Shown one piece after another: positions 1-46,392 of a stretch of DNA of 46,392 bases. Each line of letters starts with the position of its first letter. Position 1 is the first letter of the stretch. This DNA is from Atractiella rhizophila (Eukaryota): the NCBI GenBank assembly GCA_021432655.1, contig MU271266.1, positions 66,288 to 112,679 on the forward strand, in the 5' to 3' direction. The translations under genes and the position numbers were made by a program. A model generated the notes under the pieces. It worked only from the letters and a program-made list of their open reading frames with translations, had not been told where the DNA came from and did not search any database.

Positions 1-2559
1 ACTCACACCTTCGCTGACCACTTTCGTACCACCGGCACTCCGATTTATCGCGTCTCCGCTCTTGAGAATGAGAAGCCAGTCGTCCAGCGCTTTCTGCCAC
101 TTTTCAGTAGCTTCATATGCTTTCGCTCGACGACTAAGAGCCTTCCCGACGCAATCCTTCGCATCAGATTCACCCAAATTTTCTTCGAACTCATCAGCTA
201 AGAGAGCGAGCTTAGAATCCTCTCCCACTCGTCTCTGTAGAACTATCTCAAGCACAGTCACGCAGTCCTTAATCGTTCCAGAGTTATCACCCGTTTTTAA
301 TCGTGAAGCAGCGCGATTATTAAGGAGTGGCAAAAGAGCAAGGTGTTTCTCCGGCAAGCTGTCGATAGCTTTCGAATACTCCTGCTCAGCATCTCCAAAA
401 CGACCAAGCTTGAAAAACTCATTCCCCTTCGATCGATAATTGGAGCAAGCGCTCAGTTGTTGCGGCGTCGCATCAATTTGCGTTCGCGGAGGTCGTCTTG
501 GTCGCGCTGGAGCAGGCGTAGGAGGTTTTGGTGAGACAGAACGAGAGGCTGGAACACTGGTCTGAAGTATATTAGAGCTTGATGAGGGAGTCGGTGCCCG
601 GTTGTCACGGGTAGCAACCTTCCGTCGAGCAGAGGAGACGTATGGTTGTCGTTCTGCAGGTTTGACCGGAGGACGATCTGAGAACGGGTCACCTAGAAGG
701 GAAGGTTGTGGGGGTTGCGTTGATGAAGTAGAAGCCTGGCGTGCAGGGGGTCGTTGATGGAGCACCTCTTCGTCTCTGAAATCTGAAAATTTCTCCACAG
801 GGACGCTGCTTTCAGCTTGTATCTCCTCAGCCCCATCAGTCATCCACTTCGGCCGTCCATTAGCAGGCTCTTTTCCTCCTCGTCTGGATGGCGCAGTTCC
901 CTCCTGGCCACTCGATTGAGCTAGCTTTCTCTCGTCCAGTGCCTTCTTGACAGTCGCTTGAGACGTCTGATAGAGCTTGTTCGCCTTACTGAAGACGTTC
1001 ATTCCAAATGCAGAGGCTTGAGCAGCGAGCACAGAAGCCTGGTCTTGGAGCGCTTGAGGTATCTTTGGAGTTGCGGTGCCTCCTGGACTCGAGGATCCGC
1101 TGTTGGCACGCAAGAATTTAGGTATGGAAGGTCGGAAGGGATTGTTCGTGGGGGAAGTCGATTCTTCAGACTGAGGCTGAACCTGAGGAGATCTGCGCTG
1201 CGGCGGCGGTGGAGGAGGGTCGTCATCGTCGTCCAGATATCTCCTCCTCCTCGCATCATGATCTACGACCCTCTCATCTCCCCATTCATCCTCCACGCGC
1301 TTTCTCGCCTCTGCTTCTCGTTCTTCCCTCGTTGTCGTTGTTTTAGATGTGCTCTCACCGCGACCGGCAGGAGAAGGTCGACGAGAGCTCACGATAGCTT
1401 CTACAGCAGCTTCCAAGTTCCATTCGCCGTTCGGACCAACCGTTGCGAGGAGAGCATTCTTGGCTTGAGGCACCGAGAAGCCCATGAGCACCAACTCGCC
1501 CAAAATATGAGGTGGAGGAGTGCTTCCGCGCATGGGTGGTGTTCGCGGCAGAGGGCTGACTGAGGGGGACTAAGCAGATGTCAGCGACAAAAAGCACTTT
1601 GCAAGAACAAAACACACAGGTTCTAATCTGATATTCCCACCGCCTTCTCCGTCCCACTCGTTCCGTTTGGGCACAGGCTTCCCCAACTCGCCTAAAATAT
1701 CATCGTCCGCTGCTGCGTCATCCAAGAGGTTCCCATCAAGTTCGTCGTTCTCTGAACCATCCTCAAAATCTCCAAGCAAGCTCGGACCTTTCCCTTGCGT
1801 CGTTCGAGACCGCCCTGAAGCCGCAGAAGTGGATGCGGGTCCTGCTTGGCTGAAGTCGCCGAAGTCGTCAAGGAGGGGACTATTCCGGGAGGACGAAGAA
1901 GCTACTGGGGTGTCGAATGGAGAGGCGGTAGGTTTGGATGCGGTTGCCTGAGATGGAGTAAGGAGGTCAAAGTCCCATGGATCAGAGGCAGTATCAGCTT
2001 TTGGAGATGGAGCTGCCTTCGGTGAACTAAAGTAGAGATAGAATCAGTCGTGCACGCTCTTCTGTCATGAACCAGGAAGTGTGAAGTGAGAGACATTGAT
2101 TTCGTCACAATCATGTCTTCCCGTTTGTAGAGCAACACATATAGCTGTGTAGCAACGCAGCAACACCTTTATCGATGAGAGAACACACCTGCTTCCAGAC
2201 CCCGGGAACATATGGGTAGCCTTCAACCTGTCTGCCATGCTCATATTCTCCTTCTTCTCCGCCACACCTTGGTTCCCAAACAAATCTCCAAACGCATCTT
2301 TCTTCGCACCACTATTTGTAGTACCCGTACTAGGCAACGATGGAGCAGTCGATTTTGCTGCAGACAGTGGTTGTGAGGGAGATGGGCTCGAATTCCTAGG
2401 CGTAGGAGCTGCTGCTGGAGACGTGGGAAAGAGCAGATCGAAGGCGTTGGGCTTCTTCACTGTTGTGGTCGTGTTGAGAGTGCCTGGACTGGGAGTCGGC
2501 TTGAGAGGGGCGGTTGCATTGCTGTTGCTGTTGAATGATATGTCGAATAGGTCGTCCAT
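1..2559 (-). CDS. SWA2: Auxilin-like clathrin-uncoating factor (UBA + TPR; J-domain expected beyond window), 3'-partial, spliced
   Basis: Starts MDDLFDISF at ATG 2559. The low-complexity N-terminus has DLF/DLL/DPW motifs. A UBA-like segment reads LVLMGFSVPQAKNALLAT..WNLEAAVEAI (~1390-1500). A TPR segment reads GNEFFKLGRFGDAEQEYSKAI..LLNNRAASRLKTGD..KALSRRAKAYEATEKWQKALDDW (~75-430). The frame stays open off the left edge. Confidence 0.85.
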
Positions 2560-3229
2560 GCTGCCTTTATCTAGCTTAGCCTGAGCCTGCTTATCCTGTT
2601 TGAGCTGAGCTGTTGATGTCCAACAAGATTCGGTTCCGCTAGAAATTCCTGAAAGCATCTACTATTCTTTTCCTTCTTCAGCTGCCTCTTGTTTGCTACA
2701 GCAGAAAGCTTCCTAGGTACCAAATATTGTTGCATCATATCAGTTGCAGGAGGAGGCATGATAGTCTCCAAGAAAGCAGAGTCTACGCCTTTGGATTGCA
2801 TTGCTTCAACTTGAAGTTGTAGTCCGCAGTGCTCATCCAACGCTTCCAGCGCAAGGTGATAATACGCTATGCTGACAGAAATGTTTTCTTTTCTTTTCGT
2901 GGCGGCTATGCAAGGCTATCGGTTGTTTCATCCTTGTGCGCAAGTCTGACTTCCCTTCTGGACCTCGAGGATGAATCTATAAGGATGATGGAGGTTCTTT
3001 TACCAAAAGACCTTTGAGGTGGTAGTTCATGCAAGTCGCCAGTCTTTACAAATACCTTATTAATCAATGCTCGATAGAAATATGGTAGACGCCCGCCATT
3101 CTTTCCATCGTTAGACAAATGCACCGAGGATGCATAATTAATTCTTCGTCGTGGTATAAGTGATAAAACATGTCTATAGTCTAACTCCAGTAAGTCGAAG
3201 GAGTCTACGCATATCCAACAACAAGTTGT

Positions 3230-4242
3230 CTACAGCTTGGCACCTTCCTCTTCCGTCGATAGGACATCCACTCTTCTCCTGCTAGGACCCACGATATCCC
3301 TCCTTCGCTCCTCCCCTTCTTCATCTGGGAGAGTAAAACTCTCAATGTATTCCTTATAAAAAGCTCTCCAATTCGCCTATAATCCCCCAACAGATCATGA
3401 GCATCGAAATTGAAAGGGGGACGAAGGGAAAGCAGATGCGTACTTTGGCAGGAACGAAATGACTACCCTCGTGCCACTCCACCCTCGGTTCCCTACAAAT
3501 GTCCACGAGCGATTGCGCGCGTTCGGGAGAAACGATCACGTCGTTCTGGCCCAGTATGAATAGTGCTTCAGTACTCCGCCCGGTGTCTGGGTCGTAGTTG
3601 AAGGAGGGGGAGAAGAAGGATTGGTGGGAGGGATCGAGGGAGCGGAAGCCGGAGACGAGGATGCAGAATTTTAGAGGTGCGATGTCAAGGTGGGATGAGG
3701 AGGAAGTGGGAGAGGAGAAGGCGGGGTGAAGCGAGGGACGGAGGAAGAGAGATGTTAGCATGGCTGCGAAGCCTGCACCTTGGCTGAACCCTTAACGTAA
3801 ATGGTCAGTATTGATGGTTGTTAAAAAGGATTGACAAACCAATGACACCGTCGAATCCCCCTACTTCCTCGTTTTTCTCCCTGATGAACTTCACACTCTC
3901 GTCAAACCCTTCATAGTGTGGTGGTCCTTGATCATCTCTCCTCCTTTCCGACTCCACCACATCCTTGGCGGATCATCACCATCTGTGTTGGCATTCGAGT
4001 CGAACTGACTGTTGTCCGTACCAAATGTCGGGGTGAGGACGACGTGAGGAGCATTGTAGTAGTCTGCGAATATCATGCATAAGGCAACAGCATGTGTGTA
4101 AGCATATCTGGGTATTCGGGGAGAGGAATCACGAACAGAATTCAGCCACTCCTTTCTTCACGCTTTTTCGTACGACGCCTGTCTTCTTCGAGAATACAGA
4201 GGCGTTCTGAGTGTATCCATGGAGCATCAATATCTTTAACAT
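3230..4242 (-). CDS. FSH1: FSH1/OVCA2-family serine hydrolase, spliced
   Basis: N-terminus MLKILMLHGYTQNA. Nucleophile elbow FDGVIG|FSQGA is split by an intron. Catalytic Asp lies in GQNDVIV and His in HEGSHFVP. The last exon 3376-3230 ends GAKL*. Confidence 0.9.
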
Positions 4243-4719
4243 CGTGTCTAAGCAGTCTCCTTGGGTATTCTCTATGTCTAAATTTCTGTGGTGGCTGATA
4301 ATTAGAAAGCAGACTGCACGTGACTATTTGTCAGTGTGAATACGGCGTATACGGAAAGGTTAAGGTTAGAAATGCGAGAGTGCGGAATGCGAGGTAGAGA
4401 CTGGGAACAAGTCTGAAACTACATAGCTGTACGATAGGCCTTATATAAACATGAAATACCAATGATACCATAAACAATCATCGAATATGCAAGAGAGCAA
4501 AGTAACAATCATAAGAGACGGAATAGGGGAGTAAGGAGAGATACTAACAATCATTACAGGATCACCTAATGCGTGACCTGAATGTTGCAATGAGGGGGAG
4601 AATGATGGGGAGGGAAGAGGTGTTGGAAGGACAGGGAATTCCCCAGAGTGGTGTCGAAGCAGTAGACGGGAACCATGACTCTAACGGAGGAGTCATCGTA
4701 TCCACATCAGAACATTCCA

Positions 4720-4725
4720 ACGCGT
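4720..4725 (+). promoter_or_regulatory. MCB-like element (ACGCGT) upstream of ORC5
   Basis: Perfect ACGCGT ~48 nt before the ORC5 ATG. MluI cell-cycle boxes are typical of fungal DNA-replication genes. It is a single hexamer, so chance is possible. Confidence 0.35.
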
Positions 4726-4772
4726 GAACCAGTTCAAGAGCGAAATTGTTGCTCCCTTCACGGCGGCGGACG

Positions 4773-6582
4773 ATGGCCCTCCGTTACGACGTGCTTACCG
4801 CACTTCTCCCCTCGCTCAACCACACGCTATCCACGCTTCATTCGCTCCTCACGACTCCCCATCCCCCGCCATTCATCTTCCTACACGCACCCACCAACAC
4901 CCACCTCGTCTCCCAAATCCTGCGCTCAATCCTATCCGGCGCCTCATTCACAGTCCTCGATCTGGTCGAACTCTGGCACCCAAAACTCGTGTACGATGCG
5001 TTGTTGCACTCTAAAACCGAAACGATGTCTATCGAGAGGAGTGATGAGAGAATCGAAGTGGAAAGCATTTCCCAGCTCGGCGCTGAACTCGCACGTCAGC
5101 AAGTAGAGGGGGGAGATAGCGGTGTGCGCTTTTGGATCTGGGAAAGAGGGGAACGGATGCAAGGCGTTGGAAAAGAGGGTGAGGGACAGAGCGCGATCGG
5201 CGCCAGCGCTGGAGGAGATGGGTGGATGGGTGGAATGTTGCGGCTCGGTCGCGAGGTGACTTATTCTTCTCTTCCCTGTTCCTCATTTTTGACGTTAGCT
5301 TCTTGGTGGAAGCTACCAAATCCGTCTGTTCGATTGTCATATCACACCTCTCTTGGGCTCAAATACGCGTTTTGAGCGCATCTGGAGGAGTGGAACCTAT
5401 CGTGGTGGATGTGGAAAATATAAGTGGTGAAGGTGCCTTTGTCCCTTCATATCTCACCCGCCGTCATGACTGAATGATCCAGAGCAGACGAAATCTCTCT
5501 CCTCGCTCACATGAAGTTCGAAGGAGAGGAAGATCCAGCAGAGGAAGAGGAAAAGAATCTCTACCGCTCTCTGCTCGCCTTGCTTCTTAACACTTTCTCC
5601 GGTTACATTGGCAACGATTTGAGCGAGTTGGGATGGTTGGGAGAGAGATATTGGGATCGATGGCGTGGATTCGTCACATCAGGCATCGGTACGTTTCGTC
5701 ACTTCTCATCGTGTTTTCTGCTCAGAGCAAAGTGTAGCATCAGCAGACGAAGAAGCCAAGCTCATGATGCACCTCAAACCGGAGCTAATGGACCAAATCA
5801 CCTCGTTCTCTCACTCCTTTAAACGCCCCCTTCCCCTTTCAAACACCTCCCCAACTTCTACGGCCATTCAAGCGCTGCCAACAACAATGGCGCAAAAACC
5901 TTCTCTTCCAAAGTTTCTTTCCGCCATAGCCAAATATCTCCTCCTCGCCGCCTACTTTGCTTCGTACAACCCCACAAGGTCAGATAGGACACTTTTCGTA
6001 CGGGTAGACGAGAGCGCCGAAGGCGGATTGAAGAAGAAGAAGCGGAAGCGGAAGGCGGTCAGGAAAGCTAAAGATGTAGACGAGATGGATGAAGGAGTGC
6101 GTCCCTCCCTACATATTTAGTATACTCATGTTGTGTTGACGCGCAACGTCGGAGAGAAGCTCTTGAAGAGGAGGAGGAAAGAGCCACAGCACCTTCTTGG
6201 ACCGAAAGCGTTCGCGGTGGAGAGGATGTTGGCTATTTTCCAGAATATCATGCAGGAGCACGACGAAGAAGAGCACTGATGGAAAGACGCTATCGAAGTC
6301 CAAAGTCAGGTCCGTATCCCATCTTCGCCCTGCTTCTATTTCATGTTGTAAGTACAGGTCTCTTATCTCCTTTCCCTCCGTCTCCTTACACCCGCAACAT
6401 CATCCTCACCTCCATCGACATCGAACTTTCATCCCCTTGTCGACCGTCTGCTCGAAACCGGATTCAAGCTCAAGTGCAATGTAGGATTAGAGACGGTGGA
6501 AGAAGTTGGAGTGAGTTTGGGCTGGAAAGTAGGGGAGGTAAGGGAGAGGATCTGGGGGATGAATGAGGACAATGTTCTTTGA
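4773..6582 (+). CDS. ORC5: Origin recognition complex subunit 5, spliced
   Basis: ORC5 C-terminal signatures AKYLLLAAYFASYNPTRSDRTLF, LGPKAFAVERMLAIFQNI and SYLLSLRLL..FKLKCNVGLETVEEVG. Stop TGA at 6580-6582 after splicing. Confidence 0.85.
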
Positions 6583-6688
6583 ACTATTCCTTGCTGGTAC
6601 CTACGTAATCCAAGTTGCACTGCACAAAACAGAATTGCATTGCACATCGATATAGTTTAGTAATAACGTTGCACAAGCAATAGGTAGC

Positions 6689-8382
6689 TCAGTCACTTCC
6701 CTTTACCTTATACTTCCTCCACCACCACATCCCCACTCCTGCAGTCGCAATCACACCAACTAGAATAGAATAAAACCTAACCTCCACCCATCTCTCCATT
6801 TCCTTCTGTTCCTTCTCCTTCTTCACCCTCCTCTTGGCTCGATGCCTCAACTGTTTCTCCATCTCCTTCTTCCTCTTCACCGCTCTCTCTTCCTCCTCCC
6901 GCTTCCCAACTACGACCGGATCAGGTTCATCCCACCTCACGTCTCGAATCCCATATGTCGCTTGATCGGGAATGAAAATATTGGGATCGATTTCCTTCGC
7001 TCGACCAAAGTATCGACCGCAGAGCCAGTTTCGTTCCCGGACGTCACGAACTACGATACCGAGGGTGGTGGAGGGACCGCGAAGGCCTGCAGAGGCGGAG
7101 GTAGATTGCGGATGGTTGAAAGCACCGAGTACGGAAAGCCCGGCGTCGACGCAGAGCTGTGCAAAAGCTGAGGAGCCGCCGAGACGGTCGAAGAGGAGTT
7201 CTTGGTTGTCAACTGTCGAAGTCGTCGGAGAGGTGGACGAGTGTCCTGCTGCGGAGGAGGAAGAGGTGGGTTTCTGTAATCCTAGAACTGTCGCATCAGG
7301 AGAAGGAGGTGAAGGCATGTCGAATCGGACTTTGGAGATGTCGTCTAAGTTGGCGAATGTGTTGACAAGTGTGACCGTGGCTAGAGGGGACTTTCCTTGT
7401 TGATATGCGCGCATAAGATAGTCGAAAGCTTTCAATCTATCGGTCTGCAACTTGGAAGTCCCAATTAACGCCATACTCGTCACATCCACATCATATTCGT
7501 CCTCCGACCCTTCTTTACCTCCTGAAATTGGAGCCACAATCAAGTGTTGCCATATTTCGGGTGAGAGCTTCTCCAAATGAAGAGTCAACAATTTTTCCTC
7601 CAACGCTTCATTTGGTCGCGAATAATTGGATTGGGACATCGAAGCGGGAGGAGAGGCATCAGTGGAGGTTGAAGTTGGTAGGGAATGGAGAGAAGCTGAA
7701 ATCGATGTCGATCGCTCAGTCGCATGAGCGACCTGGACTAGAGATTCAGCAGAGGCTTTGACGAACACTCCGCTGCTCTGAAGTGAGCGTTCATCCTTGC
7801 TACCTTGATCGGATCCTGGGTTCCCAACTACCGCGAAAGAGCCGCCGGATGAGCGTGAGCGTGAAGACGATGGAGAACCGGTGATGGAGGATTCGCCGTG
7901 CACAGGAGAGCTGGCGCGTGTGCTGAAGCCTGAACCTGTGAATGAGGAGGTCGGTCTATAGCTAGTCGATTTCTCAAGCTGCCATAGCGAGTTGTACTTG
8001 TCTATAGGACGGTAAAGTCTCCCCTACGGTGCACAAGTTTAGAATAAAGAAGTGAATCCAAACCGGAAACACACCTTGATGACATCGACCCACTTAGATT
8101 CCTCTCCCCCATCGCTTGAGGGATATTTTAACCTCGTCCTCGCAATCACATGGTTCTGTTCTATTCGAATATCGATGTCTGCTTTCGACAAAGATGCCGG
8201 GATGAGAAAGAGGACCGTCGCCTGTCACAGACCATTTCAGGCATTCAAACCTCGAAAATGGAGAACGGTGTACCTGGTCATGAGACTGTTGCCATCATGT
8301 CCCCATCAGAAAAGTATTCTATGGTGCAAATAAAACTCACCTGGTGCCAGGTATAAGGAGGAACTGCCACTTGTTCCTGCAT
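6689..8382 (-). CDS. CS/NudC-like (HSP20-fold) domain protein with C-terminal transmembrane anchor, spliced
   Basis: Spliced N-terminus MQEQVAVPPYTWHQ|SHDQ|ATVLFLIP..DIDIRIEQNHV..VIK|GRLYRPIDKYNSLWQLE resembles a CS domain, which resumes at LLTLHLEK..IWQHLI. C-terminal hydrophobic helix YSILVGVIATAGVGMWWW followed by RKYKVK. Confidence 0.75.
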
Positions 8383-10137
8383 GGCTGACAGGAGCTGCTG
8401 CTGCTTTAAGTTGTGAATATATGTGTGTAGAAGGCCGAAAAGCGGTCGGAACAAGTCAATTTCACGTGGTATCCCTGATTTTGGGCGAACGCGGCTCAAT
8501 AAAAGGCGAGGACGTTCACCTTCACTTACTAGGATCCCCAATTTTTCAGCAAAGCGTTCTCCACAACCGCTCTTGCCTCCTTCCACAAAGCATCAGAAAA
8601 GAAAGAGGGGACGAGCAATGGACGTATCCAAAATAATTTCTTTTGGCGCGAAAGCTCAGGAAACCGTGGACATGGACGAGACTCCTCAATTCTCCTTCCT
8701 CCCCATTTCTGGCACTTTTCTATGCTACATCCTCTTGTTAGGCGTTCTAGTCTTTGCAAGGACGCAGTATCGGAAGAGCAACGCGGTGAAAGGGTCAGGA
8801 TCCAAGAGCTGATCGTTGGGAGTGGAGATGGACCCTCAGATTGGGTGAAACGGAATTGGAAAGTCTATGAGTGCGTTCTCCTTATTGCTCCATGGCCAGA
8901 TCTAGTGGGATGAATCAAAGGATGCAGTCAATATCTTGTCACGATACGTTTCACGCCTTCGGTTTCAATCAATATAACGACAATCAACATCATCACTACC
9001 TCGAACGTCTTTAATTCTTTCTTCGGACCCTCCGTCATCTACTTCATTTGCGTATCTTATCACTGGAATTTTGGATCTGTCACTTTCGTATCTTGGCATT
9101 TTGGAGCATTCTGTTGTGTTTGTAAACAAAGGATCAACGCTGTAGCGCTTGCTTGAAGTCTTCATTGTTCAACCAATGGATCATCACTCAATTCGACTTT
9201 CTTCCAATTTACGTCCCTTGTCTCCTGTGCACCACCCACTCACTATTCCACTTTCAGTTTTACACCTTGCCGCATGGAACCCGACCCTGTTCCACATTGA
9301 GCGCTAAAGGCTCTCGTTTTCGTTCGTACTTGTGGAACTTGTGGGGACGTCCAACTCGAAATCTTGATTTGAGGGCGAGGACTGACGGTCACGGTTACTC
9401 TGACAGAGGGATTACCGCGACGCGTGACTTTTGAAGTTGAAAACTGTTAGCGCGTAGCCATCTGTTCTCATGTTCTGGTGTGGATCCGAAAGCGTTCATG
9501 AAATGTCTGCTTCTAGCTATAGGGCTGCCCGAAGTGCGCAGAGCATGAGCTAGTAGGTAGTGACACCATGAATTCAAGTTGAGCGCCAGTAAGCATCCGA
9601 TCACGATTAGTTTAATGATGGGACGCGCAGGCGGGAGAGCAAAAGGTGAGTCAAGGCAGGCAAGATGAGGGTTGCAAAGGCGAAAGTCAGTCAGTTGCAA
9701 GAGTTCGACCAGGTCTGCGCAATGTGCATAAAGTAATAATAAAGGACAGAGTATAAGGTTGATGCGAGCTGACAGCATGATGGACAAGTGTGAAGTGGGG
9801 TAAGAAGAGAAAAGGAATCACTACAAAGGGACATTCAGGACGTGAAGCACTGAAACGATGAAAGGCATCAGGAATATTCACATCCAACGGAATTTCTACA
9901 GGTTCAGATGAACAACAGGGACCGTAAGAATTATTCATCACAGGGTAGAAGGGTAGAGTTTGAAGGAATAAATGGGAGAAAGAGTGATGCACCGTCGAGT
10001 GAGTGGAGTGAAATGATGGATGGATCCAAGGATGCAAAAGCCACCTCGGCATGCAAAAAGAATGGGCACGAAATGGAGGCTGAAAGATCACTTGCGGGGA
10101 CAAGAGGTAGTTGGTGCCGCCGACGATGTGCAGGCTT

Positions 10138-11014
10138 TCAGGCGTCGACCTTGGGAACGGTATGGTGAGAGTTAGAAGTGTCCGACTCGCTCGTCCTCGT
10201 TGAGGACTCTTCGCTGCCCTCGTGAGCAGTCTCGTAAGCTTGAGGTATTCGCTCGACGTCCACCATCGACATCGGCGTGATTGCTACACGCGGACCCAAC
10301 AATTTATACTCACATTCAAACAGAAGGGAATGAAAACACGTACACCGACTGTCGTACTCGCCATTGTAAAAAGGTTCAGACTCAAAGCGCTCAGCAGCAG
10401 GTGCGTTTTCTTCCCACGGACCAAAACCATCACCTCCAAGCCAATCAAAAGACAAGACAGAGCGTACCGTGATCATACAATGGCGTTGCTGGGGTAAGGA
10501 TAATCTCAGGCAGATTATCCCTTTTCCTCTTCTTCTCCATGAAAGCCTGCACAAAGCTCTTCTTTGGCTTCAACCTCTTCTCCTTCTCAGCACCAACCAG
10601 CCCCCTCCTATCCGGCGACACCACCATCGCGTTCGGTGACGTCCTCCACTCCTCTGGATCTTCAAAACCACCGCTCGGCAATACAGGAACAGGTGGAGCG
10701 TCCTCCTTCTCCCACTTCCCTCCAACGCTCACAAAAGTGAACCCATCATCTTGACTCTTCCGCTGCTTCAAAAACGGTCTCGAGACCTTTCTCGTCAGCT
10801 TCTTGAAGAAGCTATGGATAGGACGCTTCCCAGAATTCGAAGACCTCACGGACGATATGGAATAGCTTGAGAGGGAGATGGAGTCGAGATCCTGGTCGTC
10901 CCCTCTGGAGAAAAAGGTGGATTCAGAGTTAGGAGTCGTTGCTGTAGTCGTTGTAGACACTGAAGCGACTGAAGAGATGGACTCCGTCTGAGAATTCGTT
11001 GGGTGACCAGGCAT
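10138..11014 (-). CDS. Hypothetical intrinsically disordered Ser/Thr-rich protein, two introns
   Basis: ATG 11014 (MPGHPTNSQ). The long exon has coding-like composition. Two GTACG-type introns keep the frame to ...TVPKVDA* at 10138. No recognisable domain. Confidence 0.65.
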
Positions 11015-11998
11015 GGCGCGAAAAAAGCAAATCTGGGGAAAAGTTGATTGGAGAAGGAGCGTGAGGGAGGGTAGTAAGGACCGTGGGGATGTATACGAAA
11101 AAAGAGTGAAGTGACCCCTACGGCTACGATTCAAGTGGAAGACCCAAGGGACGGCAAAGGGGATCTGGTTGAAAATGGCCACAAGGAGACAAAGGTCCGA
11201 ACCAAAAACACATTGCACATGCTTGCACTGCCACAAAACCCGGAATCTAAAACAGTGCAATTTATCAAGCAATAGTGCCAAACGAAGGGAGCTTACCACT
11301 CCAGCACAATCCTTCCATCCTCATCGATGCAGCAGCCAGTGCAAACGTCATGGAAACATGGAAACTTCCGAGTTAATTGATGCCTACGTCCATATCTCTC
11401 TTGCCTCGTATCAGAATTGGCACGAGAGGAAAGGAGTGATCTGGTGGTTGCAAAATGATTGCCAAGTACGACTTGTCAATATCCTAGGATTTGAAGCGGT
11501 GAGCCAGGTCATTATGTCAGCTCAGTTTCATGGCGGGTGACAGTGGTCTTGTGAGAAGTCCAATACTTCAAATGTGGAGCTGTAATAAAAAAGCAGAAAT
11601 AATATTACAGACATACATCGTCCCATGAATGTTCTGGATTCCTGCAAATGGGTGAGGCAGGATAGTTCCCATCTTTCACTGTAACTTAATCGGCAAAGCC
11701 GTGTTGACGACCGTTTCCGTTCTTCCTCCTCCTGTCGACAAATGTTGTCTGCATAAACAACAATATGCATTATCGCGTACCCGGGAGGCCGCTCAAGCGC
11801 TGAAGTAACCAGTTTACGAGGATAAGGAGGAAGGGGAAACACAGCTCGGAAGAAGAGCGTCTGCGAGTTCCTACCGGCATATTTCCGAAGCTCGTCCCAC
11901 GGGCGTTTTAGGCCCTGAAACCAACAAACGAACAATTGGAAGCACAGAACAACCGATGTAACTGGCGATGAGCTGGAAATTTTACTTCCTGGTCATAA

Positions 11999-12004
11999 TA
12001 TAAA
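11999..12004 (+). promoter_or_regulatory. TATA box of globin gene
   Basis: TATAAA ~120 nt upstream of ATG 12122, followed by a pyrimidine-rich leader. Confidence 0.5.
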
Positions 12005-12121
12005 GGCGGGGACGAATCCCGTTCAGGTTTATTTTTCCCACCTCACGCATTCATTACAAATTCTTTACATTCAAGCTCCAGCTTTGAATTGACTTGAATT
12101 TGCTTCTTTGTATTCTTCGTC

Positions 12122-13387
12122 ATGCTTTCCCAAGAGACAGGAGGTACTTTCCGCTCAACTATCATGAATCCGCCCCAGTCAACATCTTCGGGTCATACAA
12201 CTCCTCAATCTCGCTCTTCCCTGTCTGGAGATCACGGCAATTACTTTAATAACTCCTCCTCGACTTTATCCTCCCATCATCACGATTCTCCCTTCAGCTC
12301 TTACATCCCTCACGATGCCACGTACGCAAAACCGGATCCATCTTCCGTAGAAAAGATCAACATCGATCCATATCGAATGGACACGCCAGACGATGAGAAT
12401 GGAAAGCCTCGTTGCCCAGTGGCACATCATATCAACCCCAGCGACGTCAAACACGATCTAGATGCTCGAATCGACTACATGACGAAATTCTTAGGGTTTG
12501 ACGAACGCGACATCGCACACATCAAACACGTCGCGCCATTAATCAAGGAGCTGATCCCTGGATTGGTCGACCATCTTTACGCCAAATTATTCGAGTTCGA
12601 TATCACCAAGAAAGTTTTCCTGTTACGGGGTTCCGTAAGTCTTTTTCTTTTCACACCACTCAATCGTATTTGTTTGTTCAACGGTATTTCTGGCTTCACT
12701 TTCTTTTCATTCTTGAGTAGTCACTCATGCCTGTTTCCTATTACAATTTCTGTGTCCAACAGGGCTTTGATGGCAACATCCCAAAAAGACTTGAGGACCT
12801 TACGCTCGATTCTGAGCAGATTAAGTTTCGAAAGGTGCGAAATTCTCCTCTTCCGCCGGTTTTAGACCTCACGTATCTTTCAGGTTTTCATGAAGGTCTG
12901 GGCGACGAGAATCCTTACCTCAGATTATACGGACGGTAAAACCTGGGCATATATGGACAAAGTTCGACTTTATTTATTTACAACAGTCACATCCTCAACT
13001 CACATTCATCATAGGTAGGCCTCATGCATACCGGCATTCACGTCTTCAAGAAGCACAAAGTGCTGGGAAATGACCCGCTATTCGTTCCATGTTCGTTCCT
13101 CTTATCCCAACTCTGTCCCGTTTTAACCTTGAGACAGATCGAGACATCGCCTTGACATTAGGATGGGTCTCCAACGTCCTGAATACGAGCGTCTTGTCTC
13201 TTTCGGACCAGCTTCTCACGATGGAGGAAAAGATTGTAACTGTTCAGGCATTGAACAAAGTTATATGGTTGCAAAACGACTTGTTTAGCAGGTACACTCG
13301 TTCTAGAGCATTATGTCCATTTACTAACTGGCCGCTTTTAGGCATTACATTAAAGATTCGAATCCCGCAAATATGCAGGCGCACTGA
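12122..13387 (+). CDS. Protoglobin-family (sensor-type) globin, fungoglobin-like, 5 introns
   Basis: Spliced protein LDARIDYMTKFLGFDERDIAHIKHVAPLIKELIPGLVDHLYAKLFEFDITKKVF..QIKFRK|VFMKVWATRIL..WAYMDK|VGLMHTG (proximal His)..VPYRDIALTLGWV..ALNKVIWLQNDLFSRHY matches the fungal protoglobin pattern. Confidence 0.88.
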
Positions 13388-13606
13388 TGGATAACCGATC
13401 GCCGGTGCACGACTTCAACACCTACCACGCTGCCGTGCAAGTTGAGGGTTAATCAGTCGTCTCATAGACACTTCAAGTTTCAAGTTTACGTTGTTAAGTG
13501 ACTCAAAATGTAACCAGTATAATCGTTGTGATTGAATAGTTTCTCTGTCATTGCGTGTACATTAGGCTCTCACTTCACTGATCCGTAGCTTGGATCAATG
13601 ACATTC

Positions 13607-14931
13607 TCAGCCCTCAAAAACCTTGACGATTGCAAACGATGCCCCAGCAGCCATCCCTCCTACAGCTACTGTTCCAGTGATCCCCTTCAGATATCCCTTC
13701 CATCCGACCTTGGCTCCCGTGTAATACGTTTTGAACGCACCAAACATGACCAATATCACGAACGTCACACCAATGGACCAGAAAAGAGCGATTCTGGCTT
13801 TGTCAATGAAAAAATAAGGCAACTGTCTCCGCTTCGTCAGCGAATCAGAATAGGAACCGGAGGTGGGACACGAACCATAGGTAAAAGTCCGCCAATAGCG
13901 TAACCAGCTGCAATGGTGAAAGCAGAAATGTAAAGTCTCGAGTCCAGCGTCTCCTCCACTCCGTCTCCGAATTTCAGAATGAAAGCGCTCATCCCTACAC
14001 CATCTTGAAACTTGAGTTTCTGTGATTCGATCTCTGGAAAGCTGCTCTTAGGACGTCTCGCGATGGTGTGGAGGAACTGCCTGAACCACGACTGTTCTGA
14101 TGGTGCTTCCTCCTCAGTAGGCAGTGTGTCTTCTGTGGTAAGAAGAGAATGTGCGACTCGTCGACAAAGAGGCGCGTCGACACCTAGAGGAGAGAGGATG
14201 GAGGTCACTTCGCGTTCGAGTTCGCCAACGCATGAGCGCGAAACGCGTTCCCGAGTTGCTTTTCTCATATAGCGATAATGGTCCCGCTCCGCTTCTGAAG
14301 CGAGATAACCTCCAACACCTACAATGAGTTAGCTTTGTATGTTGCAGAAGAAAAGGAATTCACCCATTGAAATGGAGCCGCTAATTAGTTCTGCTAGCCC
14401 TGCGATATATACCAGCCTGACAGCCCGTCTTAGTTCATCTCTTGTTTAAAAATTGAGAGGCATACCGACTACTGTTAAGGGAACTCAACCCAGCTGTCAA
14501 AGCGAAGGGAACTGGAAGATTGTTACGTTAAAATTGGGCTCACTTTGAGTAAGCATAAAAACGGACCAGTTAGTCCGTCTGAAAGCCCGATAATGCTAGC
14601 CAAAAGCTGAGCCGAGGACACGAAGCTATAAAATTGCACATACACATCTCTGACTACTTCCGGCGCGATGAGATTACGCTCGTCTTCCCCTTTCAACTCT
14701 TTGCAGCATACTTTTGTGGGGCGATTGTGCTTGTCACACTGAGCAGACAACTGTCATTGTCTCGTCTTCTAGGCAATAGTAATAACACACCTTCATATTC
14801 AAAGGCTCCTCAATGTCGTCCAGCCCTTGCCTCTCGTTTAGCTCCCAAATTGGCCGCTTCCTTGCTTGCTGTTGCACCTCCTTCGACCTTGGAGGCAAAG
14901 TCAACGAACTGCTGCCATTGTTGGAGTCCAT
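13607..14931 (-). CDS. CCC1: VIT1/CCC1 vacuolar Fe2+/Mn2+ transporter, spliced
   Basis: RD|IIGLSDGLT|VPFALTAGLSSL, AGLAELISGSISMG|VGGYLASEAERDHY, YISAFTIAAGYAIGGLLPM and LVMFGAFKTYYTG are VIT1-family signatures. Confidence 0.93.
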
Positions 14932-15351
14932 TATTTTGCAACGCTTTGGTGTATCGAAGTCGTCTTATTACGTTCACGTTGAGCTTAAGAGGACAGAATG
15001 TGGCAAGTTATTTGGGCTTTTATATGACGAAGATGACAAACAAAGTACTTCTATTGGTCAACCCAATCTCGTTCATTATTGCTGCGTAACCATGTGCCAG
15101 CTTTCCTTCTTTGGAATTGTGCAGCAAGCCCCCAAAGCTTGCAGTTTCACCCTTAGCCTGCTCCTAAACAGTCGTTGAGGAACGACGTCTCGATTCAGCG
15201 AAGCGAAGCCTTTTAGCAAGTCCAAACGCCCGATAAGCAGGAGCCAAGGAATATAAATTTTATTGTGGTTACTTTTGGTATGTAATTCAAGCATTGTTGT
15301 CTCAAATTTCTTAAGGGTTGGTCGGTTGTGTTGCTTCCAGTGAGCATTACG

Positions 15352-16407
15352 ATGGCTACTCTGATAGCTCGGACCCTGCCCCAGAAGCTTTCTGCCAAAA
15401 TTGTTATCCGCACATTTTCGAGTGCTCCCAAAGGATGTCGTGTTGCACTTCCCCACCTCGCCGCCAACGCGTTCAAGACTTCAACTCGAACTTTCTCGGT
15501 TGCCAGTGTGCAAATGACCGCTCAGAAAACCACGGACGTCAAGAAGACGAGTGCTGCAGCGACCGAAAAGGCTGGAAAACGTAAGAAGGCAACGCATCCG
15601 GATCAACCCAAGAAACGTGCGTTCCTCAGTTTCTAACAATGCAGTTGTGCTGAATGGAAGCGTACATATAGTGAAATCGGTTGTGAAACCACCTAAGGTT
15701 CCAGCAAGCGCATCAATGCAGTTTGCGAAGGAATTTGCTGCCGTACGTCTCCTTTGAGTCAAAAACGCAACAGCACTGACTACCATGAGCATCGGTAGAT
15801 ATCAAAGGCGGAAGGGAAGAAATACAACATGTCAGAGATGCACGCTGCATGGAAGAACCTCTCTCCAACGGAGCGTGAAGTATGTTTCTGTCTTTCAAGT
15901 TGCATCTAAGCAACTTGGAACAGGTTTACAAACAACGATCGCTCCAAGCCAAGCGAGATTACGAGGTGGAACTCCAGAGGTTCATGGCGTCTCTTTCTCC
16001 AGCTGAGATCGAGTACGAGAATCGAGTTCGAAAACAAAAGGCCAGCAACAGCAAGAAGAACAAGCGAGCTTATCTCTTAGTTGACCCTCGAAAGCCCAAG
16101 CGGCCTATCAATGGCTATCTACGGTTCAATGACGCTGCGCGTGCCGACCCTGCCAAGTTCAACCTCACTCTGTCGACCGAACCAGCCAGGCAAGGAATCA
16201 TAGCCAATCAGAGATTGTTTGCAGAAAAATGGAGGACTATGTCGGATGAAGAGAAGAGGGTATGCTCGTCTCTTCATTTCCCAAAAGGCAGAAATTGACT
16301 TGGGCTCGTAGCCTTTCGTTGCCGAGGCGGAACAAGAATTGGCGAAGTACGAGATCCAGTTGGCAGAGTATAAGAGGGAGAGGGGTACAGATACCGAACA
16401 TAAGTAG
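15352..16407 (+). CDS. Tandem HMG-box protein with predicted mitochondrial presequence (Abf2/TFAM-like nucleoid protein)
   Basis: Arg/Ser/Thr-rich, acid-free N-terminus (MATLIARTLPQKLSAKIVIRTFSS..RTFSVAS). HMG box 1 PPKVPASASMQFAK..WKNLSPTEREVYKQRS. HMG box 2 DPRKPKRPINGYLRF..WRTMSDEEKR|PFVAEAEQELAKY. Confidence 0.82.
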
Positions 16408-16659
16408 AGGTTTTGGAGAACAACCCCAATTTTCTTCGCCTTCGTGACTTGCGATGTTTAATCATCGATGTGTCCACCTCTTTTCGCTTTTGTTATTTCA
16501 TAAACCACGAGCCAACCTGGTTTATTGTTTGAGATATCTTGCAACTACTCAAGTTTCCGATTCCGTGTTCAACAAGGGCCGTACGAGTGCCAATGGACTA
16601 TAAAGAGCAATGAAGAACAAAATCACTCATTAAGGGGCAAGAACAGGTATCCAAATAGT

Positions 16660-18161
16660 TTAGGATCGGTAAAGGGCACGTTTAGCGACTTTGACAATGA
16701 CCGAGGTCTCAGGGAAAGCCATTCGCTCCAAGTTAGCAGCGTAAGGTGTGGGCAGGTCAGCTCCCGTCACACGCTCTACTGGCGCATCCAAACTGCCAAA
16801 AAAAAATATGAGAAATGGACGCAGGAAGGTAAGGGGACGCACTAATCGAATGCCTCGCTCTCAAGAATTTGAGCTGCAATTTCTGCTCCGACACCGAACA
16901 TGGGGAAACCTCCTTCAACAGTGACCAACCTACCCAGCGAAGTCAGATGGGAGGAGAATAAACGAGTGGAAGCATACCGGTTGGTCTTTTTGACGCTGGC
17001 AACGATGGTATCCATATCAAGAGGTCTGATACTCCTCAGATTGATAACCTCCGCCTTCACGCCTTCCTCCTTCTCCAAAATCTCCGCCGCCTCCATACAA
17101 AGCGAAACCATCCTGGAGTGCCCCACCAGGGTGATGTCTTTGCCCTCTCGCTCAACCTTCGCCTTGCCAATGGGGATGAGGAAGTCGTCTTTGAGCGCCT
17201 CCTTGGAGACGGGGAAAGAGGCACCGTAGAGGATTTCGTTTTCGAGGACACAGACTGGGTTGGGATCACGGATGGCGGACTTCAGGAGACCCTTGCAGTC
17301 TTCCGCTGACCAGGGGGAAACAACTTTCAATCCCGGGATCTGGCCGTACCTGATGCAGAGTAAGCTTCACGAAGAGTGCAATGTATGTGCAAGGCAGAGA
17401 CGGACCAAGCGGCATAGTCTTGAGAGTGTTGAGCGGCCACACCAGCAGCTGCTCCGTTGGGACCACGGAAAACGATTGGGCATGGAACGTTTCCGCCAGA
17501 CATGTAGTACGTCTTTCCTGCTGAGTTGACAATTTGGTCAATAGCCTATGTGTCTATGTAAGCTCCAGCCGCAAAGTGGGAGGTAAAACACACACCTGCA
17601 TGGCAAAGTTCCAAGTCATGAACTCGCAGATTGGGCGAAGACCAGCGAAAGCAGCTCCAACTGCAAGACCCGCGAACCCCATCTCGGTAATTGGCGTGTC
17701 CACCACACGCTTGTCGCCATATTTATCCCACAAACCCTTTGTTACCTGACAAGAAACAGGGATGAGGCGAAGTCTATCAACTAAAGGACGCGCCATACCT
17801 TGTAAGCTCCGTTATACTGAGCCACCTCCTCTCCAAGAATGAAAACATTCGGGTCTCGGGTCATCTCCTCATCCATAGCCTGGTTCAGCGCTTCACGGCA
17901 GGTCATCTTCCTCCATCCAAAACAGTTGCATAAACGTCAACAATTCCCTTCCCATTCGTCAAACGATAGAATGCGCACCTCCCCACCCTCTTGACTAGAA
18001 GCCGACCTCTTCTGTCCGACTAACGAAGGCCTAGCATTGATCATAGCAGCCTTAACACCGACCGTCTTCTGCCATGCTGGAGAAGGGATGGACAGCCGGC
18101 TCGAGTTGGAAAATTGGCGGAGAGTCGTGGACACAGGGCGGAGTAATGAGCGGCTGGCCAT
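16660..18161 (-). CDS. PDB1: Pyruvate dehydrogenase E1 beta subunit, mitochondrial
   Basis: [77 protein letters not shown] and [13 protein letters not shown]-terminal presequence present. Confidence 0.97.
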
Positions 18162-18505
18162 GATGTTGATAAAATTGTTTGGAGGGCGAAAGACAGAAAG
18201 GAAGCGAAGAACGACACGCGGTGGTTTGGTGAGCTTGGGGTTGGAAATTTTTGGGTCAACTCGGCACCCCGGCCCAGTCGCATTTTTGGAGATTGTGTTA
18301 TATTCCACCAATACTTTCTAGCTTTGGATATAAAGCTGTTGATATGAAGCAGAAAGACGAAAGCATGAAAGTACTGATCAGATGAAGGTTCACGAATTTG
18401 AGTCTATATACAGGTGCTTCCAGCAAAGATTCTTACACTCCAACATGAAATCTGGCTCATTCAATCTGGTACCAACGAGCGAATGATCCTCTGAATCAAA
18501 TATCT

Positions 18506-20365
18506 CTATGCGACAACTTTCTTCACGTCATCCTTCCGTTCCTCCGGTACCTCATCAGGGAGAAGCGGCGTCTTCGTAACACGGGGAGTAGTGAGATCGC
18601 TGAGGGCTTCATCAGTATTAGCGTATCCATTAGTTTTCAGCGAGATCTCCTGAATCTGCTTGACGACCTTCCTATTCTCATCTTCATCGACGTTGGACGT
18701 GCTAGACCGCCTCGAAGAGAATGAGGACGGCGTGTTCGTGCCACTGCTACCCCTGAAGATAGAGCTTTCCGGCGTCTCGATGGTGTTTGGATCAGGAGCT
18801 TGATCCCCCAACACGTCGTCGCCACAGTCGTGTGACGCCGTATCTTTCCTAGAAGGCCGACGCGGTCGTTCTTCTTCCTTCAAATCCTCTTCAGAGACAG
18901 GGGTGTGTTCCGCCGCAGCGGTGCCATTCATCATCACTCCATTCGGTTTAGTCTCTTCCTCCGCTACTTCTCCGCCCTTGATGATCCACTCGTCCTCTCC
19001 CACCCTTCCTCCGGCCTTCTTCCACCGTTCGAACTGCTCCTCCCTTCTCTGCTTACACAGCTTTGCAAGGGCGGGGTAGAATTCTTCATGCTTGTACTCG
19101 AAGTCGAGGTCTCCTTTGAACATTGCCTTTTCGAGTTGAGAGGGAGGAACGAGTGCACGGACGTCGGGATTGAAGCGGATCTTATCCTTCGTGATTGGAT
19201 CAATGAACGGACCTAGGAGCTTGTAAAATCCCCAAAAGAGCATTGGAACTGTGTTTCATTCACACCATCAATCAGTCTTCCTTCCGTCTCTGGAAAAGAA
19301 AAGGGGAAATACAACGGACCATTGATGCAAACTGCTCGTCCTAACCTTTCACAATAATACGTTTGCAGAATCTCCAACACCTTCTTCGCCTGTCCCGGTG
19401 TCGTTGGTTGACCGCCACCACCTACTCCAGACCCGAAATCGATCATGAGACAGAGATTCTCAACACCGGGAGGCATGAGATCTATTGCCCGTTCTAGTGT
19501 CCAGACCACGAACTGGATCTGGCGGGGAGAAACTTTGGTATTTTGTCGGTAGGGATACATGTAAAGGCATGGCCGCCGATCTAATTCATTTGTCTTTCAG
19601 TCATTATAAGGAAACAAAGTAATGAAGAACGTACGATTGTCGTGTCCTAGCACCATCTGTTTACCGGTCTTGCTCTGTTAACAAGAAAAATCAGCCCCTT
19701 TCATTCTGCTGACAAGGCCCAAACGAGAAGCGCTGATGTAAAGCAGATGCGAAATGACGGGCATTTCCATCAAGTGCTTTCTTAACGATCCCAACGGCAA
19801 AAGTCTAGCAATGACATACCTCTTCCTCTACCACATCCTCTGTAAGCTCATCCACTCCATATTCCCTCCTCCAAGTCGTGGTGACTTCGGCCCGTTCCAA
19901 TGTCCTGAATTCATCGCCCTTAACAGCCCTGAGGAATCGTCCAAACTGCTGACTGGTGAGAAACCATTTCTCCCACTCCGTAAGCGGACGCCAATCCTCT
20001 GGATGTTTTTGCTGCGCTTCGAGCGCTGCTTTTCGATATGAAGAATAGGAAGGCGAGATTTGAGGAGAGGGAGAGTACCGAGAGGGTATGAATTTTGATC
20101 GAGATTTTTGAAAAGCCTTCAGCGCCTTCACGCTCGTGGCTGCGATGTCATCAATACCGCATCCGTTCCATTTCCAGAATCAATCAGAAAATACACTCAT
20201 GACGGTTAAGACGGAAGACTCACGCAGGAGAAAGTCCGGGCTTCCAAAGTGAACAACAAGCGTCGCGATGATCTGTTCGTAATTCGGGATGGTCTGTATG
20301 GCGGGCGGAGGAGGAGGCAGCTGGGTGGTTGGATCTGGCTCAGGGATGGGAGATGAGACTGCCAT
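18506..20365 (-). CDS. PDR16: CRAL-TRIO/Sec14-family phosphatidylinositol transfer protein (Pdr16/Pdr17-like)
   Basis: LTEWEKWFLTSQQFGRFLRAVK..TTTWRREYGV, KTGKQMVLGHD, RPCLYMYPYRQNT..QIQFVVWTLERAIDLMPPGVENL, LQTYYCERLGRA and FIDPITKDKIRFN. Confidence 0.9.
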
Positions 20366-21854
20366 GATGCTTGGAGGAGTGCAGCTGGTGGTTTGACGTA
20401 GAAAGAACTTGGAATGGGATTCCGCCTTGCCTGGGCTTGGCCTTAGATAAACGCAAGCCGTTGGCCGGGAGCTGTGAGACCGATCTGTGTCATAATCCAG
20501 CCCGACATTGGACGACCGACATTTCACGTCCAAAGCTGTTCAATCATCAACATAGTCAAGCGGAATGTGAGGGTCATGCTGAGAGCCGTAGGTGGGTTGA
20601 TTTCAAAGCAGTCCAGATGTCGGAGGACGTGACTAAGGATGCTGACTGTGTGTCGCCAAAGTTATCAATGAACGTGTGTACATCGTGTCGCAAAGTGCAG
20701 TGGGAAGGGATGGTGTGAAATGAGCAGAGGGGGACGTAGTAGGCGTTTCACGCACAAAGTTGCTGTGAAACGACGCGTTCAATTTGTGAACTCCAATTTC
20801 AGACTCTACGTGAAATATTGAACACGATATTTTAAACTACCTCAGTTTAAGGTCGCTTACTTGGATATATTATGTTCAGTGTAACACATTTTGGTGCACG
20901 TTTCTTGAAATTACTGTGTCGAAGCAGTGTGTAATTTGTGTGACAATATTACAAATAAATAGTATATGCCATATGACGCCGTTTTGTTTTGAAAATCACA
21001 TGAAAATTCTGTCTTTTTCGTCGAGTTAATGTGGCAGGCCATAGGTTATCCCTTCACGTTGAAGGTATTTGGCTGAAGTTTGGCGGAAAGAAATGGTATT
21101 GGAAATTCAGAAAATGAATATACGCTGATTCGGACGGTTATATCGCTCACCATATTGCTAAGTACTGTATGAGGCCGCATGCGAGCTTTACGAAGTAGGC
21201 CGGTGCCGATTAAACACAAAACAAAGAGAAAAGACGCGTTTTTCACTATCTTTGTGAAATTCTGCCTTGTTTGTTCATTTCTAGGTCCAAGTATTGGAGT
21301 TCGTGTTTTCTGATCACTGACCAAAATTGTGAACGGACATTGTGAACGGAATCATTAACGAGTCTTTAAAAACCTAATATGCAAATGGAAATCGAATCGA
21401 AGTTGATGAAGAAGCCGAAGCAATCTGTTCCTTGTCCCTAAGCTCTCCCGAGCAAATCTTTCCGATTTGCCAATGTGCTGGATATGCTCGATGATAAGGC
21501 GTACGACGCTGAACTAGGAGTAGCAAATGCTCAGTCAGTATCATCAGAAGGAAATGACAATCTAACGTGGTATGACAATTATGTCAACCTGTTCTTAGAC
21601 GAGTATGCGAATGTTATGCAAGAGCATTGTCAGTTTGAGTGTCAAGCACAGCGTACACTTTCAATGCGGAAGATGATGGGCCGAAGGATTGCTAGTGGCC
21701 TCGATTGATCATGCCACTATGATAATAAACACAAAGTATTGAGCGACAAGTCTATCTACATCACCAAATATTCCTATATTTTTCTACACTACGACAGTAA
21801 GACAGATGGCTTGGAAAGCGTAGGAATGGCGGACCGTTTCTTCCATACGTACAT

Positions 21855-22397
21855 TCATGACTGAAGCGCAGGTCCTTCATCTCCATAAATGGGATCTCTA
21901 TCAAACCACTTTAGTTTGCTGATCCTCTCCGTTACCTCCTCTAGTTCCGCTTCATCTCCTTTACAGTTATCCCAATTTGTTCCTTTTGGATAGCTCCCCA
22001 CCATTTCATAACCGCCCTCCAAATCTTCCAACAGACGATGTGCCACTCCAGCAGGGACAATGATTACATCACCTTTCTTCACCGTTGTTTCCACACGCTC
22101 TGGATTCTCTTCACCCCCAAAACAGAGAGACGCGCTGCCTTGCGAGACGCAGAGGACTTCATGTGCTGTGGAGTGGAAGTGAGAGAAAGAATACATTGTG
22201 TAGGTCCACTGCGGAGCGACCACTCCAATACTGGAAAGGTGGTTGCAGATTTCGGAGGAGGAGGTGGTAGAGGGGAAGACGGAGCGGTAGATTAGGAGTG
22301 GTTTTGAGAGGACGGACGTGTTTGGAAAGCCCTTGAACAGTGGAATACGGTGCTTCTCGACTCGGATGTCGTTCACGTTGGCAATTTGGACAGCCAT
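21855..22397 (-). CDS. Cupin-domain protein, YjlB-like, intronless
   Basis: Cupin motif 1 HFHSTAHEVL, motif 2 GDVIIVPAGVAH, plus FPN..PLLIYR, MVGSYP and DPIYG typical of the YjlB group. Confidence 0.88.
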   Translation of the reverse strand: MAVQIANVNDIRVEKHRIPLFKGFPNTSVLSKPLLIYRSVFPSTTSSSEICNHLSSIGVVAPQWTYTMYSFSHFHSTAHEVLCVSQGSASLCFGGEENPERVETTVKKGDVIIVPAGVAHRLLEDLEGGYEMVGSYPKGTNWDNCKGDEAELEEVTERISKLKWFDRDPIYGDEGPALQS

Positions 22398-22520
22398 TTT
22401 CTGGTATCGTGATGAGCGAACAGATGGCAATGGGCAAAGGCGTAACAACTTGAAAGTTAGGTAGCTGGCAAAATGACGCAGTTGATGCAGGTTAATGCAG
22501 CCTGCTAAGGATAATTCTTA

Positions 22521-22531
22521 TAGGGTTAGGG
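22521..22531 (+). promoter_or_regulatory. Telomere-like TAGGGTTAGGG (telo-box / Tbf1-type site) in cupin-TCTP divergent promoter
   Basis: Two tandem (T)TAGGG units ~100 nt upstream of the TCTP ATG. Confidence 0.35.
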
Positions 22532-22628
22532 TCCTGATCTCTAAAATTTCTTTCCTTGCTGATCGGGTTGCCCATCGAATCAATCTCTTCCATCCTTTTG
22601 AGCTCTTCAGCGCCTGTTCCACTACGCG

Positions 22629-23469
22629 ATGTTGCTATATACCGATGTTGTCTCAGGTACTATCCTTTGAAGCTCAAATTGAGCTGATGCTGACTTGTGA
22701 TGCGAAACAGGCGATGAGCTGATCTCTGATGCCTACAAGGTACGTCTTTCATGTCCAATTAAAAGGAAACAGGGTATTGATAGACTCTCATGTTTCCTTC
22801 TTGATTAGCTTATTGACGTTGATGACATCGTTTACGAAGTCGATGCGGCGATGGTGGTTGTCAAAGAAGGAGAGGTCGACATCGGAGGTAAAGCTTCCAT
22901 CACCAAAGTTTTCGCCCGCTCAATTTGTGCAATGCAGCAAATCCTTCCGCCGAAGAAGCGGAAGAAGGTGTCGATTCTACCGAGGAGAAGGTGAACAACA
23001 TCGCTCACTCTTTCCGGCTTACATCTACTGCCTTCGACAAGAAGAGCTATATGACTTATCTCAAGGTAGTTTCTAGGTGCAGTCATGTGGAGCAATGTCT
23101 AACGAGATCTGAAGGGATACCTCAAGGCTGTCAAGGCCCACCTTCAGGAGACCAATCCTGATCGTATTCCTATCTTTGAGAAGAAAGCTCAGGAATTTGC
23201 CAAGAAGTACGCAACAATCTTGTCTATCTGACTTTCACGACTTGACAACATTTGGCGTCAGAGTGGTCGCAAATATTAAAGACTACGAATTCTGGACTGG
23301 AGAGACCATGAACCCTGACGGCATGGTCCCTCTCATGAACTACCGAGTTAGTCCTCCTGTTTTCTTCGTATGTTCCGACCTCACTCAATGTCTACTCTGA
23401 TACTAGGAGGATGGAGTCACTCCCTACTTCATTTTCTGGAAAGATGGCATGAAGGAGGTCAAACTCTGA
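22629..23469 (+). CDS. TMA19: Translationally controlled tumour protein (TCTP), 6 introns
   Basis: MLLYTDVVSG|DELISDAY, VDIG|ANPSAEE, FDKKSYMTYLK|GYLKAVK, GETMNPDGMV and NYR|EDGVTPYFIFWKDG..VKL*. Confidence 0.97.
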
Positions 23470-24100
23470 GCAACCCTTGTCCGCCGCGTTGCATTTTGGA
23501 TTGGGCCCCGATTAATTCATATTTCTGTATCGCTGTTGTTTATTCCTCGTGGTATGGTCTGGGAAATGGTCTGATAGAGGCTTTGGAAAATGTTGTTGAA
23601 AGAGCGTGTCGATTCAGCTAGCCGAATTGCATCATCCTGTCTACACCATCACTCTAGTTGGAAGAAGTTGGGAACAGTCAGGAACAGTTATACGAGACCA
23701 GTCTCGTGTCACGCAACTGTATAAAAGTCCGCCACGACAGCTACCAATGCCCCTGGCAGGTCCTGAGCACGAAAACTCTTGAATAGCACGCAGCAGTCCA
23801 TAGTGCTGAAAGTAGTGTTGAAGCATTATGTTAACTCGCACGATTTATTTGCTGCCGACCCATGGTGGGCTGTTCGTATTTATGTTTTAAGGCCAAAGGT
23901 ACGATGGCTCACGACTTGCGATCATGTCGAATACTTTATCCTAGGCTTCCACATCTTGGCTCGGGTCAGTTGTGGGTTGCTTTTTTTTTTCAAGGGCACA
24001 CTCCCTGGCCGCCATGACATGGTGCGGCAGAAATCTTCTCCAGCATCTACACTCCCCGCATACGACGGCAAGAAGATGCCTGCTGTCTACCGAGTGGAAT

Positions 24101-24108
24101 TATATAAA
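24101..24108 (+). promoter_or_regulatory. TATA box of decarboxylase gene
   Basis: TATATAAA ~65 nt upstream of ATG 24171. Confidence 0.55.
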
Positions 24109-24170
24109 TACCTTCATGCACCTGGCCCTTCAAACCCATCTCGGCAGTCAATCAAGCTCAGGCATTCCTC

Positions 24171-25824
24171 ATGAAAGGCAAAATCATACTCGAGGAAGCT
24201 TTTCAACTTCCTGAACTGTAAGTGTTCTGATCATTAGTCCGCTGTGATGTTTGGGAAGGCTCTAATGACGAGGCACAGGCGTGAAGAAGCGAAAGGTTAT
24301 GCTGGTCCTAATGGTGTAGACCTCTTGGAGACCCAGCTTGTCGAACTGGACAATCGGCTTGCTATGATGGACGAAGCTGGCGTGGAGTTCCAAGTCCTCT
24401 CCCTCACCTCCCCTGGTCCGCAAGGCATTACGGATCCTGAGAAAGCAGCCGCTCTTGCAGTGAGAGGAAACGAGTGCGTGATTTCGCCCGTTTCGCGTAT
24501 TCGATGTTAATATGTGCTAACAGTTACATTGCTCAATTCGTGGCCAAGCACCCCACTCGTTTCTCTGCTCTGGCTAGCCTCGCGATGCATGACCCGCATG
24601 TTGCTGCCAAAGAGGCTCGAAGAGCAATCAAAGAACTTGGTCTTTGTGGAATCATTTTGAATGACTTCCAGAGTGCTGGTGATGGAAACGAGATGATTTT
24701 TTATGATGATCCAAAGTGAGTGTTACCTATGACAGGTCACTTGAAAACTAAAGGTGGTAACTAGATTTGATCCATTCTGGTAAGCCACGCTTGTGATAAA
24801 TGACAGGAACCGTAGTTTAATATTTATTTGTGCTAAAGGAAAGAGATTCAAGAACTCGACGTCCCAGTGTACATGCACCCACGAATTGCAACACCTTTGA
24901 TCTTTAAGGTAAGACTCGTGGTTTCCTGCCTTGACGAAGCTAAGCTGAATCACTGCCGTGATTTAGCAACTATATGCGAAACGACGATGGTTAGCTGCAT
25001 CCGCATGGGGTTTCGCATCACAGCTTTCTCTGCACGTTCTTGGTATCATCACCTCAGGAGTCTTCGACAGATTCCCAAAGGTTGGAATTTCCTCCATGTG
25101 ACATGTTTGCAGCAAATTTGTTCATGATTCCCGGTAATCCATCAGGTTCAAATGATTATTGGGCATCTTGGAGAACATATACCTGCGGACTTGGAAAGGC
25201 TGGACGTAAATTTCGATCCCTTGATGTTACGATGAATGTTCATTGTTCGACCAGCATCGACTCGATAGAGATCGCTTTCAAGACCTTCCCATGAACCCCC
25301 ACAAGCTGGTGCGCGACTACTTCACAACGAATGTCCACATCACGGTATGGTTCAATATACTCGCTCAGTGCAGCCTCTTAATTGAATTGTGAAGACGTCA
25401 GGCAATTTCTCAACGCGAACACTTATCTCTTGCATGACTGAACTCTCCAGTGACCGTTGTATGTTCTCTGTTGATTATCCTTATGGTGCGCTTTCTTCGT
25501 CCGTCCGTTGCATCCGTTTGATTAATTCTCCATCATCACAGAGGACAGCCTGCTGGAAGGCTGCACATGGATGGATGAGCTTGAAATTTCGCATATCGAC
25601 AAGTTGAAGATCGCTCGAACGAACGCCATCAAGCTGTTGAAACTTGATCGCGCACCTCACAATCTGGATCCCAAGATCCCATTTTCAGAACTCAATATTG
25701 GGGGGTTGAAAGGTCAGTGAGACCATCGACCATCTAGATGTGGCATCTAACCAGATTCTTAGGCAATATGCATCCAGACAAGTACGCTGCGTTGCGCGGA
25801 TTCGGGAAGCAAAATCAACGATAA
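24171..25824 (+). CDS. Amidohydrolase-superfamily non-oxidative aromatic acid decarboxylase (2,3-dihydroxybenzoate/salicylate decarboxylase-like), ~10 introns
   Basis: MKGKIILEEAF, LSLTSPGPQG, VPVYMHPR, GVFDRFPK|VQMIIGHLGEHIP, HIT|TSGNFST and FSVDYPY|E. Includes a 15-nt microexon at 24765-24779. Confidence 0.92.
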
Positions 25825-25840
25825 GTTACCAGTCGAACTA

Positions 25841-25980
25841 CTATGTGTAACAACGAGGATATAAAGCATTGAACACTAGGATTGATTCGGATTGAGAAAC
25901 TGAATCAACACTAATATGTTTAACGAAAGCTATGTGTAACAATGAGGGTATCAGGCAGTCAACACAAGGATCGATTGGAA
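25841..25980. repeat. Degenerate direct duplication (~89-nt period) between convergent genes
   Basis: CTATGTGTAACAACGAGGATA..CATTGAACACTAGGATTGATT (25841) versus CTATGTGTAACAATGAGGGTA..CAGTCAACACAAGGATCGATT (25930). Confidence 0.7.
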
Positions 25981-26029
25981 GAGAAAGATAGCAAGACTCA
26001 GAAAAGAAAACAAAAGGCAAAGCATGTAA

Positions 26030-28823
26030 TTAAGCGAGCTCTGTGCTAGTCCTGGAATCAGTGACCACGAGCAATGGTGGCACGAAAGAATCCATATTCG
26101 ATGCGTTGCCGCTCTTCGTGCTTCCGCTCTCGATGTCGTCCGGCTCGAGATCGTAGACTTCAAGATTGCTGCTATTCCTTCCTAATCCCCAAAACGACTT
26201 CTCCCTCGAGCTCTTAGTACTTCTGGTACTCCTCGTCCTCGGACGTGAATGAATTGAAGAAGCGAGGGAAGCAGAGTCCATCGAGTTTCGTGGAGACGTC
26301 GTGAAGACGGGGAACGGTCGGATCTTAACGGTAGCATGCGCCTCATCCTCCATATTCGCTCCAGTGCCTGGTCTAGAGGACTTGCGTGAACGAATTGAGG
26401 GTCGTTGAGAATTGATCGAATCCATGGACTTTCGAGAACCTAAAAGTGTTACCAATTGAGAAACTCAGTTCCGATGATGAGAGAAATGCGCGCACTCTCT
26501 CCTCCGTTTTCTCCATCCACTCTGGGCTCGTCTTTCCTCTCAGAACTTGTCATCGGAACTACATTCAGACTGTTCTTCTTGCTCCTCGTAAAAGCAAACA
26601 GGCTCCGTACACTCCGCGCATCATCGTCCTTCTCCGCTGCCATCGATATTCCCAACCCTTTCACACTGTTAACGTCATCCCTACTGTTATTAGCATTCTT
26701 CATGAAAGGCCTCCTCAAGAATCCCAATTTCGGACTTGGGGGAGTAGGACGCTCCCTTTCACGCTCTTCCACCGGACTGTCCTGTCTTGGGAAGGGTTCC
26801 ATGGCTGCAGGAGGACGGATCACCTCCGTGATTGGGCCACCGAGGTACGCAGGACGGCTGAGGCGTAGGAGTTCGAGGACTTCCCGCATCATGTGATCCG
26901 ACTCGACAGTGTGAGAGGGATCTCCATATTCCAGGAGCTCCTTTAACGTCGAGGGACGCGAGTTGCCTGAATCACCGGTATCCATCGTATCTGAACGAGT
27001 TAGACTCGAGCGCAGAGAGTGAATCGAATTCGCGTAGGATGAAACTCGGTTGTTGGGAAGTCCTGATGCCGTGGATTTGTATGGTGGACGACCTGGATGG
27101 GAAACTGTTCACATGAGAATTAATACGACTGAATGTCTGAGAATTGTAACTACGTACTCGTCGACTCATTTCTTCCTTTCACGTAGAGACTGGGGTCGTT
27201 CAGATTGACATGAGAACCGGATAAGGCATTGACAGTGAGCGCAGAACTATCATGGGTAGATGTCAAGGTCTAGACCCAAAAGGAGTCCATAAATACTCAC
27301 CCAAAATTTCCAGCATTCTTCTTCGATCCCAGCTGCTTCATGATGACGGAAACTCTCAAAGTGGCGTTCGTCTTCGAATCGGTCAGCAAGAACTTGACTT
27401 CCTTCTCATGCGTATGAATATATTTCGTCAAATCCACGTCTACGTGACCCAACTTGAGATCCTGCTTTTTCAAGACGCGATCATCAATCATCGAGGGCTC
27501 GACAAATCGTTCCCGAGACGGTTGAGGTGTGAGAGAGGGGGAAGAAGTGACTGTAGCATTCGGGGTGAGGGTTAGAGATTGGCTGTAGGTGTAGGAAGTC
27601 CGCAGGGAGGAAGAGGAGGGAGAGGAATGGACGTTAGACGGAGGAGAAGGGAGATAATCGTCCATCGAATTCTCCCACGGTCGATGATAGCTCGTCTTGC
27701 TCGCTGTCGGCGGGACGGCCGTGAGGGGGGCGGTAGGCGATTGGACTTCTTCTTCCACGACTTCAGAAATAGTATCCACCGTCCCCACTCCTCCTTGCGC
27801 ATTCGCCCTCTCTTTCCCTTTGAAAATCTTCGATTGCGAAGGAACCTCCTCTTGTCTCACCGTCAGCTTCAGTATGCAAGGCTGAATCACCGACATCTTC
27901 GAAGCAGTGACGGTGACAGGACAAATGAACGAATGGTCGAACGTAACGGAATGAAGCTCGTTGTTGAGCGCACGCCAGGGCGTAGAACCTTTGGATTCGG
28001 CTCGTCGCTGCTGTGATTGTTCCTTCGTTTCTCCAGCTCCCGTTCCGGCCAAAGATGGGGCTTTAGCTGGCGAAAATGTGGACGGCACGTCAGTTTGCAA
28101 GCTCAGATTTGGGCCTCTGCGTTGGGATTCAGACGACGGACGATAGCTTGGAGGAGAGCTGAGTCCGTTCGAAGCGCCATCACTGTATGACGGAGAAGCG
28201 TTGTCGGGAGGAGAGTAGCGAAAGGTTGGCGGGGATGCTGCTGACTGACCGCTCGGACTCCTGGACATCGAGGAGGAATTTGTATATCGACTGCCTGAGC
28301 CAGAGGATCGAGAGTCGATTGAGAAGCGAGGAGCGGTAGGTGTCATCATGTCACCCGCGAGCGTATGATGGGATGGCGACTGGGTGTTTATCGATATAGA
28401 AAGTCGTGAATCACGAGTATTAGCAGAAGGCACAGCGGACACGTTGGATATGGACCGTGGTCTACTCCTCTCCGAAAACGCTCCACGGTGGTGCGAGTTG
28501 AAAGCTGTCGATAGCAGTTGCCCCACCTTCCCTCTCTTCTCAGAATCTTCCTCCTCAGTGTGCGTCTGTCGCCTCGACCTCCACCCCGAACGGGAATGGG
28601 ACTCGTCCTCCGAGTTGTCTGTGGTCGAAGCTCCAGATTCGTTGTCTTTATCCTTGGTCTCATCCAACGACTCGAAATGCTTCTCCTTCGCAGGAGAACG
28701 GAACTTCCAGCGGACTCGAAAAGAGCCAGCGACGAGGGGAATGTTAGTGAGTGAGTGTACCTTGATAGTGCAAAGAAAGGTCTCTTGTTGCTGGGAGGAG
28801 CCCAGGTGCATTAGTTTGTCCAT
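26030..28823 (-). CDS. NT-C2 (EEIG1/EHBP1 N-terminal C2) domain protein with long disordered regions, spliced
   Basis: NT-C2 strands FLCTIKVHSLTNIPLVAGSFRVRWKF, HSVTFDHSF..PCILKLTVRQE and LGHVDVDLTKY..KFLLTDSKTNATLRVSV. Downstream exons are Ser/Arg-rich. Confidence 0.82.
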
Positions 28824-29409
28824 TATGGGCAGGACGTTGCGAGTCTGGTAAGTAACGATGAGCAATGATGGTCAGGGTGCGATTGAAGAGCGAGTGTTGG
28901 TTTGTGCGAAGCTGTCGTGGATGTCAGTTGGAAGCAAGTGACAGCGTGATTTGATGATGTGTCTGGACCTTTGCTGGCTAAAACTGGTGATATCCCTCAA
29001 GAAAACGAGATAAGGCACTCCAAAGGCTGATGCTGGAGCTGATGGTCACGCCCTTCGTCGTCGTTGGATTTATTTGGGAACTCTGTCGGGGCCTGTCGGT
29101 GTCGGGATTCGTTTATGGTTCGGAGTTCGGAGATAACGAGCTACTCAAACCTTTATTGCGCAGCGCCTTCAATCGAAACCTTACCATGAACCTTCCTGCT
29201 GGTTCACAACTTCCAAGTGGGAACATGGATCTGCTGAAGATCTGAATGAGGGTATCGTGAACACCAATAATGATATGAACGATAATTTCTTCGCCATTAT
29301 AGTGGGATTAGAGAGATTGTGAAAGTCATGTAGTATCTTTGTAACTCGGATGCAAACTTGAATGTGGCAGCTGCATTGCCATTTGGCTCGAATCGTAATA
29401 CAGTAATGC

Positions 29410-32400
29410 TCACGAAGTCTTTCTCCTTTTCTTTGGCCGTCCAGCCGCCTCTTTGTCCCTCTTCTCCTTCAATCCCTTCTCCTTCCACAGCTCCCTCTTC
29501 GCCTCCCTTTCTCTCTCCCTCTTTCTCTCAGTCGAATCCTCGACCTTCTTCGCATACCTCTCCCGCTCCAGACCTTTCTTCTCCTTCCTCTTCTCCCCTT
29601 TCTGTCTCTCAATGGCTCGTAACTGTTGCATCATCACCAGCGCCTTCTTCTCCTCCGGCTGCAGCACGACGGCCCGCTTCTGCATATACGTCTGTTCCTT
29701 CTGTGGACGCGCATTCTTCGTCTTTGAGGCAAAGGGAAGGGAAGACTCCAGAGCGCGTGGGACTCGGAGAGGATTAAACTTGCGCTTTGAACGCTCAATT
29801 TTCTAAACCAAGGGTGAGACATCAGACCTCACTTCAGACATGCGAGGAAAGCGTACCTGGTACTGGGAGTTCAATGGCACAGGAGCTTTCTTTCCTTGCT
29901 CAAGCCGGACCTCTCCAGTCAACCGCATACCTTTCCAAGTTCCTTTATCCTCCAACAGAAGCGAAGACACTGGATTATAATACTGCCTGGGTTTGATCCC
30001 ATACCACGCTCGCAGGAAGATAATGTCGCTAGCTAGAACCTTGTCTTCAAATGTAGCCCTGAATGCTCCTTCTGGACTCTTCAACGCTTTCTTGACTTGC
30101 CCACGAATGCCAGACACCGTGCGAATGTTGGCACCTTCGAACTTTGCGACTTCGAGAGCCGACGTAAACATATCTTTGATGTAAGCTGTGTTCTTGAAGA
30201 TCTTGTACGCTGTTCCCGTCAGCTTGAGCTTTTTGACAATCTTTGGTGCACTGTCTGAGTCAAGGACGACGCCTGTGGCCGCAATACGAAAGGACGATGA
30301 CGAGCCAGAGAGAGAGGTGAAAGCGCAAACTCCAGTGTTCGGTCCGCTGACAGGCCCGTAAAAGGTAGCGAGACAGTGCATGTGCTCAGGTGTGTATTTG
30401 AGCATCCGATGATGCGTTCCATCGTCGAGGGAGTAAATGGGAGTGACTTGAAACCGTCGCCAGCCAACAGAGAGGATGAGAGGGTCGTTTGTCTTCAAAA
30501 TCTTGGGATACCAACGATGCTTCTTTATTCGAACCTTGACGTAATCGAAACTCTCCTCATGTGCTAGGAGACCACCGACGATGAGAGGGAATCGAGGATC
30601 AAATTGCTCCACCAGTTCGGCGGGAACGTTTGAAAGTTCGATTCGAACGTAAGTTCCTGGACGATATCCTTCCAATTCGGCTCGAGCCGTTGGATCTAAA
30701 TCCTTGAAAGCATCGCGGTTCGCTTCAAGACGCCGCGAGATCTCCTCCTTTGCAGTCGTGAAGAAATCTTTCTTCCCTTCTCCATCTCCCTCAGAATCAG
30801 ACGAGCCATCATATTCGCGATCGAATTTCCGCTTCAGCATCTTCTTCTTTCGCTCCAGCTCTTCCTTCTTCTTCGCCTCCTCGTCCTTCTGCTCCCCTTC
30901 TGTTCCATCTTTCTCTAAATCTTCGAAATCCCCGAATTTCTCTGCTCCTTCCTCTTCTGCCGCTTCTTCTCCAGTGATAAAAAGATAACGAAACGAATCA
31001 AGGTCTTGTTCTAGAGCTCTCAACTCCTCGTCATTCGGCAAGGCTCGAAAACGGTCCTCCTCTTCGTCTTCATCTACCTCTTTGACGCGCTTGAAAAGTT
31101 CATCATCATCTTCTTCGTCTTCCTGTTCCTGCACAACACCGCCTCCACGTATACGTCGAGCGTCAAGATCGGTCTCGTACAGCAATCGAGTGATGTCCTT
31201 GGGTTGATCTTTGAGGGACTGAGAGAAGTAATCAGACGCTTTTGACGCGAGGTCCTTCTTCCACTCTGGGTATTCCTCTTCATCCTCTTCCTCGTCAGAT
31301 GGTATATTTCTTCCCTTTTCATCAAATTCCACCTCACCGCCTGCTCCAAAATCTATGTCTGAATCACTGTCCGCGAACTGGAAATCATCCTTCTCTTTCC
31401 CATTTAGACGCGAATTCGTTGATGGCCTCCGATGCCTCCTTTTTTGGAACGATGTCACATCCTCTTCCTCTTCCTCCTCGCCCTCCTCATCGTAGGAATC
31501 AAGCTCGGCTTCCTCTACCTCAGCCATAGGATCGTCCTCGTCGTCCTCATCGTCATCAAAATCATCTGGCTCTCCTTCAAACGTTACCCGTCGCCGCGTT
31601 GCCCCTTTGCTGCTCCCTTCTCCGCGATCGGCCTCGTCTTCCACTGTCAATGTGCCTTTAGAATTTTCGAATAGCCGAATCTGGCTCTTCTCAATACCGT
31701 CTCTCAAAGTGCTCTTCGCCTCTTGGAGGTCCAACACCATCTGCACTCCTTCACCGACCTCTTCATCTGACTCTACTTCCTCGGATCCTTTCTTGGTAAA
31801 ATCCCCCTTCGTGTTGATCCATATTTTCTCCCCATCCCACTCGACCGCCCCTCCTGCTCCTCCTGTCATAGGAGCATGCACGATTTTGTGCTTATCGCTG
31901 AGCTTTCGTTTCCGCTCGCTCTCTTTAGTCGGTAGAGGGCATGGGTCGGATATTCCCACCATTCGAATGACAGGCAGAGAGTCTGTGCCAGACCCTGGGA
32001 GGTGGATCCGCACCGGAGTCGTGGACGTGGGAGGACGAAAAGGTACGCCTCGAACATATCCGTAGAGCGCTATGGTACGGTCGGAAGTGGGGGAGGATTG
32101 AAGGGTAGCGGATGGGGTGAGATCGTCCATCCTATCGGCAAGAACATAGGGGTGAGAGTTTCGAAATGACAACGGACGAAACTTGGCGACGCTGATAAAC
32201 CTATCATCCCCATTTAATAGGTCGCAAGAAGAAGGACCGTGAAGGAGTTACCTGCTCAGGTTTAAAATCTCGCGGTCTGGATAACGGCCATTTAACACTC
32301 CACTTAGATAGAACATTTTGGCTCCATCATATACCTCAGTCCAAAATCTGTGCTTGAGCTTTTTCTTCTGCTCCTTCAATTGTTGGGATGACTTGATTAG

Positions 32401-33495
32401 GTCCAAGTGGGTGAGAACGGCAATGAGTTTGGGAAGACCGTGCGATGACAGCGCAGACAGGCATTCAAATGTTTCCATCTCCAGCCCGAACGATCCATCG
32501 ATGACGAGTAGAACAAGATCTGCGACTTTGGAGACGTCGACCATGGCTCCCAGATCGTTAGGGCATTCCATGAAAGTCAATCGCCTGGTCTTCCCTGTGA
32601 AATATCGCTCAGTGTTGTCACGCTATGGAGGGACGAGACCGAACGCACCACTGACAACAGTAGCAGGGCCTTTAATGTTTGGTAACGTATTCTTCGTATA
32701 CCTCCTGACTAAGCTGCGTATGAGAGTGCTCTTCCCAACTCCGCTTGGTCCAACAACAGCAACGATCACAGGTGGCGGTCCAAGGTCATCGTCTCCTACG
32801 CTCGTGACGACAACAGAGCCTTTCTGTGAGGTCTGACCGCTCCCAGATGCCGTTCCACCAAATGTGCGATCGACGGCCGGAACGTGCAGCTTGTTCTGGT
32901 CCAATTCTACATTTCGCCTGGCTTGCTTCTCTGCTCGCCGGAATGAGCGCGGTGCAAACGCCTTTCCGAAGAACATGTCAGTAACTCGCTTGATGAAGCA
33001 TTTTTTAAATTGTTAAAACTTAAAATCAGAGCAGGACTATGCTGTGGACTCATTTTGCGACTTCTCGAATCGCTGTCAAGCACAGCAGGCGGTATAAGGT
33101 ACAAAGATCTTGCAATAGGAGTAACGTTAGATCAAACTCTTCATGATCGAGGAAGGTGTTCGTCGCACGAAAATTCACAACAGATCCATCCATGAAACAA
33201 GCAGTTGTACAAGATGAACTTCTGAGGAGTCCTCTTCAAATGCAGCCATTCAGCTTCTCTCCCTGAACCTAGAAGAAACACATATTCAAGCTCCTGTATG
33301 AACTCTTAGAAACGAGCTCCCACATCCAGAACTCTCGCTGAGCAAAAATTTGTGGCCCATTTTTGACCCGAGCCCAGCATTACGGAATATAACTCTCACC
33401 TTCGGATTTTTTCCCTTTTCAAACTGCTGCTTCCCTTTGCCCTTCTTATCCTTCGCACCAGTCCTGTGCGGCTTATTCGCTTGCTGGAGATCCAT
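29410..33495 (-). CDS. BMS1: Ribosome biogenesis GTPase Bms1, 4 introns
   Basis: KNPK|AF, P-loop [74 protein letters not shown] and [20 protein letters not shown]. Confidence 0.97.
33022..33148 (-). ncRNA. Candidate intronic box C/D snoRNA in BMS1 intron 1
   Basis: On the minus strand: box C-like ATGAAGA (33144-33138), box D CTGA (33029-33026), short terminal pairing ATCA/TGAT, and an internal 7-bp stem TGCTGTG/CACAGCA enclosing a GCGATT/AGTCGC hairpin. Box D is ~64 nt upstream of the 3' splice site. Target unidentified. Confidence 0.55.
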
Positions 33496-33637
33496 AGCAG
33501 AATCGCTGGAGCTGCTTGCTTTCACCCGAAAAATCTCATAACCCCTGCGGGTGTAAATCCGACATTCCGACATCATCAACCAACTTCGACACGCCGACCT
33601 CCAAGAATTTCCTAACCATTGTTTCAAACTCGTAAAT
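33496..33637. promoter_or_regulatory. Compact bidirectional promoter BMS1/SCS2
   Basis: Divergent ATGs at 33495 (-) and 33638 (+) are only 142 nt apart. Confidence 0.7.
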
Positions 33638-34933
33638 ATGTCAGTAGAGCTTCACCCAGGCGGTATGTTGGGGTTCCCAAGTGAGTATTCTCTCGAAAAT
33701 ACGAAGAAAAACGGCAGCGTGCTGACTGAGCATGGCTTCCTCTTTCCCCTTCCGTCTCAACTCTAGGACCCTTGACACAGCTCGTAAAAAGAAGTTTGAC
33801 CGTCGTAAACCACAACGATGAGCCCGTTATATTCAAAGTATGACCTTCCTCCGTCTCTCTAATGCCAACTTGCTTACGAAAGACTTACCACTTGATGACA
33901 TGGATAGGTCAAGACGACGGCTCCTAAACAGTATTGCGTCCGGCCCAACAGTGGGAGGGTGGAACCTGGACAGAAGGTTGAAGTGCAAGGTGAGCATATC
34001 TCAGCTGTGGATTGGCGTGCGTGTGGTTCGAAGCGAGGAAGTGTGATGTGAACCTATCTTGCGGTGGACCTGTTTGCGTCACCTTTTGGCTCTTGTTGAA
34101 TCTTCCTGATCGTGGAGTCTTTGAATTGTGACTTATCCTAACAAAACCTCTCGCAGTTCTGCTACAACCTATGCGGGAAGATCCCCCACCCGGTGCCAAA
34201 TGCCGAGACAAGTTTCTGGTCCAATCCGCCATCATTCCTGATCCAACGGAGACTCGTCTACCGGAAATTTGGCAAGCCGTCGAACGCGAAGGGAAGGAGG
34301 GAGTGCATGAACAGAAGATTCGGTGCCAGTATCTCCCACCTGTGGACGAGATGCCAAGTCAACATGAGCCTGCCCCGGAGCACACTGAGAGCTCGATCAT
34401 CACCAATGGAAACCAACATGATGAGGTGCGTAGTGATATATTTGCCCAGATTCGCGATCGTTGAAATTGCTTGCGTTTAGGATGCACGCTACAACACCGT
34501 TCGCACATCACCCACGAATGGCTCCATTGTTGCTTCTACTAGAGGTTACGATGCCCCTCCATCTCCCGTTTCGGCGGAGAACAACATTCCTATGAAAAAG
34601 TCTATGTCTTTTGAACAAGCTCCCGACTCAACACCGGCGCGTTCCGCCATCGCGCCCACTGTGGATGAGATGAAGAGCAAGTTGGCAGATTATGTGAAGG
34701 AGATCGAAAGGCTGAAGGAGCAATTGAAGGACAGGAAAGTCGTTTCCGCTGCTGGGGAGAAGGTTGCACATGTGCAACAGGCTGTTATTGGAGCGGATGC
34801 CCCGATCGATGGAGTCAAGATGGAGGTTGTTGCGGCTCTGATGTTTGCTACTTTCCTGTTCACTTGGTTCGTTTCTCACTCTCTGTCTTCCGACAATCTC
34901 TTAATCGCATACATGTCTAGGCTTTTCTTCTAA
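33638..34933 (+). CDS. SCS2: VAMP-associated protein (MSP domain, coiled coil, C-terminal TM)
   Basis: VIFK|VKTTAPKQYCVRPNSGRVEPG and KCRDKFLVQS. Coiled coil EMKSKLADYVKEIERLKEQL. TM VVAALMFATFLFTW|LFF*. Confidence 0.95.
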
Positions 34934-35619
34934 TTAATACCCTTGATGGCAAGTTTGGCAAAGACACGTCCAGTCTGCTGCCGGTGAACAAGAAACAATT
35001 CTCTGTTTCCTTCCTCCATTTCCGTCACTCGTCAGCCGCATGGACATTTCGGCTTCACCTGCTATTGCTCTGCTTTCCTCCTCCTATAGTCAGTCAGATT
35101 CCGCCTTGAGATCTTGCTCTCCAACTCGTGTCCTTCCTTCGACCTTTTCCTCTCACCCCTAAAACACCTCGCGATGAAGTTTTCTTTGTTTGTGTAGCTA
35201 ACCATTTGTTACTATTCTCATTGTCCCTTTCAATCGCAATACCGTTTCCGTTTCACAACTTCCTCTTTTGACTTACACCTGATTTTTCTCTTATTAAGAT
35301 GTATGTTCCTCGACGCTAAAAGTGAGGACGTGGGGAAGTGGCTAATCCCTGTATGAGTAGGCTTGCTGATGTGGATTGGATCCTGTTTATTTCTAAAGCG
35401 GAGCAGAAAGTAGAGAACTGATCCATCTACCCTGTTGAGCCAGATAAAGCTCCAGCTGTCTCAAATACAAAACCTGAGGCACGAACTCCAATTCTGTACT
35501 GCTGTGACGTAATGATGCAGCAATCAGCTCCAACATCGACCAGGAAGCAGGAAGGGACCACGGCATTAGCGCAGGGGCATAGCAAAAGCTAGAGCAAAAG
35601 CGTGTTGCAAGTATTCGAC

Positions 35620-36302
35620 ATGTCAGACACCTCCACACCTGCACCAAATTTCTCTGCTGTCTTTCATCCACCTCTGCGTCGTCCCCGAAATCCACTGGAA
35701 GCTCAACGTGCTTACAACCACATCAGGACCGTTGCATACTTCGTTGGTCTTTCTTCATCTCGTATACGTATTTTTAACCAAGCGTTTTACAGCTGGATGC
35801 TACCGAGCACTTTTTCCCTTCATTTCAGCTACCTAGCTACATTCCTATTGGTGTAGGAGCTGAAGCCATTTTGGGAGCGATAGTCCCTGTTTTAGGGGAT
35901 GGGTTGGGGATTCTTATGGGCCTTTATCAAGTGATATTGAGCGTATGGCTTTTTAAATCAGATGGCAAGTGATAGGATTAATGGTGAGCTCTTACGTTCC
36001 TGTTGTTGTCGTCAAGAGGTGAAGTACGATGGTAGTTGCTGTACCTGCTCGTGGATGCAATCCTAGGCATGATACCAGTATATGGGGATCTACTGGACTT
36101 CATATTCAAGGTCTTTCTACCTTTGTGTCGATTCTATAACAAAATTAATGTGAGGATGCAGGCAAACTTGCTCAACCTCGCTTTGCTAGAGAGCGAGCTG
36201 AAGAAGTCGCGGTGGGCACCGGTACTCGTCTTTCCGAAAGCTCCAGATCTTAAGAAAGGGAGCACTTGGAAAGCCAAAGTAAAGAAAGGTTTGAAAAAGT
36301 AG
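35620..36302 (+). CDS. DUF4112-family membrane protein, with apparent frameshift or alternative splice near 35955
   Basis: RTVAYF|LDA, GAEAILGAIVPVLGDGLG..GLYQV and VDAILGMIPVYGDLLDFIFK|ANLLNLALLE match DUF4112. There is an in-frame TGA near 35970 unless the donor at 35943 is used or one base is missing. Confidence 0.75.
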
Positions 36303-36657
36303 GTGAATGTGTTCGAGACTGGCATGAAGGCGTCGGCGCTAGACAAGCATATTGTTGGCATTTTTTTGTAAGTCTTTCATAGTGAAAACAGCAGGACCAC
36401 TGAAGACAGGAGAAATAGCTGGCCAGGTCACGGTTGTAAGAGATACAACAATTATTCAAGCTTCCCTCTAATATTGTGATGTGAAGTGAACAGGCTGACT
36501 TTATGTCAGACCCGACTTTCAAGATGTTGCCTCATATATTGATTTCCTGTATTCAGTTTACATCACTTGTACATTTTGTTCCTAAAAGTAACGATTTAAC
36601 AGGCTATTTGGCTGAGATAAGCGATGAGAGGGACAATCTAAGTGTGTGCTTGGATTT

Positions 36658-37289
36658 TCAAGGGCTGAGCAGAAAAATATTGGCGAAAATCAGCGGAGAG
36701 ACAGCGCTTCGAATGAGAGACGAACATGATGGTTGCTACAATCCTTCTGGTATGTTTATCCTTTCGGAACTCACACAGATAGATGCCTTGCCAGGTTCCT
36801 AAATTCAGACTCTGGGTTGAAATCAGCATGCCTGTGTCGACTACAAAATGAACGAACGCACTCCATCAGTGATGGGTATGCTAATCGAAGAGCCAATAAG
36901 CGAAGCTTTAGTATGCGATACAGAATCGTCTGGTCCTTCATCTGTGTGTTGCCATGCCAGAGATTCAGGCACGATTTTGTCCAATGCCATCGTCATATCC
37001 TTCCGCACGTCAGGGTCATAATTTTCATTCACCGAGAGCGCGCAACTGTCACAAGGACGTGTCATTGACTCCCAAATATTTTTGAGCAAGATTGTACCTT
37101 GTATGCTGTACGAAGAGATGAAGGATGCCGATTTTGGTTTTGCTTACTTCTGGGATTTTGTTCAGCACCTCCTTCGTGATGAGGTGGCATCCTATCATTA
37201 TAATTCATATCAGCGCTTTTACGATGTCTCTACCGGGACTACATGCCTTTAGAATAGGAGGACAGCGTGATAGTTGTCTGAAAAGGCAT
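36658..37289 (-). CDS. UPF0047/YjbQ family protein, spliced
   Basis: SKG|CHLITKEV..GILHLFVQHT|SCALSVNENYDPDVRKDM, HTDEGPDDSVSHTKASLIG and LGTWQGIYLCEFR. The 3' end assumes a final GTTCGT..CAG intron (ATIIP*); the unspliced stop would be at 36638. Confidence 0.9.
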
Positions 37290-37815
37290 GTCGTCAATGG
37301 TGAGATTTGGGATATTAACACGCAAACTAAGACACTATAACTTAAGGGAAACAAAAAGTGACGAGACCGCGATATTTTACTTCCTGGAGAGTGCTGAATA
37401 GAGAGTAGTGTCTAAGACCAGTGGCCTAAGCACAGTCTTACTGAGAAAGAGTTGGAGATATGATCACAAAACAAGTAGCGCGAAAGGGGCATATTGTGCT
37501 TAGGAACGGTGCCAGGGTAAGTCTACTCTCTTGAGTTATTGGGTCGTGTCAACTGTCTACGTTTGTCGTGTGAGACTGCAGCAAAAGCAGTTATATAATA
37601 TATGACAACTGAACATGGCTCAAGCATACGCACAAAGTGCCGTTCCTTTTTGTAACTTCAAGCTGCTCAGGCAAAATTGCTATCGTTTCTTGGTCATTCT
37701 GCATCAAGACAGTTCTCTCTTCTATTATTGCTGCAATTTCTGTATAATCCACCTGTCGTAGAAATCCTTAGAGGATCCTGACCTGAATGTTCACGCCGGT
37801 TCTCGCCGAACCTCC

Positions 37816-40014
37816 ATGTTTTGTTCCGTCTTATCAGCCAATGTGAGCTACAAACGTACATGCGTGCTAACTATCCCATAGTATCTAGCTACCGAAACTG
37901 CAGCAGTAAAACCACGTCGCTCCTTCTCTCGCCTCCTCATTGTCTATGTGGTTCTGCCCGCAAGTGTTGCCTATGGCGCAGGGACGTACTATGCAATCAC
38001 CTCATCAAATGACAAGTTCCATTCTTTCTGGGTCGAACGGGTCCCCTTTACCGAACCAATCGTCGAATACTTTGAGCGGGAAAAGGTAGGGCAGATGGTT
38101 GATGGACTGGTGAAGAAACCGGTTACTAGCACTAGGGATCAGGCTCAGACGATCGAACGGAAGGTAGTCTCGCTTGAGGAGCAGGAAGCGGCTCGTAGGA
38201 AGAGGGAAGAGCAGGACAGGAAAGTCAGAGAAGATAAGGAGAGGCAAGCCAAGAGAAAGGCTGAACAGGCGGCAGCCGCTGTGAAAGCAGAGGCGCAAAA
38301 AGCTCTGGAGACCGAGGAAGAGTTGAGGAAGAGGGCCGTTGAGAAAATTGAAAGCGTTGGGGCCACTGTGAAGACACAAGCGACGAAGGCTAAGGATGCG
38401 GTCAAAAGCGTTATCCCCCAGAAAGCAGTTCAGACGACAGCTTCGGCCGCGACGACTATACCCGCAAGTGTTTCGGACGTAGCCTCAAATGGGTCACAAG
38501 CAGTCAAAGATGACCTTTCGGACCTGGTCCACAAAGCAGAAGAAGTCATTGACGATTTCAAGGCACCCGAAGTACAACCCACAGCCGCACCACAAGGTGT
38601 TCGGAAAGATGTCGATGGGCATCCCCTGCCTTCTCGTAAAGGACCAGCCAAGGAGCCCTATCGAGCCGCTATCCCCATCGGTTTGCAGTCTCCCCTCAAG
38701 ACCATAAATCCAAGCTGACGTTTACCATTAGGATATGAAGCACCTCCTGGTTACGCAGGTTTCGTCCCCAAACGAGACGTCAGCGCTTCGCCTGATGCTC
38801 CTAAAACTGAGGTCCCCAAACTTCCTCTCATAGCTCCCGAGATTCAAGGTATTGCTGTTTCCGAGCCTCTCGTTGGTCAGATTGCTTCGACCATTGATAA
38901 TCTCACCAACTTTCTCAACTCCAACCCTGTCCACTCATCATCTGTCGTTGGAGTCGTCGAGGCTGCTCGGAACGATCTGAAGAACTTGACCGAACGAATG
39001 GAGAGGATCAAGAAGGAAGAGAGCGAGAAACTGGAAAAACAGCTAGAATCGCAAGCCGCCCAGTATTCTGACATGTTGGCGAAGCAGGAGATGTCTGCTA
39101 TTGAGGGTTTAGATAAGATGGAAGAGGGATGGAAGAACGCTTTTGATCAGGAGAGGGAGGTCATGTTAAACAGCTATCGGACTAAGTTGGAGGCGGAGCT
39201 GGACGTCCAAAAGCAAATCATCAACGAACGCTTAAAGGAGGAGATCGTGTCGAAAGGAATCGAACTTCAACGGCGGTGGCTAAGGGAGATCAAGGTGAAA
39301 GTGGAGCAAGAGCGAGGAGGCAAGCTGTCAAAGCTGAAGGAGTTGCAAGTCGGACTCAAGAACCTAGAGAACCTCACGCTCGAGAACTCTCAAGCACTCA
39401 ATCAAAACATGGTCGCACAGAAGATTTGGACGTCCGTTCGAAACGTTCTCGTCGCCGCCCTGGAAGGAGGTGTCCAGCGACCCTTCGAGCAAGAGCTTCG
39501 TCAGCTCAATCACCTTGCTTCGAGCAACCCCATCCTGTCTAAGTCTTCAGAATCAGATTCGGATGCCTCAACGTCATCCTCTCGGACTGAAGACCTCATC
39601 TCTCTTTCTGTTTCCAGCATCCCATCCACTGTCCAGACTCGGGGACTGACACCTTTCCCTGACCTCGTGTCTCGCTTCACCCATTCTCTGTCACCAGCCA
39701 TCCGACGCGCGGCCCTCTTCCCCACTGACGGGGGTCTTGTCTCCTACCTCACTTCGGTCACCCTTTCCCCGCTTCTCTTCAAGAAAGAAGGGTACACGGA
39801 AGGCGAGGATGTCAGCGCACGGCTAGCTCGTGCTGAGTGGCACCTTGTTCGACGAGACCTTGCGAGTGCGGTTCGGGAAGTGAATGGATTGCAAGGATGG
39901 CCCAAAGTATTGGCACACGACTGGTTGAATGAAGCCAGGAGGCACTTGGAAGTGAAACAAGCACTCGAAGTAGCTCAGACGGAGGCGGAGCTCGCTCAAT
40001 TGCTCGTATTATAG
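37816..40014 (+). CDS. MIC60: MICOS subunit Mic60 (mitofilin); 5' end uncertain
   Basis: N-terminal TM followed by NDKFHSFWVERVP, long coiled coil, PIG|YEAPPGY, GIELQRRWLREIKVKVEQERGGKL, and mitofilin domain DVSARLARAEWHL..AVREVNGLQGWPKVLAHDWLNEARRHLEVKQAL. Confidence 0.92.
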
Positions 40015-40446
40015 ACATGGACAGACAGTTCAGAGTAAAAGAAACCTTTGTGTTTCCCGCTAGCGTTATTACTTGAGTGAAATCACACTCCTTTACTATC
40101 TTCTCATCGCTGAGTTGGAGTTGCGAACCAAACTATCTCAATGCAACATAGTTAGCACACACTACGTATCTACAACAAGTCTGTCTGGGAGAGAAAGTGT
40201 TCAACAAATGACTAACTGTCAGCTGCCCTGCTTTACTCAGACGTCGCATCTAATATCACCAACAAACCAACTGCAACCCTAGGGTATACATCGAGAAGTG
40301 GAAGAAGAGAAGCAAAGAAAAATAAGAGGGGCGGGAAAGCGATGAATGGAAGTAGATAGAGCAGCATCAAGTAGCCAGGCATTTAATGTTACATGAGCGC
40401 GATATGAGACGAGAACATAAAGGCTTGAAATCGAGACTTAAATAGA

Positions 40447-42671
40447 TTAATCGTGAGGTCCAACGACCACATCATCTAATACCTTCTTTGAGCCTTCGGG
40501 ACCTTCGCCAACAAATTTGTCTGGCTGCATCCTGCCCACAGGAGGGAAAGTGTCGTCGGTGATGCTGCTCGGGCTTTGAACGAGTTCAGGAGTGGCAGGC
40601 CTGTTTGAGGTTTTGACTTTGATCTTGTCTGAGTCAGATTCCGGTTTAGGAGTTCCCTGTTCTTCTTCTTCCATCAAGGAATCATCGTCATCCAACGTCG
40701 AGAACCTGAGATTCATTCCTTGAGAACGGAGCAACTCTGTAAACTGAGGAAGCGTGAGATCGTTCAATCCGTCTTCTTCAGAACTGCTTCAAATTTGTGG
40801 TAAGTGGGCTGTTCTGGCAGGGAGCAATCACAAAATGGAAAGGAAGCAGGGAATCTGATTGAACAACTTTGACTGGTCTTCTGGATAGTGTACAGGACCT
40901 CTCCTTTGATATTACTTTTTGGACAGGCAATGATGCTTTGGTCGCAAAGAAAGATCGCACGTAAAGTCGCAAATGAAGGTATACTGCGAACCAACAGGTG
41001 GCTTTTTGGACAACGGATGATGAACAAAAGCTCTCTCGTCAAGAAACACGACGATAAATAATAAATAGTCGCAGTGCCAACAAGAAACACACTAACACAC
41101 CCCATTACAATATCGCAAAGAAATGATCGACTCACTCGTCATGTCCGCCAAATCTGCTTCCACCAAAGCTATTCATCACAATCCCACTGCCGCCTCCCAA
41201 CGTTCCAGACAGTGGACCGCCACGTCCAAAGGCTCCGTAACCCAAATTACTTCTCCTCGTGAAGGGATCCTGAACACTTTCAGGCGTATCATGACCCACT
41301 TTATTGTCGACGCGCTCTTTGACCCAATCGTACCACTGTTCCTTCGTCCTACCATTCAGGAGCGCAACGACAAGGACGGTCATGTTGTCGCATCCCACTC
41401 CTCCCCAATCTGAGTCGGGAGCAAGACATTTGTCCATTAGGTTCTCGCAGATTTTTTCGAGTTCAGTCTTTTGTGCGATTTGGCGCCGGATGAAGTCGCA
41501 CGTTTGTTGAGACGTAAGGACGTCCCAAATGCCTATCCGTCACGACATGTTAGCATTGATCTTGGACGGGTAAGGGAGGTGGATAAGTACCGTCGCAAGC
41601 GAGGATGAGAAATTCATCTTCGTCTGTGATATCATGCACCGTGATGTCTGGATTGGCGGTGACGATTTGAGCCTCAGGTCCTAAACTTGTATTCTTTTTA
41701 TATTCAAAATCCCCGATTGCTCTAGACAGCGCCAAGTTACCTACGAAACCATCAGTTTGCTTTGAATCTTGTGAAAACGAGTGGGGTACCGTTGACACGT
41801 CCGAATTCAACAAAGCCACCAGCGGCTACGATCCGAGCGTTCTCGGTCTTATTAACAGGCTTATGGTCGAAAGACAATGGTTTTGCTACTCCACCAGAAC
41901 ATAAGACGGAGCGAGAGTCTCCAGCGTTGGCCTACAACGCGCAATCGATCAATTTTCTTGTGCGTTCTCAGGGGAGATAACTGTATGGACGTACGACGTA
42001 GATCTTCTTGTCTCCAGTCACAAGTGCAGCAACAGCCGTACACCCTGACGGATCACCTTGAAATTGTGGATCTGTCACAACACCACGTTCAATCGCTGAC
42101 GTCGAGAAAGAGAAAGAGGCGTACCAGCTCGAATGACTTCATCTGTGGCCAGGAAACTTTTCCGCAAACTATCTTCCCACTTTCCTTCCTTAAACTCTGA
42201 AGATTCAGCCAGCTTGTTGTGCAGGTTCGCCCCGGCATATCGCGCGACGGACACACCTTATTCCACGGTCAGTTCGTGACACGCCAGCTCCCAGAACCGG
42301 CGACGCTTACCACCATGGCCATCATACACGGCGAAGAAAGATGCCTTTGTGGGTTTTGGGGAAGCCGAATTGAGGGCTAGGACGTGCGCGTGGGAGTCCT
42401 CCATCCCTAAATGTCCGCAGAGCAACAGTCAGCAACTGAGTGGCGAGTCATCATGCACGTTCAATGCATGGATAACTACACGTGAATCTATGCAATAACG
42501 CAGATTTTGAGAGTGGCTTTAAATCACCAAAGCGACCCATTGTTCACGGAAAAGGAAGGAACGCTGACCCAACCGCCAACCCTGCATCTCGCTCACACCG
42601 AAGTAGAGATCGTCATCCTCCCCATTGAAGCTCTTCTTCTCCGTCAGAGGCTCGCTGAGCGTTTGTCCCAT
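40447..42671 (-). CDS. PTC2: Protein phosphatase 2C, Ptc2/Ptc3 type, spliced
   Basis: MGQTLSEP (N-myristoylation-type start), [55 protein letters not shown] and GCDNMT. Confidence 0.95.
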
Positions 42672-43050
42672 ACTTGAGCAGCTGTAAGTTCTTTAATGAT
42701 TAGGAAATTTTCAAAGATCGATGATGGTATCGTGTGAGTCGTGAATTTTTTAAACGGCGATTCTGAATTTCTGGGGTCGAGAATGCAGTAGAAGAGTGAC
42801 CACGAAGGCAGCGTAAGGCGTTGGCACGGATCGGGGCTTGGTTCAGGGCAGACGCTGTTGTTTGTGGTCCAGGTACTTGGTGGGAACGATGTTCAAGTTC
42901 ACCGCATCCGCTTCCGCACAAGGTACCGAGCAGGACGCACCAACTTGCGTCAACAACGCCAAATACTTTCATGACAGCTGGGACAAGTGTTAATATACAC
43001 TTCATGCAACACCTCGAATTTAATAAAGTAGCAGCAGGTAACAACGTTAA

Positions 43051-46000
43051 TTACTCCTCTTTGAGCATTTTGGTCCAATTGAACGAATCGTACATCTTCT
43101 GGAACGCCTTCACCCTCTCCGGATTACGAGAGCGGTCGATGCGTCTTGGTTTCCTCCACCTCCGCGGCTCCAGCTCAAGCATGTTGCCAATGATCTCAGT
43201 AGCAAAATATCTAGAAGGACGCGTGAGCAGCAAGATGAGAAGGGAGAATGAGCGAACGGACCGAGGGAACTCTGCACCTCCCGATCTTTGCTCGTTATCT
43301 TCATATCCGTCGCCTCCGCCCTCAGGCCCATCGACTCCCTCAATCACATGCCCATAGCCTAACGAGTCCATCAGCTTCACAAGCAGGATAAAAATGGTTA
43401 GACAGACCCTTGTTCGCTTTATAATCCCACCAGACAGCAAAATAGGGGAGAGTGGCGACCATCGATCTTCTCCAGCCCCGTTTTTCGAAGTCGATAAGCT
43501 TTTTGTGCTGGCTCCACTCCTCTTCGGAAGTAACGATGGCTTCCTAGGCTCAAGCAATCAACCTAGTTACTAACTATCATGGCGAGATGCTTACCTTGAA
43601 ATACGCGGGACTGTCATCATACAGCGACCAAGGAACGGGAATACATTCAACGAAAGTGTGCCTTTGTTGTTTGAAAGAAATGACCGTCTCAAAAAAGATA
43701 ACGCCTTTATCCTGAGAAGCGAACATCTGCATCAAAGTTTTCATGAAGTTCTTGAAACCCGATATCAGCCATCTTCTTTCGTTTGCATAGAGAGACAATA
43801 CCTTGACCTCCTCCCAAGTCTCATCGTCGGCTTCAAGCATATTAAGATGATGCTGAAGTGGCACAATGATGCAGTGACCTTCCGTGAGCTCCTCAAATTC
43901 TGTCACTGCGAGATAGGCCCTCGTGCCCAAAGCAACCATCCCAGCCTTTGGTAGGGTGACTCCATCATCACCGTAGCAGAAGGAACAATTCTCGAGCGCC
44001 TTCTTAGTCCGAGCAAAGTCTTGGACCGCGAACCGACGCTTCATCGCATCCGTCTTCATCTTCTTACGCGCGAGACGGTCGGCGTTGTCGTCCATGTAAT
44101 CAAGGTCATCCTGCGACATCGATGCTCAGTCATGACTGATGTGATGGAGGGGAAAGACACACCTCAAACTTCCCATCTTTCGTTATTCGAGATGCAAGCT
44201 CAGAGTCAAGGTTCTTTTGGGTCGCCGCTCCTCCGCCAAAGCGTTCTTGACGAACAAGCTCCTCCAGAGTCATCGAGTCGTCGTCCTTGTTGTATCGAAG
44301 CACTTCTCCAGTCTTCATATCTCTGGTTTCAAACTATCACATCGTCAGCAGTTAGTAATACTGAGAAGAACCGATCACCTTTTCTTCTTCCCTCTTCGCT
44401 TCTTCCTAGCCCGCTTATCCTCCGCGCCTTCGCCATCCTCGCCTCCTTGTCCAGTTCCGACATCGTACAATCTTCCTCTCCCATCCAGGGTTGGAAGTAC
44501 TCTAACCTCCTTCCCACCATTCTCAAGTTCTCCAGGCATTTCTTCTCTCACACCGACAGCCAAGGCGTCTTCGTACTCTTTCTCCAACTCTTTCACCTTC
44601 TTCCCTTCCGGATCCACCAGCTTCGCTNNNNNNNNNNNNNNNNNNNNNNNNNNNNNNNNNNNNNNNNNNNNNNNNNNNNNNNNNNNNNNNNNNNNNNNNN
44701 NNNNNNNNNNNNNNNNNNNNNNNNNNNNNNNNNNNNNNNNNNNNNNNNNNNNNNNNNNNNNNNNNNNNNNNNNNNNNNNNNNNNNNNNNNNNNNNNNNNN
44801 NNNNNNNNNNNNNNNNNNNNNNNNNNNNNNNNNNNNNNNNNNNNNNNNTGCGTCATTTTCTTCGATCCCGAATCCAAAACTGGGCGTGTCATCGTTTCCA
44901 TCGTGGCCGAAGACATGGTGTCGACGGCAGCAAGCTTACTACTTTGCCTTGAGACAGCCGCCAGAGTAGCTTGAGTGGGAGTAAATACGGAAGGAACGGG
45001 AGTGGATGGTTTGGACGCTTGTCTACTTTGCGCTCCTGACGGTGTAGGGGTCGCGAGAGGCGACTCTCCCGGTTTTCGAAAGCTGGAAGAACGCATGCCG
45101 CTTCCTCCCTCAAAGCTGTACCTCGGACCCATTCGACTTCCGCCTCCTGGCTCGGAAGAGAAATACGACCCCTTCCCACCACCGGCTCCTCCTTTTCTTT
45201 CACTACGGCGATCTTCGCGAGCATCCACGATCCGCTTCTCCTCCTCCACAGCACGGAAGGCCTCCATCGACCCAAATCGGTCGATAGCGAGTTCTTCGAG
45301 TGGGATGGAAGGGTCGTCTTCGTGCGCTTCATAGAGCCTCTTGAGTTTCGTAATCCTCCAAGAGGAGCCAGCTGATCCAGCGACTGGGGTACTGGCACCG
45401 CTGCCGCCGTTACCATCCTTCGTGGTAGAAGGGATTTCACCCTTCCTCCAATAATCCCGATTAAGCTCTCTCGCGCTCTTCCCTAACATTTCTTCAGGAG
45501 CGGGTGCTAGCCCTTTCTCCTTTTTCTTCCTCTCCCGACCCAAATCTCCAAAGTCCCCAATTCCAAACATGCCTTTGCCTCCTTCTGCCGTCGAGCTTCC
45601 GACGTCTCCCTCGCCGTATCCTCCGGTGTAGTCTTCCTCCTCCATCTCCCAAGGACGAGACCTTTTGGAGGGCATGGAGCCGACAGCAAATGTTCCGCCG
45701 TCTACTTCGTGCCTTCCGTCCATTTCCACAGGTACGATTATGGGTGCCTCGTCTAGCATAGAATCCGTGATTTTGGACGCAGAATGAGTTGAGTGAGGGA
45801 GATACGGTGGAACGGTGGATGGGGCGGAGGAAGATGTTAACGCGTTAGCTGCAGATGTCGGAATAGAGGAGATCGACGGTGGCTACCGAAATACAGCAAT
45901 AAGTTCAAACTCCAGTTACTATGTCAGATACGTACAATGAATGGTTCACCACCTTCTATGTTAGAGCCGGAGGTACTAGCAACAGGCGCTTTCTCAGCCC

Positions 46001-46145
46001 ATTCGTATTCATCCTCAGAACCGTCATCATCAACAATCTTCAGTTTCTTCTCCCGTTTTCGCGACTTCTTGCGCTCTTTGCGATCTTCATCGTCTCTGTG
46101 ACGCTTCTTCGACTTCCTCTCTTCTCTGTCCCTGTGCGAAGACAT
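43051..46145 (-). CDS. CWF19L2: CWF19-like 2 / CwfJ C-terminal domain splicing factor, spans an assembly gap
   Basis: GSSWRITKLKRLYE..LEELAIDRFGS, DDDSMTLEELVRQERF, ALENCSFC, LTEGHCIIVPLQH, HTFVECIPVP, GYGHVIEG and FATEIIGNMLELEPRRWRKP..FNWTKML. Confidence 0.92.
44628..44848. other. Assembly gap (221 N)
   Basis: Run of n characters inside the CWF19L2 coding region. Confidence 0.99.
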
Positions 46146-46392
46146 TGCAACAGGAGGTAGACGCGAGCGACTTTGAAGTGTACTGAGGAACGCTTTCTTT
46201 TGAAATCACAAATCTGCCCATGCACCACGGCTGGAAAATGGCGCACCTAGCCTGTGTGTACTATGAAAGTGTAAATGAGCACTTGGTAACTGTTGCTGGT
46301 ATCCGTTTGAGCTTTGAAGTCTTGGAGTGTGTGATTGTGATAGTCTTATTGCTTTTAGAAGACGGTAATACTTTACAGGAATCTGACTCTTC

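Follow-up and report, generated by a model that had tools for sequence, protein, structure and literature searches.

The first intron of the BMS1 gene of Atractiella rhizophila is removed from the pre-mRNA by splicing, exactly at 33400|32961, and it probably encodes no functional box C/D snoRNA. Among the explanations that we weighed for its length and its motifs, we lean towards an ordinary spliceosomal intron, of a length uncommon in this genome, that lies beside a compact divergent promoter. All positions refer to the window, i.e., the whole stretch of 46,392 nt that was analysed. The host gene, on the minus strand, is BMS1, with an 814-aa ORF that matches the Pfam families RIBIOP_C (E 2.8e-98) and AARP2CN (E 1.9e-17), and with P-loop/GTPase matches in exons 2–3. 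The locus is laid out as follows:

33400..33495, minus strand: BMS1 exon 1, with the ATG at 33495 and 32 codons
32962..33399, minus strand: BMS1 intron 1, 438 nt, GTGAGA...AAG (GT..AG), phase 0
32977..32981, minus strand: likely branch site CUGAC, assigned by consensus
32649..32961, minus strand: BMS1 exon 2 (P-loop)
33572..33988, plus strand: 5' part of the divergent neighbour (MSP/VAP-like), with the ATG at 33638 and introns at 33681-33766 and 33838-33907

The junction between exons 1 and 2 (...GKNPK|AFAP...) keeps the reading frame, and the joint itself is present in two RNA-like contigs of sequencing run X1, in both of which the last letters of exon 1 account for the 10 loose letters past 32964. 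X1 was the only sequencing run that contained the locus (0.23 of words present), and none listed as RNA did. Across 32300-33900 it comprises spliced mRNA-like contigs that leave the intron and most of exon 1 uncovered, a pattern that says nothing on small RNA. Two loose ends of X1 contigs, at 33569 and 33572, are absent from the window at up to two mismatches and are probably adapter, chimera or unassembled sequence; a third belongs to the following exon of the neighbour.

The first-pass annotation had described the intron as oversized, and this is borne out by comparison with five further introns measured in the window (BMS1 plus the neighbour gene), which range from 51 to 86 nt. The other BMS1 introns are 54 nt (32648..32595, whose joint is also found in an X1 contig), 51 nt (32251..32201) and 54 nt (29856..29803), making intron 1 ~8 times the length of the others in its gene, and the neighbour gene has introns of 86 nt and 70 nt. 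No repeat or transposon copies in the intron matched elsewhere in the window, and a tRNA scan gave no match. The extra length might instead be explained by some other element, namely a 5'-half H/ACA snoRNA, a plus-strand RNA that is antisense or transcribed independently, or else an alternative start site or exon, all of which we take together as unlikely. Read in frame, the intron meets a stop after 37 codons, and no alternative splice joint occurs among the X1 contigs, both of which count against such an explanation. An H/ACA snoRNA is built of a hairpin, ANANNA, another hairpin and an ACA 3 nt from the end. A similar layout can be drawn, in which a hairpin at intron positions 23-101 precedes ACAGGA and a further hairpin leads to ACA at position 191, but 9 of 30 shuffles equalled it, and the 3' hairpin has branches and is weak (-13 kcal/mol).

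For the ordinary, long intron that we prefer, the genomic setting suggests a use for the additional sequence. The start codons of BMS1 and of the strongly expressed MSP/VAP-like gene are divergent and only ~140 bp apart, so that BMS1 control elements have almost no upstream room; the neighbour's transcript contig begins at 33572, and the BMS1 ATG lies at 33495. Purely by inference, the extra intron length may carry promoter-proximal regulatory sequence. Long first introns with regulatory or enhancing roles are among the intron functions given in PMC8476143, and the BMS1 intron shares with them its closeness to the start codon, a length far beyond that of the internal introns and a very short divergent intergenic region.

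The 3' half of the intron had been put forward in the first-pass annotation as a structured box C/D-like RNA. Every motif that it listed was recovered in place, including box D at 64 nt from the 3' splice site:

33138..33144, minus strand: box C-like heptamer ATGAAGA (AUGAAGA), in which A replaces U at position 5
33026..33029, minus strand: box D-like CTGA (CUGA), with the 3' splice site 64 nt away and the putative branch-point A 47 nt downstream
33081..33087, minus strand: 5' arm of a 7-bp stem, TGCTGTG (UGCUGUG)
33040..33046, minus strand: 3' arm of the same stem, CACAGCA
33057..33073, minus strand: inner hairpin GCGATT/AGTCGC (GCGAUU/AGUCGC), 6 bp with one G-U, containing most of a 14-nt element described below
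33076..33079, minus strand: TTGA (UUGA), proposed D' box
33048..33053, minus strand: ATGAGT (AUGAGU), candidate C' box
33151..33156, minus strand: CCTTCC, upstream of box C and outside the box C-box D interval
33116..33123, minus strand: TACTCCTA
33033..33039, minus strand: TAGTCCT

The heptamer AUGAAGA has one mismatch to box C (RUGAUGA) and retains the G-A core; no perfect box C is present on the minus strand of the intron. With CTGA it makes up the sole pair of a box-C-like heptamer (one mismatch) and a CTGA on that strand, and the 119 nt from the start of the candidate box C to box D is a distance that suits a C/D snoRNA. As a bare 4-mer, CUGA is expected by chance. The plus strand of the same intron offers a comparable pair, AAGATGA at 33211 and CTGA at 33338, with a better terminal stem of 4 bp. 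This pair argues for the plus-strand RNA mentioned above, but its candidate guide forms 9 pairs only, at the low end of the null distribution. Over 438 nt of such composition, chance gives C/D-like motifs and small stems like those in the 3' half.

As a class, box C/D snoRNAs are stable small RNAs to which Snu13, Nop56, Nop58 and fibrillarin bind, and their terminal stem brings boxes C and D together (the C-stem of the kink-turn). Outside the candidate boxes, the best terminal stem was 2 bp, and the flank duplexes of 10, 15 and 20 nt had energies of +0.8, +0.1 and -1.9 kcal/mol, with 322/500, 381/500 and 164/500 shuffles, respectively, doing as well. What had been taken for terminal pairing turned out to be an extension of the box-internal stem, in which AGAG after box C pairs with CUCU before box D. 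Nor is the epithet 'structured' supported, as folding was no better than that of shuffles for either the whole intron (z +1.12; 87 of 100 shuffles at least as stable) or the 141-nt candidate (z +0.95; 167 of 200). The segment 33087..33040, with its 7-bp stem, internal loop and hairpin, was also considered as an H/ACA hairpin and was rejected, since neither an H nor an ACA box comes immediately after the lower stem.

Box mutations, the terminal stem and structural stability are the determinants of C/D snoRNA expression given in PMC12309372, and by these the candidate is pseudogene-like. It could be a decaying relic of a former intronic C/D snoRNA that has kept box D and part of box C but has lost its terminal stem and no longer yields a stable RNA. 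Such a relic would account for the intron length, and the combination of a box C mismatch, an intact box D and neither a terminal stem nor a stable fold is the pattern of non-expressed snoRNA copies, which share with the candidate a box mutation, an unstable terminal stem and an unremarkable folding energy (PMC12309372). We nevertheless consider this origin very unlikely. The intron contains a perfect 14-nt antisense element (see below), which would hardly outlast the boxes, and no paralogous snoRNA was found within the window; unlike snoRNA pseudogenes, the candidate also has an expressed host in BMS1 and no known parent snoRNA. According to PMC12309372, pseudogenes make up 0% of the annotated S. 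cerevisiae C/D snoRNAs, and they may be rare in fungi.

The antisense element of a box C/D guide is 10-21 nt long and ends beside box D or D' (the D/D'+5 rule). Complementarity to rRNA was assessed against a fungal set drawn from 62 contaminant rDNA contigs, which were retrieved from genome contigs with a 25S primer word (0 hits in viral contigs), annotated with Rfam and extended through three assemblies; this set represents other fungi and not the species' own rRNA, contains no complete basidiomycete rRNA set, and has a plant-like sequence in place of fungal 25S past model position 2289. Over the 20 nt upstream of box D the complementarity score reached 28, a value that 179 of 1000 shuffles and 216 of 1491 random 20-mers from the window also attained. 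Anchored on the boxes, the D guide forms 13 pairs with one mismatch and one G-U, its best target being in a variable part of 18S, and the UUGA (D') guide forms 11 pairs with one mismatch; for such box-anchored guides, 62 of 298 random 22-mers reach at least 13 pairs. Antisense elements beside box D or the proposed D' are therefore complementary to the fungal rRNA set at chance level only, in agreement with the first-pass annotation, which had itself found no clean methylation guide.

That annotation had read functional hints into short rRNA matches; the matches exist, but the hints are not sustained. GGAAGG, to which CCTTCC is complementary, was located at the 18S 3' end in the rDNA, and GGTAGGACTACCC or GGTAGGAGTACCC at the 25S 5' end, while the corresponding matches in the intron, of 6-8 nt, are at chance level. 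Since GGTAGGACTACCC and GGTAGGAGTACCC are lineage variants of one site, one organism would match only one of TAGTCCT and TACTCCTA, and the match of these words to the 25S 5' end is what chance would give. The same holds for CCTTCC as an element resembling an acetylation guide, which is a chance-level 6-mer outside the box C-box D interval. Acetylation guides have two antisense elements that flank the target cytidine in 18S helix 34 or 45, and no second element was found among the complementarities scoring at least 29. An acetylation guide of the snR4/snR45/U13 type was accordingly rejected, with only the one 6-mer CCTTCC, upstream of box C, to represent it.

One longer complementarity, unmentioned in the first-pass annotation, lies inside the candidate:

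33060..33073, minus strand: 14-nt element, a perfect Watson-Crick complement of fungal 18S rRNA (positions 253-266 of the 18S sequence L116)
33056..33059, minus strand: CGCA, directly 3' of the 14-nt element at the required D' site, with 2/4 bases matching CUGA

At least 14 perfect pairs were reached by 39 of 5000 shuffled introns, and by 8 of 5000 shuffles inside the 119-nt box C-box D part. Over both strands of the 46-kb window it is the only such 14-mer against the fungal rRNA set, where 1.86 were expected. The 18S target 14-mer is present in three of four fungal 18S sequences, including a basidiomycete-like one, and the fourth differs by one substitution. The signal is confined to the perfect Watson-Crick criterion, because with more permissive scoring, in which G-U pairs count, mismatches cost and length is free, 330 of the 420 window blocks of 438 nt equal it. 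The order along the RNA is box C, 64 nt including a hairpin, the antisense element, CGCA, AA, AUGAGU, 17 nt and CUGA; no recognisable D' box adjoins the element, which lies mostly inside the 6-bp hairpin, and the bipartite or accessory pairings near the target were weak looped duplexes only. The targeted part of 18S is presumably the linker and the 5' strand of the helix after expansion segment 3, which we take to be helix 10. We know of no Nm site or snoRNA contact at this position, and among the C/D targets listed for N. crassa none falls at 18S 200-299. The 14-nt match is what keeps alive the generic idea of an orphan or atypical snoRNA.

Under this idea, the 3' half of the intron would be a lineage-specific, non-canonical box C/D-type snoRNA of ~119 nt (33144..33026) with 33073..33060 as its working element, which we entertain as a tentative minority reading. 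Debranching of the spliced intron, followed by exonucleolytic trimming, would set the RNA free, and its expression would be tied to that of BMS1. The RNA might guide methylation from a degenerate D' (CGCA), in which case the D'+5 rule predicts the C at position 257 of the L116 18S as the target, or, more likely, act through modification-independent, chaperone-type pairing with the 18S pre-rRNA, as in U14 domain A or snR190. A fuller version, which we regard as rather doubtful, is that BMS1 intron 1 carries a C/D-type snoRNA not described before, specific to the lineage and degenerate in its kink-turn core. Its 14-nt element would keep the 5' strand of a helix in the 18S 5' domain open during small-subunit assembly or guide an unreported 2'-O-methylation there, and the RNA would be co-transcribed, in fixed proportion, with the GTPase that drives this step.

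A snoRNA of this kind would make sense of a rare perfect complementarity to a target that is conserved in fungal 18S, and of the UGA-containing C'-like box that follows 6 nt past the element with box D 17 nt further, a spacing that fits C/D snoRNAs. The box-internal stem is lengthened by G-C, A-U and G-C pairs, box D keeps its 64 nt to the 3' splice site, and the intron is an oversized one in a ribosome-biogenesis host, from a group of organisms in which intronic C/D snoRNAs are the rule. It would, however, have box C as AUGAAGA, neither a terminal stem nor excess structure, and only two of the four bases of CUGA after an antisense element that is largely sequestered in a hairpin; its D and UUGA guides are at chance, the permissive score removes the signal of the 14-mer, it has no Rfam relative and, to our knowledge, the 18S site is neither an Nm position nor a snoRNA contact. 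In favour of the snoRNA, fungal C' and D' boxes are often degenerate (PMC2780460).

Known systems resemble the candidate in part. U14 domain A, snR190 box A, U3 and U8 provide chaperone-type antisense elements that act without methylation. They have in common with the candidate 13-14 nt of uninterrupted rRNA complementarity away from the D/D'+5 position, but they are conserved, experimentally demonstrated RNAs with canonical C/D cores, and the 18S site of the candidate is not a known snoRNA contact. snR4, snR45 and U13 are C/D snoRNAs with a non-methylation antisense function on 18S, as the candidate would have, whereas its 14-nt element is directed at a different region of 18S, where no C stays unpaired. 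In Cryptococcus, U14 and snR190 have been identified separately, within introns of another gene (preprint 10.1101/2024.10.08.617225).

The intronic location itself is common in fungi, with 45 of 55 C/D snoRNAs intronic in N. crassa (PMC2780460) and 83.6% of 67 in the basidiomycete Cryptococcus (preprint 10.1101/2023.12.08.570810). Like fungal intronic C/D snoRNAs, the candidate, ~119 nt in length, is the only one in its intron, has a ribosome-biogenesis host, a UGA-type C' box and space enough for a pair of guides, and places its CUGA ~64 nt ahead of the 3' splice site. In N. crassa, C/D snoRNAs lie mainly 41-60 nt from the 5' splice site and 86% have consensus C and D boxes (PMC2780460), whereas 255 nt separate the 5' splice site from the start of the candidate. 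In Cryptococcus, C/D snoRNAs are described as carrying both boxes in their classical form, together with a kink-turn (preprint 10.1101/2023.12.08.570810); against this fungal background, the candidate has a box C mismatch and lacks a terminal stem, a D/D' guide above chance and an Rfam relative.

A search of the whole window with Rfam gave 0 matches at gathering scores and 0 at E <= 0.5. Within the intron, the covariance-model check suggested along with the snoRNA claim left the minus strand blank even at E <= 10. Three matches, all on the plus strand, had E-values of 0.99-2.8 and 12.5-17.4 bits, compared with gathering scores of 40-90; at E about 1 they might be quoted for a plus-strand RNA, but such E-values are those of chance. 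The blank on the minus strand is weak evidence because fungal snoRNA sequences diverge beyond close relatives, their conservation being poor except among these (preprint 10.1101/2023.12.08.570810).

Homologous introns were sought through the host gene. A metagenome scan with BMS1 exon 2 returned 76 loci, nearly all by the P-loop match alone, and none of the 76 matched exon 3 or the 814-aa ORF (tblastn, E <= 1e-4); Rfam gave no match on the six loci with the longest matches. The 82-aa plus-strand translation across the candidate found no orthologous ORF in a representative-library search, where its single match (E 2.1e-4) was in a 1482-aa protein, and the protein clusters for the taxon were only broad eukaryotic BMS1 clusters. 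A literature search found no paper on fungal BMS1 introns. 'BMS1' is not mentioned in the main text of PMC8476143 (nor in its supplement), PMC5824354, or the preprints 10.1101/2024.10.08.617225 and 10.1101/2023.12.08.570810, both of which place their host-gene lists in supplements.

If the negative reading is right, BMS1 has an ordinary long first intron and the lesson is a practical one, that motif sets arise by chance: a one-mismatch box C, a CUGA and a few short stems are the chance expectation within a few hundred bases, and even the other strand of this intron yields a rival box pair. If the snoRNA reading were true, the intron would reveal a new contact site on 18S for an RNA hosted by a small-subunit assembly GTPase, and would show an assembly factor and an assembly RNA being produced together. 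It would add, modestly but genuinely, to what little is known of basidiomycete snoRNAs.

BMS1 is encoded on the minus strand at 29.8–33.5 kb, where its 814-aa ORF matches RIBIOP_C (E 2.8e-98) and AARP2CN (E 1.9e-17), with P-loop and GTPase matches in exons 2–3. The only public run containing the locus (X1, whose kind is not on record) provides contigs that carry spliced joints. Two of these stop at 32964 and continue with ten extra letters that match the final bases of exon 1, and thus the joint 33400|32961 is in use. The features of the region are as follows.

33495..33400, minus strand: BMS1 exon 1, last residues ...GKNPK
33399..32962, minus strand: BMS1 intron 1, 438 nt, GT..AG, phase 0
beginning at 32961, minus strand: BMS1 exon 2, first residues AFAPRS...
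33572-33988, plus strand: 5' part of an MSP/VAP-like gene (Pfam Motile_Sperm E 1e-8, one exon), divergent from BMS1
33681-33766 (86 nt) and 33838-33907 (70 nt), plus strand: introns of the MSP/VAP-like gene

The first-pass annotation had called intron 1 oversized, and rightly so, since the other BMS1 introns measured 54, 51 and 54 nt and those of the neighboring gene 86 and 70 nt. Exon 2 (32854-32964) occurs in X1 as two contig versions; the first agrees fully with the window, whereas the second shows 7 differences over 111 nt, which suggests that two haplotypes (e.g., of a dikaryon) or two strains were sampled. Elsewhere in the window, 44628-44848 is an assembly gap of 221 N.

A transcript contig of the MSP/VAP-like gene begins at 33572, with its ATG at 33638, ~140 bp from that of BMS1 (33495); this spacing and the contig start imply a very compact bidirectional promoter common to both genes. 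With so little room between the start codons, it is reasonable to suppose that the long intron 1 may hold BMS1 control sequence. Contig depth in X1 was ~1100 for the MSP/VAP-like gene vs. ~75 for BMS1, although depth reflects expression poorly. At 33569-33572 three short X1 contigs (52, 53 and 262 nt) start, bearing 19–23 loose letters that are absent from the window and that might come from adapter, from a chimera or from an exon far upstream.

Within intron 1, the proposal was a structured box C/D-like RNA, here delimited as the 119 nt from a box C-like heptamer (33144..33138) to a box D-like CUGA (33029..33026) on the minus strand. Every word named was found at its position and the description of the sequence is correct, although such motifs carry small weight. 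AUGAAGA is the sole box-C-like heptamer (at most one mismatch) with a CUGA at usable distance on this strand of the intron. The reported terminal pairing is the box-internal stem prolonged (AGAG with CUCU); beyond the boxes at most 2 bp form, and flank duplexes of +0.8, +0.1 and −1.9 kcal/mol were equalled by 322, 381 and 164 of 500 shuffled flanks, respectively. Nor did the term "structured" hold, as both intron 1 (z +1.12; 87/100 shuffles as good) and the 141-nt candidate (z +0.95; 167/200) folded slightly worse than shuffles, and because of this the 7-bp stem (33087..33081 with 33046..33040) and its nested hairpin are not evidence of selected structure. Rfam searches of the whole window were blank both at gathering scores and with E ≤ 0.5 as the cutoff, while at E ≤ 10 intron 1 returned three matches, all on the plus strand (E 0.99–2.8), and its minus strand had none. 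No tRNA or repeated element was found in the scans.

Two further arrangements in the intron were considered and rejected. A plus-strand pair (AAGATGA...CTGA, 33211-33341, 131 nt, antisense) has a 4-bp terminal stem, better than that of the minus-strand candidate, and overlaps the three Rfam C/D matches (E ~1); it was judged to be chance because its guide lacks rRNA complementarity (9 pairs), and its presence on the opposite strand shows how easily C/D-like pairs arise. An H/ACA-like arrangement in the 5' half (33208-33376, minus strand, intron positions 23-191), in which a 79-nt hairpin (−22 kcal/mol) is followed by ACAGGA, by a second hairpin that is weak and branched, and by ACA, had an equivalent in 9 of 30 shuffled introns. 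We consider it improbable that intron 1 holds some other element.

In published surveys, C/D snoRNAs are mostly intronic in N. crassa (45/55, PMC2780460) and in Cryptococcus (83.6% of 67, with classical boxes, 10.1101/2023.12.08.570810), which makes a snoRNA more likely a priori where, as here, a ribosome-biogenesis gene has a long intron. Beyond close relatives only the boxes of the Cryptococcus snoRNAs are conserved in sequence (10.1101/2023.12.08.570810), and therefore the Rfam blank is weak evidence. The same sources nevertheless tell against the candidate for its non-canonical box C, absent terminal stem and 5' distance: in N. crassa, C and D boxes are consensus in 86%, C' and D' are degenerate, and most C/D snoRNAs lie 41–60 nt from the 5' splice site (PMC2780460), compared with 255 nt here. 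Non-expressed C/D copies are described as having mutated boxes together with terminal stems and folds that are weak (PMC12309372); that intron 1 carries a decayed snoRNA relic seems to us very improbable. Cryptococcus U14 and snR190 are placed in introns of a gene other than BMS1 (10.1101/2024.10.08.617225), and the main texts of the papers and preprints searched made no mention of a snoRNA in BMS1. Exon 2 retrieved 76 metagenome loci, none of which carries BMS1, and 1.8 billion representative proteins queried with the translated region (plus-strand) gave no orthologous ORF.

As Rfam detected no rDNA within the window, guides were compared with eukaryotic rDNA contaminating prokaryote assemblies, annotated with Rfam. 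L116 supplied 18S and 5.8S of ascomycete-like type and L084 a 25S of that type reaching only model position 2289, while L113 is a complete plant-like set and L117 and L139-L141 are partial basidiomycete-like pieces. Short fungal or plant rDNA contigs (L077-L141) contaminate many prokaryote assemblies and MAGs, a single Granulicella assembly having at least a dozen distinct 25S 5' ends. The rRNA words named in the first-pass annotation are genuine, with GGAAGG at the 18S 3' end and GGTAGGACTACCC (in other fungi GGTAGGAGTACCC, a variant of the same site) at the 25S 5' end, but the matches are 6–8-mers only. CCTTCC (33156..33151), suggested as an acetylation-guide-like element, has its complement in GGAAGG at the 18S 3' end, but is a 6-mer lying 5' of box C, and a mature snoRNA would have lost it by trimming. 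The rRNA complementarity score of the 20 nt preceding box D was equalled by 179/1000 shuffles and 216/1491 random 20-mers. The box-anchored D guide pairs with a variable 18S stretch through 13 pairs interrupted by a central mismatch, and that preceding the proposed D' (UUGA, 33079..33076) forms 11; since at least 13 pairs arose in 62/298 random 22-mers, both lie in the chance range, and canonical methylation-guide function is not supported.

One match stands apart. Positions 33073..33060 are a perfect Watson-Crick complement of 14 nt at 18S positions 253-266 of L116, a target shared by a further ascomycete-like 18S (L093) and a basidiomycete-like one (L139), altered by one substitution in another fungal 18S (L140) and absent from three plant-like 18S. 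As the only 14-mer against the fungal rRNA set on both strands of the whole window (1.86 expected), its count is ordinary; what is unusual is where it falls. Matches of at least 14 nt occurred in 39/5000 shuffled introns, in 8/5000 inside the 119-nt part, and, when the natural sequence of the window was cut into half-overlapping 438-nt tiles, in 6/414 of these, intron 1 included among the six. The element is followed 3' by CGCA, AA, AUGAGU (33053..33048, a C' candidate), 17 nt and CUGA, a spacing compatible with a C/D layout. The match is weakened by a permissive score (G-U and mismatches, any length) equalled in 330/420 blocks, by CGCA, which is no D' box, directly after it, by burial mostly within a 6-bp hairpin, by the lack of a second complementarity beside its 18S target, and in that this part of 18S is not known to carry a modification or snoRNA contact. 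The N. crassa C/D target list has none at 18S 200-299.

Our weighing of the readings is judgement rather than computation: a fair snoRNA prior was cut for the imperfect box C, absent terminal stem and absent canonical guide, and the 14-nt match was credited about tenfold. The reading thereby modestly favored is a first intron that is long but ordinary and whose motifs are due to chance. A functional C/D-type antisense RNA, for which the 14-nt match, suitably spaced, is the only favorable result and against which those three deficits count, is possible but doubtful; the evidence does not establish a structured box C/D RNA, which on balance is unlikely. The 14-nt complementarity to 18S was nonetheless unexpected, and is a reason to keep the snoRNA idea alive for now.
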